A stretch of DNA of 64,000 nt from Candidatus Hydrogenedentota bacterium (GTDB lineage: Bacteria > Hydrogenedentota > Hydrogenedentia > Hydrogenedentales > SLHB01), in assembly GCA_020848835.1 (NCBI GenBank), contig JADLHJ010000084.1, forward strand, positions 86,914 to 150,913. Reading direction: 5' to 3'. A program made the position numbers and the translations under genes. Below the pieces are notes generated by a model, which was not told where the DNA came from, did no database searches, and was given only the letters and a program-made list of their open reading frames with translations. The first letter of the stretch is position 1, and the number at the start of each line of letters is the position of its first letter. This document shows, in pieces, positions 1 through 64,000 of the stretch.

Positions 1-1444
1 TTTCGGCTACGGCGGGGCAGAGCCATCGGGTGCGCGACAGACCGTGTATTGGGTGCCTGACCCGCAGTACACGACACAGGTGAACTACAATTTGCAGAGC
101 CCAGTCCTGCTGGAATGCCGTCTACCGATCGGCCCGGATACAAGTATCGCGCCCGGCAACACCTTCACATCTTTCCGCACTTTTGAATTATTGCTAGACA
201 CCACCGAGCGCGAGCGCAGGGGCCTTGCCGTCCGCCGGATGTACCGCGTCATCGCGCCATGGGTGACCGAAAACCCCATCATGCTACACGTGCGCCATTC
301 CGATCCCGAGTCGGTGCGCCTCGCCATTGATCAATGCGCGGACGTTGGCGCAGAGATGGCCATCCTGAGTTTTGGCAGCGGGCTAAACATGGAAAGCGAC
401 AACCCCGACTATATCGCCAAAATTAAATCACTCGTCGATTACGCCCACAGCAAAGGCGTGCAACTTGGCGGATACTCGCTGCTCGCCAGTCGCAAAATTA
501 GTCCTGACGACGACGTGATAAATCCCGCAACCGGCAAGACCGGCGGCGCAATATTCGGTGAATCGCCCTGTCTCTGCAGCAAATGGGGTCAGGAGTACTT
601 CCGAAAACTGAAGAATTTCATCGAACAAACCGGCATGGACTTGCTCGAACACGACGGCTCCTACCCCGGCGATCGGTGCGCGTCCACATCGCACCCCGGA
701 CACAAAGGACTCAACGATTCGCTTTGGAACCAATTTCAAGCCATCTCAGACTTATATGCGTGGTGCCGTGAACGCGGCGTCTTTCTGAATGTGCCCGACT
801 GGTACATGCTCAGTGGATCGAATAAAACTGGCATGGGCTACCGCGAAGTCAACTGGTCGCTCCCGCGCGAACGCCAACTGATCCTAGGTCGCCAAAACAT
901 CTTCGACGGTACCTGGGGAAAAACACCAACCATGGGGTGGATGTTTGTGCCGCTCGTTGAATATCAAGGCGGGGGAGAGGCCGCCACGCTGGAGCCGCTG
1001 TCACAACACCTCGACGCGTACGGCGCGCACCTCGCTCAAAACTTCGGCGCCGGTGTACAGGCCTGCTACCGCGGGACCCGATGGTATGACACCGATGAGA
1101 CAAAAGCAGTAGTTCTCAATTGGATAAACTTCTTCAAGCGATATCGCGACATCCTCGAATCCGACATCATTCACGTCCGCCGCCCGGATGGCCGCGATTT
1201 GGACTGCATACTGCACGTAAACCCCAACACAACGCCACGCGCCTTGGCGATGGTCTTCAATCCGCTGGGCGACATTGCAAAGAAAGCGATCACGCTGCCG
1301 ATTTATTACTCGGGACTTTCAACGAGCGCAACGGTCCGCGTTTCAGATGGGCCACCTATGCAGTTGCCAATTGATCGCGAATACCGGATTCACGTACCGC
1401 TCGAAATCCCTGCAAATAACAATGCATGGATTACGATTGAATAG
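1..1444 (+). CDS. Glycoside hydrolase-like protein, C-terminal part (5' end outside window; frame 2 is open from base 2)
   Basis: The ORF listed at 44..1444 has no stop upstream in its frame back to the window edge. The content looks like a TIM-barrel glycosidase (e.g. '[16 protein letters not shown]', '[10 protein letters not shown]') and GH95 lies next to it. Family not recognised with certainty. Confidence 0.45.
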
Positions 1445-1499
1445 TGCCAGTTGCCCAACACTTCGAAAAGTTTATAATCCACCGCGGGGGACACCAATC

Positions 1500-3944
1500 A
1501 TGCGCACAACACTTTTATTCGTCGCGCTTCTCATTTCTATAAACCACACAAACGCTGAATCGCCGGCAACGTCTCAAACGCTCTGGTACGACGCCCCCGC
1601 CGAAACCTGGTCGTCAGCACTACCCATCGGCAACGGCCGTCTCGGAGGAATGATATTCGGCGGCGTCGAACGGGAACGCATCCAACTCAACGAAGACAGC
1701 CTCTGGGCGGGCCGCCCGCAGGACGCCGACAACCCCGAAGCGCGCGAACACCTCGACGAAATCCGCGCGCTACTCTTCGCGGGCAACTACAAAGAGGCCG
1801 AAGAACTCGCAAAGAAATACATGGTCTGCAAAGGCCCCGGCTCAAACCTCGGCGTCGGTGCCTACGCCGACTTCGGCTCCTATCAAACGCTCGGCGATCT
1901 CACCTTCACCTTTCCGAAAGGCGAAGTCACCGAGTATCGCCGCGCCCTCGATCTATCGACTGCAATCGCCTCCGTGACCTACGTGCAAAACGGCGTCCGC
2001 TACACCCGCGAAATGTTCAGCAGCGCCCCCGATCAACTCATGGTTATTCGTATCACAGCCGACAAACCGGGAAGCGTTACATTCGAAGTCACCCTCGACC
2101 GCGACCCGCGCCGTTGTTCGCGCTACAACAAAAATGATTCGCGTATCGAACCCTTCGACGCGCCGGACAAAGATGAAAGAGAACCCGCGGTCTATGCTTC
2201 CGCCCCGAACGCAAACACGCTTGCCTTGTCCGGTCGCGTCGCCCTCGGCCAAGGCATGGCCTATGAAGCCCGCCTCGCCACAGTAAACGACGGGGGAGAA
2301 GTCTCGGCCGGCGCTTCCACGCTATCAGTAAAAAATGCCAACAGCGTCACGCTACTCTTTTCCGCAAATACAGACTTCGTCGCGTGGGACTACGCAAAAA
2401 AGAAAAATCCCGCCAGCCTCTGCGAAACCCAACTTACAAACGCGTCATCAAAAAAATATGACGACCTCAAAACAGCGCACATCGCCGACTACCAGTCCCT
2501 CTTCAATCGTGTATCACTCGATCTCGGCGGCGATCCATCTCCGTTAGCAACGGACAAGCGCCTGCTTGCAATCAAAGACGGTGCAGATGATCCACAATTG
2601 GTCACACTCTTTTTCGACTACGGACGCTACCTGCTCATATCCAGTTCGCGCCCCGGCGACCTCCCCGCAAACCTGCAAGGCATCTGGTGCGATCACTATC
2701 GCGCGCCGTGGAACGCGGACTACCACCACAACATCAACGATCAAATGAACTATTGGCCCGTGGAAGTTTGTAACCTCGCGGAACTGCACGATCCGTTCAT
2801 CGACTACATCGACGCGCAGCGCGCGCCCGGACGCCGCACCGCCGAAATCCAATACGGCGCACACGGCTGGGTTACGCACACCGTATCGAACATCTGGGGC
2901 TTCACTTCTCCCGGTGAAAGCCCCTCCTGGGGACAATTCACCTGCGCAGGCGCATGGCTCACACAGCACGTCTGGGAACACTACGCATTCAACCCCGATC
3001 CCGAATATCTCAAGCGCGCATATCCAATCATGAAAGAGTCCGCCGAATTCTACGTCGACTTTCTCGTTCCAGAACCCAAACATGGCTGGCTCGTCACGAG
3101 TCCATCAAACTCCCCCGAAAACCATTTCAAAACCGCCGACGGCACCGTCGCTTCTATCTGCTATGGCCCTTCAATGGACATGCAAATCCTCAACAACCTG
3201 TTTACAAATTGCATCGAAGCTTCCACCATTCTCAACGCCGACGAAGCCTTCCGGACAAGACTAATCGACGCCCGTGCCAAACTTGCGCCGCCGCAAGTCG
3301 GCAAGCACGGCCAGCTTCAAGAATGGATCGAAGACTTTGACGAACCCGAACCCGGCCACCGTCACATGTCACATCTCTTCGGCCTGCACCCCGGCAACCA
3401 ATTCACGTTACGCGGCACACCCGATCTCGCTAGAGCTGCACGCGTATCCCTCGAACGGCGTTTGGCAAGTGGGGGAGGCCACACCGGCTGGAGCCGCGCA
3501 TGGATCATCAACTTCTGGGCACGCCTCGAAGAAGGCGACAAGGCCCACGAAAACGTCCAGGCGCTGCTCGCCAAATCCACCCTGCCGAACCTCTTCGACA
3601 ACCACCCGCCTTTCCAGATCGACGGCAACTTCGGCGCCACCGCCGGCATCGCCGAAATGCTCCTCCAATCGCACACTGGCGAAATTCACTTGCTTCCCGC
3701 GCTTCCGACAGCGTGGCCTAGTGGCAGCGTAAAAGGCCTGCGCGCCCGCGGCGGCTATGAAATATCGATCAAGTGGAAAGACGGAAAACTTGGTGAAGCA
3801 GTCATTCTCGCTAATCGCGAGGGTATGTGCACCATACATGCGAACGGATCTATTCGTATCGAAGGGGCCAAGGACGAAAATCCTACAGATGACGTCGTTC
3901 AATTCCGCGCAGAGAAAGGAAAGTCGTACATCTTGAAACCATGA
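1500..3944 (+). CDS. Glycoside hydrolase family 95 (alpha-L-fucosidase-like), secreted
   Basis: The ATG at 1500 is followed by a signal peptide '[19 protein letters not shown]'. The N-terminal '[43 protein letters not shown]' is the GH95 N-terminal hallmark, and the protein is about 815 aa. The track ORF 1275..3944 extends upstream through an Arg-rich non-native stretch. Confidence 0.8.
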
Positions 3945-4042
3945 GACGATGCGCCTATCGTGACGATATGATTCTCAATTTGCTTCCTATAATTCGTAAC
4001 CTATTCACGCCAGCGCGTGACAACATAACAACCGAGGCATCG

Positions 4043-4396
4043 ATGAACTCGCTCAAAAATCTTGCAGACTTGGACGCCTGTCTGAATGAATCCACCACAC
4101 GTCCCGTTTTCATTTTTAAACACAGCACCGCCTGCCCGATATCGTCAGAGGCGTACCGCCAGGTCGCAAAATACACGCAAGCAGCTAACGAAAATGATCC
4201 CAAGGTCTACATGGTTAGAGTAATTGAAGAGCGCCCCGTCTCAAACCAAATCGCCGAAGAACTCGCGCTCCAACACAAATCCCCGCAACTCATCCTCGTA
4301 AAAGACCGCAGTGTCCTTTGGTCTGCTTCGCACTACGGCATCAACGAACAAGCCATCCGCGACGCCGTCTCTGGTCACATCACTGCACGAAATTAG
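4043..4396 (+). CDS. ytxJ: Bacillithiol-system thioredoxin-like protein YtxJ (monothiol bacilliredoxin BrxC family)
   Basis: About 117 aa with the 'TACPIS' motif typical of YtxJ/DUF2847. The start is moved to the internal ATG at 4043 ('MNSLKNL'); the upstream part of the track ORF is intergenic-looking. Confidence 0.6.
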   Translation: MNSLKNLADLDACLNESTTRPVFIFKHSTACPISSEAYRQVAKYTQAANENDPKVYMVRVIEERPVSNQIAEELALQHKSPQLILVKDRSVLWSASHYGINEQAIRDAVSGHITARN

Positions 4397-4401
4397 TAAG
4401 C

Positions 4402-5367
4402 CTATTTGGACTGCGGCGGCGGGTAGACGCCGCTTTGGCTCGCATTTTCTCTCACTATCTGCACATTGCGTTTCAATCCCACCAACTTCCCTCGCATAAT
4501 CGGCGTTCCCGCAAACCACGAAAAGAACTCTGCCTCATCCATTCTTGATACTTCCTCCAGCGACAAATTCGCGTGTCCGTCTCGCGCCAGAAAATCCGTC
4601 TCACTCGTCTCGCGCAACTTCCGGTTCCAGGGGCACACGTCCTGGCACACGTCGCACCCGAACACCCAGTCCCCAAACTTCCCCGCCAACTCCTCCGGCA
4701 CCTCGCCACGGTTCTCGATCGTGTGATACGAAATGCAAAGCTGCGCATCGACAACCTTCGGCTGCACGATTGCCTGCGTCGGGCAGGCATCGATGCACAA
4801 TGTGCACCCGCCGCATTGATCCGGAATGGGGGAGTCCGCCTCAATCCGCGCCGTCGTAATAATCGCCCCAAGAAAAAAATACGAACCAAGATCGCGCCGC
4901 AACACGAGGCTATTCTTTCCAACCCAACCCACACCCGCGCGCTCGGCCCAGGCCTTCTCCATCACTGGCCCGCTGTCGATACAGCAATACGATTCGCTCC
5001 CAGGAACAAGCTCATCCACAGATCGTGCGAGCTTGCGCAACGGCTTCAGCAGTACGCGATGGTAATCGCGTCCCCACGCATACCGCGACACCCGCCCTTC
5101 GTGCTCGCTTTTTGCGGGGCGCGTCGAATAGTAGTTGCGCGCAACGATGATGACCGACTGCGCGCCCGGCAATTTTTTCGCCACGTCCTGCCGCACTTCG
5201 CGGGTCCGCGCCATCCACGCCATCGTCGCGTGATAACCCGCATCCAGCCACGCACCAAGCCGATTGTCCGGATCAATAGCATCATCGGCACGCGCAATGC
5301 CACACGCATCAAATCCCAGCGAGGCAGCAAAGTCTTTAATCGATTTTGACTCAAGCAAAGCAGGCAT
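4402..5367 (-). CDS. queG: Epoxyqueuosine reductase QueG (4Fe-4S, cobalamin-dependent)
   Basis: Two ferredoxin-like Cys clusters 'CGGCTLCIDACP' and 'CDVCQDVCPWN' plus QueG-like N- and C-terminal regions, about 320 aa. Confidence 0.85.
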   Translation of the reverse strand: MPALLESKSIKDFAASLGFDACGIARADDAIDPDNRLGAWLDAGYHATMAWMARTREVRQDVAKKLPGAQSVIIVARNYYSTRPAKSEHEGRVSRYAWGRDYHRVLLKPLRKLARSVDELVPGSESYCCIDSGPVMEKAWAERAGVGWVGKNSLVLRRDLGSYFFLGAIITTARIEADSPIPDQCGGCTLCIDACPTQAIVQPKVVDAQLCISYHTIENRGEVPEELAGKFGDWVFGCDVCQDVCPWNRKLRETSETDFLARDGHANLSLEEVSRMDEAEFFSWFAGTPIMRGKLVGLKRNVQIVRENASQSGVYPPPQSK

Positions 5368-5473
5368 GACTCACCTTGTCATGCGCTTGATGGAAGTGTC
5401 AATACCGGCAGGAAAACAAAGAGCCGAGTTGGAGCTCGGCTCAAAAAATTAGACAACGTGATGGGCGCGAAAA

Positions 5474-6265
5474 TTACGCGGCGCTCGTCCGCTCGCCTTC
5501 TGTATCTGTAGCGGCAGGAGTTTGCGGCATTTGCACCACTTCAGAGCTGCCTTGGCGCCGCGGCTTGTACCAAATCGTATGCGCCGCCTTCTTGCTCGCA
5601 AACATCGCCGAAATCGCCAGCACAGGACGCGTAAACACGCCCCAATCGCCAAACTCGTTGAACTTGCGCGATGACTTTACCAGGTGTGCCGTGCGCAGGT
5701 TCTTGTATTTCAATCCGCGCTTCTTGCCCAAAGCCTGCAAGCGGCGTGCAAAATCGTAATCTTCGGTGCAGAGCAAGTCGGCGTCGAACGCACCCGAAGT
5801 CCAGAATGCCTCCGGTGTCGTATAAAACAGGAACATCGAGATACCCGTGAACGACAATCCCGTCTGCACCAATCCGTGCGTAAATTCGATCCCCCAAGAA
5901 CGGCGATCGTAACGCGTCCTAGCCACACCCCCGCCGATATGTTTGCCGGCCTCCATGACGCGATGAATCTCAACCAGCATATTGCGCGACATGTGATCGT
6001 CCGCATCCACAAACACCAAGTACTTCCCAGTCGCTTGCTCGGCCGCTCGGTTACGGACCACGGAGATGCACCGAATATCGACCGGCACAACCTTGGCCCC
6101 AAGCGATTTGGCTACCGATGCAGTAGCATCAGTACTCACATTGTCGCCAACGATGATTTCTACCGGTTCCCCCAAGGCTTGCTCGGCCTGCCGAATTGCG
6201 GCAATGGTTGCGGGAAGGTACTGCGCTTCGTTGTAGGCAGGGATGATGATGGAAAACGTGTACAG
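5474..6265 (-). CDS. Family 2 glycosyltransferase; true start unresolved (the track ORF starts at a TTG at 6175, but the conserved N-terminus lies upstream)
   Basis: GT2 motifs include 'VFVDADD'. The in-frame upstream translation reads '...GGQVLYTFSIIIPAYNEAQYLPATIAAIRQAEQALGEPVEIIVGDN', i.e. the canonical GT2 beta1 strand and 'PAYNE' motif. These are reachable only from a CTG at 6263-6265, which is preceded by the SD-like 'AGGGGG' 7 nt upstream. No ATG, GTG or TTG occurs between the upstream stop (about 6311) and the TTG at 6175. Confidence 0.5.
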   Translation of the reverse strand: MYTFSIIIPAYNEAQYLPATIAAIRQAEQALGEPVEIIVGDNVSTDATASVAKSLGAKVVPVDIRCISVVRNRAAEQATGKYLVFVDADDHMSRNMLVEIHRVMEAGKHIGGGVARTRYDRRSWGIEFTHGLVQTGLSFTGISMFLFYTTPEAFWTSGAFDADLLCTEDYDFARRLQALGKKRGLKYKNLRTAHLVKSSRKFNEFGDWGVFTRPVLAISAMFASKKAAHTIWYKPRRQGSSEVVQMPQTPAATDTEGERTSAA

Positions 6266-6541
6266 GACTTGGCCCCCTGAGTTGAAACTCCGCGACTGCG
6301 GACTTTTCGGTCACGGTTTACGGCTATTATTACAACCTATTTCGCAATACCTTACGTGAAAGTGCGAGATTGTACGGAATATTTATCAGAGAAACAACGG
6401 ATAAATGGTAGGAAAATACCCACAGTTCCAAAATGGAGCACACTGTGGAAGCAATCACTTTGAGTGCCACTTTGTATATGACAGTTTAAGAGTCGCTCGG
6501 GTTTTGGACTTACCCTATAAAGACAGGAACTAATCACCACT

Positions 6542-7138
6542 ATGCAGTTTGAAGATGCACAGTTGGTGTACCTCTGTCTGGAGGGGGACACCCAAGCCTA
6601 CGGCCGCTTGGTAGAGCACTACCAGGGCGCGGTGTACGCTACCGCGTATTACTACGTCGGCCGGCACGGCGCCGCCGAAGATGTCATGCAGGACTCATTT
6701 TTCGAGGCCTACCGCCACCTTCGCCGGTTGAACGACCCCAGCAAGTTCGGCCCTTGGCTAAAAGAAATCACGTGCCGGACTGCGGCCAACTGGTTGCGCA
6801 AACACGCAAAACGGATCGCCGCCGAAACGCCGCTCCCATACAAGCGGCCCGTAGCAATTGAAGACCACCGGCCCGGACCGGAAAACGTCGCCGAGCGTAG
6901 CGAGTTGTACGAAGGAGTACACCGCGCGATCGAGGCGCTTCCGGAGCGATACCGGCTACCGATCGTGCTCCGCTACTTGCAGGAGCTCAGTTACGAGGAA
7001 ATTAGCGAGTTTACGGGCGAGTCGAAAGACGAAGTCCGCGGCATTCTGCAGTACGCCGTACGCAAGTTGAGAGACAGCTTGATCGCCCAGAGCGACGCAA
7101 ACGAAGGCGGAAAAAATTGGTTTCGTGCACTCGAATAG
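6542..7138 (+). CDS. ECF (sigma-70 family, group IV) RNA polymerase sigma factor
   Basis: Region 2 'VMQDSFFEAYRHL' and region 4 'LSYEEISEFTGESKDEVRGILQYAVRKLR' are present; about 198 aa. Confidence 0.8.
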   Translation: MQFEDAQLVYLCLEGDTQAYGRLVEHYQGAVYATAYYYVGRHGAAEDVMQDSFFEAYRHLRRLNDPSKFGPWLKEITCRTAANWLRKHAKRIAAETPLPYKRPVAIEDHRPGPENVAERSELYEGVHRAIEALPERYRLPIVLRYLQELSYEEISEFTGESKDEVRGILQYAVRKLRDSLIAQSDANEGGKNWFRALE

Positions 7139-8445
7139 AATCGACCCTCCAAGCCTATATCGACGGCGAATTGGGCGATTCCGACCGCGTAATCTTTGAG
7201 CAACACCTCGAAGATTGCGGTGTGTGCCGTGATTCTCTAAAAAAGCAGCAGCGCACCAACGCCATCCTCTTCACCGTGTTTTCCGAAGACCGCCTCAGTC
7301 ACTCGTTGCGTAGCCGGATACTCACGCACCTTCCCTTGATGGAAGTCACGCCGCGCGATTCGGACAGCGTTGTTGACCTCATTAATCAACGCGCCAAGAA
7401 TCCACGCACTTTATGGGGTATCGTCGGCAGACTGATGCCTGTCGCCGCCGCCGCAATTCTCGTATTCGTCGCGCTCATCCTCAATTACAGCTACAACTCC
7501 ACAGACGCGAACGAACTCGCCACCGCAACCAGCGTCGGAATGGTTACGCAGGCACGTGGGTCTACAGACCACGCGCCCGGCAATGGGCCTGAAGTACAAC
7601 CGGCGGAATTGCAGAACTACGTATTGCGCGGCGATCGCTTTGACACGCGTAGCGGCAGCAGCATCATGATCGCGTTAACCGGGCCAACCGCCCTTAAGAT
7701 CGGCGATTCGTCGCGGGTTCTTATAAAGGACGCTCGAGAAATTACGCTCGAATTCGGCCAGATATGGCTGGACGTCAGCCGTGACGGTAGTAAGCTTTTC
7801 AAGGTTCACACGCCGCGCGGCGACGTTACCGTATTTGGCACTTGTTTCGCCGTTTCTCATCTGAACGACGAAACCACCGTTACCGTAGAGCGCGGCGAAG
7901 TGCAGGTTGAAAAGGGCAATGACTTCCGCGCGTTGGAAAGGGGCGAACAGGTCCGCGTGCTGGCAAGCGGTTCGCTTACCGAGCCCTCCTTGGTTGATGC
8001 AAAATCCGTCAATGCCTGGGCTCGACGCATCATGCCCGATCCGTTGTCCGAAAACGCGTTCGCCAAACGTCTCCAAGTGAAGGCACCCTCTGGCGAACTG
8101 CCCGCGCGCTTGGTCTACATGGTCAACACCTACGGTAAAGAAGTGACCGCGCTGCGCCTATATTGGCAACCGCAACCCGGACTAAATGTAACAAGCTATT
8201 GTGCCTACGACCTGTATGTGTCGTCCGAAGCCAGCGGTGCTCCAATCATGCACAAGAAGATTGAAGGAAATCAGTTTAAGGACGCCGAGGGTTTTTCACT
8301 CGATGTCCCTATGGATTCACCGGTGACCGACGCGACTTCGCTGGAAATTCGACTCGTCCCCAACTACTCATCGGGCGGCAGTGAACTTTCGGACGTGGAT
8401 ATCAAATGCGTCGTGCCAGACAAAAAAACAGTTGAACCGTCTTAG
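7117..8445 (+). CDS. Anti-sigma factor with zinc-finger (ZAS-like) N-terminus, a single TM helix, and a FecR-like periplasmic domain plus a C-terminal extension
   Basis: The 'HLEDCGVCRD' zinc motif and a TM helix 'VAAAAILVFVALILNY' are present, as are FecR-like beta-rich segments. The TTG start at 7117 overlaps the sigma gene by 22 nt; there is no internal ATG until far downstream. Confidence 0.6.
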   Translation: MVSCTRIESTLQAYIDGELGDSDRVIFEQHLEDCGVCRDSLKKQQRTNAILFTVFSEDRLSHSLRSRILTHLPLMEVTPRDSDSVVDLINQRAKNPRTLWGIVGRLMPVAAAAILVFVALILNYSYNSTDANELATATSVGMVTQARGSTDHAPGNGPEVQPAELQNYVLRGDRFDTRSGSSIMIALTGPTALKIGDSSRVLIKDAREITLEFGQIWLDVSRDGSKLFKVHTPRGDVTVFGTCFAVSHLNDETTVTVERGEVQVEKGNDFRALERGEQVRVLASGSLTEPSLVDAKSVNAWARRIMPDPLSENAFAKRLQVKAPSGELPARLVYMVNTYGKEVTALRLYWQPQPGLNVTSYCAYDLYVSSEASGAPIMHKKIEGNQFKDAEGFSLDVPMDSPVTDATSLEIRLVPNYSSGGSELSDVDIKCVVPDKKTVEPS

Positions 8446-8475
8446 TCCATGTCGTTCGGGACGATGTGGATGCTG

Positions 8476-8650
8476 CTCAGGTCGGAGAGGCGAGTGATAG
8501 AGGCCTTACGTTACAAGTCTACCTCAAGTCACTCCTTCCCCAAGAGTAACTGCAGCCAGGAAGCTTCGGTCGCTCGCCTCTCCGCTGACTTAAGTAGAAG
8601 ACTTTCGATTCGGGGATCGGAAAAGAGAGAACGCTTCGGGGCGTTCAAAA
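8476..8650 (+). other. Cluster of strong inverted repeats (candidate structured RNA or terminator region) just after the anti-sigma gene
   Basis: Arms 'CGGAGAGGCGAG' (about 8483-8494) and 'CTCGCCTCTCCG' (about 8573-8584) pair for 12 bp. A 'GAACGC-TTCGGG-GCGTTC' hairpin lies at about 8625-8642. Further TGTCT/AGACA and AGACAGTAG/CTACTGTCT palindromes occur at 8674-8741. Confidence 0.35.
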
Positions 8651-9134
8651 CGTGAAGAAGGAAAAGAACTGTCTATCTGCGAGACAAAACGAACGCCACA
8701 CAAAAATAAGAGACAGTAGCCGTCGGGGTCGACTACTGTCTACCTGCACAGGCTCAGCCACACAATACGAATTGACTGCTCGGTAAGTCGATCCGTACGC
8801 TTTACCTGCGCCCAGATTGTAACATGCAAATGTATGTTCTGCAAATGCTGAAAACCATTCAGCGTGTCAATTGTCTTTTTCCCCGAATTCCACTCTGAAA
8901 TCTTCCCTTTTCAGAAAAACCGCCTCGTCTACTGTCGGCTCCAATACTGTACCCACGGAAAGACTCGATGAATCCCTTTCTCAATTATCACAACTTAGAA
9001 TGCACTTAAGTCCTTTATTTAATGTTATTTACAAACTCGCGTCGCGTTTGTGGAGGGCAGGTGTCGCTGCAATTGACGATAGAAAAGTGCGTAACGTGAA
9101 GAGCGAAAATTTGAAACCCATTCGCATTAGCCGC

Positions 9135-9163
9135 TTGACACAAAGTTAGATTATCCGTACAAT
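9135..9163 (+). promoter_or_regulatory. Near-consensus sigma-70 promoter (TTGACA-17 nt-TACAAT) upstream of the dtxR/mntR-like gene
   Basis: TTGACA at 9135-9140, a 17-nt spacer, TACAAT at 9158-9163, then an SD 'GAGG' and the ATG at 9193. The -10 region is embedded in an imperfect dyad 'TTAGATTATCCGTACAATCTTAG'. Confidence 0.4.
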
Positions 9164-9192
9164 CTTAGTAATGTCTGCTGAGGTAAACGACC

Positions 9193-9633
9193 ATGACTGC
9201 AACCATGCTCGAAGGACCTGTAAGCGCCAGTGCGCAGGACTATTTAGAAGCAATCTTCCGAATCACCACACGTAACCGCGTGGCCCGCTCCCGCGATATT
9301 GCTCAAGCCCTCGGCGTGACAAAATCCTCCGTTACTACAGCCCTCAAACAACTCAGTGCATCCGGTCTTGTGAACTACGATCCGTATTCCTATGTGACAT
9401 TGACCCGCGAAGGCGAGCAGATCGGCCGTTCTGTCGAAGCACGTCATCGTTTTTTAGCAGAGTTTCTTGAATCCATTCTCGGTGTAGCCGCTGATCGCGC
9501 CGACCAAAATGCGTGCCGCATGGAACACGTTCTGGACGATGAAGTCTACAAACGTCTTACTGAATTCGCTGCCTACCTGAAACAAAACAGTATCAACGCA
9601 TCCACCTGGAAACAGGAAGAGGAAAACAAATGA
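9193..9633 (+). CDS. mntR: DtxR/MntR-family metal-dependent transcriptional repressor
   Basis: 146 aa with an N-terminal winged HTH 'SRDIAQALGVTKSSVTTALKQL', a metal-binding/dimerisation region 'RHRFLAEFL...CRMEHVLDDEV', and a 4-nt ATGA overlap with the next gene. Confidence 0.8.
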   Translation: MTATMLEGPVSASAQDYLEAIFRITTRNRVARSRDIAQALGVTKSSVTTALKQLSASGLVNYDPYSYVTLTREGEQIGRSVEARHRFLAEFLESILGVAADRADQNACRMEHVLDDEVYKRLTEFAAYLKQNSINASTWKQEEENK

Positions 9634-10589
9634 AGACTCTTTCCTTTAGGCTATTGATGGCAACTGTCGTTGCTACTGCGTTGATTGCGATTGGCTGCGA
9701 CAACGCCCCCGCAAGCGACGGCGCGAAAGCCAACACATCCAAAGTCCGCACAGGCCCGCTCAAGATCACGTGCACGATTGGAATGATCACGGATGTTGCC
9801 AAAACTATCGCCGGTCCTCACGCGGAAGTCATCGGTCTCATGGGCCCCGGCGTTGACCCGCACCTCTACAAAGCTACGCAAGGCGACCTCGAACGCCTCT
9901 CCAGCGCCGATCTCATCCTCTACAACGGCCTTCACCTCGAAGGGAAAATGGCAGACGTGCTCGTAAAAATGGCGCGTTCAGTGCATACCGTACAAGTCAC
10001 AGAATCGATTCCGGAAGATCAACTTCGCGAACCCTCTGAGTTCCAGGGCCAACACGACCCGCACGTGTGGTTCGACGTCATGCTCTGGTCGCACGCCGCC
10101 GAACGCATTCGCGACGCGCTCATCGAAGCTGACCCGGCGCACAAAGCCGACTTCGAAAAGAACGCAACAGACTATCTCGCGAAGCTCAAGGATACCGACG
10201 CCTACGTGCGTGAACGCATCGCCGAGATCCCAAAAGAGCAGCGCGTCCTCGTCACCGCCCACGACGCCTTCGGCTACTTCGGCCGCGCCTACGACATCGA
10301 GGTCATGGGCCTGCAAGGAATCAGCACCGCCGCCGAATACGGCGCGCAAGACCTCACGCGCCTCGTCGATGTCATTGTCCAACGCAAGATCAAAGCGGTC
10401 TTCGTCGAGTCATCCATCTCGCCGAAATCGATCGAGGCCCTCGTCCGTGGCGTCGAAGGCAAAGGCGGCAACGTGAAGATCGGCGGCCAACTCTACAGCG
10501 ATGCCATGGGTGCGGACGGCACGCCCGAGGGCACCTACATCGGCATGGTCCGCAAGAACGCCGACACCATTGCGGACGCGTTGAAATAA
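9630..10589 (+). CDS. Metal (Mn/Zn/Fe) ABC transporter substrate-binding lipoprotein (TroA/MntC/ZnuA cluster 9 family)
   Basis: Signal peptide with lipobox 'LIAIGC', plus 'DPHVWFD' and 'AHDAFGYF' motifs typical of TroA-like SBPs. Confidence 0.85.
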
Positions 10590-10591
10590 CC

Positions 10592-11377
10592 ATGACCGAC
10601 ACAACAAAACCCGTCCCGATTGAAGTACACGATCTCACGGTCGCCTACCGGCACCGCCCCGTGCTCTGGGACGTCGACGTAAAATTCCCCGAAGGCAACC
10701 TCATCGCGATCTGCGGCCCCAACGGCGCCGGCAAGAGCACGCTTATCAAAGCGATCCTCGGCCTCGTTCCGCTGGCATCGGGCAACGTCACCATCTTCGG
10801 TAAACCCGCTAACGGCGTGCGCAAACTAGTGGCCTACGTCCCGCAACGCGAATCCGTCGATTGGGATTTCCCGACCACCGCGCTTGACGTCGTACTCATG
10901 GGACGCTATGGCCACCTGCCGCTCTTCGGGCGTCCCCGCAAACGCGACAAGGAAATCGCACGGCACTGTCTCGACAAAGTTGGCATGCTCGAATTTGCCA
11001 ACCGCCAGATCAGCCAGCTCTCCGGCGGCCAGCAACAACGTGTCTTCCTGGCGCGCGCACTCGCGCAACAGACCCGTGTGTACCTCATGGACGAACCCTT
11101 CGCTGGTGTCGATGCTGCAACGGAAAAAGCGATCGTCACGTTGCTTCGCGAACTCCGCGAACAAGGTTGCACAGTCGCGGTTGTGCACCATGATCTTCAA
11201 TCGGTTCCCGAGTATTTCGATTCCGTCATGCTCCTCAACCTGCGCATGATCGCGTTTGGTCCCGTCGAAACGACATTCACAACCGAGAACCTCAACAAGA
11301 CCTACGGAGGCCGCCTAAACCTACTGACCGAAGTGGGGGAGAAGCTCCGCAAGCAACAGTGGAACGCGCGAGGATGA
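10592..11377 (+). CDS. Metal ABC transporter ATP-binding protein (MntB/TroB/ZnuC-like)
   Basis: Walker A 'GPNGAGKST', signature 'LSGGQQQR' and Walker B 'YLMDEP'. Confidence 0.85.
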
Positions 11378-12729
11378 ACACCGCCGGCGCAATACTCGCA
11401 TCCGCACCCGCCGCGCTCCCGCCGTGGCTGGACTTCTTCACCTTTCGCGATACAAACATCCGGCTCATTTTCGCGGGCTGCGTCTTGCTTGGCTTGACGT
11501 CCGGCGTAATTGGTTGCTTCGCGCTCCTGCGCAAACGCGCGCTACTGGGCGATGCGCTAGCGCACTCCGCGCTGCCGGGCGTGTGCGTCGCGTTTATCCT
11601 TACCGGCACAAAGAACCCCGTTGTTATCCTCGCAGGCGCAACCATCTCCTGCTGGATCGGCGCAATTACCATCGATTTGATATCGCGCTACACGCGCGTC
11701 AAATCCGAAAGCGCTCTAGGCATGGTGCTCTCAGTATTCTTTGGACTCGGTATCCTCCTACTCACCTACATCCAAAAAAGCGGCAACGCCGCACAAGCAG
11801 GCCTCGACAAATTTTTATTCGGTCAGGCATCCTCCATGCTTGATCGCGATGTGTGGACACTCGCCATAGCGGGCCTACTTATGCTCGCTGCGGTGGCGCT
11901 GGCCTACAAAGAATTCAAACTCGTATCCTTCGATCCCGGTTTCGCATTCTCCATAGGCCTGTCCACGCGCGTCATCGAAACCGCGCTCGCCACACTCACT
12001 GTTCTCGCCGTTGCAATTGGGCTACAAGCAGTCGGTGTAGTACTGATGGCGGCAATGCTCGTCACGCCCGCGGCGTCCGCACGGTATTGGACAGACAATC
12101 TCGGCAAGATGATTATACTCTCCGGTGCATTCGGCGCGATCGCAGGCGCCATCGGCACCTACATCAGCTACCTCGGCCCGCGCATGCCCACGGGCCCGTG
12201 GATGGTCGTAGCCGCAACTGTCGTCTTCACAGTTTCGCTGCTCTTTGCGCCGCGCCGCGGAATGCTCGCGCACATGCTTCAACTCCGCCGCATCCGCCGG
12301 AAGACCACCGAAGAAAACATCATTCGCACGCTCTACGTCTTGGGCGAACGCCACAACGACATGACGAAGACCAGCTCCATTGCGACGCTGCTCGAATTTC
12401 GTTCGATGAACACGATGACTGCGGAACGCACGCTAGATCGCCTCATCGCGCGTGGCCTCGTTCAGGAGCCCGCGGAAGGAATGTTCGCGCTAACGCCGGA
12501 AGGCGTAGCCCGTGGCGCGCGCCTCACGCGCCTGCACCGCTTGTGGGAGGTCTATCTCACGCGAAAACTCGAACTCGCGCCCGATCACGTCCACGACGAC
12601 GCCGAGGAAATCGAGCACATCATTACGCCCGAGCTCGAAGCGCGCCTCGTCGCTTCACTCAACGATCCCGGTGAAGACCCCCATGCGCAACGCATCCCGC
12701 CCGCGCTCGAACCAGGCAGAGCAATATGA
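11374..12729 (+). CDS. Metal ABC transporter permease fused to a C-terminal DtxR-like repressor domain (YtgC-YtgR-like)
   Basis: About 290 aa of TroC/MntC-like polytopic permease is followed, without a stop, by about 150 aa of winged HTH plus a DtxR metal-binding region ('[42 protein letters not shown]'). The likely ATG at 11374 makes an ATGA overlap with the ATPase stop. Confidence 0.75.
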
Positions 12730-13613
12730 GCAACGATCTCTGGATTATACTCATCGGTTCGCTTGCGTCCGCGGCCTGCGCGCTCGTCGGATGTTTCCTC
12801 GTACTGCGCAAACAAGCGATGATGGGCGATGCAATTAGCCATTCCGTACTCCCCGGAATCGTCATCGCATTCTTGATCACGCAAAGCCGCGCGCCAATTC
12901 CCATGCTCATCGGCGCAGGTACGCTCGGCATTCTCACCGCGTTCGCCACCAACGCACTCGAACGCCACGGCAGACTCCAGCCCGATGCCTCCATCGGCGT
13001 CACCTTCACCTGGCTATTCGCCGTCGGCGTGATACTCATCTCCGCATTTGCCGGTCACGTTGACCTCGACGCCGAATGTGTCCTCTACGGCGAAATCGCG
13101 TCTTCGCCTTGGGACGTTTGGCTTATCGGCGACACCGACATGGGCCCGCGCGCCGTCTGGATCCTGGGCGCAATCACCATCGCAAATCTTATCTTCGTGA
13201 CCCTCGGATACAAACAACTCAAGCTCACTTCATTCGATCCCGAAATGGCCGCCGCCCTCGGCATCAACGTCACCCTGTGGCACTACCTTCTCATGGGCTT
13301 CGTGTCATTCACCACCGTCGGCGCATTCGAAAGCGTCGGCGCGATTCTCGTCGTCGCCATGCTCATCGTCCCGCCCAACACCGCTTATCTTCTCACTGAC
13401 CGCCTCTCCCGCATGCTGATCTACTCCGTCATCATCGGCATCCTCAGCGCCATCGGCGGCTACTGGCTCGCATGGCTCATCGACGGTTCTATCGCAGGCG
13501 CCATCGCAACGGTAAGCGGCGCACTCTTCCTCTTCGCCGCACTCTTTTCACCCACACACGGCGTCATCGCAGGTTATATAGCCCGCCGCCACGCGCTAAT
13601 CACCCCTGATTAA
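12726..13613 (+). CDS. Metal ABC transporter permease (TroD/MntD-like)
   Basis: Polytopic membrane protein of the ABC-3 family, 295 aa, with an ATGA overlap with the preceding gene. Confidence 0.85.
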   Translation: MSNDLWIILIGSLASAACALVGCFLVLRKQAMMGDAISHSVLPGIVIAFLITQSRAPIPMLIGAGTLGILTAFATNALERHGRLQPDASIGVTFTWLFAVGVILISAFAGHVDLDAECVLYGEIASSPWDVWLIGDTDMGPRAVWILGAITIANLIFVTLGYKQLKLTSFDPEMAAALGINVTLWHYLLMGFVSFTTVGAFESVGAILVVAMLIVPPNTAYLLTDRLSRMLIYSVIIGILSAIGGYWLAWLIDGSIAGAIATVSGALFLFAALFSPTHGVIAGYIARRHALITPD

Positions 13614-13651
13614 GGGAAACCCCGAAAACTGACTGCCGTGAATGGTCGATG

Positions 13652-13825
13652 CTATTCGAGGGAAAACCGCACATTGACAGACAACAACTCTTTCCACTTC
13701 TCATAGGCTGCGCGGTCAAACGTGTTTTGAAGATTGAAATCGACGAACTCCAGATACTCGTCCATCGTCAATACTTTGGGCGGTATTTGCGGCTCCGTGA
13801 TTATTGGAAGCTTGAAGTCATTCAT
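13652..13825 (-). CDS. Candidate small protein (57 aa), not in the ORF track, which appears to list only ORFs of 60 aa or more
   Basis: ATG start (reverse complement at 13823-13825), stop at 13652-13654. Translation: 'MNDFKLPIITEPQIPPKVLTMDEYLEFVDFNLQNTFDRAAYEKWKELLSVNVRFSLE'. It has mixed charge and amphipathic helix-like segments and sits in an otherwise unexplained 450-bp gap. Confidence 0.3.
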   Translation of the reverse strand: MNDFKLPIITEPQIPPKVLTMDEYLEFVDFNLQNTFDRAAYEKWKELLSVNVRFSLE

Positions 13826-14065
13826 TAAATCGCGTCCACGATTTTCTGGCCTAAACCTTGCCCGTAGCCATTTCTCCTAACGGTGATCCCACCAAAAAAT
13901 CATATAAAAAAGCGATTAGTAGGCTTGCCGAGGCGGCAATTCGCCGCCGCCGCTTGAATCCGCCCCCGCCGCGCCCCATAATCTTGCCTAGGTGCAATAG
14001 CCGATTATGGACCCCCCGGCGCTGCCCACCCGCTCCGAGCAAAAACGCAAGTGAGGTAATCGTAT

Positions 14066-16105
14066 ATGCTGTCCCGTTCTGTTTCTGCTCTATTCGCATT
14101 CCTACTTATCGCTACTTTGTCATCCGCGCAAGATATCCCCGATTCCGTCCGCTCCGCAGTCGATGTGTCGATCGCAAAAGTGAAGCCCGCGCTCGTTCGC
14201 ATCGGCGTCGTGTGGACAGACTACAACGAAGGCCGTGAAGAAAAATACGAAGCCAGCGGTAGCGGCACGATCATCACCGGTGAAGGCCACGTCGTTACCA
14301 ACCATCATGTCGCGGGCCATGCCACGCGCATGTTCTGCACTCTCGCTACGAAAGAAGTGATCGAAGCCGACCTTATCGGCAAAGACCCGCAAACCGACAT
14401 AGCCATCATCAAACTTCGCGGCGAACCCGGCCGCATCTTTCCGACTGCGGAGTTCGGTGACTCCGCCGAACTCAACGTCGGCGACATTGTCCTTGCAATG
14501 GGCAGTCCGCTGTCGCTCTCGCAAAGTGTGACGCAAGGCATTGTCAGCAACACCGAACTCGTCTTTCCTTCGCGACGCTTCGGCTCGCTCACCCTCGACG
14601 GTGAGGACGTAGGATCTCTCGTACGCTGGATCGGTCACGACGCGCCAATCTATCCCGGCAACTCCGGCGGCCCGCTCGTGAATCTGCGCGGCCAAATCAT
14701 CGGCGTCAACGAAATCAGCATCGGCCTCGGCGGCGCAATCCCCGGCAACACCGCGAAAGACGTCGCGCGCAAGCTCATTGCAAGCGCTACCGTCGATCGC
14801 GCATGGCTCGGCCTTTCGCTCCAGCCCCAACTTAAATCGCACCTGCATTCGCGTGGCGTGCTCGTGCGCAACGCAATCGCGGGTTCACCCGCGGACGCCG
14901 CCGGATTCAAAGCAGGTGATCTGCTGCTAAACATCGGCGGCCAGGACATCAACGTGCGCTTCGAGGAGCAGATGCCCTTGCTCAACGGCACCATCGCCGC
15001 ATTGCCTATCGACAAGCCAGTCGATGCAATCGTTCTACGCGACGGCAAAGAGCAAACCATCACCGTCACACCGAAACGCTACGAAGAAGTCGAGCCCCAA
15101 CAAGACGAAATAAAAGAGTGGGGGATGACCGTCCGTAACGTCTCCTTCGTCAATTCCCGCGAAATGAAACGCGACACCACAGACGGCGTACTCGTCACTT
15201 CAGTTCGCCCCGGCGGCCCCACTGGCACGGCAAAGCCGGAGATTAACCGCCAGGACGTCATCGTCGCCGTGAACGGACAGCCCGTTAAAAACATGGACGA
15301 ACTGATTGCCTTCACGACAACGCTCCTGAAAGATCAGAAAGACCCAGTACCCGTGCTCGTTGAGTTCGAGCGCAAGGTCGCACGACTGCAGACGGTCGTA
15401 AAAGTCGGCATCGCTGAACCGCCCGCGCCCGGCAAAGATGTAGAAAAAGCCTGGCTCGCAGTCGATACCCAAGTCATCACGCGTGACGTTGCGAATCAAA
15501 TCGGCAATCCCGATCTCAAAGGTTTCCGCATCACGCAGGTTTATCCCGGCACAACCGCCGAAACAGCGGGCCTGAAAGTGGGCGACTTAATCTATGCAGT
15601 CGATGGAGAACCGCTTGAAGCGGCCGCTCCAGAAGACTACGAAGAGCTCGCCGCACTCGTGCGTCAATACAAGATCGGCACTAAAGCCGAGTTCAGCGTA
15701 CTGCGCGGTACGGAGAAGACGACGATTCCCGTCGAACTCACCGCGTCGCCACGGGCCACGCGCGAAATGAAGGAGTACGAAGACATCGACTTCGAGTTCA
15801 AAGTCCGCGATATCACCTTCATAGATAAAGTGAAGGAGAAATGGCCGGCGGACAAGGCCGGCGCGCTCGTCTCCAAAATCGAACCCGGCGGTTGGGCCGC
15901 AGTCGCCAACATGGACACCGGCGATCTCATCGTTAAGATCGATTCGACGCCAATAATGAATGTGGATGGCGTCGAGAACAAGATGAAAGAACTCAAAGAC
16001 GCAAAGGCCAAGAACGCGGTGTTCCAGGTCGAACGCGGCATCTACACCATGTTCCTCGAATTTGAACCCAAGTGGGACGCAACGCCCGCTGCTGGAAAGG
16101 AATAA
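14066..16105 (+). CDS. htrA: HtrA/DegP/DegQ-family periplasmic serine endoprotease with multiple PDZ domains
   Basis: Signal peptide, catalytic His in 'GHVVTNHHV', Asp in 'DIAIIK' and Ser in 'GNSGGPLVN'; about 679 aa, with a long PDZ-containing C-terminus. Confidence 0.85.
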   Translation: MLSRSVSALFAFLLIATLSSAQDIPDSVRSAVDVSIAKVKPALVRIGVVWTDYNEGREEKYEASGSGTIITGEGHVVTNHHVAGHATRMFCTLATKEVIEADLIGKDPQTDIAIIKLRGEPGRIFPTAEFGDSAELNVGDIVLAMGSPLSLSQSVTQGIVSNTELVFPSRRFGSLTLDGEDVGSLVRWIGHDAPIYPGNSGGPLVNLRGQIIGVNEISIGLGGAIPGNTAKDVARKLIASATVDRAWLGLSLQPQLKSHLHSRGVLVRNAIAGSPADAAGFKAGDLLLNIGGQDINVRFEEQMPLLNGTIAALPIDKPVDAIVLRDGKEQTITVTPKRYEEVEPQQDEIKEWGMTVRNVSFVNSREMKRDTTDGVLVTSVRPGGPTGTAKPEINRQDVIVAVNGQPVKNMDELIAFTTTLLKDQKDPVPVLVEFERKVARLQTVVKVGIAEPPAPGKDVEKAWLAVDTQVITRDVANQIGNPDLKGFRITQVYPGTTAETAGLKVGDLIYAVDGEPLEAAAPEDYEELAALVRQYKIGTKAEFSVLRGTEKTTIPVELTASPRATREMKEYEDIDFEFKVRDITFIDKVKEKWPADKAGALVSKIEPGGWAAVANMDTGDLIVKIDSTPIMNVDGVENKMKELKDAKAKNAVFQVERGIYTMFLEFEPKWDATPAAGKE

Positions 16106-16107
16106 TC

Positions 16108-17049
16108 ATGCTCCATCGTATTACCCGTGTTGCTGCTTTGACCGTCGCCTGCGCGATAGCGTTCCTCGCGTCCGCAGACGACTTGGCGGACAAAGGCCGG
16201 GCCGTGCTCGAAAAAAGCAAGGCCAGCGTGGTTACGGTCCGCATCGTCATCAAGATGCAGATGTCAATGCCAAACTTTCCTTCACGCGAAGAGGAGATAA
16301 AGACTGAAGCCACCGGGACAATTATCGATCCTTCGGGCCTCACGGTAATGTCGCTAAACGAAACCGATCCCTCCGGCATGTTCGAAGACATGATGGGATC
16401 TCGCGAAGATTTTGAAGTAAAGAGTTCCATCGGCGATCTTAAAATTCTGCAAGACGACGGCACCGAAATTTCGGCCCAGGTCGTATTGCGCGATCGCGAT
16501 CTCGATCTTGCCTTCATCCGTCCGACTGAGACCCCGAAGAATCCTTTGCCGGCAATCGACCTCACGAAAGGCGCAACGCCCGGCCTCCTGGATCCAATCA
16601 TCACCATCACACGCCTCGGTCGCGTCGCCAGCCGCAAACACGCCGTCTCCATCGAGCGCGTCTCTGCAATCGTTGAACGCCCGCGCACCTTCTACGTCAT
16701 GGGCAAAGACCCCACGCAAACCTCCCTCGGCAGCCCTGCGCTTTCGGTCGATGGCGATGCCATCGGACTCTGCGTCATGCGCCGAATCAAGAGCGGTGGA
16801 GACGGTGGAATGAGTATGTTCGGCGGTGGCGATGAAAACATGATCGCCATAGTCGTTCCCGCCTCCGACGTCCTCGAAGTCGCCAAGCAAGCCCCCGCCG
16901 CTGGTGAGGAAGCAAAAGAGATCGGAGCGGAAGAACCCACCAAAGAAGAAAAGTCCGAAGAAGCACCCAAGGAAGGTGAAGCACCGAAGGAAGACGCCCC
17001 CAGCGAGAAGCCCGAAGGCGAAGCGAAACCCGACGCCCCAGCAGCATAA
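16108..17049 (+). CDS. Trypsin-like (HtrA-related) domain protein that appears catalytically degenerate, with an acidic E/K/P-rich C-terminal tail
   Basis: Signal peptide 'MLHRITRVAALTVACAIAFLASA'. The segment aligning to the HtrA His-containing strand ('ATGTIIDPSGLTVMS') has no His, and a 'GSPALSVDGDAIGL' Ser-loop remnant is present. The tail reads 'AAGEEAKEIGAEEPTKEEKSEEAPKEGEAPKEDAPSEKPEGEAKPDAPAA'. Confidence 0.55.
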   Translation: MLHRITRVAALTVACAIAFLASADDLADKGRAVLEKSKASVVTVRIVIKMQMSMPNFPSREEEIKTEATGTIIDPSGLTVMSLNETDPSGMFEDMMGSREDFEVKSSIGDLKILQDDGTEISAQVVLRDRDLDLAFIRPTETPKNPLPAIDLTKGATPGLLDPIITITRLGRVASRKHAVSIERVSAIVERPRTFYVMGKDPTQTSLGSPALSVDGDAIGLCVMRRIKSGGDGGMSMFGGGDENMIAIVVPASDVLEVAKQAPAAGEEAKEIGAEEPTKEEKSEEAPKEGEAPKEDAPSEKPEGEAKPDAPAA

Positions 17050-17180
17050 CCGCGAAAAGACGCCTCGCGAAATCGTCTTAGGTTTGGAGTTCCACGTTTA
17101 CGCGGTCTTCGCCAACCGAAGGGCGGCAGCAAGGGGGCACGGGCGTCCCGCCCGTGGTGTAGTACAACTCATTAAAACGA

Positions 17181-17218
17181 AACCGCCGGTCAACCAAGAG
17201 CTGACCGGCGGTTTTTAT
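17181..17218. terminator. Rho-independent terminator, bidirectional, between the htrA-like genes (+) and rpmB (-)
   Basis: Perfect 10-bp stem 'CCGCCGGTCA'/'TGACCGGCGG' with an 8-nt loop, followed by TTTTT on the plus strand. On the minus strand it is followed by 'TTTCGTTTT'. Confidence 0.6.
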
Positions 17219-17279
17219 TAATCTCAAACTTGAGTTCGATTTACTTGTGTACTTTGCGTTCGTTCGCGGTAAATCTTTC

Positions 17280-17537
17280 TTACGCGCTCTTACGCTTCAA
17301 ACCCTTCGTGGCCTTCACAAACTTGCCGGCCTTGATATACCGCGCGCACACGCGAATCGTCTTCACCGTGCCGTTCTCATCAATTACGCGGATCTTCTGG
17401 AGGTTCGGCTTCCAACGGCGCGTCGAAATGCCCGTCACGTTCTGACCGATACCGCCCTCGCGCTTCGCCTTACCGCGGCGAATGACCCGCTTACCAATCT
17501 GCGGGCGCTTCCCGCTGTACTCACAAACACGCGACAT
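17280..17537 (-). CDS. rpmB: 50S ribosomal protein L28
   Basis: 'MSRVCEYSGKRPQIGKRV...RRWKPNLQKIRV' is the L28 signature; 85 aa. Confidence 0.9.
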   Translation of the reverse strand: MSRVCEYSGKRPQIGKRVIRRGKAKREGGIGQNVTGISTRRWKPNLQKIRVIDENGTVKTIRVCARYIKAGKFVKATKGLKRKSA

Positions 17538-17910
17538 GACCTGACTCCTGACCGTAACCCGCCCGGCTCACAAAACCGCCAGCGGCAACTGGGAATTATT
17601 GTTCCAAAAGGCTCGCAAGTCTAACATACAAACTAGCTTGGTTCAAGTGAATTACCAAAAAGTCTTTGGCTCACGGCACCAAAATCCGAATGCTGGATTC
17701 GGTCCGGTATTGCGCGTTTGCGCGGTCTAGGCCGGCGACGGCATGAAAGACATCGACATTCCCCAACTAAATACGCTAAAATAACTTATGCGCAATTTGT
17801 CAATAATTTACCCCTTGATTCCCATTCACGTGCAACGGCCACAGCCCTGGTTTCCAAATACTTGCGCGCCCCGCAAAAGTGCAACGCGCTGGGCAATAGG
17901 GTAGAGCTCA

Positions 17911-18741
17911 ATGAGCATCCCGTTACCCGCCTCAAAATATTGTGCGCGCTGGGCGGCCGGCATGCTCTGCCTGCTGCTTTCGGCCTGCAAGACATCCGGC
18001 AGGACGCAGGAGGTAGTCTTGACTGAGCCTGCAAGTGAGTCGCCCGTTATTGCTGAGATCATCGCCGACCTCCGCGCGAACGACGATGCTCTGAAGGACT
18101 TCCGTGCCGCCACGACCTTTACATTGACGTCACCCAAGTTGAAATCCGTGCAGCGCTTCACCAACGGTTCTGTTGTCTATCGCAAACCCGCCGACCTCCG
18201 CGTCGTCGGACGCAATGCCGCCAACATGACCCTCTTCGAACTTAAGAGCCGGGGACCCGAGTTCCTCATCGAGTTTCCGCCGGAGAACGACGTCGATGAC
18301 CGCTACTTCTGCAGTTCCGAAGCAAGCGATATCGCCAACGCGCCTTTTCCGGTTGCTCCCGCAGACATCGCCCACGAAATGTTCAGCCCAATCGACTGGA
18401 CAGTCGTAACGCCAGAGAACTTTGCTCTTGAATCCGCTGACGCCCAAACCGGCGAAGCCACGCTCTCAGTCAAAATGCAGAATGGTTTGCGCCGGCAAAT
18501 TGTTGTACAGGGTAAACCGTGGCGCATCGTCCACAACGTGCTTAACGATGCGACGGGCGTCCCGTTGAGTGATACTACAATGCGCGACTACCAGGACCTG
18601 AACGGCGTGCGCATACCCACGCAAGTTGTGGCAGACTTCCCCGGCGAATCGACCCATGTGGAGTTCGCGCTTCGTAATCTACGTGTGAACATTGGAATTC
18701 CCGATAACGAGTTTTACTTCGAGTGCCCACCCGGACAATGA
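17911..18741 (+). CDS. Lipoprotein, LolA/LolB-like fold (DUF4292-like), function unknown
   Basis: Lipobox 'LLLSAC'; about 260 aa mature beta-rich protein. Weak recognition only. Confidence 0.4.
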   Translation: MSIPLPASKYCARWAAGMLCLLLSACKTSGRTQEVVLTEPASESPVIAEIIADLRANDDALKDFRAATTFTLTSPKLKSVQRFTNGSVVYRKPADLRVVGRNAANMTLFELKSRGPEFLIEFPPENDVDDRYFCSSEASDIANAPFPVAPADIAHEMFSPIDWTVVTPENFALESADAQTGEATLSVKMQNGLRRQIVVQGKPWRIVHNVLNDATGVPLSDTTMRDYQDLNGVRIPTQVVADFPGESTHVEFALRNLRVNIGIPDNEFYFECPPGQ

Positions 18742-19781
18742 AAATCTTGCTCACAGATCTGAATCCAACGGAAATCGCCGAACGGCTCAACATCAAGCCC
18801 TTCCAAGGCAAACAGATATTCCGCTGGATTCACCAGAAAAAAATCTTTGACTTCGACCGCATGACGGATTTATCGAAGGACCTGCGCACGCGCCTGCACG
18901 AATCTTGCGCCGCCGGCCAACTGCAGCTGGCCAGCATGTCCACCTCGCCTCGTGCTACGGGAACTAAGAAAGCGCTCTTCAAACTCTCGGACGGCGAGAC
19001 CGTAGAGTCCGTGCTGATTCGCGAAAAAGACCGCGTCACACTATGCCTCTCCACGCAAGTCGGCTGCGCCGTGAAATGTTCCTTCTGCGCCACGGGCCAC
19101 TCCGGCTATACACGCAATCTCACCCCCGGCGAAATTGTCGAGCAAGCCCTCTACCTGCTCACGGACGAAAACATGGGGGAGAGGACACCCAACATCGTCT
19201 ACATGGGAATGGGCGAACCCTTCCGCAACTACGATGCAACCGTAAGAAGCATTCGCCTGCTGATGTCGCCAGACGGCCTGGGTATCGGCGCGCGACGCAT
19301 TACCGTTTCCACGGTCGGCGAAGTAAGAGGCATCGAGCAATTCGCGAATGAAGACTGGCAAGTACGCCTCAGCGTATCGCTGCATGCCGCCAATGATGAG
19401 AAACGTTCGGAACTAATTCCGTTAAACCGCAAGTATCCGATCGCGAAACTGAAGGACGCGATCAGAACTTACCTCGATAAGACCAATCGTCAAATCACCT
19501 TTGAATGGACTTTGTTAGACGGCGTGAATGACTCGATGCAGGACGCGAAAGAACTCATCGCGCTAGCGGGGAGCTTGAAGGCCCACGTAAACCTGATCCC
19601 CTACAACCCCGTCCACGGTCTCGGCTACACGCCACCGCCCCGCGATCGCTGCGAGGCCTTCCGCGACGCCCTTGAACAAGCGAATATCTCCGCAACGCTC
19701 CGGAAAGAAAAAGGCCAGGACATCGACGCCGCCTGCGGCCAACTCCGCCGCCGTCACGCGGAACTTGCAAACACTAATTAG
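18738..19781 (+). CDS. rlmN: 23S rRNA (adenine2503-C2)/tRNA methyltransferase RlmN (radical SAM)
   Basis: Radical-SAM 'GCAVKCSFCATG' plus RlmN/Cfr family N- and C-terminal regions. The start is set to the ATG at 18738, which makes an ATGA overlap with the upstream gene's stop. Confidence 0.85.
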   Translation: MKILLTDLNPTEIAERLNIKPFQGKQIFRWIHQKKIFDFDRMTDLSKDLRTRLHESCAAGQLQLASMSTSPRATGTKKALFKLSDGETVESVLIREKDRVTLCLSTQVGCAVKCSFCATGHSGYTRNLTPGEIVEQALYLLTDENMGERTPNIVYMGMGEPFRNYDATVRSIRLLMSPDGLGIGARRITVSTVGEVRGIEQFANEDWQVRLSVSLHAANDEKRSELIPLNRKYPIAKLKDAIRTYLDKTNRQITFEWTLLDGVNDSMQDAKELIALAGSLKAHVNLIPYNPVHGLGYTPPPRDRCEAFRDALEQANISATLRKEKGQDIDAACGQLRRRHAELANTN

Positions 19782-20481
19782 CGGTGCCACCAGACACTTC
19801 GCGATCAAGCCGCTCTTGCAGGGCTACCATCGCTTGCTCGAGTTCGGCGCGCTTTGCCTCGATTGCCGCTTCATCGTCACATTCAAACGCAGCCACCGGA
19901 TCGCCGTATTCACAAACAATCGTGGAGAAGGGCTTTGGAATCACCATCTTGTCCCACGATCTCATCCGCCAGCACCGTGTCACGGCAAAAGCGTTCGGAA
20001 TCACCGGCATCTTCGTGCGCATGCTCAACACCGCCGCACCTGCCTTCATTTCTCGGCGCGGACCACGAGGCCCATCAGGAGTAAATATCACGGAAACACC
20101 TTGCGACAGCGCCGTTGACATCCGGTGCATCGCGTCACTGCCGCCGCGGCTCGATGAACCCCGCAACGCGCCAATACCCAGATGGCCCACAACCCGCGCC
20201 ACCAGTTCACCGTCGTAGCTATAGCTGGTCAACGTATGGATGCCCGTCCCGCGGTAGCGCCACGCAGCAAGCGGAATTACTTCGTGCCAAAACAACAGCA
20301 ACGCTGCGCCGTTGCGTTCCTGTGCTTGCGTGAAATGCTGCGGATTGCGAATCTCCACACGACACGTACCGCAGATCACGCGCATCAAAAGTGCAACAAG
20401 GTGGGACGCTATAGTGAGGGAGATTCGCTGGCGGAGCGTAAAGGGAACAGGGTTCGAGTAATCGAGTTCGGGACGTTTCAC
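19774..20481 (-). CDS. DUF374-family lysophospholipid acyltransferase-like protein
   Basis: Family-like core 'LLLFWHEVIPLAAW...TLTSYSYDGELVARVV...VIFTPDGPRGPRREMKAGAAVLS'. A GTG start at 20479-20481 overlaps the panE stop (GTGA). The Arg-rich 57 aa upstream in the track ORF lie inside panE and are not native. Confidence 0.6.
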   Translation of the reverse strand: MKRPELDYSNPVPFTLRQRISLTIASHLVALLMRVICGTCRVEIRNPQHFTQAQERNGAALLLFWHEVIPLAAWRYRGTGIHTLTSYSYDGELVARVVGHLGIGALRGSSSRGGSDAMHRMSTALSQGVSVIFTPDGPRGPRREMKAGAAVLSMRTKMPVIPNAFAVTRCWRMRSWDKMVIPKPFSTIVCEYGDPVAAFECDDEAAIEAKRAELEQAMVALQERLDREVSGGTAN

Positions 20482-21353
20482 CGCCGCTCGATACCCTTGA
20501 TCAATTGCCACACGACGCGCGTGCGCGGCGTGGGCAATGCGGACAACTGCGCGCGCCGCACGATCTCGCCGCTCAACGCGTCGATTTCCGTGGTGCGGCC
20601 GGAGCGCACGTCTTGCAACATGGAGGAGATGTTCTCTGCGGTATCGGTACACGTCTTTTCAGCGACTTCCACGACGCTGTTCTCGAAACGATAGCCTTCG
20701 GTCGCGGCAACCTTCACCGCTTCGACAACGAGATCGCGCATGAGCTGCCGCAATTCGGGTACTTCCACGAGCAAACCATTCTTGACGCCCGACAACGCCG
20801 TCACGGGATTAATCCCCGCGTTCACCGCCGCCTTTTCCCAAATCACCTGGCCCGGCGATTCGGTCAGTTCAACCGAGAAACCCGCACCCGTCAACGCCTT
20901 CATCGCAGGCCCCGTCGGGCACGTCGTCCACGCGCCAAATCGCGTGGCACCCGACGCAACATGCTTCACCTTGCCTTCATCGAGCTGCGTAACTGCTTCC
21001 GAAGTCACGCCGGCCAGCAAGTTTGCACTACCGATCAGCGAGCACAGGGTCTCAACGTTGCCCAGACCATTTTGAAGCGATAACACGGGCGTGCGGCTGT
21101 TCAGATTCAAATGGATCGTTGAGTGCGCCTTTACCAGCACAATCGCTAGCTCACAATTGTTCGGCACATTCGTTACGACTTTCAGTTTCGTCTCAATCGT
21201 GCCGTCCGCGCCTTCAACAAGAATGCCACTCGCGTTCAAACGCGCCGCACGTTCCTGCTTGTGGTCCACCAGCGTCACGTCGCACCCCGAGCGCGCAAGC
21301 CGCGCCGCAAAGAGGCAACCCATCGCCCCCGGACCAATCACCGCAATTTTCAT
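20478..21353 (-). CDS. panE: 2-dehydropantoate 2-reductase (ketopantoate reductase, ApbA/PanE family)
   Basis: 'MKIAVIGPGAMGCLFAARLARSG' Rossmann N-terminus and the ApbA C-terminal domain; 291 aa. Confidence 0.8.
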   Translation of the reverse strand: MKIAVIGPGAMGCLFAARLARSGCDVTLVDHKQERAARLNASGILVEGADGTIETKLKVVTNVPNNCELAIVLVKAHSTIHLNLNSRTPVLSLQNGLGNVETLCSLIGSANLLAGVTSEAVTQLDEGKVKHVASGATRFGAWTTCPTGPAMKALTGAGFSVELTESPGQVIWEKAAVNAGINPVTALSGVKNGLLVEVPELRQLMRDLVVEAVKVAATEGYRFENSVVEVAEKTCTDTAENISSMLQDVRSGRTTEIDALSGEIVRRAQLSALPTPRTRVVWQLIKGIERR

Positions 21354-21375
21354 GCGACACTTTCCCTTCCGCGTA

Positions 21376-22233
21376 TCACAGTTCGCTCAACGCCTTCACA
21401 AAACAGCCCTTGAAATCTTTGACGCGATCGAGTTCCACACGTTCTTTCGCCGCAGCTTCTTTCGTGTCGTACTTACCGACGCACGCCTTCACAACCTTGC
21501 CATCTTTCGCGGGATGCAACACGACCTCGTAGTCGCTCTTTCGTTCGACGTTGCTCTTAAACTTCTCGGCGTTTGCCATCGTGTCGAACGATCCGACTTG
21601 TATTGTGAACGCTCCCGCGGGTGCTGCGGTGTCAGGAGGCGCGGACGCTGGAGCGGCGGGAGCGGCGGGTTCTGGCGCAGCCGGCGCGTTAATATCCTCC
21701 AGCGGCGAGTCGGCCACTTTCGGCGCAGTAGTCACGGGAGCGGTCGTCGTCTGCATGGCCGTTTGCGCTGGCTTTTGCTCAGCGGGTGCTGGCGACGTGA
21801 CCGCAGGTTCCACCATGGCCTTCGTCGTTTCCGATTCCTTCGCGGTGGCCTGATTCTCCTTAATCGGAGGCGGCGCAGGCACGGACTGCGACGTTACGTC
21901 GCGTGCCGTGACCTGCCGCGTCGTCGTTACGGTATCGCCCTTACTATCCGGAAGCTTCACAGGAGCGGGGGAGACCTGTTCGCCTTCAGCGGTTTTCGCC
22001 TCATTGCGCTTCGGCGGCGCCGCAACGGTCTTCGTGTTGGACGATTCCTTACCCGTAGGCAGCGGCTCTACCTGACCTTTTTCAACCGATGCCATCGATT
22101 CCGGCTTCGACTGAATCTTGTTCACGAGAATGCCCGCGGCGAAACTGACTACTGCGATGCACAGCAACGCCAGTATCACCCACAGCCGCTGCTCCTGACT
22201 GAACCCGGAACTCTGTACTCCTTTTGGCGCCAT
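21376..22233 (-). CDS. SPOR-domain protein (septal peptidoglycan-binding) with an N-terminal TM helix and a Pro/Thr/Ala-rich linker
   Basis: TM helix 'LWVILALLCIAVVSFAAGILV'. The C-terminal SPOR fold reads 'AFTIQVGSFDTMANAEKFKSNV...YEVVLHPAKDGKVVKACVGKYDTKEAAAKE'. Confidence 0.7.
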   Translation of the reverse strand: MAPKGVQSSGFSQEQRLWVILALLCIAVVSFAAGILVNKIQSKPESMASVEKGQVEPLPTGKESSNTKTVAAPPKRNEAKTAEGEQVSPAPVKLPDSKGDTVTTTRQVTARDVTSQSVPAPPPIKENQATAKESETTKAMVEPAVTSPAPAEQKPAQTAMQTTTAPVTTAPKVADSPLEDINAPAAPEPAAPAAPASAPPDTAAPAGAFTIQVGSFDTMANAEKFKSNVERKSDYEVVLHPAKDGKVVKACVGKYDTKEAAAKERVELDRVKDFKGCFVKALSEL

Positions 22234-22797
22234 CTAACTACCCTGCGCCTCCTTTATCGGTTGTTGATCCTGCGCTTCGTCCGCTGCCGGCTCGCTTGCG
22301 GCTTCGAGTGCGGTAAGCTCTTCCATCAATTGCACGCGCCCCGCCTCCATTTCCGCATAGGTAAGCTGCGGGTCGCGCGCCTCGGCAAGCCGGTTACCGA
22401 TGCGATCCATAAACAGGGCCACGCGCATCTCGCCATCGGTATCGTCCGACTCTTTTACAAGACGAAACACCTTCTGCCGCCGCAACAACTGCGCTGCGAG
22501 ATACGCCTTCGCGATCTGAACCCGGTCTTCCGACTCGGCAGTTTCATAGAATATCTTTCGCAACGGCGAGAACTTTTCCGCGGGTTCTTGCTGGGCCACC
22601 GCAGGATCGCTGTATTGCGTTTCCCAAACCGCGATCGCTCCTGTTGCTCGATCGTCGACCCACACCGGTTTGGAAAAGTCATGCCGCACAAGTTGCTGGT
22701 TCTCTACCTTCATCACCGACACGACCGTCTCGCCGTGTTGGAATTCCTTTTCCGTAAGGGCACAACTTCGCCCAGGTTTCCCGATACGAATTTCCAT
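22234..22797 (-). CDS. Hypothetical protein (187 aa), no family recognised
   Basis: Long ORF abutting the SPOR gene (stop and start adjacent) and 6 nt from the AsmA-like gene, in the same operon. Confidence 0.5.
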   Translation of the reverse strand: MEIRIGKPGRSCALTEKEFQHGETVVSVMKVENQQLVRHDFSKPVWVDDRATGAIAVWETQYSDPAVAQQEPAEKFSPLRKIFYETAESEDRVQIAKAYLAAQLLRRQKVFRLVKESDDTDGEMRVALFMDRIGNRLAEARDPQLTYAEMEAGRVQLMEELTALEAASEPAADEAQDQQPIKEAQGS

Positions 22798-22803
22798 TAT
22801 TCC

Positions 22804-25800
22804 TCAGTTCTTGTTCCCGTTTTGCGGTTGTTTCTTGGCTCCCACGATCCCGCCACCAATTTTAAGCAAATCAAACAGGATTTTTCTAGGAGCATCTATA
22901 ACTTGAAAAGCTTCACGCGCGGTCTCCAATGCGCCACTCACGAGCGTCACGCGCACCGGAGGCGTTTCGGAAACCGTGCTCACGGGTTTCAAGGTTGGCC
23001 CCGTCAGATTGAACGCAAGGTCGATGTCCTCCTGCGCAAGCCTGTGGCCAGCCACATTGAAGTTGTCGCGCAACAGCGGTATACGCTCCGCGGCGTCCGG
23101 CGACACAGCTACTTTAATCGTGTAATCCATATCTCCATCAAGAACAAATTCTCCGTTCGCGTTCAATTCCATTGCGTCGGACTCTAGATGAATGTCCGGT
23201 GTGCGGACCACGTCCCGCTCAAACTCCACCGACGATTGCAGTTTGGAAAACTTCAGCGAGGGCGGCAGCGCCGACACGTCCCCGGCGAGTTGCCGTTCGA
23301 ACAAGCTGATCAAGTAGTCCGCGCTGAATTGTCCTTCGCCCATGTCGAAGTGGCCCTTGCCGGCGATGCTGCCTTGATCGTCTCGATCCATCGTATAGCT
23401 CACTTCGCCGTTCATGTTGCCGCTGAACATCTGCGGCTGACGCAGGTGCTCCATGAAGTACTTGGCGGGCACATTCGTCCATTTCGCACTGGTCGTGTAC
23501 GAATTGTCCGCGCGATTACTGACGTAACTGCCTTCGATCGTCCCATCGCCAACCTTGGCGCTGTAGCTGTCCAGCCCATTCTCGGTCAACGATTGATACG
23601 CGTGGCCCTTGAATTCCGTGCCCGACCAGGGCGGCACTTCGAGCGAATCCGCCGCAAGCTCGTAGGAGTAGTAGCGGTCCGTTACAGGATATTTTTTCCA
23701 GTCGCGTTCAAGCGGCACAAACCATTTGTCGCCGCGCAACGATGGCGTGGTTGCGCGTTTGGCGTGCAACTTCAAGTTTGTGACTGGCTTCGAGCCTTCC
23801 AACATGTCGCCAGTTAATAAAACATCATGGCAAACGATCGCCGCCGCAGCGCCCTCGGCGCGCACAGATATCTCATCGACTGCAAGCGACAGAGTCGCCG
23901 ACCATTCTTGGTCCGCCTTTCCATCAATGCGCGTCCAGTCATATCGCCCACCGGATCCCTTGCCGCCGGTGATGGTGTAGGGGAGAGGCAGGCATTTGCC
24001 AACCGAAACTACATCCAACGTTGGCACTTCAGCATGTGCGGCCCTCAGTTGCCATTTCTTCCCGGAATACGCGAGATTCGTTGTCGCCTTCAGTTGAGAT
24101 CCCGCAACCATGCCGTCAACCTCAAACTTTGCGGCCTTCTTGGGCGTGAACGATCCTGTGATGTGTGCGCTGGCGCCAATTCCGGGCGCCTTGAGAAAAT
24201 ACCAGCGATAGCCAATCTGCGTTTGCGACGCGTCCACGTCGCCGTCGAAAGCCACAACGCCATTCGTATACTTCGCGTGCGCTTTCACAGTAGCGGAACC
24301 AGAGATCTCTGCGTTACGGATCGACTGCGCAAGTTTGGTGTCGCCGATGCCGGCAAGCACACCCGCCGCATTCGCTTCACCCGACTTCGTTTCGATATCG
24401 TACCACCCGCTCGCAACGATGGGTTGGTCTTTTGCCGTGGCATTGAGCGAAGCGACCTCGATGCGTTTTCCGGCAAGTGATATGTTGGAGGTAATGTTGG
24501 TCGCTTCGAGGCCCATGTCCGGTTTCTTCACCGTGCCGCCCGCGACGATTACACTGCCTGTCGCTTGCTTTGTCGCAGAGTCCCACGCCGCATCAACCCG
24601 GCCGAGTGTCACGCTGCCTTCGGGAAAACGCTTGTCCTTTGGCTTGAAGCTCGCATCCGCGCCGGACATGCTCGCGCTGACGCGAAATGCAGGAGATTCC
24701 GCAGAGCCAGTCAAATGGATGGAGACCTCAGCATCAGGACTTACCGTGTATTCTAGTTCGCCGTACTGATCGACACGGTCCTGCAACGCAAAATTAAGGA
24801 TGTCCATGAGTGGCAACTGAGATGAAGATAATTTGAGATCGAAGGCCGGTGAGGCATCCGTAAACTGTATGGTCCCGTTCACCGCGCCGCTGAGCGTTTC
24901 CGTGCGAGCCTGCGTCATTCCGACGGTGAGAAGGCGCTGGCGTGGATCGTATTGCCCGCGCGCGTCAATGCTACCGGTCATGGGCTTCAGAAATTCCGGC
25001 TGATTGCGCACGAGCAATCCCGTCACCGGCGTTTCCAGCGAAAGCGCAACCGTTCCGTCGGCCTTGCCTTCGATACGTATGCTGGGAGCGACAGACCCTT
25101 CGAGTACAAACTGTTTTGAGGCAGGCAGAAAGACATTTACATCCGATGCCGCAATATTGCTGAGGTCCGCGCGGGCATCGAAATCGTCGAGCGACACGTA
25201 CCGCGTCGTAGCCTTAATGCGCTTTGCCGAATCCTCGCCGTAGATACCTTCGATGGAGCCCGAGAGTGCATCGGAGTCGGGCAATTTTGCTACGTCGAAT
25301 TCGATATCCGAAAACGAGAGAGACGATCCGCCGACCACATTCTCAACGAGCACGCTGCAGCCCGATCCCTTAACGCGAAACGAAATGGGAGGGAGGGTAA
25401 GCGGCATTCGATCCAAAGTCGAGACGGCATCAGGCGATGCACTGGTCGCCGCGCGTACGATATGGATACTCGCACGCTCGACCTGCACCCGATCGATCGC
25501 GACGTCGCCGTACAGCAACTCCGTCAAATCGACATATACATAAAGAAGCGGAACTTTGAGATCGACCTGGGAGCCGTCGTTCAGTTGCCGCGACAGCTCG
25601 ACGCCTTCCGCGCGGAGTCCTCGCAATCCAAAAGCGGCGATCGAGGAGACTTTGATGTCTGTACCGGTCCGCGCCTCGGCCGTCTCGAGTATCCGGCCGC
25701 GCAAGCCTTCAAGCTTGTACTTGGCAAACAAAGTCCCACCGGCGATGGCGCCCGATAAAAACAGGAGCACCACCAGCCAGAACTGGGCCGACCGGCTAGA

Positions 25801-25878
25801 TCGCACCCAGGTATCGTGGAGATCGTCGTGGTTACTTATCGTTGTTGCCTGTGGCCGCGTCTGTCTCCGCCGGTTCAT
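22804..25878 (-). CDS. AsmA/TamB-like giant envelope protein (N-terminal membrane anchor plus about 1000 aa beta-rich)
   Basis: Single N-terminal TM helix '[19 protein letters not shown]' followed by long repetitive beta-strand-rich sequence. The size and architecture resemble AsmA-like lipid-transfer proteins; the family call is from architecture only. Confidence 0.55.
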
Positions 25879-26902
25879 CCAGCGGTGCTTTGCCGAGCCA
25901 GTCGAGACCCTTCTTCTTAAGGATACTCGCCCGGAGTTTTTCTTTCACCTCAGGATTGTCTTTCAGATACTGGCGTGTGTTCTCGCGGCCCTGACCGAGG
26001 TTCTCTCCGTTCAGCGAAAACCATGCGCCACTCTTTTGGAGCAGCTTCTCCTCAACTGCCAAGTCGAGAATATCGCCTTCGCTCGAAATACCCTCGCTAA
26101 AAAGAATGTCGAACTCGGCCTGACGGAAGGGAGGCGCCAGCTTGTTCTTCACAACCTTCACACGGACCCGGTTGCCAACGTCCTGCTCGCGTTCCTTGAT
26201 TGTCGCAATACGGCGCACGTCGATTCGCATACTCGCGTAAAACTTCAGGGCGCGGCCACCGGTCGTTGTTTCGGGGCTGCCGAACATCACGCCAATCTTG
26301 TCACGGATCTGGTTAATGAAGATTACGAGCGTGCGCGAACGGCTAATCGCCGCGGTCAGTTTCCGGAGAGCCTGCGACATGAGCCGCGCTTGAAGCCCCA
26401 TGTGCGAGTCACCCATGTCGCCTTCGACTTCCGCCTTGGGAACCATCGCCGCAACGGAGTCGATGACGATTACATCAACGGCATTGCTACGGACCAGCGT
26501 CTCGCAAATTTCCAACGCCTGCTCGGCGGTGTCCGGCTGAGAGACAAGAAGATTATCGATGTCCACGCCGATCTTCTTCGCAAAATTAGGATCCAGCGCG
26601 TGTTCCGCATCTATGAAGCAGGCGATGCCACCCTGCTTCTGGGCGCTCGCTACGACGTGCAACGCCAGGGTAGTTTTACCCGAGGACTCCGGTCCAAATA
26701 TCTCGACCACGCGGCCGGTTGGAAGACCGCCGACGCCTGTTGCTATGTCAATCGATAGACTACCCGTCGTGATCGCGCGCACCCGCTGCTCGAAGTGGTC
26801 GTCCCCGAGCCGTAACAGCGTTCCCCGTCCAAACTGCTTCTCAAGCTGCGATACTGCGATGTCCAGCGCCTTTACTTTAACGTCATCCTTTGCCGCGGCC
26901 AT
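25832..26902 (-). CDS. recA: Recombinase RecA
   Basis: Walker A 'GPESSGKTT', 'FIDAEHALD', and L1/L2 loop regions; 356 aa with an acidic C-terminal tail. Confidence 0.95.
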
Positions 26903-27704
26903 GATGAATCCCCTCCCGTGAAAGTGAAATAATTTTCAGTATAATGCCAGAAGTGAGGCATCCTGTCAAGAGGTCTGTGAAAGTTCCCAACACCGAAGTC
27001 ATTCTAATAATTTGGATCCAATTTGTCTATGGAAAACATCCGGGGCCAAAAGAGAATAGATGTTATATAATTTTTACTTACGACTTAAGCGAGCAACGTC
27101 CCTAGAGTTAAAATAGCGCGCATCCGAAGCAATCCAATCAAGAACACATGCGACAAGTTTGTTCCAATCGCGTTCTCAATATTAAAGCTCTCGCTCAAAA
27201 GCACTTAACATACCAACAACCCGACACTGGTGGAATTTATCGAACGTATCTGAAACACAAGAGTTACTAATTAGATTCTCTAGACGGTTTGGAAGAAAAA
27301 AGTGGTGCAAGCCGAGTGGCCTGCCATCCACGGAAGATCAGGATTTATCTGGAAAGACAGGCTAGATTGGGTCTAAGCGTCATTATGAATGCCGAATTAG
27401 AAACTCACACTGCCAACAACAATACAGGTTTTGTCCATAATTAACTGATACCGACTCCGAGTTGTACTTGGCCTCTAGTCAAATCCTGATTCTGGCGTGC
27501 CACACGGAACAGACCACGATTCCCGACGCGGTGAAAGAAGCCGACGCAGCAGAGCATGGGAGAGAGTCAACCGGAGCACTTCTTGGGCGAACAGCTCCCA
27601 TAATGCCATGTCTCAAAATTAAACACACTCCACGCGCACGCCGGAAACTTGTGAGTGATTGACAGCCGACAAGGTTGATGCTAGGATCGGAGCTCGCTCC
27701 GTGA

Positions 27705-27780
27705 GCGGGATTAACTCAGTTGGTAGAGTGCCAGCTTCCCAAGCTGGATGTCGCGGGTTCGAACCCCGTATCCCGCTCCA
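27705..27780 (+). tRNA. tRNA-Gly (anticodon CCC), with encoded CCA
   Basis: 76 nt cloverleaf: acceptor GCGGGAT/ATCCCGC, D-arm 'CTCAGTTGGTAGAG', anticodon loop 'CTTCCCAAG', T-arm 'GCGGGTTCGAACCCCGT'. It is nearly identical in architecture to canonical tRNA-Gly(GCC) except for the anticodon. Confidence 0.9.
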
Positions 27781-28161
27781 TTTTTTATTCCTCTTTGGCG
27801 TTAGTGAACGCCGCCAAGTTGCCTTGCCGTGCAAAACCTCCGCCGAAATCGACGCAGCAAACCACTGAAAATCCACAAAGACCAGAGGAACTCTTCAAGC
27901 GAATACATACGGCAAATTCTTTAATATAAACAGTATACATCAAGAAATAGACGCATTGCGTTAGGTGTGTATATGACAAGCAGCAGAGGGCAATCGAGAA
28001 AGGTTATTAAGAAAATTGTTAGGTAGAAAGGACGCGAAAATTATAGTCGCTAGGTGTAGGTGTCGAGCAAATTACATAATATATATTATCAGACGTTATA
28101 TATAATGCCTTATAAAGCTGGGCTTCACCTCTCCTCATGCCTTTGCCGGTCCAAAATCACT

Positions 28162-28479
28162 TTAGGCTTTAGCGGTGTTGGAACCTTCCTCTATCTGCTT
28201 CCGTAGTACCTTCACGCGTTCGTGAAGTGCTTCGATCGACTCCACGAGCCGCGATTCGGTCGCGGCGTACGCATCTTTCAACTCGGCGACTTCCAGGGCA
28301 AATTCATAGGCCGCCTGTAGCGCAAACGCCTGTGTGTTGACCTTCGTACTGCGGGACTCCAGTTCTTTCAGCTTGGCATGCACCTTATTGACTAAGGCCG
28401 TCGGCGTATCTGCGGTCTCACCCTTCGGGACCCGCAGGTTCATGCCCGCGATTTGGACTTCCACCTGCGGCGCACTCAT
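28162..28479 (-). CDS. zapA: Cell division protein ZapA
   Basis: About 105 aa with the ZapA-family N-terminal beta domain ('VEVQIAGMNLRV') and a C-terminal coiled coil. Confidence 0.65.
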   Translation of the reverse strand: MSAPQVEVQIAGMNLRVPKGETADTPTALVNKVHAKLKELESRSTKVNTQAFALQAAYEFALEVAELKDAYAATESRLVESIEALHERVKVLRKQIEEGSNTAKA

Positions 28480-28811
28480 GCCCGTAGTCCCGCGCGAATG
28501 GTCTTGGTTTTTGCCAGGATACCCCGGAGCTGCGACCGGGTCTCATCCCGCTCCGCGGTCAGGTCGGAAACGATTAACTGGAGGGACTCGACTTCGTCTT
28601 TGGCGTGCTGGAGTGTCGCCGATTCTTTACGCAGTTTCCACTGTTCCTGGCGCAACGATTCCCGCTGTTCTTCCAATTCTTCTTGCTGGCGGTTTAAGGC
28701 GTCCCGGTTCTCGCTAATCTTCCCGCGCCGACCCTCGGCGGTGTTCCACGCCAAGTGCAGGTCCTTCAGCGCGTCTTCCAGCTTTCGGAGTGCAGCGTCG
28801 GCCGCAGGCAT
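28476..28811 (-). CDS. Coiled-coil protein (ZapB-like?), translationally coupled upstream of zapA
   Basis: Heptad-rich sequence, 111 aa from the ATG at 28809-28811. Its start overlaps the pheT stop (TGATG) and its stop overlaps the zapA start (ATGA). Confidence 0.5.
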   Translation of the reverse strand: MPAADAALRKLEDALKDLHLAWNTAEGRRGKISENRDALNRQQEELEEQRESLRQEQWKLRKESATLQHAKDEVESLQLIVSDLTAERDETRSQLRGILAKTKTIRAGLRA

Positions 28812-31207
28812 CAACGAAGCGTCGCGTCGAATTTCTGCGCGAGGACTTTCAGAATGTTGTCCCATGCTTTCTGCGTGTCCTTGTCGGTCAAGGTCTTTTC
28901 ATTGGACTGGAACACGAGACTCAAAGCGATACTTTTCTTACCGGCCGGAACTTGCTTGCCGGTATAGATGTCGAATAATTCAACACCCCGGAGCAACTTT
29001 CCACCGGCCTCTCTTGCGGCCTCAGCGACGGCCAGGCCGGGTACCGCCGCGTCCAGCACAACCGCAATATCGCGCAAGGACGGCGGGAATGTGGAAGGCG
29101 CTTCGAACAGACGCGGCTCGGCGGTTTGCTTCAGCACGGCATCCAAATCAATTTCCGCGAGGTACACTTCCTGGATCAGGTCGTATGCCTTTGCCACGCT
29201 CGACGAAACCCGTCCGAAACGGGCAACTTCTTGAGGATCGTAGGTCGCCGTTCCCGAGTATCCTGCGTCGAACGCTGCGGAATCGCTCCGGCCCCAAGTG
29301 ACAGTTACGCCAATATCGTCGAATATACTCTCCAATACGCCTTTGAGATCGTAAATGTCCAGGGCCTGTCTTTCCCGACCCCAATGCTGGACCTCTCGCA
29401 GACCCGATAGCACGATCCCCAGGCGCGCATGCTCGTTGGGCTGAGCTTGCCCGTTGACGCCGTGATACACATGGCCCAGTTCAAATACCTTTATCTGCGT
29501 GACCCCGCGGCGAAGATTCAGCGAAGCGAGTTCCAAAAGGTTCGGAATTAGACTCACCCGCATGATGCTTGAAGTTTCGGCTAATGGGTTTTGTAGTCGT
29601 ACAACGTTGAATTTTTCAACACTAACCCCGGACTTCCGGACTTCGTCCAGCGAGCTGAATGTCAGACCCATATGTTCGGTCAGACCAATGGACGCTAGGT
29701 ATCGGCGAAGCCTGCGGGTTGCCACTTCTTGCGGCGCAAACACAGTGTCCGCTTTTCGTACACGCGGCACTGTTGAAGGTATATTTTCGTATCCGTAAAG
29801 TCTTGCGATTTCTTCAATTAAATCCGCCTCGCGTGTGACATCGTGCCGCCAGGACGGCACGCGAAATTCAGCGGTGCCTTCATTTGCTTTATCTGTGTCA
29901 AAATCAAGGCGATTCAATATAGAGCACTGCTCATCGCCAGAAATATCGGTACCAAGCAACGCATTCGTCCGCGCGAAACGCAGGTTGACTGTGCGGTCAA
30001 TCCGTGTTCGGGGATACTCGTCAATCGCGCCCGGCGCGATTGCAGCCCCTGTGATTTCATGAATAAGACGCGCTGCACGGTTGGCGGCGAACTCCGCCAT
30101 TTCGATATCGGCGCCGCGCTGGAATCGTTGGGACGCCTCGGAATTCATTGCGAGCGTGCGGGCAGTCTTTCGCACACTCGACGGCTCGAACCATGCGCTC
30201 TCCAAGATAATCCGGGTGGTGTTCTCCCCCACTTCGCTATCCAATCCGCCCATAACCCCAGCGATGGCAATGGGATTTGAAGCGTCTGCAATCACGAGCA
30301 TTTCGTCGCGAAGGGTGCGTACTTCGCCATCTATCGTCTTTATTGTCTCCCCTGCGCATGCACGGCGCACGACGATTCGATGCTCCGCAAGCTTATCGTA
30401 GTCGAAGGCGTGGAGGGGATGTCCCGTTTCGAGCAGGACGTAGTTGGTGATATCCACGACGGGGTTCACCAGGCGCTGACCTGCGTGGATTAGGCGCTGC
30501 GCCATCCATAGTGGAGTGCGCGCGGGTTTTATACCCGTGGCCACGCGACCGATGTATCGCGCACAAAGATCCGAGGCATCTATCGTAACGGAGGTCAATG
30601 ACTTGGCCTCGGCACCCGACTCGTTTACCGTAGCGTCTGGCAAGCGCAGAGGCCGATTGAAGTAGGCAGCCAACTCGCGGGCAACGCCGATCATGCCGGC
30701 CCAGTCGCCGCGGTTAGGGGTTACTTCGATTTCATAGATAACATCGTCGAGTCCCAACAGCGGTATCGCATCCGCCCCAATCGGAAGATCCTGCGGAAGA
30801 ATCAACAAGCCCTCATGATCTTTGCCGAGCCCCAGCTCGCGTGCCGAACACATCATGCCCTGCGATTCGATGCCCCGCATCTTGCGTTTGCCTATGGCAA
30901 ATCCGCCGGGCAAGGTTGCGCCAAGCACGGCCGTGGGAACCAAGTCTCCCGCTTTCATATTCTTCGCACCGCAGACGATTTGGAGCGGGTTGGCCTCGCC
31001 GGTATCGGTCTGGCACACCACGAGCTTGTCCGCGTCGGGGTGCGGTTTGATGTCGAGGATCTTGCCGATGACGACCTTGGTGATTTCAGCGCCGGGGCGC
31101 TCAACCGACTCGATTTCTAGTCCCAGCATCGTCAGGCGGTGCGCAAGCTCATCGACGCCGAGGTCGATATCGACGAATTCCTTCAGCCAGTTAAGAGAGA
31201 CCTTCAT
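28811..31207 (-). CDS. pheT: Phenylalanine--tRNA ligase beta subunit
   Basis: 798 aa with a tRNA-binding N-terminal domain and B3/4, B5 and FDX-ACB regions. Confidence 0.9.
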   Translation of the reverse strand: MKVSLNWLKEFVDIDLGVDELAHRLTMLGLEIESVERPGAEITKVVIGKILDIKPHPDADKLVVCQTDTGEANPLQIVCGAKNMKAGDLVPTAVLGATLPGGFAIGKRKMRGIESQGMMCSARELGLGKDHEGLLILPQDLPIGADAIPLLGLDDVIYEIEVTPNRGDWAGMIGVARELAAYFNRPLRLPDATVNESGAEAKSLTSVTIDASDLCARYIGRVATGIKPARTPLWMAQRLIHAGQRLVNPVVDITNYVLLETGHPLHAFDYDKLAEHRIVVRRACAGETIKTIDGEVRTLRDEMLVIADASNPIAIAGVMGGLDSEVGENTTRIILESAWFEPSSVRKTARTLAMNSEASQRFQRGADIEMAEFAANRAARLIHEITGAAIAPGAIDEYPRTRIDRTVNLRFARTNALLGTDISGDEQCSILNRLDFDTDKANEGTAEFRVPSWRHDVTREADLIEEIARLYGYENIPSTVPRVRKADTVFAPQEVATRRLRRYLASIGLTEHMGLTFSSLDEVRKSGVSVEKFNVVRLQNPLAETSSIMRVSLIPNLLELASLNLRRGVTQIKVFELGHVYHGVNGQAQPNEHARLGIVLSGLREVQHWGRERQALDIYDLKGVLESIFDDIGVTVTWGRSDSAAFDAGYSGTATYDPQEVARFGRVSSSVAKAYDLIQEVYLAEIDLDAVLKQTAEPRLFEAPSTFPPSLRDIAVVLDAAVPGLAVAEAAREAGGKLLRGVELFDIYTGKQVPAGKKSIALSLVFQSNEKTLTDKDTQKAWDNILKVLAQKFDATLR

Positions 31208-31210
31208 GAC

Positions 31211-32215
31211 CTAGAACTGCTCCAGAAAGCGGAGGTCGCCTTCGTAAAAGTGATGAATGCTATTAATCTGATGCCGCGCCATCGCGATGCGCTCGACGCC
31301 CATACCGAAGGCGAATCCGGTGTATCGCTCGTAGTCGTAGCCGGCATATTCGAACACGCGGGGATGAACCATCCCGCAGCCGCCAATCTCAAGTAGGCGT
31401 TCCTGGGTCTGCCCACCACGCTCGGATGTCCAGAGGACATGTATCTCCGCGGATGGCTCGGTGAAGGGAAAGAAATGCGGGTTGAAGCGCACCTTCACGT
31501 TACCGCCCAGCAGGCGTTTCAGGAAGTGCATCAGGGTGCCTTTGAGGTCGGCGAAGCTGACCCCTTCGTCCACCAGCAAACCTTCCACTTGGTAGAACAT
31601 CGGGCTGTGGGTGGAGTCTGCGTCCACCCGGTAGACCCGGCCAGGAGCCACCACGGCAACCGGCGGCTTGCAACGCTCCATGACGCGCATCTGTACCGGC
31701 GAGGTGTGGGTGCGAAGAACAGTCCCCGGGGCCACGAAGAATGTGTCGTGGGAGTCACGCGCCGGGTGATCGTCGGGGGTGTTCAAGGCATCAAAATTAT
31801 AGTACTCCGTCTCAACCTCCGGCCCCGTAGCCACTTGGAAACCAAGTTCACCCAGGATTTCGATGATTTCATCAGTAACTTGGGAAACGAGGTGCAGGTG
31901 GCCCTTCGGCGGGCGGCGTCCCGGCAATGATAGGTCGGGCAAGTCTTCTGCTGGTTTTGCAGCGCTCTCGGCTGAACCCAGCACTGAGGTCCGTTCTTCA
32001 AGCGCGGTGGTCAGCGCGATCTTCAGTTCGTTGGCAGCCTTACCCAACGCCGGGCGCTGGTCCTGCGGGGCCTCGCTAACCCCACGCAACAGGCCGGTCA
32101 GCTCGCCTTTGCGGCCTAAGTACTTGACGCGAAGGTCTTCTGCGTCGCGCAGTGACGCCGCGCCCGCGATTTCCGCGAGGGCCTGTGTGCGTAGTTTCTC
32201 TATTGTCTCCAGCAT
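31211..32215 (-). CDS. pheS: Phenylalanine--tRNA ligase alpha subunit
   Basis: Class II aaRS motifs, e.g. 'FNPHFFPFTEPSAEIHV' and 'GCGMVHPRV'. Confidence 0.9.
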   Translation of the reverse strand: MLETIEKLRTQALAEIAGAASLRDAEDLRVKYLGRKGELTGLLRGVSEAPQDQRPALGKAANELKIALTTALEERTSVLGSAESAAKPAEDLPDLSLPGRRPPKGHLHLVSQVTDEIIEILGELGFQVATGPEVETEYYNFDALNTPDDHPARDSHDTFFVAPGTVLRTHTSPVQMRVMERCKPPVAVVAPGRVYRVDADSTHSPMFYQVEGLLVDEGVSFADLKGTLMHFLKRLLGGNVKVRFNPHFFPFTEPSAEIHVLWTSERGGQTQERLLEIGGCGMVHPRVFEYAGYDYERYTGFAFGMGVERIAMARHQINSIHHFYEGDLRFLEQF

Positions 32216-32311
32216 GATTCCCTAACTGTATTCCTTGGCACTTTGCTAAGCCAAAGCGATGTCTACCGCCACCGCACTCCATATAGGCTTCTTAAACTTG
32301 TAAAGTCATTC

Positions 32312-32965
32312 TCATTCCAACAGCGCAGACCCGATGCGCACTTCGGTAGAACCTTCTTCGATAGCGACTTCAAAATCGTTGGACATCCCCATTGAGACAC
32401 GCTTCAAACCGAATCGATCGGCGAGCGTTCGTAACTCCGCAAAGATTGGCCGTGCTTGCTCGGCATTGTCAAAAAATGGGGCCATTGTCATCAAACCTTC
32501 CACCTGAAGTGCAGCAATTGCCCGCATTTGCTCCAAGGCTTGAGGCAAGACCTCGACGGCGAATCCGTGCTTCGACTCTTCCCCGGACACATTCACTTCG
32601 ATGAGCACGGGTAGCGGCGATGGCCTATCCCCCGCTCTTAGTCCAAGTTCCTCTGCCAGTTCGATGCGATCCACGGCGTCCACGCAGTCGAAAAGGCGCA
32701 CAACGTCTTTACACTTGCGACGCTGAATATTACCGATCATGTGCCACGTTACGCCACTGTCCAGCACACCTTTTTTGGGTTCCACGGCTTGAACCCGGCT
32801 TTCTCCAAAGTTCGTAATCCCTAGACGGTAAAGCTCCTGAACCTCGCGAATGCCGACGGTTTTCGTCACCGCGACGAGCGTGACTGAATTCGCCGTTCGT
32901 CCCGAACGTGCAAGCGCACTCAGAATTCGATCTTGGATTCGGTGAAGATTGTCGGAAATTGCCAC
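32312..32965 (-). CDS. yggS: YggS-family pyridoxal 5'-phosphate homeostasis protein (PLPBP)
   Basis: 'LVAVTKTV' PLP-lysine region and the 'VSMGMSNDFEVAIEEGSTEVRIGSALL' C-terminus; 217 aa. Confidence 0.85.
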   Translation of the reverse strand: MAISDNLHRIQDRILSALARSGRTANSVTLVAVTKTVGIREVQELYRLGITNFGESRVQAVEPKKGVLDSGVTWHMIGNIQRRKCKDVVRLFDCVDAVDRIELAEELGLRAGDRPSPLPVLIEVNVSGEESKHGFAVEVLPQALEQMRAIAALQVEGLMTMAPFFDNAEQARPIFAELRTLADRFGLKRVSMGMSNDFEVAIEEGSTEVRIGSALLE

Positions 32966-33184
32966 GGTGATTTTCTTTGGTGATCGGTTCGTACGAAAAC
33001 AGTGATATGGTATTTGTCGCCGCGCAATGCGTCAAGGTGATGCAAATAGTTCCACGCGGAACGTCAAAGAAATTCACCATTTACAGCGAAAGGCGATTTC
33101 GATTTCACTATTGACGACTTGTTGCTGATGATGCGCTGTAGCAGATTGCAACACAATTTATTGCGATACGTCTATTAATTTCCT

Positions 33185-35656
33185 ATGCGAAAGGTAACAC
33201 ATACCATGCAATTTTTAAGATTCATAGGGATGATCTGGATCGTCCAGTCAATATTATGCATCGCTGCGGCAAAATCCTCGGATCTAGAGACATTACTCCG
33301 TCACGCCGATGACTACGTCTACGGATATTACCCTGATGGCTACCGAATAAAAACGGAATCTGGGGTTGCGCCGTCACCACAGAATAGGTTTGTCATTCAA
33401 ACTCCTATATATGCACTGGAGCACGCTGGCCAGGTGGGGGTGAGCGCTTTAGGAAAACTATATCGCGGCGTTAGCCCGGAAAATGCAGCGAGGCAGATTT
33501 ATACGGACATCTCGAGTCAATTGAATAGTGACGCGCCCAGTTTTGGAGTACGGATTGGTGCGACCGAGTATACGGCACTTCGCATTGCTGCCAAGCCAGA
33601 GGACCTGGTCATACAGCGCCTCGGAAAGTATCTGGCCCATATTGAACTCCGCGGATTTTCCTTTTTGGGTGAAGACAACAAAGTGGCACCCTTTACAGTC
33701 GATGCGCGCCTTCATATTTACGCCTGGCCTGACCATGCTCGACTCATCTTTGAAATTCGACCCGAGTCAGAGCTGGCACAAATCAGTGTGTTCTCGCGCG
33801 AACTCCTCACCAACCGGCGTAATTCGATGCGGATCGTGGATCTCGATGTTCGCGGGCATGTGCGAAAAGAGCGGCCCGGCGAAGTGTTAATCGAGCGGAG
33901 CGCAGACACGTTGACGGCAGGCGCATCATTGTATGTCGCGGTGGGACTCTATCCGAGTAATGCGCTGGTAAATCTCTCCCCTGTGTGTCAGGTCCGCGCG
34001 GAAGGAATCGCGCCATACACAGGCCCGCTGGACGTGCAATATGACGTGCGCGCGGGTTGGCAACAAATTCTGCTGGGGCCGAACGCTGACATCTGGACCA
34101 TGGAACGCGTGAAAGTGGAAGTCGAAAATCCCAGCGATAAATCGCAGACCCTGCACCTTGCGTTTTCCAAACGCGGCGGTGGATTCGGAATCACGGGTAT
34201 GTCGCCGGTGCTGTGCGATGCGGATGGCGCACCGCTGGGACTGCCCATCCAGATATCGAAGAACTGGCATTGTTCGCCGCCGTGGTTCGACGGCATCACG
34301 ATTTTAGAACTCCCTCCGAATTACAAACATACTTTTGAGTTTCGTCTTGCTTATGCCGAGTGGGGCGGCGTGCCTGCGGTGTCACACGCGCAACTCGCGC
34401 TCGAAGGCTGGGGCACGCATCAGTTGTGGGATGAGTGCGCGATTGGGTCGTTCGGCGAGAGCATTACTTACGACCCGGATGTGAATCTCAACCGATCGAT
34501 GATCGATGACGTGCGGCCGCTGATGGTTTGGGGTATGGGGCAGTCGCCACAACAGAAATGGTCGTGGACGCATAATGTCGGCGGTGGCGATTTTCTGGTG
34601 CTCGAGCAAGAAGGCAAACGCCAATACCTCGCGCGACAGAAAACAGACTACGACATGCAGGGCCCCGTCCTGACCTGTGTACGGTATTCAGGTGAAACGC
34701 CAGACGGCGCGATTCAATCGCACATCACCACGCAAAGTTGGCGCAGCAACGATTTCGTGCGCGGACTCTATACGCTGCGATACGACGTGGTGAAAGATGT
34801 CGCGTTTTCGCGCCTCGCATTTTTTCAACTTGGCGCAGACCACTACAACACGAACATCTTCACGCAACTCTCGCGCGGCGATCTAGATGGGGAAAAAGAA
34901 ACGTGGCCACCCCTGATGGGCGGGAAAAAATTTAGTCGCGAAGGAATACCTATCGAAGGGGAAAAGCCTTGGTTTGCGATTACGGGCAATACGAAAAATC
35001 CGCCCCCATTTATAAAAGAAGGAGATCAAGGCGCGTGGGGCGACCGCGGGATGATCGTACATTCGTGGAAAGCACGGCTGAATGGCGAAGATGTGCCACT
35101 CCCCCACTATTCGATCTACGGTACCGAAGACGGAAACGTTCCTAGCGCCATAGTCGAGCTGGCGCCTCCGGCGGGCCTTACGCATTTGAAAAAAGGCGAC
35201 TACGTTGAGGCAATGGTAGAAATGGTAATCCTTCCCCAATCGGCAGACGATTATTACGGCCCGAACGAAGCGCTACGTGCAGCGTTGAAGGAACACGGCG
35301 GCACGTGGCGCATGGTGCATCGCGAAGCCCAAGGCACCGCGCTGCGCATCCGCGCTAAAGAAGGTGACGTTGTCACGCAATGGCCCGTCGTAATCCGCGC
35401 ACATCGTGGCAAACGTGCCGCGTTCACCATTGAAGGCGGAAACGGCTGGCTTCCTGTCACCATCTCAGGCGCGAATTCACCCGGAAGACCAACGCTCATC
35501 GTAACTGTCAACGGCACACCCCAGCCGGCAAGTGACGGGAATGATTGGTGGCAAACACGTTGGAGAGCAACGCAGCATTCTTGTGACTACGTCTACACGC
35601 TCGATTTGAGCCAGCAGGCAAATGAACGCGTGGTGAACTGGAATGCCGACTATTAA
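33185..35656 (+). CDS. Large secreted hypothetical protein (823 aa), no family recognised; possibly a novel carbohydrate-active protein
   Basis: Signal peptide 'MQFLRFIGMIWIVQSILCIAAA'. A long open frame immediately upstream of a GH106-like gene with a 110-bp gap; no motif I can assign. Confidence 0.5.
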   Translation: MRKVTHTMQFLRFIGMIWIVQSILCIAAAKSSDLETLLRHADDYVYGYYPDGYRIKTESGVAPSPQNRFVIQTPIYALEHAGQVGVSALGKLYRGVSPENAARQIYTDISSQLNSDAPSFGVRIGATEYTALRIAAKPEDLVIQRLGKYLAHIELRGFSFLGEDNKVAPFTVDARLHIYAWPDHARLIFEIRPESELAQISVFSRELLTNRRNSMRIVDLDVRGHVRKERPGEVLIERSADTLTAGASLYVAVGLYPSNALVNLSPVCQVRAEGIAPYTGPLDVQYDVRAGWQQILLGPNADIWTMERVKVEVENPSDKSQTLHLAFSKRGGGFGITGMSPVLCDADGAPLGLPIQISKNWHCSPPWFDGITILELPPNYKHTFEFRLAYAEWGGVPAVSHAQLALEGWGTHQLWDECAIGSFGESITYDPDVNLNRSMIDDVRPLMVWGMGQSPQQKWSWTHNVGGGDFLVLEQEGKRQYLARQKTDYDMQGPVLTCVRYSGETPDGAIQSHITTQSWRSNDFVRGLYTLRYDVVKDVAFSRLAFFQLGADHYNTNIFTQLSRGDLDGEKETWPPLMGGKKFSREGIPIEGEKPWFAITGNTKNPPPFIKEGDQGAWGDRGMIVHSWKARLNGEDVPLPHYSIYGTEDGNVPSAIVELAPPAGLTHLKKGDYVEAMVEMVILPQSADDYYGPNEALRAALKEHGGTWRMVHREAQGTALRIRAKEGDVVTQWPVVIRAHRGKRAAFTIEGGNGWLPVTISGANSPGRPTLIVTVNGTPQPASDGNDWWQTRWRATQHSCDYVYTLDLSQQANERVVNWNADY

Positions 35657-35766
35657 TGATTTGTATTTTCCAGGCGTTGGGAGCATGATCGTTCCGGGGA
35701 AATGAAACCGCGCGACGTGAACATATTGCCGGGGGGTAATATTCACGAGGTTTCAAGGGGGAATTC

Positions 35767-38700
35767 ATGCTTGCCAAATCTGTGTGCCTTGCCGTGGGGG
35801 TGGCGCTATCCATGTCATTTGTAGCATTTTCCGAGTCATCCAGATCAATCCTTGAAGGCTTCAAATCTCCTTCACGCACCTACAGTTCCGCACCACTATG
35901 GGTATGGAACGATTTACTTACCGAGGAACAAGTGCTCGCAACTTTGCGGGATCTCGCCGCCCAGGATGTAAAGCAGGTGTTTGTACACCCGCGCCCGGGC
36001 CTGATGACGCCATATCTATCCAAAGACTGGTTTGCCCTTTGGAAGGCCGTGCTGCGCGAGGCCGAAGTGCTTGATATGAATGTGTGGATATATGACGAAA
36101 ACTCATATCCTTCCGGATTCGCGGGGGGCTTTGTCCCCGAAGCCATGCCGGAATCGCACGGATTGGGTTTCACACTCGAAACTGCAACAAAGCCGGCGGC
36201 GTGGGCGCAAGACACGCTGGCCGTCTATCGCATTTCGAACGGCAAAGCGCAGAACATCAGTGACACAGTGCGCTCGGGAGAGGCCCTGCCCGACGGCGAG
36301 TATGTGACGGCAGCCATCAATGAGTCGAAGTCTTCCCCATGGTTTGGCGGGAAGTACTACGTCGATTTGCTGCGTCCCGGCGTGACGCAGAAATTCCTGG
36401 AAATTACGATGGACGCGTACAAACGCGAAATTGGCGATCAATTCGGCAAGCGCGTGCCGGGATCGTTTACGGACGAGCCCCATCTTGCGCCGGCCGGCGG
36501 ATTTCACTGGACGCCGGACCTGCCGGAAGTTATGCAGCAGCGTTACGGCTATTCCATTTTGGACACATTGCCTAGTCTGTCACAGCCGGTAGGCGATTGG
36601 CGCGCTGTTCGCCACGACTACTATCAAACATTGTTGCATCTGTTCATAGAGCGTTGGGCCAAGCCTTACCACGATTATTGCGCCGCAAACAATTTGGAAT
36701 TTACTGGTCATTATTGGGAACACGAATGGCCCAATTGCAGGCAGGCACCAGACAACATGGCGATGTACGCGTGGCACCAGCGCCCTGCAATCGACACGCT
36801 ATTCAATGAGTACGACGAGGGAACGCATGCACAGTTTGGCAACGTGCGCGCAGTGCTGGAACTCGCCAGCGCGGCAAATCAGTCGGGCGCGAAACGCACG
36901 CTATGCGAGGCCTACGGCGGCGGCGGTTGGGACATGCGCTTCGAAGATATGAAACGCATCGGCGATTGGCTATACGCACTTGGAGTGAACACGCTCGATC
37001 AACACCTCTCGTACATCACAATGCGCGGTGCGCGAAAGTACGATTATCCGCCTTCGTTTTCGTATCACGAACCGTGGTGGGACAGTTATCACGTGCTGGG
37101 GCAGTATTTCACGCGCTTGTCGGCCGTGTTGTCGAGTGGGGAGCCGGTCGCGGATATTCTCGTTATCGAACCGACTACCACGGCGTGGATGTATCAGACC
37201 GATGCGGACAAGGCCAAGCGAGAGGAATTAGGAAACTCATTTCAACAGTTGGTCACCTACCTGGCGCAGGCGCAAGTCGAATTCGATCTCGGTTCGGAAG
37301 ACATCATCATCCGGCAAGGCGCAATCGATAAAGCCGGTCTCCGCGTCGGCAAGCGTGTCTATAAAACGATCATCCTGCCTGCGCATATGGAAACACTCGA
37401 TAGCAAAACAGTCGATCTGTTAAATGCATTTGCAGATGCCAAGTTTTCGCTCTATACAATGGGTGAACCCGCGCTGCAATATATCGATGCACGCCCTTCA
37501 GAAAAGGCTGCCGCACTTCTTGCAAAAGCAAAATTGGTGTCTCTGGGCGATCTCGTTGCGAACTGGGTTTCAGTCAAAAGCGAAACGCGCGTGCAGGTCG
37601 CTGCGCAGAAAGACAGCATCGTGTATCACCTTCGCCGCAAGCTCGAAGACGGCGAACTCTTATTTATCGCGAACACCAGAAACGACGAACCAGCCACGAT
37701 CCAAATCCGATCGCACGCCAAATCAATACAGGAATGGAATCTAGAGGCGGGCGCTGTAGAGCCACTGTCGTGCGCGAACCCCGGCGAAATTACCCAAGAA
37801 CTGCCGCCAGCGGGAAGCCTGCTTGTTTTCTTGAATGCGGCCGAAACAGCTCCGACAGCGATCGCAGAGGAAGCGGAGCAGGTTGTGACACTGAGCGATT
37901 CTTCGCAAATCGTGCGGATCGCGCCAAATGTGCTCACGCTCGACTACTTGGACTTGAAAATCGGCGACAAGGAGTATCCGAAACAATACATGTACGCGGC
38001 GGCGCGCCTCGCGTTTCAAAGCGTGGGATTGCCGGAAGATCCGTGGGATCACGCAGTGCAATTCAACGATGAACTCATTCGTATGACCTTTCCTGAGAAT
38101 AGCGGATTCGAGGCGACCTATCATTTCAATATGCGCGGCGCGATACCTGGCGTGTTGCATGCTGTCGTCGAAAGGCCTGAACTCTATTCGATATCGTGCA
38201 ACGGAGTGCCGGTCGCAGCTACTCCCGGCGAATGGTGGCTTGATCGCGCATTCGGCAAGATCGATATCACAAAGGCGGCACACGAAGGCGATAACACGCT
38301 GACGTTAAAAGCGTCACCGATGACGATGCACCACGAAATCACAGCGGTCTATATACTTGGAAACTTCGCGTTGGAACCAGCCGATGCAGGGCACGTCATT
38401 GTTGCGCCCGCTGAACTGAAACTCGGCGCATGGAATACGCAGGGTTGCCCGTTCTACGCGCAGGGCGTCGGTTATACGCAACACTTTAATGTGTCCAAGC
38501 CCGCGTCAAAATATATCGTAGCGCTTCCTGCGTGGTACGGCAGTGTGGCGAAGGTGATGGTGAACGGCGAATTGGCTGGGCACATCGGCTGGCAACCGGC
38601 CAAGTGCGACGTAACGAAACTTATCAAACCCGGCGAGAATGCTATAGAGGTGATTGTCGTTGGAACCTTGAAGAATACGCTCGGTCCCTATTTCGGAAAA

Positions 38701-38832
38701 GAGCGGCTCGGCTTCGCGTCGCCACATTCATTTCGCGATGCCCCCGAGTCGGGTCCGCCCGCAGCCACGGCGTACAACTCAATTGGGTACGGACTGATGA
38801 AACCATTCACACTGCTGGCATCGGCGCAGTAG
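35767..38832 (+). CDS. Glycoside hydrolase, GH106-like (putative alpha-L-rhamnosidase-type), secreted
   Basis: The signal peptide is followed by 'PLWVWNDLLTEEQVLATLRDLAAQDVKQVFVHPRPGLMTPYLSKDWF...VWIYDENSYPSGFAGG', matching the remembered N-terminal motif of the GH106 family; 1021 aa. The family is recalled from memory, not searched. Confidence 0.5.
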   Translation: MLAKSVCLAVGVALSMSFVAFSESSRSILEGFKSPSRTYSSAPLWVWNDLLTEEQVLATLRDLAAQDVKQVFVHPRPGLMTPYLSKDWFALWKAVLREAEVLDMNVWIYDENSYPSGFAGGFVPEAMPESHGLGFTLETATKPAAWAQDTLAVYRISNGKAQNISDTVRSGEALPDGEYVTAAINESKSSPWFGGKYYVDLLRPGVTQKFLEITMDAYKREIGDQFGKRVPGSFTDEPHLAPAGGFHWTPDLPEVMQQRYGYSILDTLPSLSQPVGDWRAVRHDYYQTLLHLFIERWAKPYHDYCAANNLEFTGHYWEHEWPNCRQAPDNMAMYAWHQRPAIDTLFNEYDEGTHAQFGNVRAVLELASAANQSGAKRTLCEAYGGGGWDMRFEDMKRIGDWLYALGVNTLDQHLSYITMRGARKYDYPPSFSYHEPWWDSYHVLGQYFTRLSAVLSSGEPVADILVIEPTTTAWMYQTDADKAKREELGNSFQQLVTYLAQAQVEFDLGSEDIIIRQGAIDKAGLRVGKRVYKTIILPAHMETLDSKTVDLLNAFADAKFSLYTMGEPALQYIDARPSEKAAALLAKAKLVSLGDLVANWVSVKSETRVQVAAQKDSIVYHLRRKLEDGELLFIANTRNDEPATIQIRSHAKSIQEWNLEAGAVEPLSCANPGEITQELPPAGSLLVFLNAAETAPTAIAEEAEQVVTLSDSSQIVRIAPNVLTLDYLDLKIGDKEYPKQYMYAAARLAFQSVGLPEDPWDHAVQFNDELIRMTFPENSGFEATYHFNMRGAIPGVLHAVVERPELYSISCNGVPVAATPGEWWLDRAFGKIDITKAAHEGDNTLTLKASPMTMHHEITAVYILGNFALEPADAGHVIVAPAELKLGAWNTQGCPFYAQGVGYTQHFNVSKPASKYIVALPAWYGSVAKVMVNGELAGHIGWQPAKCDVTKLIKPGENAIEVIVVGTLKNTLGPYFGKERLGFASPHSFRDAPESGPPAATAYNSIGYGLMKPFTLLASAQ

Positions 38833-38848
38833 TCAGAATTTCTTCACG

Positions 38849-39706
38849 TTATGCAGCGGACACGGCGCCGAGCATGGCATCTATGCGCTCGCTCGCCTGC
38901 TGCAATTCCTGAATAATGTCTTGAAATTTGCCCTGATCCAATTTCAGGGTCATTGCCGACGACATGGGGTACGCGTGTTCGCCGACGTTACTTGACTCGC
39001 CATAGCCCGCAACATAGGCGAGATAATTGGCAAGCGCGGTGACGTGCGCGAGCTGCGGAGAGAGCATGGCCTGATCGGGCGAATGGTGACGGCGCAACGC
39101 TTCGGTCAAAAGCGGCGGAAGGTTCCAATGCTCGCCCAATACCCCACCCACTTCCGCATGGTCCATGCCGAAGATTTCCGGTTCCACTTCATAGAGCGGG
39201 CGCTGCGATTCGACGGCCCGTTTGACCGCTTCCTGAAAGTTGTCGGGATACACACTGTCGAGCGCGACTTTGCCTATGTCGTGCAATAGACCCGCGCTGA
39301 AATGGCTGCCGTCTGCCTCGAGCGAAAGGCGTTTCGCGATGCGTTCCGCGGCCATGGCGGTAGCGAGACTGTGCCGCCAAAGCTGATTGCGATCGTAAGG
39401 CGAAGTGCTCTTCGCAAAGGAACGAAACGCGGACGCCGCAAGCACGAGGTTCTGCACCTCACGAAATCCGAGAATCACGATGGCGTCCTTCACCGTCGTG
39501 ATTTTGCGGTAAAAGCCATAGAAAGCGGAGTTCACCTGGCGCAGCAACGTAGCGGAAAGGCTCTGATCCGCGGCGATATGTTTGCCGAGATCGAGTGCGG
39601 ATGCGTCAGGGTCTGCAATCGCTTCCATAATTTGGCCCAGTACCGTGGGAAGCGTGGGCAAACGGCTGATGCGGGATACTGCGTCGCGTACGTCTGGGGC
39701 GTCCAA
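38849..39706 (-). CDS. HDOD-domain protein (HD-related output/signalling domain)
   Basis: 'LPTLPTVLGQIMEAIADPDASALDLGKHIAADQSLSATLLRQVNSAFYG' is HDOD-typical. The start is uncertain: the TTG at 39704-39706 is chosen; the Arg-rich upstream 94 aa of the track ORF look non-native. Confidence 0.55.
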   Translation of the reverse strand: MDAPDVRDAVSRISRLPTLPTVLGQIMEAIADPDASALDLGKHIAADQSLSATLLRQVNSAFYGFYRKITTVKDAIVILGFREVQNLVLAASAFRSFAKSTSPYDRNQLWRHSLATAMAAERIAKRLSLEADGSHFSAGLLHDIGKVALDSVYPDNFQEAVKRAVESQRPLYEVEPEIFGMDHAEVGGVLGEHWNLPPLLTEALRRHHSPDQAMLSPQLAHVTALANYLAYVAGYGESSNVGEHAYPMSSAMTLKLDQGKFQDIIQELQQASERIDAMLGAVSAA

Positions 39707-39927
39707 CTCGATGGATCTCCAAAAAAAGATTCTCGCGCGCCAAAGTGCCGGAGCGCGCCGCTCGCACGATAGACTAGAGCGGCACGTAGACGCAAGGACA
39801 CCAAGAAAATAAATCGGGCGGCGTAGCGGCTCTCTCGCCGAGCGTGGCGCGATTTTGCGCACAAGAATGCGTGCGGCAACAGCGCGGCGATGGGCTTTGA
39901 GACGCGCCGCGTTCAGCGAACGAGGCG

Positions 39928-40917
39928 CTACCTGGCGCGCTTCTTTTTTGAAGCCACTTTCTTTTTCGCGTTCCTCGTCCCAGGCCACGGGCGCGGCGGC
40001 TCTTCCGGAAGATTGTCAGTGATTGGCGAAGGGAATTGCGCCGGCACGAAACCGCCAACGCGCTGGGCAAGGCCAATAGCGTCGTATGGCGCGCGGACTT
40101 TCACGTCGTTGTCGAAATACACATAGACGTCGCGCGCGCGCTCTTTGTGCGCTTTGGCAATTGATGCACGATGCGCATCCTCTGGCTCGCGTCCCTTGCT
40201 CCATGCGAGCACGCGGGCGGCCCAACGGTCGAGCGCCTTCGGGGTGTAACCGCTTACGTACAATTTCTCATCGCCGTGGAGCCGCGCATAGACAAAATCA
40301 GCCGTGACGTCTTCGAGATAAGGCCATTTGCCTGCCGTGTCGGCAACCACAAGCGCGACGTTGTATTTGCGTAACAGCGCGATGAAGTCCGGTGAGCGGA
40401 ATGATTTGTGGCGGATTTCCATCGCGTGCCGCATCGGACGATTTTCTTTCACGCGGTAGAAGCTTCGCCCTTTAAGCCGGGCGTCATGTTTTCGCGCGAG
40501 CGTGGCCGCGGCTTTTGTGTCACGGGGCAATATCTTGAAGAAAGCTTCGATGCGTTCCGGATCGAAGGAAAAATTTGGCGGAAACTGCCATAGGATTGGG
40601 CCGAGTTTCTTCTCGAGCGCTAGAATGCCCTGCGCAAAAAAGTTTGGGAGCGCGGCGTCGATACCGCGCAGGCGTTTTAGGTGCGTGATGAATCGCGAAG
40701 CCTTTACCGAAAACACAAAATTATCCGGCGTTTCGGCATACCAGCGTTGCCAACTCGCCACGCTCTGCAGAGAATAAAACGAGCCGTTGATTTCAATGGT
40801 GTTGAGTTGGCGCGAAGCGTATTCCAGCTCGCGCTTTTGCGGTAGACCGTTCGGATAAAACGTTTTCCGCCAAGGTTCGTAAACCCAGCCGGATATGCCA
40901 ATACGAAGTTCGGTCAT
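39928..40917 (-). CDS. DUF72 (UPF0759/YecE-like) family protein
   Basis: 'IGISGWVYEPWRKTFYP...LNTIEINGSFYSL' is the DUF72 N-terminus; 329 aa with a Lys-rich C-terminal tail. Confidence 0.75.
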   Translation of the reverse strand: MTELRIGISGWVYEPWRKTFYPNGLPQKRELEYASRQLNTIEINGSFYSLQSVASWQRWYAETPDNFVFSVKASRFITHLKRLRGIDAALPNFFAQGILALEKKLGPILWQFPPNFSFDPERIEAFFKILPRDTKAAATLARKHDARLKGRSFYRVKENRPMRHAMEIRHKSFRSPDFIALLRKYNVALVVADTAGKWPYLEDVTADFVYARLHGDEKLYVSGYTPKALDRWAARVLAWSKGREPEDAHRASIAKAHKERARDVYVYFDNDVKVRAPYDAIGLAQRVGGFVPAQFPSPITDNLPEEPPRPWPGTRNAKKKVASKKKRAR

Positions 40918-41006
40918 TTGTGCGCCTCGATTCGCTCCGCAACAAAATTATGGTACCGTTATGGGAACGTGTGTGTGGGTCGATTTCGTCCCGGAAGGAG
41001 AATTGA

Positions 41007-41492
41007 ATGCCTGCGGAAGTGGACCAGTTGCCAAAAGTTGGAACCAAGGCACCTGCAATTTCGGTAAAAGACGGGGCGGGCAAGACCGTCAAGCTATCGG
41101 ATTTCAACGGGAAACCGGTGGTGCTGTATTTCTACCCGAAAGACGACACACCGGGGTGTACAGTTGAAGCCAAAGAATTTCAGGCCAGCATGAAGACCTT
41201 TGAAAAAGCTGGCGCGGTAGTAATAGGAGTAAGCCCCGACTCCCAAAAGTCGCACTGCAAATTCGCGGAGAAATTCGGACTGACATTCACGCTCCTCTGC
41301 GATGAAGACCACGCTGTCGCCGAGAAGTACGGCCTATGGGTCGAGAAGAGCATGTACGGCAAAAAGTACATGGGCGTCCAACGTGCCACATTTCTGATCG
41401 ACGGCGACGGAAAGATCGCGAAGGTATGGCCAAAAGTGAAGCCGGAAGGGCACGCAGCAGAAGTATTGGCGGCAATAAAAGAAGTCCTGTAA
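41007..41492 (+). CDS. bcp: Thioredoxin-dependent thiol peroxidase (Bcp / peroxiredoxin Q)
   Basis: 'VVLYFYPKDDTPGCTVEAKEF' with the peroxidatic Cys, and the resolving Cys region 'PGCT...'. Confidence 0.85.
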   Translation: MPAEVDQLPKVGTKAPAISVKDGAGKTVKLSDFNGKPVVLYFYPKDDTPGCTVEAKEFQASMKTFEKAGAVVIGVSPDSQKSHCKFAEKFGLTFTLLCDEDHAVAEKYGLWVEKSMYGKKYMGVQRATFLIDGDGKIAKVWPKVKPEGHAAEVLAAIKEVL

Positions 41493-41514
41493 GCAAAGGT
41501 AGGATTGCACAGCT

Positions 41515-42471
41515 ATGCGTATCGTCTTAACAATGGTTGGCATCGCGCTCGGGCTCGGCATTGCAGTGGTAGCCGGTGTGTATGGCTGGCAGGAGTACGA
41601 GTCCACGCGGCCAGCGGTGACGCCTGTCTCGACCACTTCAACGATCGTTGAAGAGAAAAAGACCGAAACGAGCACGCCGAAGCCTGTCGAGGTCTCGGCT
41701 CCGAAAACGGATCCAACGATGCAACCCGCGCCGGTTGTAGTGCCATCGACGCCAAAACCTGCGCCAACGCCGTCTGTGCCATCCGCGCCTTCTGCTACTA
41801 AGCCGGCAACTCCCGCAACGTCCACACCGCAAGCGCCAAAACCCGCTCAAACCGCTCCGGCACAGATGCAGACTCCAGGAACGCCGCCGGCGCAACAACC
41901 AGTGCCCGGCGAGGACAAGCCGATAGCGGAACCGGAGACACCGATAGTTGCGACGGCAGAGAAACTGGCGCAATTGATGGTTGGCATGACGGAGGACAAT
42001 GTCGTGCAAGCCATGGGCGTGGAAGGTGTAATGACGCCTGATGAATCTTTACCAAATTACACGCCAGATGGCTGGTATGAAGTGCGATGGCCAAACCCTG
42101 ACGGTTCTTACATCGCAGGATTGTTCAGCGATCGCGGCACGCTCGCCAATATCACGCCGTTCAATATGCCGGGCGCGGAAACCTGGACGGCAACGCCGTG
42201 GTATGCAGTGCCGCGCTGGTTGAACGACAAGCTAGAAGGCAACAGCATCCCGGTGCGCGTGGCTGCGGTGGATGTTGTCGAGGCGCAGGCGGGCGTTTAT
42301 CAATTCCGCGGGCCGTTGGCGAATGCCGAGGGTCAAGTACTGGGCTCGATTTCGGGGTCCTATTATTTACAAGATCCATCAGGGCGCTTCACGCGCGCGG
42401 TGGAAGGATCGTATGAGTACGCGCTGGCAAATGGCGCGGTGGATTCAAATACGTTTCAGTTTACGGAGTAA
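41515..42471 (+). CDS. Membrane-anchored hypothetical protein with a Pro/Thr/Ala-rich linker and a C-terminal globular domain
   Basis: N-terminal TM helix, about 120 aa of low-complexity 'PKP/APTP' linker, and a roughly 170-aa C-terminal domain; no family recognised. Confidence 0.5.
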   Translation: MRIVLTMVGIALGLGIAVVAGVYGWQEYESTRPAVTPVSTTSTIVEEKKTETSTPKPVEVSAPKTDPTMQPAPVVVPSTPKPAPTPSVPSAPSATKPATPATSTPQAPKPAQTAPAQMQTPGTPPAQQPVPGEDKPIAEPETPIVATAEKLAQLMVGMTEDNVVQAMGVEGVMTPDESLPNYTPDGWYEVRWPNPDGSYIAGLFSDRGTLANITPFNMPGAETWTATPWYAVPRWLNDKLEGNSIPVRVAAVDVVEAQAGVYQFRGPLANAEGQVLGSISGSYYLQDPSGRFTRAVEGSYEYALANGAVDSNTFQFTE

Positions 42472-42591
42472 AGGCTGCCTGACAGGGTATACTAAACCGT
42501 TACTGTCCGCCTGATCTTTGCCGAACCCCTACTCGCTGGATTTTGAAATTTCCCCTGCTACCAATCATTGGCTACGCCCACGGAGTATTAT

Positions 42592-44031
42592 ATGCGACGT
42601 TTTCAGATCGTTCCGGTCGCCTTGATTGCAGGTGTTTTGCTGGCGGCCCATCATACCTCTGCTGCGGAAATCGGGGGTCCCATCGCGCTGCACCCGGAGA
42701 ATCCCCATTACTTTATCTACCGGGGCAAACCCACCATTCTAATTACCTCCGCCGAACACTACGGAGCCGTGCTGAACCTGGATTTCGATTACAGGCGTTA
42801 CCTCGAAGAATTGCAGAGCCATAATCTTAACCTCACCCGCACGTTCTCCGGCACCTACCGCGAGTTTCCCGGCGATTTTGGCATCACCGACAACACCCTT
42901 GCCCCTAAACCCATGCGTTATCTGGCGCCATGGGCGCGAAGCGATACACCCGGCGCGTCCGACGGTGGCAACAAGTACGATTTGAACGAGTGGGATTCAG
43001 CGTACTTCGCGCGCTTGAAGGATTTTGTGGCTGAGGCGGAACGTCGGGGCGTCGTAGTAGAACTGACGATGTTCTGCACGCTCTATGAGGATGCGCAGTG
43101 GGAAGCATTGCCCATGAACGCGGCGAACAATGTCAACGGCATCGGCACCTGTTCACGGCACGAGGTCTTTAAACTGATACATGACGATTTGACGAACGTT
43201 CAAACGGCTTTCGTCAGCAAAGTGGTGGGGGAACTTAAAGACTGCAACAACCTCATCTTCGAGGTATGCAACGAGCCCTACCTGGAAGATTGTGTGTCAC
43301 ACGAGTGGCAGCAACGCGTTGTCGAAACCATCGTCGACGAGGAATCAAAACTGGGCGTCCGGCATCTGATATCCATGAACATTGCCAATGGCCGCGCCAA
43401 AGTCACTGACCCCGTACCCGGTGTGTCCGTGCTTAATTTTCATTATGCGTATCCCCCCGATGCCGTCTCCATGAACTACCACCACAACCTCGTCATCGGC
43501 GAAAACGAGACAGGCTTTCGTGGCAAGGAAGATATCCTCTACAGAACCGAGGCTTGGGATTTTCTGCTGGCCGGCGGCGGCTTGTTCAACAGTCTGGACT
43601 GGTCGTTCATGACGAGCCACCCCACGGGCGACACAGTGAAGTACGATTCGCCGGGTGGCGGCAGCCGGACCCTGCGCAATCAGATGAACATACTTCGATC
43701 GTTTATCGAAGGGTTTGATTTTCTGCGCATGGCACCGGGCGCAGCGTTCGTACAAGACGCCTCGCCGGACGTTTCTGTGCAAGTATTCGCGAATCCAGGA
43801 TCCGCCTATGCCATATACCTTCGCATTGCGGATCCGAAGTCCGAAAACAAATCCGTGGCCAAGGGCTGGCTCACTATCACCATGCCGGAAGGACCTTACA
43901 GACTCCAATGGCTGAATCCAAAAACCGGCGAGGCCGTTGGCGATGATACAATCGATCACAAAGGAGGCGGCCGTCGTATCCAGATCCCGCCATTTGAGGA
44001 AGACGTCGCACTGTCCATTCGAAAATCGTAG
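42592..44031 (+). CDS. GH5-like (cellulase-superfamily TIM barrel) glycoside hydrolase, secreted
   Basis: Signal peptide 'MRRFQIVPVALIAGVLLAAHHTSAA'. The 'LIFEVCNEPY' motif is the catalytic acid/base 'NEP' of clan GH-A. A more exact family is not assignable by eye. Confidence 0.55.
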   Translation: MRRFQIVPVALIAGVLLAAHHTSAAEIGGPIALHPENPHYFIYRGKPTILITSAEHYGAVLNLDFDYRRYLEELQSHNLNLTRTFSGTYREFPGDFGITDNTLAPKPMRYLAPWARSDTPGASDGGNKYDLNEWDSAYFARLKDFVAEAERRGVVVELTMFCTLYEDAQWEALPMNAANNVNGIGTCSRHEVFKLIHDDLTNVQTAFVSKVVGELKDCNNLIFEVCNEPYLEDCVSHEWQQRVVETIVDEESKLGVRHLISMNIANGRAKVTDPVPGVSVLNFHYAYPPDAVSMNYHHNLVIGENETGFRGKEDILYRTEAWDFLLAGGGLFNSLDWSFMTSHPTGDTVKYDSPGGGSRTLRNQMNILRSFIEGFDFLRMAPGAAFVQDASPDVSVQVFANPGSAYAIYLRIADPKSENKSVAKGWLTITMPEGPYRLQWLNPKTGEAVGDDTIDHKGGGRRIQIPPFEEDVALSIRKS

Positions 44032-44288
44032 AAACGGCGGGCGCAATTTGCAGTAACAAAGCGAGTATGCTTAACGGTCAATGAAGTTCAGGTTGCGCGT
44101 GAGCGACTACGCCCATTTCCAATTCACATTGAATCGTGTGGTAAAGGAAGATTGCAATAAACTCCAAAGTGCAGGAGTTTATATGGCGAAGTCTTAGGCG
44201 ATTCACTTTGTGCTATTGCAACTCGCCGAATTCTCGAATTAGTAACCTCTTCAAAGAAAGTCCTGCCCTGTGTATCGATGGAAATGAA

Positions 44289-45098
44289 TTAACGATCATA
44301 CGCCATATTGTGCGCGGCCCAATCAATCATCGTGGTGTCGAAGACAGGACCGTCGAGACACACACGGACCATCTTCTCCCCTTCCTTCTCGCTCTTCGAT
44401 TCTACCACGCAGCCAAGACAGGCGCCGTCGCCGCAGGCCATCTGGGCTTCGAGCGAAACGACACAGTCCGCGCCCGCCGCCATCGCGACGTCGGATGTCG
44501 TCTTCATCATGATCATCGGCCCGCAGACGTATACGCGGCAGCTCGGGTTCGGCCGGAGCTTTTCCAGCATCTGTGACGCAAATAGTTTCTCGCCTGCGGA
44601 GCCATCGTCGGTGGCGATGTACACCTTGCAGCCGAGTTCGCGGAATTCGTCCGCACACAGGATCAAATGTTTCGAGCGCGCGGCGAGAATCACTTCGGGC
44701 GCGACATCGCACTTACGGACGATTGCCTCCGCCAATGCCGGAAATGTGGCAACGCCAATGCCACCAGACACAATGATGTGACGCTCGAATGAGTCGTCGA
44801 TGGGAAATCCGTTCCCAAGCGGGCCCTGCACATTGAGCGTGGTGCCAGGACGCATCTTGGAAAGCAGGCGGGTGCCCTCCCCTTCTGCTTTATACAGAAT
44901 GGATACGTGATCGCGCTGGATGCGTTCAAAACACATGGGCCGGCGCAGGAACGGCGAGAGACCTTCCGCGACTTGCAGCATACAGAACTGTCCCGCAATC
45001 GCGGTGCGCGACAATTCCGGCGCATTGATGCGCATGCGGAATTGCTCCGGCGCCACTTCGTCGTTTTCGACGACTTCACATTCGAGGAGATAGCGCAT
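44289..45098 (-). CDS. PyrK-like flavoprotein: FAD/NAD-binding oxidoreductase with a C-terminal 2Fe-2S cluster; dihydroorotate dehydrogenase electron-transfer-subunit family
   Basis: C-terminal 'ACGDGACLGCVV...VRVCLDGPVFD' Cys cluster and ferredoxin-NADP-reductase-like N-terminal domains. No pyrD is adjacent. Confidence 0.65.
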   Translation of the reverse strand: MRYLLECEVVENDEVAPEQFRMRINAPELSRTAIAGQFCMLQVAEGLSPFLRRPMCFERIQRDHVSILYKAEGEGTRLLSKMRPGTTLNVQGPLGNGFPIDDSFERHIIVSGGIGVATFPALAEAIVRKCDVAPEVILAARSKHLILCADEFRELGCKVYIATDDGSAGEKLFASQMLEKLRPNPSCRVYVCGPMIMMKTTSDVAMAAGADCVVSLEAQMACGDGACLGCVVESKSEKEGEKMVRVCLDGPVFDTTMIDWAAHNMAYDR

Positions 45099-45111
45099 TA
45101 ATTTCCTTAAA

Positions 45112-45390
45112 TCATCTACGCAGGCGCTTTTGCCCCTGCAGCATTTTTAGTTTTTCTGGGTTCTCAGCGTAAAGCTCGATAAAGCCGCAATCGGTACACA
45201 CATCCGCCACTATCTGAACGTCGCGCGCTCCCTTGAAAATCATCGCGCTCGGATTTTCGTACGCCCGAACGCTCGCTGGCTTTGGAGCCACATATTCGAC
45301 ATAGTCGTTCAGTTGGGCGCCAATATGCACATCTTTCGATCCGCATTTCGGGCACGCTCTTTTTCCACGCATGCTTGCGGGTTTCCCCAT
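45112..45390 (-). CDS. Zinc-ribbon domain protein (92 aa)
   Basis: Cys pairs 'CPKCGS' and 'CTDCGF' lie about 50 residues apart; the protein is basic. It lies between disA and the PyrK-like gene with gaps of 2 and 13 nt. Confidence 0.45.
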   Translation of the reverse strand: MGKPASMRGKRACPKCGSKDVHIGAQLNDYVEYVAPKPASVRAYENPSAMIFKGARDVQIVADVCTDCGFIELYAENPEKLKMLQGQKRLRR

Positions 45391-45392
45391 GT

Positions 45393-46478
45393 CTAGCGCC
45401 GCACGCGGTCCATCGCCAACTGGTTGCGCAGGCTGTTCAAGCTAAGGCGTATTCTTTCGGCAAGCACCTCGCCGATGCCATCGACGGTGCAAAGCTCTTC
45501 CTTCGGCGCGCGCATAATTTGTTGCAACGATCCAAATTTCTGCACGAGGTTTTCGATGATCTGTGGCGTAAGCCGGCGCGTCTGTGTAAGTATGCGGTAG
45601 CCGCGCGGCGAAAGATACGTGTCGATACTTTTCAGGTTTGCGCTATAGCCGAGGGCATTGCTGATGTTCGACAGTTCGAGCAGTTCTTCTGCCGAGACTT
45701 CCGCCATGCGTTCGAGGGCCTGATCGTATTTGATACCGCCTTTTTCGCGGTAGTAATCCTTCACCACAAGCTGCGCTTCTTCGAACGGAATCAATAATTC
45801 CTGAAGTTGCATATCGACCAGGCGGCCTTCGCTGCCAAGTTCCAGAATAAATGGTTCAATCTCTCGGGCAATGCGCGTGCCCATTTCGCTGCGTTGGACC
45901 GCTTTGCACACGTCGAAAATCGTGACCACGTCTTCAAACTCGCGCGTGCTGAGCTCGGTCGTCGCCTGGTCCAGCGCACGCACATATTTCTCCAGCGTGT
46001 TCAGCGCCTGCATCGATTTGTTCAGGAGCGTCGAGATGCTGTCGAGGATATGCTTCGCGTCATGCACGTATAGCGTTACCGTCGAACGCCGTTCCGACAC
46101 GGCGACCACAATGCAACCGGTCTGTTTCGCAAGGCGCTCCGCGGCGCGGTGGCGCGTGCCTGTTTCATCCGTAGGTATCGATGAATCGGTCTTGATGAAA
46201 CGGTTCGCGTACATGATCCGCGTGCCGTCTTCATTGAGAATGATTGCGCCGTCCATCTTCGCCACTTCGTAGAGCAGTTGCGGCGTGACCTCGGTATCGA
46301 TCTCTACGCCGCCTTCCGACGTATCGGCAAGGCGTTTCGTATCACCGATGCAAATGAGCGCTCCGTTGCGGCTCTGAATAATCGCCGCGATCGCCTCGCG
46401 CAATTCCGTGCCGGGCGACACCATCAATAGCGCATCGCGCAATGCAGCCTTGTTCTTTTGCCGGGACTTTCTCGCCAT
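45393..46478 (-). CDS. disA: DNA integrity scanning protein DisA (diadenylate cyclase; c-di-AMP synthase)
   Basis: DAC domain with 'DGAIIL' and 'TGTRHRAAERLAKQTGCIVVAVSE'; a helical linker and a C-terminal HhH DNA-binding domain ('ELCTVDGIGEVLAERI'). 361 aa. Confidence 0.85.
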   Translation of the reverse strand: MARKSRQKNKAALRDALLMVSPGTELREAIAAIIQSRNGALICIGDTKRLADTSEGGVEIDTEVTPQLLYEVAKMDGAIILNEDGTRIMYANRFIKTDSSIPTDETGTRHRAAERLAKQTGCIVVAVSERRSTVTLYVHDAKHILDSISTLLNKSMQALNTLEKYVRALDQATTELSTREFEDVVTIFDVCKAVQRSEMGTRIAREIEPFILELGSEGRLVDMQLQELLIPFEEAQLVVKDYYREKGGIKYDQALERMAEVSAEELLELSNISNALGYSANLKSIDTYLSPRGYRILTQTRRLTPQIIENLVQKFGSLQQIMRAPKEELCTVDGIGEVLAERIRLSLNSLRNQLAMDRVRR

Positions 46479-46547
46479 CGGATGACCTTTTCTAGTCGTT
46501 GGACAGTATCGGTCGATAGTCTACAGAAGCGCGCCACACAATTGCGA

Positions 46548-47027
46548 TTAAACAATAGGCGGCCGGGATTTCGAGGGCAAAAACTGTCTATCTGTCAGAA
46601 TTGGCTCGGCCCTCAAAGTCTGCTCGAAACCCGTCGCGCCGAACGTCAGGGTTCCCTCGTGCGTCATGCTGCTGAGTTTAAATGTCCACGCGTAATAGGG
46701 CTGATCGAAAAACGCCTTCTTCTCGGTAACAAGTTCTCTCTTCGTCTCAATGATCGACGGCTGATTTGATATCACTTGATAACCGCTGCTCCGCCCAGGA
46801 AGGCTCAAAGCAAAATCGGTCACGTCGTGAAACGTCAATGTCGCCGGGGCCACACGAAATGCTGACGGGCCGCATTGCACCCATTCGACTATAACGTCGA
46901 TGTCCAATACCAAATCGCTCGTCCAGTCATCGGCATCGGTGTCACCCAATACAAATTGGAATCCATGAATCTTGGAGTCGTGCCAGGTCCATGGATCGAA
47001 CTCCGAATCTCGGTTGGTGAAGAACAT
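46548..47027 (-). CDS. Hypothetical protein (159 aa) inserted between radA and disA
   Basis: Long ORF with a 5-nt gap to the radA stop and a 70-nt gap to the disA start, on the same strand. No family recognised. Confidence 0.45.
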   Translation of the reverse strand: MFFTNRDSEFDPWTWHDSKIHGFQFVLGDTDADDWTSDLVLDIDVIVEWVQCGPSAFRVAPATLTFHDVTDFALSLPGRSSGYQVISNQPSIIETKRELVTEKKAFFDQPYYAWTFKLSSMTHEGTLTFGATGFEQTLRAEPILTDRQFLPSKSRPPIV

Positions 47028-47032
47028 GGCGG

Positions 47033-48394
47033 TTAACGGTCCAATGCAACATCAATGGCTTGTGACACGGTGTTGACCGGCACGATCTCGATGTCCCCCT
47101 CGCGGACATCTGCGGCGCAGGACTTGGGTAGGATACACCGTGAGAAGCCAAACTTCGAGGCTTCGGCCACACGCGCGCGGGCCATGTCCACGGCCCGTAT
47201 TTCCCCAGCGAGTCCTACCTCGCCAAATATCGCGATATCTGAGGCGACGGGAAGTTCTAGCAGACTCGACATTAACGCGACGGCCACCGCGAGATCGGCG
47301 GCGGGTTCATCAAGCTTCACGCCGCCGGCAACGTTCACAAACACGTCCTTATCGGCGATATGCGCACCCGCGCGTTTCTCGAGCACAGCGAGAATCAACG
47401 CGACGCGGTTCGGATTGATTCCCGCCACCGTGCGGCGCGGCGACGCCAGCGGCGTGTCGCCCACGAGGGCTTGCACCTCTACGAGCAAAGGCCGCGTGCC
47501 TTCCACGCTGGGAATGACGACGGAACCGCTGACACCTTTCGGGCGCTCGCTGAGGAACAACGCGCTCGGGTTGGGCACTTCGCGCAGGCCCGCCTCGGTC
47601 ATCTCAAACACGCCGATTTCGTTGGTCGATCCGAAGCGGTTCTTCACCGCACGCAGGATTCGCAGCGCCTGCTTGCCTTCGCCCTCGAAGTAAAGGACTG
47701 TATCGACCAGATGTTCAAGCAGCCGGGGGCCCGCGATGGAGCCATCTTTGGTTACATGACCGACGAGAAACACTGGGACCGAAGAGCCTTTAGCAAGGCG
47801 CAGAAACTCGTTGGCGCAATCGCGCACTTGGCTTACGCTACCGGGCACCGCAGCAAGGTCGGGCGTGTACATCGATTGGATTGAATCCACGACGACTAGC
47901 GCGTAGTCGTCCTTCTTGATTTGATTGCGCACCGAGTCGAGCGACGTCTCCGTGTAGATCAAGAGGCGATCGCTCAATGTACCGAGCCGCGACGCGCGCA
48001 TACGCGTCTGATCGAAGGACTCTTCACCCGACACGTACAACACGGGTCCCGCCGCTTCCGCCACGCAATGCGAGATTTGCAGCATCAGCGTGGACTTGCC
48101 AATCCCCGGGTCGCCGCCAATGAGAATCAGCGACCCCGGCACAATCCCGCCACCCAGCACCCGATCCAGTTCAGTCAGCGCGGTACCCTGGCGATTAGGG
48201 GCGGGTTGCGACCGATCGGTAATCGGAGTCGGCGCCGCGCCGTCTTTCATGGCAGGGCGCACGTGTGTGCCAGATTCGATGACCTGCTCTTCGACGACTG
48301 AGTTCCACTCGTTGCACTCGGGACAACGCCCCACCCAGCGCACGAGCACAGCGCCGCAGGATTGACAGACGAAAGTTGATTTGGTCTTGGCCAT
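47033..48394 (-). CDS. radA: DNA repair protein RadA/Sms
   Basis: N-terminal zinc ribbon 'CQSCG...CPECNEW', RecA-like ATPase with Walker A 'GDPGIGKST', and a Lon-protease-like C-terminal domain. The start is set to the internal ATG 'MAKTKSTFVCQSCG' at 48394. Confidence 0.9.
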   Translation of the reverse strand: MAKTKSTFVCQSCGAVLVRWVGRCPECNEWNSVVEEQVIESGTHVRPAMKDGAAPTPITDRSQPAPNRQGTALTELDRVLGGGIVPGSLILIGGDPGIGKSTLMLQISHCVAEAAGPVLYVSGEESFDQTRMRASRLGTLSDRLLIYTETSLDSVRNQIKKDDYALVVVDSIQSMYTPDLAAVPGSVSQVRDCANEFLRLAKGSSVPVFLVGHVTKDGSIAGPRLLEHLVDTVLYFEGEGKQALRILRAVKNRFGSTNEIGVFEMTEAGLREVPNPSALFLSERPKGVSGSVVIPSVEGTRPLLVEVQALVGDTPLASPRRTVAGINPNRVALILAVLEKRAGAHIADKDVFVNVAGGVKLDEPAADLAVAVALMSSLLELPVASDIAIFGEVGLAGEIRAVDMARARVAEASKFGFSRCILPKSCAADVREGDIEIVPVNTVSQAIDVALDR

Positions 48395-48554
48395 GAGGAT
48401 TTCCGAGTAACGGAGGATTCTAGCCTCTTCTACGCGTATGGTTCTACCGTGATTGAAAGCCGAATTGGAAATAGGCTTTACGAATTCGCCTCGGCGCACA
48501 TGAATTTGCTATAAAACGCTCCATTTTCTTTTGTTTTACGCACTTGGGAATATC

Positions 48555-49811
48555 ATGGAAAAACTACGGTTCTTGAATGAGGCGCACGTGCGCGGCATTC
48601 GCGGGGAGTACGGTACACCTGCGTATGTCTATGACGAAGAGACCTTGCGCGCCTACGCGAAAGCGTTGCTTGCGACGCCGAATGCATACGGCCTCACCGC
48701 GCGCTTCGCGATGAAGGCACTGCCTTGTACGGCGGTGGTGCAGATTTTCTCGGGCATGGGGCTGCAAGTGGATTGCAGCAGTGGCTACGAGGCGGAGCGC
48801 GCGCTGCGTGCGGGCGTGCCGCCGTCCCACATCCAAATCACCGCGCAGCAATTGCCGCACAATTTGCAGGAGTTGATCGAGCAGGGCGTGCTGTTTACGG
48901 CCTGTTCGCTGTATCAGCTCGATGCCTACGGAAATCTGTTCCCCGGCACGGAAGTCTGCGTACGCATCAACCCCGGTCTCGGGTCCGGTCACAGCAACCG
49001 CACGAACGTCGGCGGGCCTGCGGCGAGCTTTGGTATCTGGCACGAGCACCTCGACGAGGTGGAGCGCATCCGTGCGGAGCACAGCCTCACCATCTCGCGC
49101 ATGCACACCCACATTGGCTCCGGCGCGGATCCGGACGCCTGGCACACCTGCGCGCAGATGTCGCTCAGCATCGCCGCAAAACTGCCGCAGGTGCGCACGC
49201 TTAGCCTGGGTGGCGGATTCAAAGTGGGGCGCATGGCGCTGGAACCTTCAGCAGACTTGCAGGTGATTGGAAATCGAATCACCACCGACTTCGAAGAGTT
49301 CTATGCAAAACACGGGCGCAAGCTGCATCTCGAACTCGAGCCTGGCACGTTTCTCGTGGCAAATGCGGGCGCCATCGTATGCACAATCATCGACGTCGTT
49401 GATACGGGTGCGAACGGTTACAACTTCATTAAGACCGACACCGGCATGACGGAGGTTTTGCGGCCGAGTCTGTACGGCGCGCAGCATCCGCTCATCGTCG
49501 TGCCCGCAACGCCGGAAAAACGCGGGACGATGGATTGCATCGTCGTGGGGCATTGCTGCGAGAGTGGGGACATCCTTACACCGGAGCCGGGCAATCCGGA
49601 AGGGCTGCAACCGCGCACGTTGCTTGAACCGAAAATTGGCGATCTGCTGGTAATCGGCGGCGCGGGCGCGTACTGCGCGGGAATGTCGTCCAAAAACTAC
49701 AACTCGTTTCCGGAAGCGCCGGAGGTGCTGCTCACGTCGAAGGGGGATTTTCGGTTATTGCGCAAACGTCAGACGCTTGACCAAGTGATTGCAAACGAGA
49801 TTCCGCTGTAA
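48555..49811 (+). CDS. PLP-dependent decarboxylase of the Orn/DAP/Arg decarboxylase family 2 (diaminopimelate decarboxylase-like)
   Basis: Alanine-racemase-like TIM barrel plus beta-sandwich architecture, with a 'CESGD' active-site Cys motif and 'GGG' phosphate-binding loops. The exact substrate cannot be called by eye. Confidence 0.6.
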   Translation: MEKLRFLNEAHVRGIRGEYGTPAYVYDEETLRAYAKALLATPNAYGLTARFAMKALPCTAVVQIFSGMGLQVDCSSGYEAERALRAGVPPSHIQITAQQLPHNLQELIEQGVLFTACSLYQLDAYGNLFPGTEVCVRINPGLGSGHSNRTNVGGPAASFGIWHEHLDEVERIRAEHSLTISRMHTHIGSGADPDAWHTCAQMSLSIAAKLPQVRTLSLGGGFKVGRMALEPSADLQVIGNRITTDFEEFYAKHGRKLHLELEPGTFLVANAGAIVCTIIDVVDTGANGYNFIKTDTGMTEVLRPSLYGAQHPLIVVPATPEKRGTMDCIVVGHCCESGDILTPEPGNPEGLQPRTLLEPKIGDLLVIGGAGAYCAGMSSKNYNSFPEAPEVLLTSKGDFRLLRKRQTLDQVIANEIPL

Positions 49812-49899
49812 TCGCGAGGTTTGCCCTTCCCTTCCGAATTGATCCAGAATGTCGTGTTTGGGCGGTTACAGTATCTTACCGAATTAGGGAGAATTACCT

Positions 49900-51216
49900 A
49901 TGCCACTATCACGCAGAAGTTTTATGGGCCGGTCCGGCGCGGCAATGATCGCGGGGAGCATGGCATCGTCATCCGTTTGGGGTGCAAACGAACGCATTAG
50001 CGTCGGCGTTATTGGGTGCGGCGGACGCGGCACCGGTTCGCATGTCAATCAATTTTGCGACCGCGACTACGTTGACTTGGTCGCGTTGTGCGATGCGAAG
50101 CAGGACGCCGCAACCGGCAGCGCCAACATGATGGAAACGAAAAAGAAAAAGCGTCCGAAGACCTACACGGATATGCGCGAGCTGCTCGACGACAAGTCCA
50201 TCGACGCGGTGAGCATCGCCACCCCCAACCATTGGCACACGCTGGCGGCGATCTGGTCGATGCAGGCAGGGAAAGATGTCTATCTCGAAAAGCCCTGCTC
50301 GCACAACGTCTGGGAAGGCCGGCAACTTGCCAATGCGGCGAAGAAATATGAACGAATCATCCAGCACGGCACACAGATTCGCAGCAGCAAGGCCGTCCAG
50401 GAAGGCATACAAAAGCTGAAGGACGGCGTCATCGGCGAGGTGTACATGGCCCGCGGGCTTTGCTACAAGACGCGTCGCGCCGTCGATAAAGTGCCGAACG
50501 AAGCGCCGCCTGCGGACCTGGATTGGAATTTGTGGCAGGGGCCGGCACAAGAACGCGAGTACAACAAAACTATCGTTCCTTACAACTGGCACTGGTATTG
50601 GGCCTACGGCAACAGCGACATGGGCAACCAAGGCGTCCACCAGATGGACATCGCGCGCTGGGGTCTCGGCGTTGACCACCCTTCAAAGATCAGCGCAATG
50701 GGCGGCAGGTTTCTGTTCGACGACGCCAAAGAAACGCCAAACGTGATCACGACTGCCTTTCACTATCCCGACGCGGGCACAATGGGCCGCATGCTGGTGT
50801 TTGAGACACGGCCGTTCCGCTCACCGGAAATCAACCACGAAGCCGGTGTGAATGTCGGCGTGATTTTTTACGGGGCCAACGGCTACATGGTAATCCCGAG
50901 CTATTCCAAGTATCAGACATTTCTCGGCGAGAAAGGCGAACCTGGACCGACCAATGAAGACTCAGATCCGGAGACGGCCCATTTCGACAACTTCCTCGAA
51001 TGCGTGAAGACGCGAAAAGCCGAGGCGATTGCAGCGCCTATCGTGGAAGGTCACATTTCGTCGTCACTCTGCCATCTGGGATTGATCTCGACGAAACTTG
51101 GCCGCAGCTTGGATTTCGATCCTGTGAAGGAACAGGTCATCGGCGACGAGGAAGCAAACGCGATGTTGACGCGCAACTATCGCGCGCCGTTTACGGTACC
51201 AGCGATCGAAGCGTAA
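49900..51216 (+). CDS. Gfo/Idh/MocA-family NAD(P)-dependent oxidoreductase with a twin-arginine (TAT) signal; GH109-like architecture
   Basis: 'MPLSRRSFMGRSGAAMIAGS' is a TAT motif, and the Rossmann 'VGVIGCGGRG' follows. 438 aa. Confidence 0.75.
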   Translation: MPLSRRSFMGRSGAAMIAGSMASSSVWGANERISVGVIGCGGRGTGSHVNQFCDRDYVDLVALCDAKQDAATGSANMMETKKKKRPKTYTDMRELLDDKSIDAVSIATPNHWHTLAAIWSMQAGKDVYLEKPCSHNVWEGRQLANAAKKYERIIQHGTQIRSSKAVQEGIQKLKDGVIGEVYMARGLCYKTRRAVDKVPNEAPPADLDWNLWQGPAQEREYNKTIVPYNWHWYWAYGNSDMGNQGVHQMDIARWGLGVDHPSKISAMGGRFLFDDAKETPNVITTAFHYPDAGTMGRMLVFETRPFRSPEINHEAGVNVGVIFYGANGYMVIPSYSKYQTFLGEKGEPGPTNEDSDPETAHFDNFLECVKTRKAEAIAAPIVEGHISSSLCHLGLISTKLGRSLDFDPVKEQVIGDEEANAMLTRNYRAPFTVPAIEA

Positions 51217-51234
51217 CGGGAAGGATTTAGCTTA

Positions 51235-53283
51235 CTACGAGGGCGGATCGGTGAGGTCCGCCCTCCTTCTTTTTGCAGACAGTTCGAGCGCAGCGACACC
51301 CATCACACAAAACACCGCGGTAACACCCAAGAGCCATAGGGGAAAGCCTGCGCGGTGTTCGGAGCCGAGGGCAGTGTTCGCGATTTCCTGCGCCGCAGGC
51401 GGCAGGCTCTGCGATTGGATTAGCACTGCGACACCATTCACGAGCACGTGACCAATCATTCCGGTGAAGAGCGATCCCGATCGCCATACCATGTAGGTCA
51501 GAACAATACCGCTGACCGCGGTAATGGTCATGCGTTGCAGAACTAGGTGAGACACGCCAAAGGCTATTGAAACGCAAAGAAAGAGCGCCCACGCCGGCAT
51601 GGATTTACGCAGGCCGGACATCAGCGCGCCGCGAAAGAGCACCTCCTCGCAAATTGCAGGCGATACGGCAAGCACCAACAGCAAGATTGGCAATGGCGCG
51701 TCTTCAAATTGCAGCAGCTTTGCCATTTCGTTTGCCAGAGCTTCGGGAAAGGGCCAGACCCAGTCTTGCCACACGCTAAGCTGCTGGCTCCATACGACCC
51801 ATCCCGCGCCAAGCAGAAGCGCGCCGATAAATCCTCCAAGCGAAGGGATGCGAAGCGATAACGCATTGCGCAGGTTCACGCGCGCATACCAGAGCACGAA
51901 CAGCGTAGGCGTCAAGAAAAGGAGCCACTGCGTCGCCGCAACACCTTTTAATCCGAATTGCGCTTGAATATAGGAACCCGCGTAGAACAAAAGCAGCAAA
52001 CATAGCGAGAGTATGAACAGCGACATACCGGGCGTGGGCACATCGCGCGGCGGAATCATCGAACGGCGCAGGGTGATCGGCAGCCCGGCGTCAACCGATA
52101 ATACGACGTCCTCGCGCTGAAACATGCGTGCGGCGATGATCAACGCAATCGCCGCATATACGGTCGTGCTGATAAGCACAACAAGCACAGCTTCGATTGA
52201 CGCTTGCGAAACCATCAACTCCTTGAACAACAGCGAAAAGTTTGCTATCGGCATAAGCTGCGTCGCGGCCGTAAGCCGCGTGCCCGGCACCGTAGCGAGC
52301 GCCGCGGGAAACACAATCAAAATGAGCACTGGCGTCAGCAGGCTCTGCCCCTCGCGGAAGCTGCGCGCAAGCACGGCGACCGACATCATGACCGCGGAAA
52401 TCAGAAAGGCCAGCGGAATCATGGACACAAATATCAGCACCACGCGCCCAACGGGAATGCTGATCGCCAGTTCTGAATCGGTGCCCTGAAGTTGCGCGAA
52501 TTGAAATGCGAGCGTGGTGACCATGCTGCCGAGGTTCGTGATGCCCGTAATCACTGCGATTGAAAAAACGGTCAAAAACTTTCCTGCGAGAATTTCGAGG
52601 CTCTGCGTCGGCGTGGAGAGTAACGTCTCGAAAGTGCCGCGCTCCTTCTCGCCCGCTGTTAAATCGATCGCGGGATAGAACGCGCCGACCCCCACCATGA
52701 CGATCATGATGAGCGGCATGAGCAAACCGAGCATCGCGCCGGTCGTTTTTTCCGCCGATGCGACATTGACCTTCTCGACTTCGAGAGGGCGCGCAAACGA
52801 TTCTGGCAGGCCCGCATTGGTCAAGCGCTGCTTTAATAACTCGTCGTATTGATCGTTCAAAGTTTCCACGACACGCCGAGAAGCTTCTTGCGACGTCGTA
52901 TCGGACGCATCGTAGCGAACATTGATCTTCGCGGTTTGTCCCAGATTGACAAGCTTCAGGAAGCCATCCGGCAGTTCGACAATCGCGTCCACCTTTCCGT
53001 TACGTAACGCCGCCTCAGGATCCGAGAAGTCAAGCAGCAGGTATTTTTCCTTGTCGTTCAGCCAACTGGATACAAGTTCCGCGCCTTCGCCGCGAACGGC
53101 AACCCGCGACTTGGCAGCGTCCAGCTTGTCCTGCTGCATGATCGCCGCCTGCGATCCAAACACAAACAAGGCTGGATACAAGACGAGTGGAATGCCAATC
53201 ATGGCGACCAGCGTGCGCCGATCGCGCAGCATGTCGAGTACTTCCTTGCGGAAAATTACAAGGACCGTGCGAAGGCGCATCAA
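51235..53283 (-). CDS. ABC-2-type transporter permease fused to a C-terminal CPBP (CAAX-protease/Abi) intramembrane metalloprotease domain
   Basis: The N-terminal roughly 420 aa form an ABC-2 (NatB-like) permease with a large extracytoplasmic loop. The C-terminal about 250 aa carry CPBP motifs: 'EEVLFRG' (EExxxR), 'FGVSH' (FxxxH) and a final 'HVLVNG' His. Confidence 0.7.
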   Translation of the reverse strand: MMRLRTVLVIFRKEVLDMLRDRRTLVAMIGIPLVLYPALFVFGSQAAIMQQDKLDAAKSRVAVRGEGAELVSSWLNDKEKYLLLDFSDPEAALRNGKVDAIVELPDGFLKLVNLGQTAKINVRYDASDTTSQEASRRVVETLNDQYDELLKQRLTNAGLPESFARPLEVEKVNVASAEKTTGAMLGLLMPLIMIVMVGVGAFYPAIDLTAGEKERGTFETLLSTPTQSLEILAGKFLTVFSIAVITGITNLGSMVTTLAFQFAQLQGTDSELAISIPVGRVVLIFVSMIPLAFLISAVMMSVAVLARSFREGQSLLTPVLILIVFPAALATVPGTRLTAATQLMPIANFSLLFKELMVSQASIEAVLVVLISTTVYAAIALIIAARMFQREDVVLSVDAGLPITLRRSMIPPRDVPTPGMSLFILSLCLLLLFYAGSYIQAQFGLKGVAATQWLLFLTPTLFVLWYARVNLRNALSLRIPSLGGFIGALLLGAGWVVWSQQLSVWQDWVWPFPEALANEMAKLLQFEDAPLPILLLVLAVSPAICEEVLFRGALMSGLRKSMPAWALFLCVSIAFGVSHLVLQRMTITAVSGIVLTYMVWRSGSLFTGMIGHVLVNGVAVLIQSQSLPPAAQEIANTALGSEHRAGFPLWLLGVTAVFCVMGVAALELSAKRRRADLTDPPS

Positions 53284-54056
53284 GCGGCCGCTTTCCTGTT
53301 AATGACGGCCAGGAAGGCGTCGTGCAAATTCGTAGTCTGCGTTTGGCGCATCAGTTCGTCGAGCGGACTCGCACAGAGGATCTCACCATTAAAGATGATG
53401 CCGATGCGATCACACAGTAATTCCGCCTCCCCCATGTCATGCGTCGAGAAAATGATGCTATGGTTGCGGCGCTTGGCCTGCTGCACGAATTCCAGAATCG
53501 TGGTGCGCGCCATAATATCGAGACCCAGCGTAGGCTCGTCGAGAATGAGCACATCCGGGTCGTGCAGCAGCACGCGTGCGATGGAGACTTTTTGCGTTTG
53601 CCCCGTGGACAAAGTGTCGCAACGGCGATCCAGAAACGAATTCATATCGAGTGACGAAGACAGTTCTTCCGTGCGCTGCGCAATCGCCGGCAGCGCCATT
53701 TCGTAGAGTTGACCAAAATAACGCAACACTTCGCGCGGGGTAAGCCTGCCGTAAACACGCGTGTTACCCGACAAAAAACCAACATGCCTGCGCGCGACAT
53801 TAGGCGAAGTGTCGGCGGGGTGCCCTGCAATGACGCGGTGCCCGGAAGTCGGCGTGATAATGGTCGCCAGCATCCGCAGCAGCGTCGTCTTGCCCGCGCC
53901 GTTCGGCCCAAGCAGACCGAAAATCTCCCCCGCCTCGACATAAAACGTCGCATCGGCGACCGCGACGATCGGTTTTCCGCCAGGCCCGTGAAACTCCTTG
54001 CGAAGGTGTTCCGCCTGGATTAAGGCCCCGCTACGATTTGTTACGAAACTGTCCAT
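53280..54056 (-). CDS. ABC transporter ATP-binding protein (partner of the ABC-2/CPBP permease)
   Basis: Walker A 'GPNGAGKTT', signature 'LSTGQTQK' and Walker B 'LILDEP'. The start is set to 'MDSFVTN...' at 54056; there is a 4-nt overlap with the permease gene. Confidence 0.8.
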   Translation of the reverse strand: MDSFVTNRSGALIQAEHLRKEFHGPGGKPIVAVADATFYVEAGEIFGLLGPNGAGKTTLLRMLATIITPTSGHRVIAGHPADTSPNVARRHVGFLSGNTRVYGRLTPREVLRYFGQLYEMALPAIAQRTEELSSSLDMNSFLDRRCDTLSTGQTQKVSIARVLLHDPDVLILDEPTLGLDIMARTTILEFVQQAKRRNHSIIFSTHDMGEAELLCDRIGIIFNGEILCASPLDELMRQTQTTNLHDAFLAVINRKAAA

Positions 54057-54174
54057 TGAACGCTCGTGTACTCGACTCCGGCGCAAGCGTGGCATCCGGC
54101 TTAAACCCGTGTCAAGCCTGTTTGTGCGCAACAACCGAACGCGCTAGAGTGAACGAGCAGGAAAGGTGCGTCAC

Positions 54175-54462
54175 ATGCCTTGTTTACTGATACTCATCGT
54201 TCTTATCACGCCACGCATTGCGCTGGTGCTCATGTGGCTGTTTTCGTATACGGCCACTGCATTTCAAACGAACATCTGGCCCTTGTTGGGTTTTTTCTTC
54301 ATGCCCTACACCACCTGCGCGTACGCGATCGGCATGAATGCAAACGGCGGATTCCACGGGTGGAGTCTCGTGTTGTTAATTATCGGGGTAATGTTCGATT
54401 TGGGCAGCCATGGCGGCTCTGCGCGTTCGCGGCGAAAAGTGGTTGTATATAGAAACTCGTAG
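54175..54462 (+). CDS. Small hypothetical membrane protein (about 95 aa, two or three predicted TM helices)
   Basis: Hydrophobic segments 'LLILIVLITPRIALVLMWLF' and 'GWSLVLLIIGVMF'. The ATG at 54175 is preceded by 'AGGAAAGG'. Confidence 0.35.
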   Translation: MPCLLILIVLITPRIALVLMWLFSYTATAFQTNIWPLLGFFFMPYTTCAYAIGMNANGGFHGWSLVLLIIGVMFDLGSHGGSARSRRKVVVYRNS

Positions 54463-54482
54463 ACATTCTATTTGGGGGAAAC

Positions 54483-55256
54483 TTGGGTAAAGCAGTCGCA
54501 TTAATTACCGGTGCCAGCCGGGGCATTGGAAAGGGCATTGCGCTCGAACTGGCTTCACACGGTTACGACATCGCCGGCATGGCGACGAGCCTGACCAGCG
54601 GGATCGAAGACACCAAGCGGGAGGTCGAGGCACGCGGTCAGCAGTTCTTGACTGTGGTGGCGGATGTCGGCGCGTTGGACCAGCACGAACGCGTCGCGGA
54701 CGAGGTAATGGCCACGTTCGGGCGAATCGATGTCTTGGTCAACAATGCAGGCGTCGCGCCGAAGGTGCGGCTCGATATTCTTGAGACAAACGACGAAAGT
54801 TTTGACCGCCTTGTTGACATCAACCTGCGCGGCCCGTTCTTCCTCACCCAGCGCGTCGCCAACCAAATGATTAAGCAAACGGCAGCGGGCGCGCCCTATG
54901 CCCCAAAAATCGTTTTCATTACCAGCATCTCGTCAAATGTCGCCAGTACAAACCGCGCCGAATATTGCATCAGCAAAGCCGGACTCAGCATGGCCGCGCA
55001 AACCTACGCCGTCCGCCTCGCCGAGTATGGCATCAACGTCTACGAAATCCGACCCGGCATGACCGACACCGACATGGTCGCGCCGGCAAAGAAAAAGTAC
55101 GACGACCTTATCGCCAAAGGCCTGCTACTCACTTCGCGCTGGGGAACACCCCAGGACATCGGTAAAGCAGTCGTAGCCTTTTGCGAGGGATACTTCGACT
55201 ACGCCACCGGGGCAGTTATCGAAATCGGCGGCGGCTACGGTGTGGAGCGACTTTAG
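54483..55256 (+). CDS. Short-chain dehydrogenase/reductase (SDR) family oxidoreductase
   Basis: 'TGASRGIGKGIA' cofactor motif, 'NNAG', and a catalytic 'YCISKAG' (YxxxK). The start is a TTG, preceded by 'GGGGGA'. Confidence 0.8.
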   Translation: MGKAVALITGASRGIGKGIALELASHGYDIAGMATSLTSGIEDTKREVEARGQQFLTVVADVGALDQHERVADEVMATFGRIDVLVNNAGVAPKVRLDILETNDESFDRLVDINLRGPFFLTQRVANQMIKQTAAGAPYAPKIVFITSISSNVASTNRAEYCISKAGLSMAAQTYAVRLAEYGINVYEIRPGMTDTDMVAPAKKKYDDLIAKGLLLTSRWGTPQDIGKAVVAFCEGYFDYATGAVIEIGGGYGVERL

Positions 55257-55392
55257 AAGACGATACCCGTCTTAGCGTTGGGAATAATCGAGTACCCGCG
55301 ACCGTTTGCGGTATACTCATTCCGCTGCGGTATTGACGCCCCGGATTGGCCACGTTGGCCATGCGCGGGGCGTTTGGAGTTTGTGCGAATTC

Positions 55393-58248
55393 ATGCCACC
55401 CAAGAAACCTGTCATACACGATCACATTGTCATTCGCGGGGCGCGCGAGCATAACCTGCAAAACATCAACATTAGCATTCCCCGCGACAAACTGGTGGTC
55501 ATCACCGGGCTGAGCGGCTCCGGCAAGTCGAGTCTCGCCTTCGACACTATCTACGCGGAAGGCCAGCGGCGTTACGTCGAAAGCCTTTCCGCCTACGCGC
55601 GGCAGTTCCTCGAGCAAATGGAAAAGCCGGATGTGGATTACATCGAAGGGTTGAGCCCGGCGATCTCCATCGAACAAAAAACCACGCACCGTAACCCGCG
55701 CTCAACCGTGGGCACCGTCACCGAAATCTACGACTACCTGCGTCTGCTCTTCGCGCGCGTTGGCAAGCCGCACTGCTACAAATGCGGCAAGCCGATTCAG
55801 GCGCAGTCGGCCCAGCAGATTGTTGACTCGATCCAGAACCTACCGGAAGGGACCAAAATCCAGTTGCTGGCCCCGGTTATCCGGCAACGTAAAGGCACCT
55901 ACCAAAAAGTTTTTGAAGACATTAAGCGCCAAGGCTTCACGCGGATCCGCGTCAATGGCGAGTTCAAGACCGTCGACGAAAAAATCGAGCTGGCGCGCTA
56001 CGAGAAGCACGACATCGATGTAGTCGTTGATCGGCTAGTCGTGAAAGCCGGTATCGCGCGCCGTCTATCGGACAGCGTAGAAACCTGTCTGAAGCTTGCC
56101 GAAGGCATCATTCGCATACACCAGGAAGCGCCCGACAAGAAAGTTACCGAAACGCTACAGAGCGAACATTTCGCATGCGTGGATTGCGGCATAAGTTTCG
56201 AAGAACTCGCGCCGAGGATGTTCTCCTTCAACAATCCGCACGGCGCTTGCCCGGAGTGCACTGGACTAGGCACAACGATTGAAGTCGATCCGGAACTCGT
56301 TGTGCCCGATCCCACGCTCTCGATTGAAGACGGAGCCGTCGCCGCGTGGAGTCCACGGCGCATGGCCGATGCGTGGTACCTGCGCGCGTTGAAGTGCGTG
56401 TTGAAACATTACAAGCAGGACACCTTGACGCCTTGGAAACGCCTGCCCGAGAGCATTCAAAAGAAAATACTCTACGGTTCCGACGGCGAATTGATCGATT
56501 TCTCGTACTCAAACGAGCGCAAGACCGTGGAAATAAAACGGCCCTTCGAAGGCGTCATTCCCAATCTTGAGCGCCGCTTCAAAGAAACCGAGAGCGCACG
56601 GGCACGCGAAATCATCAGCGAATTCATGTCTTCAAAACCCTGCCCTGCGTGCAACGGTGCACGGCTGCGGCCAGAATCGATAGCGGTCAAGATCGGTGAT
56701 CGTTCCATCCTCGATGTAACCGGCCTGTCGATTGGTGAGGCGCTGGCTTACTTCAAAGGCCTCGAACTATCCAAAACCGAAAAAATGATCGCCGAACGCG
56801 TGCTGAAAGAAATCCGCGAACGGCTCGGCTTCCTCGTCAACGTTGGCCTCGACTACCTTTCGATGGAGCGCAACGCGGGCACGTTATCCGGCGGTGAATC
56901 ACAACGCATTCGCCTCGCAACGCAAATCGGCGCAGGTCTAATGGGCGTGTTGTATATCCTCGACGAACCCAGCATCGGCCTTCACCAGCGCGACAATATG
57001 AAGTTAATCGCCACTCTCACGCGCCTGCGCGATTTGGGCAATACCGTCATCGTCGTCGAGCACGATGAGGACACCATCCGCACTGCGGATCACGTAATCG
57101 ACCTCGGTCCCGGGGCGGGCGTGCATGGCGGGCGCATCATCGCGCAAGGCTCGCCGCAGCAGGTGATGAAGGTCAAAGACTCATGGACCGGCAAATATCT
57201 TTCTGGCACATTCAAGATCCGCGCGCCAAAGCAACGCCGTAAAGCGAACGGAAAATCGTTGGTCATTCGTGGCGCCGAGCATAACAACCTCAAGAAAGTC
57301 GATGTCGAATTTCCGCTGGGATTGTTCACGTGCATTACCGGCGTGTCAGGCTCCGGCAAATCGAGCCTGATCAACGAAACGCTCTATCCCGCCGCACATC
57401 GCGCGGTGTACGACACGACGCCTATGAAACCGGGTAAGCACACGAAGATCGACGGCCTGCAGCATATCGACAAAGTCATCGACATCGACCAGTCCCCCAT
57501 CGGCCGCACACCGCGCTCGAACCCGGCGACCTATACGGGGCTTTTCGGTCCCATTCGCGAGATATTCAGCAAAGTACCGGAGGCGCGCGCACGCGGCTAC
57601 CAGCCCGGCCGCTTCAGCTTCAATGTCAAAGGCGGCCGCTGCGAAACCTGCGAAGGTGACGGCGTGCTGCGCATCGAGATGCACTTCTTGCCGGATGTCT
57701 ACGTCCCTTGCGAAGAGTGCAAAGGCATGCGTTACAACCGAGACACACTCGAGGTGCGTTACAAAGGCAAGAACATTTTTGAAGTGCTCGACATGACCGT
57801 CGAAGAAGGTTGTGAGTTCTTCAAGAACATTCCCTCTGCGAATACGAAACTGGAAACGCTCAACGACGTCGGCCTGGGTTACATCAAGCTTGGCCAAGCG
57901 GCGACGACGTTGTCCGGTGGCGAGGCACAACGCGTGAAACTCGCAACCGAGCTATCGAAACGTCAAACAGGCCGCACGCTGTACATTCTCGATGAACCGA
58001 CGACCGGTCTGCACGCGGTGGATGTGGACAAGTTGTTGCAGGTACTACATCGGTTGGTGGAGTCTGGCAATACGGTGCTCGTAATCGAACACAATCTTGA
58101 CGTGATCAAGACCGCGGATTGGATCATCGATCTCGGACCCGAAGGTGGTGATCGTGGCGGTCAGATTATTGCGGTAGGTACACCAGAAGACATCGCGAAG
58201 GTAAAAGAATCATACACGGGTCAACACTTAAAACCGATGCTGAAGTGA
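55393..58248 (+). CDS. uvrA: Excinuclease ABC subunit A
   Basis: Two ABC ATPase modules ('GLSGSGKSS', 'GVSGSGKSS') and zinc-finger Cys clusters; about 951 aa from the ATG at 55393. Confidence 0.95.
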
Positions 58249-58254
58249 TGTGTA

Positions 58255-58276
58255 GAGCCGAATTGGAATTCGGCTC
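58255..58276. terminator. Hairpin between convergent uvrA and lpdA (candidate bidirectional terminator)
   Basis: The near-perfect palindrome 'GAGCCGAATTGGAATTCGGCTC' lies 7 nt after the uvrA stop. No strong U-tract. Confidence 0.35.
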
Positions 58277-58279
58277 AAC

Positions 58280-59716
58280 TCAATTAGCGGGTTGATTCTT
58301 TCTTGGACGGTACACGTGCGTACCCGTACCGAAGATTAGCTCCGCGGATTCCATCAAGGTTTCGCTCAGTGTTGGGTGCGGGTGGATCGACATGCCGAGA
58401 TCGGTTGCCGTCGCGCCCATTTCGATTGCGAGCACGCCTTCGGCAATCAGTTCGCCCGCGCCGGGACCAACGATGCCAATGCCGAGTACAAGTCCCGACT
58501 CCGGATCGGTGAGGAACTTGGTGAGGCCGTCTTGCCGGTTCAGCGTAGTCGCGCGGCCCGATGCGGCCCACGGGAAGCGCGCAACATGAACGGTGCGACC
58601 TTCCTTCTGCGCCTGGCGTTCGGTGAGTCCCGCCCACGCTACCTCTGGATCGGTGAACACCACCGCAGGAATCGCTGCAGGCTCGAACGCCGTGTTATGT
58701 CCAGCAATCGCTTCCGCGGCGATGCGCCCTTCGTGCGACGCCTTGTGCGCGAGCATGGGCTCTCCTGCGATGTCGCCGATCGCGTAAATAGCCGGGTCGT
58801 TCGTGCAGCGTTGCGCATTCACTTCGACAAAACCGCGCGCGTTCACGACAACTTTGGTGTTGTTCAATCCGAGGCCGCTCGAGTTTGGCTTGCGGCCAAT
58901 ACTAATCAGGACCCGGTCATAGGTCTCTTTCAATTGATTACCGTCTTTTGACTGGAGCGAAACGGTGATACTGTCCTTCGCTTCTTTCAATCCCAGCACC
59001 TTCGTACCGAGATATATCTTATTGAAGACCTTCTCCATGCGCTGCGTCAGCACCGTCACGAGATCCTCATCAGCTCCCGGCAAAAGTCCATCGGTCATTT
59101 CGACGACGTTGACCTTTGAACCCAGTGCCGCGTACACCGTGCCGAGTTCAAGGCCAATATATCCGCCACCAATCACAAGCATGGTCTTTGGGATATCGGG
59201 CAACTGCAAGGCGGTCGTCGAGTTCAGCACGCGATCGGATTCTAGAAACAAATCAGGCAGCGTCGCAGGGCGCGATCCCGCCGCGAGAATCGTGTAATCC
59301 GTTTTTACAATTTCTTCCTTACCGTCTTCGTGAACAACCTTGATGGTCGTCGAGTCTTCAAAATTCGCGCGGCCCTGAATGAACTTGATCTTGCGGGCTT
59401 TGCACAACTGGCCAAGTCCGCCGGTCATTTTGGAAATGACCGCATCCTTGCTGCCGCGCAGTTTGGCAAGTTCAATCGAAGGCTGCTCGAAATGAATGCC
59501 CCAGTGCTCGGCTTCCTTCGCTTCGTTCAACACTTTGGCGACGTGCAACATCGCCTTGGACGGAATGCAGCCGCGGTATAGACACACGCCCCCGGGGTTC
59601 GCTTCCACGTCGATGATAGTTACATCCAGGCCAAGATCGTTCGCGGCAAACGCGGCCGCGTATCCACCCGGCCCGCCACCGATGATGGCGACCTTTTTTC
59701 CGTTCTTTGTGCTCAT
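58280..59716 (-). CDS. lpdA: Dihydrolipoyl dehydrogenase (E3)
   Basis: FAD-binding 'GGGPGGY' motif and the redox disulfide 'GGVCLYRGCIPSK'. Confidence 0.9.
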   Translation of the reverse strand: MSTKNGKKVAIIGGGPGGYAAAFAANDLGLDVTIIDVEANPGGVCLYRGCIPSKAMLHVAKVLNEAKEAEHWGIHFEQPSIELAKLRGSKDAVISKMTGGLGQLCKARKIKFIQGRANFEDSTTIKVVHEDGKEEIVKTDYTILAAGSRPATLPDLFLESDRVLNSTTALQLPDIPKTMLVIGGGYIGLELGTVYAALGSKVNVVEMTDGLLPGADEDLVTVLTQRMEKVFNKIYLGTKVLGLKEAKDSITVSLQSKDGNQLKETYDRVLISIGRKPNSSGLGLNNTKVVVNARGFVEVNAQRCTNDPAIYAIGDIAGEPMLAHKASHEGRIAAEAIAGHNTAFEPAAIPAVVFTDPEVAWAGLTERQAQKEGRTVHVARFPWAASGRATTLNRQDGLTKFLTDPESGLVLGIGIVGPGAGELIAEGVLAIEMGATATDLGMSIHPHPTLSETLMESAELIFGTGTHVYRPRKNQPAN

Positions 59717-59757
59717 TCACGTCCCTTGGAGAAAGCGACGGCAATCTGCCGGCGCGA

Positions 59758-61065
59758 TTAGTTATCGAGGAGAAGCGACAGCGGCTGTTCCAGCGTGTCG
59801 CACAGCCAGCGCACGAAACGTGCGGCATCCGCACCATCGATCACGCGATGATCGTAAGACAATGACAGCGGCAACATCGTCCGCGGTTGGAACGCGCCGT
59901 CGATGTAAACCGGCTCGACGCGCCCGCGCGACACGCCCAGGATCGCGACCTCGGGCGGGTTGATAATCGGCGTAAACGATGTGCCACCCACGCCTCCGAG
60001 ATTGCTGATGGTGAAGGTCGCGCCCTGCATTTCTTCCAGGCGGTTCTTTTTTTCGCGCGCCCGCGCAGCCATTTCCTGCAACTCGATCGCGATTTCCGTC
60101 ACGCTCTTCGTATCGACATTGCGCACGACGGGCACGATAAGCCCGCGATCCGTATCCACCGCGACGCCGATGTTGTAATACTTCTTGTAGGTAATCTCTT
60201 GCGCGAGCACGTCCACACTGGAATTAAACTGTGGGAATTTTTTGAGTGCGCCTGCCAGCAATTTCACAAGAAGGGCAGTGACCGTCAGCTTCCCTCCCGC
60301 CGCTTCCACGCGCTTGCCATATTGCTGGCGGAATTTCTCGACGTCGGTGATGTCCGCCTTGTCGAACTGCGTGACGTGCGGAATCGTGGTCCACGCGTGC
60401 GTCAAATTTTCGGAGGTGCGGCGCCGTACGCTGTTCATCGGCACACGCTCAATTTCGCCAAACGAGGTCGCCTCAGGCGCAGCGGGTGCGCTCGGTGCGG
60501 CCGGCGCGGATTGACGCGCAGCAGGACGTGCATCGCCGCGCGCCTGACGCGAATAGGACTTCACATCTTCAATGGTGACGCGTCCACCGGGCCCTGAACC
60601 CGCGACCTGGCTCACATCAATACCAATTTCACGCGCGAGCCGGCGCACGGACGGCGATGCAGGCACGGGCGTTGTTCCGGACTGCATAACCGGCGCAGGC
60701 TGCGGCGCTGCGGCGCGCAGCGCGGGAGCTGGGGCCGAAGGGGCAGGCGCTGCTTGTGCTTTAGGCGCCTCCGCTTGCGCTGGTGCAGGGGCGGCCGCAG
60801 GCACAGGCGCTTCCGCCTGCTGCGTGCCATTCCCAGAAAGTACCATGACAACTTCACCGACGCGCATGGGTTGGCCTTCGCGCGCACGAATTTCGGTCAC
60901 GGTTCCCGCGACGGCGGACGGCACTTCGGTCGAAGCCTTGTCCGTTTCGATTTCCATCACCGGCTGGTCTTTGCGCACGGCGTCGCCGATGCCCACCAGC
61001 AATTTCGTAACGGTGACTTTGTCTACATTTTCCGCAAGCGCGGGCAATTTGAATTCGACTGTCAT
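59758..61065 (-). CDS. aceF: Dihydrolipoamide acetyltransferase (E2) of the pyruvate dehydrogenase complex
   Basis: One lipoyl domain ('IETDKAS'), Ala/Pro-rich linkers, a peripheral-subunit-binding domain ('SPSVRRLAREIGIDVSQV') and the catalytic 'DHRVIDGA'. Confidence 0.85.
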   Translation of the reverse strand: MTVEFKLPALAENVDKVTVTKLLVGIGDAVRKDQPVMEIETDKASTEVPSAVAGTVTEIRAREGQPMRVGEVVMVLSGNGTQQAEAPVPAAAPAPAQAEAPKAQAAPAPSAPAPALRAAAPQPAPVMQSGTTPVPASPSVRRLAREIGIDVSQVAGSGPGGRVTIEDVKSYSRQARGDARPAARQSAPAAPSAPAAPEATSFGEIERVPMNSVRRRTSENLTHAWTTIPHVTQFDKADITDVEKFRQQYGKRVEAAGGKLTVTALLVKLLAGALKKFPQFNSSVDVLAQEITYKKYYNIGVAVDTDRGLIVPVVRNVDTKSVTEIAIELQEMAARAREKKNRLEEMQGATFTISNLGGVGGTSFTPIINPPEVAILGVSRGRVEPVYIDGAFQPRTMLPLSLSYDHRVIDGADAARFVRWLCDTLEQPLSLLLDN

Positions 61066-61082
61066 TATCGCTGTCCTGGTCC

Positions 61083-63767
61083 TTAACTGTTCGCGGGATT
61101 CAATTTGTTCGGATCGATCTCAAGCGTTTGCATCGCCTGCTTCACAACATCTTCCTTGATCTTGCCGTCGAGGTAGAGGCCATGCAGCGTGGCATAGGCA
61201 ATCCAGCGCGCATCGACTTCAAAGAAGTCACGCAACGCCTTGCGCGATTCGCTGCGTCCATAGCCATTGGTTCCCAACGACACGAGCCGCTGCGGTATCG
61301 CTTGGCTCAAAGAATCTGGCAGAATCTTCAGATAGTCTGACGCTGCGACGATTGGGCCAGCCTCGTTCTTCAAGCACTGTTCCACATACGACTCGCGCGG
61401 CTTTTCACCTGGATTCAGCATGTTCCAGCGGGCCGTATCGACGATGTCTTTGCGCAACTCTTTGTAGCTCGTCACGCTCCACACGTCCGCCGCCACGCCA
61501 AACTTCTCTGCAAGCAGTTCCTGCGCCTTCAGCGCTTCATTGAGAATCGACCCACTGCCAAGCAAGGTCGCTTTAAGTTTCAGTTTTTTCTGCGTCGAAG
61601 CGCGCAGCTTGTACATGCCGCGCAGGATGCCCTGCTCACTGCCCTCAGGCATCCCAAGCATCGGGTAATTCTCGTTGCCGACCGTGATGTAGTAGAAGAC
61701 GCTTTCCTGCTCTTCGTACATGCGGCGAATACCGTCGCGAATGATTACCGCAAGCTCGTACGCAAAGGTCGGGTCATACGCGATGAGATTCGGAATCGGC
61801 AGCGCCAGCACGTGGCTGTGACCGTCCTGGTGCTGCAAGCCTTCGCCCGCGAGGGTCGTGCGCCCAGCCGTCGCGCCAAGCAGGAATCCGCGGCAACGGA
61901 TATCGCCCGCCAACCAGATCAGATCGCCGATGCGCTGCAAGCCGAACATCGAGTAGTAAATGAAGAACGGAATCGTCGGAATGCCGTGTGTCGAGTAGGC
62001 AGTGCCCGCTGCAATAAACGACGACATCGATCCCGCTTCGGTGATTCCTTCTTCGAGAATCTGGCCGTCCTTCGCTTCTTTGTAGTAAATCAGCGTGTCG
62101 GAATCGACGGGCTCGTAGAGTTGTCCAACGTGCGAGTAAATACCAATCTGGCGGAACAGCGCTTCCATACCGAAGGTGCGTGCTTCGTCCGGCACGATTG
62201 GCACGACGTACTTGCCAATTTCTTTATGGCGCAATAGCTTCGACAAGATGCGCACAAACGCCATCGTCGTCGAAAACGCGCGGTCTTCGCTACCCTTATA
62301 AAACTCTTCGAACCACGCGTTGTCTGGCGTCTTCAACGGCGCGCATTTCGTCGCGCGCGTAGGCATGAACCCACCCAGCGACTCCCGGCGTTCCTTAAGG
62401 TATTTAATCTCGGGGCTATCGTCCGCCGGTCTGTAGAACGGCGCGTGCGCAACGTCTTCATCGGAGATCGGAATTCCGAAGCGCGTGCGGAATTCGCGCA
62501 ATTCGTCTTCGTTCAGTTTCTTCTGCTGGTGCGTGATGTTCTTGCCTTCACCACTTTCACCCAGGCCATAGCCCTTAATTGTCTTCGCGAGAATGACGGT
62601 AGGCTGGCCCTTGTGCGTAATCGCCGCCTGATACGCGGCGAACACCTTCTCCGGATCGTGACCGCCGCGCTTCAGTTTACGCAATTGCTCATCAGACATC
62701 GTGCGCGCGAGCGCCATCAGTTTCGGGTCGTTCTTGAAGAAATGTTCGCGAATGTATTTGCCAGACTCGACGGTGTACTTCTGGTATTGCCCGTCCACGA
62801 TCTCGCCCATGCGCGTAGCAAGCCAACCGTCCTTGTCGCGTTCGAGCAAGGGATCCCAATCGCCGCCCCAAATGACTTTGATGACGTTCCAGCCCGCGCC
62901 GCGAAACAGTGTCTCGAGTTCCTGAATGATCTTGCCATTACCGCGTACCGGCCCATCGAGCCGCTGCAAATTGCAGTTGATGACAAAAATCAGGTTGTCG
63001 AGTTTCTCGCGCGCAGCGAGCGTAATCGCGCCAAGTGATTCCGGCTCGTCCGTTTCGCCATCACCAAGGAAAGCCCATACCTTGTTGCCCGTGTCCTTTT
63101 TCATGCCGCGATCTTCGAGGTAGCGGTTGAAGCGCGCCTGATAAATCGCCATCAGCGGACCTAGGCCCATCGAAACGGTCGGAAACTGCCAGAACTCCGG
63201 CATCAACCACGGGTGCGGGTACGACGACAGCCCGCCATTGGGGTGCAACTCCGCGCGAAAATTCTCCAACTGTTCGTTCGACAGACGCCCTTCGAGAAAC
63301 GCCCGCGAATAAATCCCCGGCGCCGCGTGGCCCTGAAAATAAATCTGATCGCCGCTGTGGTCTTTGCCCGTGCCCCGGAAGAAGTGGTTAAAACCAACCT
63401 CGTACAACGTCGCCGCGGAAGCAAACGTCGAGATATGCCCGCCGATGCCCACTTCTTCGCGGTTCGCGCGCACAACCATCGCCATCGCGTTCCAGCGAAT
63501 GATGCTCTTGATGCGCCGCTCAATCTCGCGATTGCCGGGATATTGTGGCTGGTCTTCCGGCGCAATCGTGTTGACGTAAGGCGTGTTGCCGGTGAAGGGA
63601 AACTTCACACCCCGCGCTTCTGCGTGGGTCTTCAAGCGTTCAAACAACGCAATTGCGTGATCGTCACCCTGATGTTCGAGAATGTAATTAAAGGATTGGA
63701 TCCACTCGCGTACTTCGTCTTCCAATACGCCGTCGGGATCGTCGATAAGACGTGCTTCGCTACTCAC
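61083..63767 (-). CDS. aceE: Pyruvate dehydrogenase E1 component, homodimeric type
   Basis: 894 aa, AceE-like throughout, including the thiamine-diphosphate-binding region 'GDGETDEPE'. Confidence 0.9.
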   Translation of the reverse strand: MSSEARLIDDPDGVLEDEVREWIQSFNYILEHQGDDHAIALFERLKTHAEARGVKFPFTGNTPYVNTIAPEDQPQYPGNREIERRIKSIIRWNAMAMVVRANREEVGIGGHISTFASAATLYEVGFNHFFRGTGKDHSGDQIYFQGHAAPGIYSRAFLEGRLSNEQLENFRAELHPNGGLSSYPHPWLMPEFWQFPTVSMGLGPLMAIYQARFNRYLEDRGMKKDTGNKVWAFLGDGETDEPESLGAITLAAREKLDNLIFVINCNLQRLDGPVRGNGKIIQELETLFRGAGWNVIKVIWGGDWDPLLERDKDGWLATRMGEIVDGQYQKYTVESGKYIREHFFKNDPKLMALARTMSDEQLRKLKRGGHDPEKVFAAYQAAITHKGQPTVILAKTIKGYGLGESGEGKNITHQQKKLNEDELREFRTRFGIPISDEDVAHAPFYRPADDSPEIKYLKERRESLGGFMPTRATKCAPLKTPDNAWFEEFYKGSEDRAFSTTMAFVRILSKLLRHKEIGKYVVPIVPDEARTFGMEALFRQIGIYSHVGQLYEPVDSDTLIYYKEAKDGQILEEGITEAGSMSSFIAAGTAYSTHGIPTIPFFIYYSMFGLQRIGDLIWLAGDIRCRGFLLGATAGRTTLAGEGLQHQDGHSHVLALPIPNLIAYDPTFAYELAVIIRDGIRRMYEEQESVFYYITVGNENYPMLGMPEGSEQGILRGMYKLRASTQKKLKLKATLLGSGSILNEALKAQELLAEKFGVAADVWSVTSYKELRKDIVDTARWNMLNPGEKPRESYVEQCLKNEAGPIVAASDYLKILPDSLSQAIPQRLVSLGTNGYGRSESRKALRDFFEVDARWIAYATLHGLYLDGKIKEDVVKQAMQTLEIDPNKLNPANS

Positions 63768-63978
63768 GGTAAAAGCCTTTCCTCGCCGTCGGAGGCGTTC
63801 CTACAAAGGATAACGCCACGGAACGGCAGGTTGTTTCGCGACCATCACGCCAGACCATCCACACGGAGTTCACCCGTGAAATAGGCCCGTCGTGGCCAAA
63901 ACAACGCCGCGCGTCCCCCCGGAGAGCGGCAATTTGTCCAGGACATTTGCGAGGCTAAACCATTGCCCACGCATACAT

Positions 63979-63990
63979 ATACAATTGTAT
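63979..63990. promoter_or_regulatory. Perfect 12-bp palindrome ATACAATTGTAT about 210 bp upstream of aceE (candidate operator)
   Basis: The sequence equals its own reverse complement and lies in the aceE 5' region within an AT-rich patch. Confidence 0.25.
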
Positions 63991-64000
63991 GCGAATTGGG

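Follow-up and report, generated by a model that had tools for sequence, protein, structure and literature searches.

Five tightly coupled genes, all on the forward strand, were identified from the list of open reading frames between positions 9135 and 13613 of the window (the whole stretch of 64,000 nucleotides that was analysed), behind a strong promoter. They encode a DtxR-family regulator, a substrate-binding protein, an ABC ATPase and two permeases, the first of which carries a C-terminal DtxR-like domain (Table 1). Direct inspection of the letters shows ATGA overlaps at 9630, 11374 and 12726 and a gap of 2 nt (TAA-CC-ATG, 10590-10591) between the binding protein and the ATPase genes, exactly the junctions reported in a preliminary description of this DNA. 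The same five-gene operon is found in independent assemblies.

Table 1. Features of the importer operon and of its upstream region (positions in the window).
Feature	Position	Strand	Evidence
Conserved promoter/operator block, 44 bp	9125..9168	+	ATTAGC..CTTGACACAAAGTTAGATTnnnCGTACAATCTTAG invariant, flanks scrambled (alignment to relatives)
Sigma-70-type promoter, TTGACA (9135-9140), 17-nt spacer, TACAAT (9158-9163)	9135..9163	+	11/12 matches
Candidate operator, 22-bp imperfect dyad TTAGATT-N8-AATCTTA	9146..9167	+	Footprint alignment; overlaps the -10 box
Standalone MntR-like DtxR-family regulator, 146 aa	9193..9633	+	PF01325 54.6 bits, PF02742 62.7 bits
TroA-type cluster A-I substrate-binding protein, 319 aa	9630..10589	+	ZnuA 1.2e-84
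ABC ATPase, TroB/MntA-like, 261 aa	10592..11377	+	ABC_tran 7.9e-30
Permease-DtxR fusion, 451 aa from ATG	11374..12729	+	ABC-3 and Fe_dep_repr_C
Fusion, permease domain, aa 1-295, ABC-3/TroC/PsaC-like	11374..12258	+	Pfam ABC-3 8e-67, aa 32-291
Fusion, basic linker, aa 296-313	12259..12312	+	Predicted secondary structure; homologue conservation
Fusion, helix 1 and divergent winged helix-turn-helix, aa 314-373	12313..12492	+	Alignments, conservation, fold match
Fusion, metal-binding/dimerisation part, aa 374-445	12493..12708	+	Fe_dep_repr_C 1.7e-22, aa 374-442
Second permease, ABC-3/TroD-like, 295 aa, without extra domain	12726..13613	+	ABC-3 2.8e-52

The open reading frames and the Pfam and NCBIfam assignments agree on a metal ABC importer operon with a regulator, a binding protein, an ATPase and two permeases, as first proposed. 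The binding protein aligns with TroA of Treponema pallidum (1toa/1k0f) with 291 bits (E 7e-86), including the DPH, DPHVW, AHDAF and SDAMG motifs. Its predicted metal ligands, H78, H145, H211 and D291, lie within these TroA-aligned motifs; from the 1TOA structure, we take the TroA ligands to be His/His/His/Asp. An IAIGC motif with Cys23 indicates that the protein is probably a lipoprotein. Among NCBIfam models, the ATPase scores best (261.9 bits) with the one for the manganese/iron ABC transporter ATP-binding protein. As judged from the protein sequences, the operon encodes an ABC importer of the troABCD/ytgABCD type from a Hydrogenedentota-like bacterium, with divalent Mn, Fe and/or Zn as its predicted substrates.

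The start of the fusion protein at the ATG at 11374 is backed by homologues and by gene calls. The length of 456 aa initially given for it disagrees with the coordinates that accompanied it and would need a GTG at 11359. As originally described, the permease and DtxR-like parts share one frame, and their junction is free of stop or frameshift here and in 85 of 85 related loci. The fusion was seen again, at 95% identity, in three independent assemblies and, at 83%, in a Hydrogenedentes MAG. It could nevertheless be imagined that it results from an assembly or annotation artefact, or that the extra domain is the decaying remnant of a regulator gene deprived of its start. Nothing was found in support of this idea apart from one long-read contig (L085), where the two parts are separate ORFs; however, the second permease of that contig is split too, which suggests indel errors. 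Moreover, the identical fusion protein was obtained from three separate sequencing runs, and dN/dS values, rough for the 83% relative because dS is near saturation, are all far below 1 (0.09-0.27 for the winged helix-turn-helix, 0.016-0.028 for the metal/dimerisation region and 0.06-0.14 for the whole fused domain, the latter arguing against decay). The intact junctions, the separate sequencing runs and the dN/dS values together rule out the artefact or remnant, whose probability we regard as negligible.

The AlphaFold model of the fusion permease superimposes on PsaC of the PsaBC complex (7kyp) with a TM-score of 0.89 on the target, an rmsd of 2.5 Å and 30% identity. In this model, a single continuous helix (aa 297-326) is predicted to begin just past the last transmembrane segment and to continue into helix 1 of the DtxR-like domain. 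Linker residues G296, R300, R306 and T311 are conserved among homologues. Conserved cleavage sites had been suggested as something to look for; from homologue conservation, neither a cleavage motif nor an internal Met/start codon was recognized as conserved in the linker.

Both ABC-3 and DtxR-family models (Fe_dep_repr_C, NCBIfam) match the fusion protein, the NCBIfam MntR/DtxR models spanning aa 314-446. The C-terminal extension had been described as a winged helix-turn-helix followed by a DtxR-type metal-binding region. The metal-binding part is borne out by Fe_dep_repr_C and by the fold, but the helix-turn-helix stays below the PF01325 threshold (14.7 bits for a cut-off of 26), this model being sub-threshold or undetected in fused domains; evidence for the winged helix comes from the predicted fold and from alignment to the NCBIfam models rather than from Pfam. 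The two motifs quoted earlier are present, HRLWEVYL starting at aa 388 and the second one at aa 405. In the AlphaFold model, the C-terminal fold resembles the two-domain repressors DR2539, IdeR and DtxR, with a TM-score of 0.87 and an rmsd of 1.8 Å to DNA-bound DR2539 (8pw0). The domain ends just past the DPH motif and therefore has no third (SH3/FeoA) domain of its own.

According to the alignment, H388, E392, H407, E411, E414 and H415 correspond to H79, E83, H98, C102, E105 and H106 of DtxR, and N315 aligns with Met10 of DtxR and Asp8 of MntR. The six ligands, together with D435-P-H437, are invariant or nearly so in 109 homologues, and the ligand signature is identical in 85 of 85 fused domains. 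The recognition helix departs from the family pattern P-[AS]-S-V-T-x-M-x-x-K-L. R343 is invariant, and in all of the 85 fused domains the winged helix-turn-helix stays basic and keeps its fold. When the same 58 loci are compared, the mean pairwise identity of the helix-turn-helix is 0.33 in fused domains vs. 0.57 in standalone regulators, whereas that of the metal/dimerisation region is 0.74 vs. 0.72. At the sequence level, the helix-turn-helix of the fused domain is divergent and faster-evolving, with every metal ligand kept.

The standalone regulator scores above the cut-offs for both of its domains in Pfam (Fe_dep_repress 1.3e-14, Fe_dep_repr_C 3.2e-17) and has a canonical recognition helix, TKSSVTTALKQL. 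Its predicted ligands, from alignment with Bacillus subtilis MntR and DR2539, are D16, E19, H85, C108, E111 and H112. B. subtilis MntR aligns with it end to end, and equivalents of D8, E11, H77, E102 and H103 are present. However, Glu99 of MntR is replaced by Cys108, in the column occupied by Cys102 in the iron-responsive DtxR, and the predicted ligand set is a hybrid of Mn/Fe type. Because of this cysteine, and since the protein remains below the cut-offs of the MntR equivalogs NF003025 and NF008273 (82.6 and 87.4 bits for 138 and 153, respectively), it is MntR-like rather than a confirmed MntR.

Within about 300 bp upstream of the operon, only the promoter/operator block is conserved in relatives whose proteins are 95% and 83% identical. 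The promoter is the top-scoring one within the 5.8 kb scanned; the start coordinate of the locus in the preliminary description, 9135, is the first base of its -35 hexamer. The arms of the candidate operator are short, with 5 perfectly complementary bases each, and its three central bases differ among relatives. The dyad occurs once in the window, and the full block is expected 0 times by chance. Many Bacteroidota loci have the same TTAGAT/ATCTAA half-sites, arranged as a TTAGATTAATCTAA palindrome ahead of the regulator gene. The spacing follows the type of the standalone regulator, N2 being found with three-domain proteins and N8 with MntR-like ones. The standalone regulators of these Bacteroidota loci have the canonical helix too, while the fused-domain helix differs between phyla. 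From this correlation, we infer that the standalone regulator is the main binder of the candidate operator.

Among named organisms, the nearest relatives belong to Candidatus Hydrogenedentes/Hydrogenedentota, placed by NCBI in the FCB group. The other fusion loci retrieved belong mostly to Bacteroidota and related FCB-group lineages, and the fusion also occurs in Chlorobiota/Ignavibacteria, Rhodothermota/Balneolales, Armatimonadota, Sumerlaeota and others; cultured carriers include Pontibacter, Ekhidna, Reichenbachiella and Ohtaekwangia. A review passage reports permease-DtxR fusions in 11 phyla and credits this to Thompson et al. 2012 (PMC5599777). Thus, the statement that the architecture is characterised essentially only in Chlamydia holds for experiments, our literature search having found no experimental work on non-chlamydial permease-DtxR fusions, but the fusions themselves are common in free-living bacteria. 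Likewise, the co-occurrence with a standalone regulator, correctly noted at the head of this operon, is the usual layout: it is seen, in several phyla, in 58 of the 68 loci with enough upstream DNA. The adjacent gene is missing in the close Hydrogenedentota relatives L007 and L009, so the operon can apparently function in its absence, or under a regulator whose gene lies at another site.

This distribution bears on the idea put forward at the outset, here taken literally, that a membrane-tethered and a soluble repressor form a two-tier switch peculiar to the lineage and indicative of PVC-like ancestry. Both regulators are indeed present with different ligand sets, and membrane-tethered action of YtgC was raised as a possibility in a review (PMC5599777). 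However, the arrangement is widespread across phyla, the lineage belongs to the FCB group, and dimerisation of tethered domains would need two transporter complexes. The FCB placement and the spread of the fusion refute PVC ancestry, and with it the use of the fusion as a PVC-like marker; the reading as a whole is improbable.

Starting from gene content, domain identities, ligand conservation, promoter footprint and genome distribution, and reasoning from there to the operator-binding protein, to cleavage and to metal specificity, it can be proposed that the operon combines an importer, one repressible promoter and two sensors, one soluble and one releasable as in YtgR. We put the chances of this whole scheme slightly above even. 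All five genes would be read from the single strong sigma-70 promoter and, because the dyad overlaps the -10 box, the operon would be shut off in a metal-replete cell. One transcript would yield two DtxR-family sensors: the soluble MntR-like protein, with its canonical helix, as main operator binder, and the YtgR-like domain, which a short basic helix links to the first permease at its cytoplasmic end. Since it keeps a complete Mn/Fe-type ligand set and the dimerisation helix, the fused domain is predicted to bind metal; since its winged-helix fold is kept under purifying selection, DNA binding is most likely retained too. Proteins of the DtxR family work as dimers. With the domain on one of two permeases, the simplest route would be that of Chlamydia, by analogy with which proteolytic release would be followed by metal-dependent dimerisation and repression. 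The ligand sets differ, being D/E/H/C/E/H for the standalone and N/H/E/H/E/E/H plus D-P-H for the fused sensor, and the two sensors probably respond to different metals or thresholds. Against this scheme, the low conservation of the helix-turn-helix might mean that the fused head has ceased to read a conserved operator. Two-tier metal control by both sensors is a reasonable hypothesis.

Alternatively, the fused domain may be a transporter-tethered cytoplasmic metal sensor, acting by trans-inhibition or membrane signalling, while the standalone regulator alone represses the promoter. No case of an ABC importer gated by a DtxR-type domain is known to us. The frequent presence of a standalone partner would fit such a sensor, as would a metal/dimerisation region as conserved as that of this partner next to a far less conserved helix-turn-helix without the P-[AS]-S-V-T helix or a significant PF01325 match. 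Also in its favor, operator spacing goes with the standalone type while the fused domain is orthologous throughout, and the linker is predicted to be a short rigid helix. A pure gating domain would, however, be expected to lose its DNA-binding fold somewhere, whereas a basic winged helix with Arg343 is retained everywhere under purifying selection; there is one domain per heterodimeric transporter; and YtgR of Chlamydia does bind DNA and repress (PMC5599777, PMC6504234). A tethered sensor is therefore possible but unlikely. A broader version is somewhat more doubtful: the FCB group and neighbouring phyla would possess tro-type importers with an obligate DtxR pair, the soluble member reading the operator and the fused one, stripped of the canonical helix but with a perfect metal site, acting at the transporter itself by gating import or reporting flux on the cytoplasmic face. 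If so, no earlier DtxR-type trans-inhibition module would be on record for an ABC importer, and the repressor of Chlamydia would have been derived, as a special case, once the soluble partner had been lost.

Whether the fused domain is released, as we favor, or acts in place, the fusion architecture itself is already known, and the present locus is a further uncharacterised example. Current annotation labels such proteins only as "metal ABC transporter permease", which hides the regulator domain. The only permease-repressor fusion studied so far belongs to an obligate intracellular pathogen, an organism not easily manipulated. Free-living carriers, including cultured ones, usually have a soluble regulator and a recognizable operator, and offer tractable systems to ask why a sensor is tethered to its own importer, whether release is needed and how labour is split between the two ligand sets.

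Several known systems can be compared with this locus. The fusion permease shares its fold with the PsaBCA Mn importer of Streptococcus pneumoniae (PsaBC, 7kyp/7kyo), but PsaC has no regulatory domain. PsaC forms a homodimer and its regulator, PsaR, is encoded by a separate gene. DR2539 of Deinococcus radiodurans, a Mn-dependent two-domain repressor of DtxR/MntR type (8pvt, 8pw0), is the best solved sequence match of both regulators (E 2e-16 and 2e-17) and the best solved fold match of the fused domain; both the DNA-binding and the dimerisation domain are covered by the alignment, with the H/E/H/E/E/H ligands and the DPH motif in common. DR2539 is, however, soluble, has Asp at the position of Asn315 and has a canonical recognition helix, the fused domain differing in all three respects. 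The troABCDR operons of T. pallidum and T. denticola share the TroA homologue, two ABC-3 permeases and a DtxR-family regulator within the operon. The tro promoter is of sigma-70 type and its dyad operator lies on or close to the -10 box (PMC2628430), a layout like that found here, the likeness seen being one of arrangement. In tro, the regulator is separate and last and the permeases are unfused, whereas here the TroC-like permease carries one regulator as a fusion and the other is encoded by the first gene.

The closest parallel in published architecture is YtgABCD of Chlamydia trachomatis. As recognized from the start, YtgC-YtgR (YtgCR, CT069) has the same layout: a DtxR-family domain follows in frame at the C-terminal end of an ABC-3 permease, and the operon further encodes an ATPase, a cluster A-I binding protein and another permease without such a domain. 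The DtxR-family metal-ligand residues are conserved in both fusions. Cleavage and DNA binding of the fused domain were reported in Chlamydia (PMC5599777, PMC7755916), and these properties, as well as iron dependence, are demonstrated for the chlamydial protein only. The chlamydial ytg operon has a tryptophan-attenuation layer (PMC7755916); the WWW motif was looked for here and is absent, so this layer does not apply. Finally, Chlamydia is an intracellular pathogen whose operon lacks a separate DtxR-family gene, whereas the present organism is a free-living member of the FCB group and has one at the head of the operon.

The five genes were found by ORF listing exactly where the preliminary description had placed them, and direct reading of the sequence bore out its ATGA overlaps at 9630, 11374 and 12726 as well as the 2-nt gap at 10590-10591. 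The fusion protein encoded by the fourth gene joins a permease to an in-frame C-terminal DtxR-like domain, and the Pfam search proposed for it matched both ABC-3 and Fe_dep_repr_C. Its length was first given as 456 aa, which fits an upstream GTG; the ATG at 11374, used by the homologues and in the gene calls of relatives, yields 451 aa instead. The binding protein is a close homologue of Treponema pallidum TroA (291 bits, E 7e-86), has H78, H145, H211 and D291 within the aligned TroA ligand motifs and, as read from the sequence, appears to carry a lipoprotein-like signal (IAIGC). Upstream of the operon, a TTGACA-17-TACAAT promoter is matched at 11 of 12 positions; its -35 box coincides with the coordinate at which the preliminary description began.

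Features of the importer operon and its surroundings (window coordinates; gene assignments from Pfam/NCBIfam)
Feature	Position (strand)	Remarks
ECF sigma factor and FecR-domain anti-sigma-like protein	6542-8445 (+)	198 aa and 442 aa, overlapping; directly upstream
Spacer	8446-9192	747 bp, without genes
TTG ORF in spacer	8871-9149	92 aa; looks spurious
Conserved upstream block	9125-9168	promoter and dyad
-35 box	9135	
Gene 1, standalone regulator	9193-9633 (+)	DtxR/MntR family, 146 aa; both family domains exceed threshold
Gene 2, binding protein	9630-10589 (+)	ZnuA/TroA family
Gene 3, ATPase	10592-11377 (+)	ABC ATPase
Gene 4, fusion	11374-12729 (+)	ABC-3 permease aa 32-291; Fe_dep_repr_C aa 374-442, E 1.7e-22
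Promoter-like matches (two)	12088-12119	chance level only
Gene 5, second permease	12726-13613 (+)	ABC-3 permease
HtrA/DegQ-like serine protease	14066-16105 (+)	679 aa, several PDZ domains; ~450 bp past operon
tRNA gene	27705-27777 (+)	lone; sole Rfam match window-wide at gathering thresholds

The spacer ahead of the operon is unconserved in relatives apart from the promoter block and belongs to the region of lowest GC in the window (0.51 for 8001-10000 versus ~0.57 elsewhere); a Mn riboswitch or other RNA was sought in it without an Rfam match. Synteny of the ECF sigma/FecR pair with the transporter operon extends to four Hydrogenedentota relatives among the compared loci (L007, L009, L081 and L084); in L007 and L009 the pair adjoins the binding-protein gene, and no regulator gene separates the two. 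The HtrA/DegQ-like protease likewise keeps its position in Hydrogenedentota relatives (L001, L007, L010, L081-L084). It was considered as a conserved partner or cleaving enzyme and rejected: since this synteny is missing in other phyla, no general link between HtrA and the fusion can be drawn.

One and the same 451-aa protein, with 95% identity to that of the window, is called on contigs of three different sequencing runs. Moreover, an 83%-identical fusion is found in the Hydrogenedentes MAG GCA_013359265.1, where both the five-gene operon and the genes on either side of it correspond to those of the window. The junction between permease and DtxR-like part is in frame and stop-free across 85 loci; four loci initially scored otherwise reflected BLAST end-extension artefacts and contain no real stops. 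In addition, dN/dS is far under 1 for all segments of the protein. Values for the permease, the winged helix and the metal/dimer region are 0.015, 0.09 and 0.028 against the 95% relative, and 0.06, 0.27 and 0.016 against the 83% relative, the latter being rough because dS is nearly saturated there. Independent assemblies, in-frame junctions and low dN/dS together rule out an assembly artefact or a pseudogene. Separate expression of the DtxR part was also considered: an internal translation start was rejected, Met296 and Met300 being unconserved among homologues, as was an internal promoter. One locus (L085, 4112-6718), on a contig of 373 kb, has two ORFs 20 nt apart instead of the fusion, one for a permease of 289 aa and one for a DtxR-like part of 135 aa, with a '23S rRNA IVP' family gene next. 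Either this variant is naturally unfused or the split stems from long-read indel errors; as the second permease is broken as well (72 + 215 aa), sequencing indels are suggested.

An AlphaFold model of the fusion protein was built from 109 homologues (mean pLDDT 85). In this predicted model, the membrane part matches the fold of pneumococcal PsaC, from a Mn importer (TM-score 0.89), and the fused domain that of two-domain DtxR-family repressors, the best match being DNA-bound DR2539 from Deinococcus (TM-score 0.87, rmsd 1.8 A). An unbroken predicted helix (297-326) starts shortly after the final transmembrane segment and extends into helix 1 of the regulator domain; this domain stops just past a D-P-H motif, without an SH3/FeoA third domain. 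Alignment with solved family members places N315, R318, H388 and E392 at the positions of DtxR M10, R13, H79 and E83, and H407, E411, E414 and H415 at those of H98, C102, E105 and H106. This ligand set, common to all 85 fused domains, is that of the Mn-responsive ScaR, SloR, DR2539 and M. tuberculosis MntR, except for Asn instead of Asp at the first position. The standalone regulator, ~30% identical to the fused domain over 98 residues, can be aligned with B. subtilis MntR over the full length and falls under the NCBIfam MntR equivalog cut-offs. Its ligand positions are D16, E19, H85, E111 and H112, together with Cys108, which corresponds to Glu99 in B. subtilis MntR and to Cys102 in iron-responsive DtxR. 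Because of this cysteine among MntR-type residues, the site is a hybrid one.

The preliminary description was right about the architecture but not about its phylogeny or uniqueness. Where relatives of the window are named, they belong to Candidatus Hydrogenedentes/Hydrogenedentota, assigned to the FCB group in the NCBI taxonomy, and the fusion, proposed as a PVC-like marker, is spread over many phyla. When one genome per species was scanned, at least 564 genomes matched, and the fusion is present in all of the best 80 loci. It was further seen in Sumerlaeota, Armatimonadota, Chlorobiota/Ignavibacteria, Balneolales/Rhodothermaceae and many Bacteroidota, including cultured Pontibacter, Ekhidna, Reichenbachiella and Ohtaekwangia, as well as in some MAGs labelled Nitrospirales or Proteobacteria. 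With the junction and regulator domain as query, 1052 matches (E <= 1e-10) were obtained among 1.84 billion cluster representatives; the top 150 are mostly proteins of ~420-460 aa matched at their C-terminus. Short matches resembling free-standing fused-type domains were contig-edge fragments or ambiguous. According to a passage in a review (PMC5599777), permease-DtxR fusions had already been recorded in 11 phyla (Thompson et al., 2012); the architecture was therefore known and is no PVC marker.

Nor is the co-occurrence with a standalone regulator peculiar to the window. Upstream sequence sufficed for this comparison in 68 loci; in 58 of them a standalone DtxR-family gene precedes that of the binding protein on the same strand, and no description of such a pairing was found in the literature. 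Within the window's sub-clade, and also in L003, the partner is an MntR-like protein of 146-176 aa with the Cys-containing site; in the other loci it is a ~215-aa three-domain TroR/ScaR-like protein with a FeoA/SH3 domain, whose ligand signature is identical to that of the fused domain. The L003 gene (8434-8964) encodes a 176-aa MntR-like protein whose site, NEACRLEH, includes the same cysteine; it follows the second permease, in the troR position and not at the operon head. The Hydrogenedentota relatives L007 and L009 share the window's neighbours without an adjacent regulator; the operon-head gene was therefore either gained in a lineage-specific manner or lost in these two.

Over the same 58 loci, the two sensors are equally well conserved in the metal/dimerisation region (mean pairwise identity 0.74 for the fused domain, 0.72 for the standalone regulator), whereas the fused domain is the less conserved of the two in the helix-turn-helix (0.33 vs 0.57) and in the recognition helix (0.35 vs 0.64). 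The helix motif typical of the family, P-[AS]-S-V-T, is missing from the fused domain, in which the recognition helix is preceded by an insertion of 3-4 residues and by an invariant Arg. This domain scores only 14.7 bits against the Pfam DNA-binding model, compared with 54.6 bits for the window's standalone regulator. A more canonical helix was looked for in the fused domains of loci without an adjacent regulator and was not found.

When the ~300 bp preceding the regulator gene were compared by alignment with those of the 95% and 83% relatives, a single block survived, ATTAGC..CTTGACACAAAGTTAGATTnnnCGTACAATCTTAG. Besides the promoter, it holds a 22-bp imperfect dyad, TTAGATT-N8-AATCTTA, overlapping the -10 box; no further copy was found across the 64-kb window. 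In Bacteroidota, the same half-sites form a near-perfect palindrome with a 2-bp centre, TTAGATTAATCTAA, located ~10-40 bp ahead of the gene for the standalone regulator (L023, L028, L034, L045, L049, L056, L061, L064 and L073). A related TTAGACGAATCTAA occurs in Pontibacter ~1.1 kb upstream of the regulator gene (e.g., L018 2259, L039 2295 and L080 2377), a distance suggesting an extra head gene in that operon. L007 (~4070-4095) and L009 (~4075-4100) have in common TTTTAGG[T/C]ATGCTTCAAAAT, upstream of the binding-protein gene and immediately upstream of a TTGCGC...TATAGT promoter; it is possibly a different operator. The TTAGAT-type half-site of the window dyad is common to phyla whose standalone regulators share the canonical helix, and among which the fused-domain helix varies. 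This correlation argues that the soluble protein reads the operator of the operon.

DtxR-family proteins act as dimers. It can be proposed, as the account towards which we lean somewhat, that the operon encodes a tro/ytg-type Mn/Fe/Zn importer in which metal-loaded DtxR-family proteins would repress one promoter/operator. Binding of the operator would fall mainly to the soluble MntR-like protein; the fused domain would serve as a second sensor which, once released, would form a metal-bound dimer and repress. Release would be the simplest route, since only one of the two permeases bears the domain and the family works as dimers. The main rival, which we hold to be rather unlikely, is that in the free-living bacteria that carry it the fused domain works at the transporter itself, e.g., by trans-inhibition. 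The DNA-reading head of the fused domain is divergent; its winged helix is kept everywhere, basic and under purifying selection, and is not decaying. Together with the paired regulators and the common operator half-sites, this divergent head offers a useful lead. The release and repression proposed for the fused domain would resemble those of Chlamydia; the tryptophan (WWW) layer, which has no counterpart in the window fusion protein, is specific to the chlamydial system (PMC7755916).
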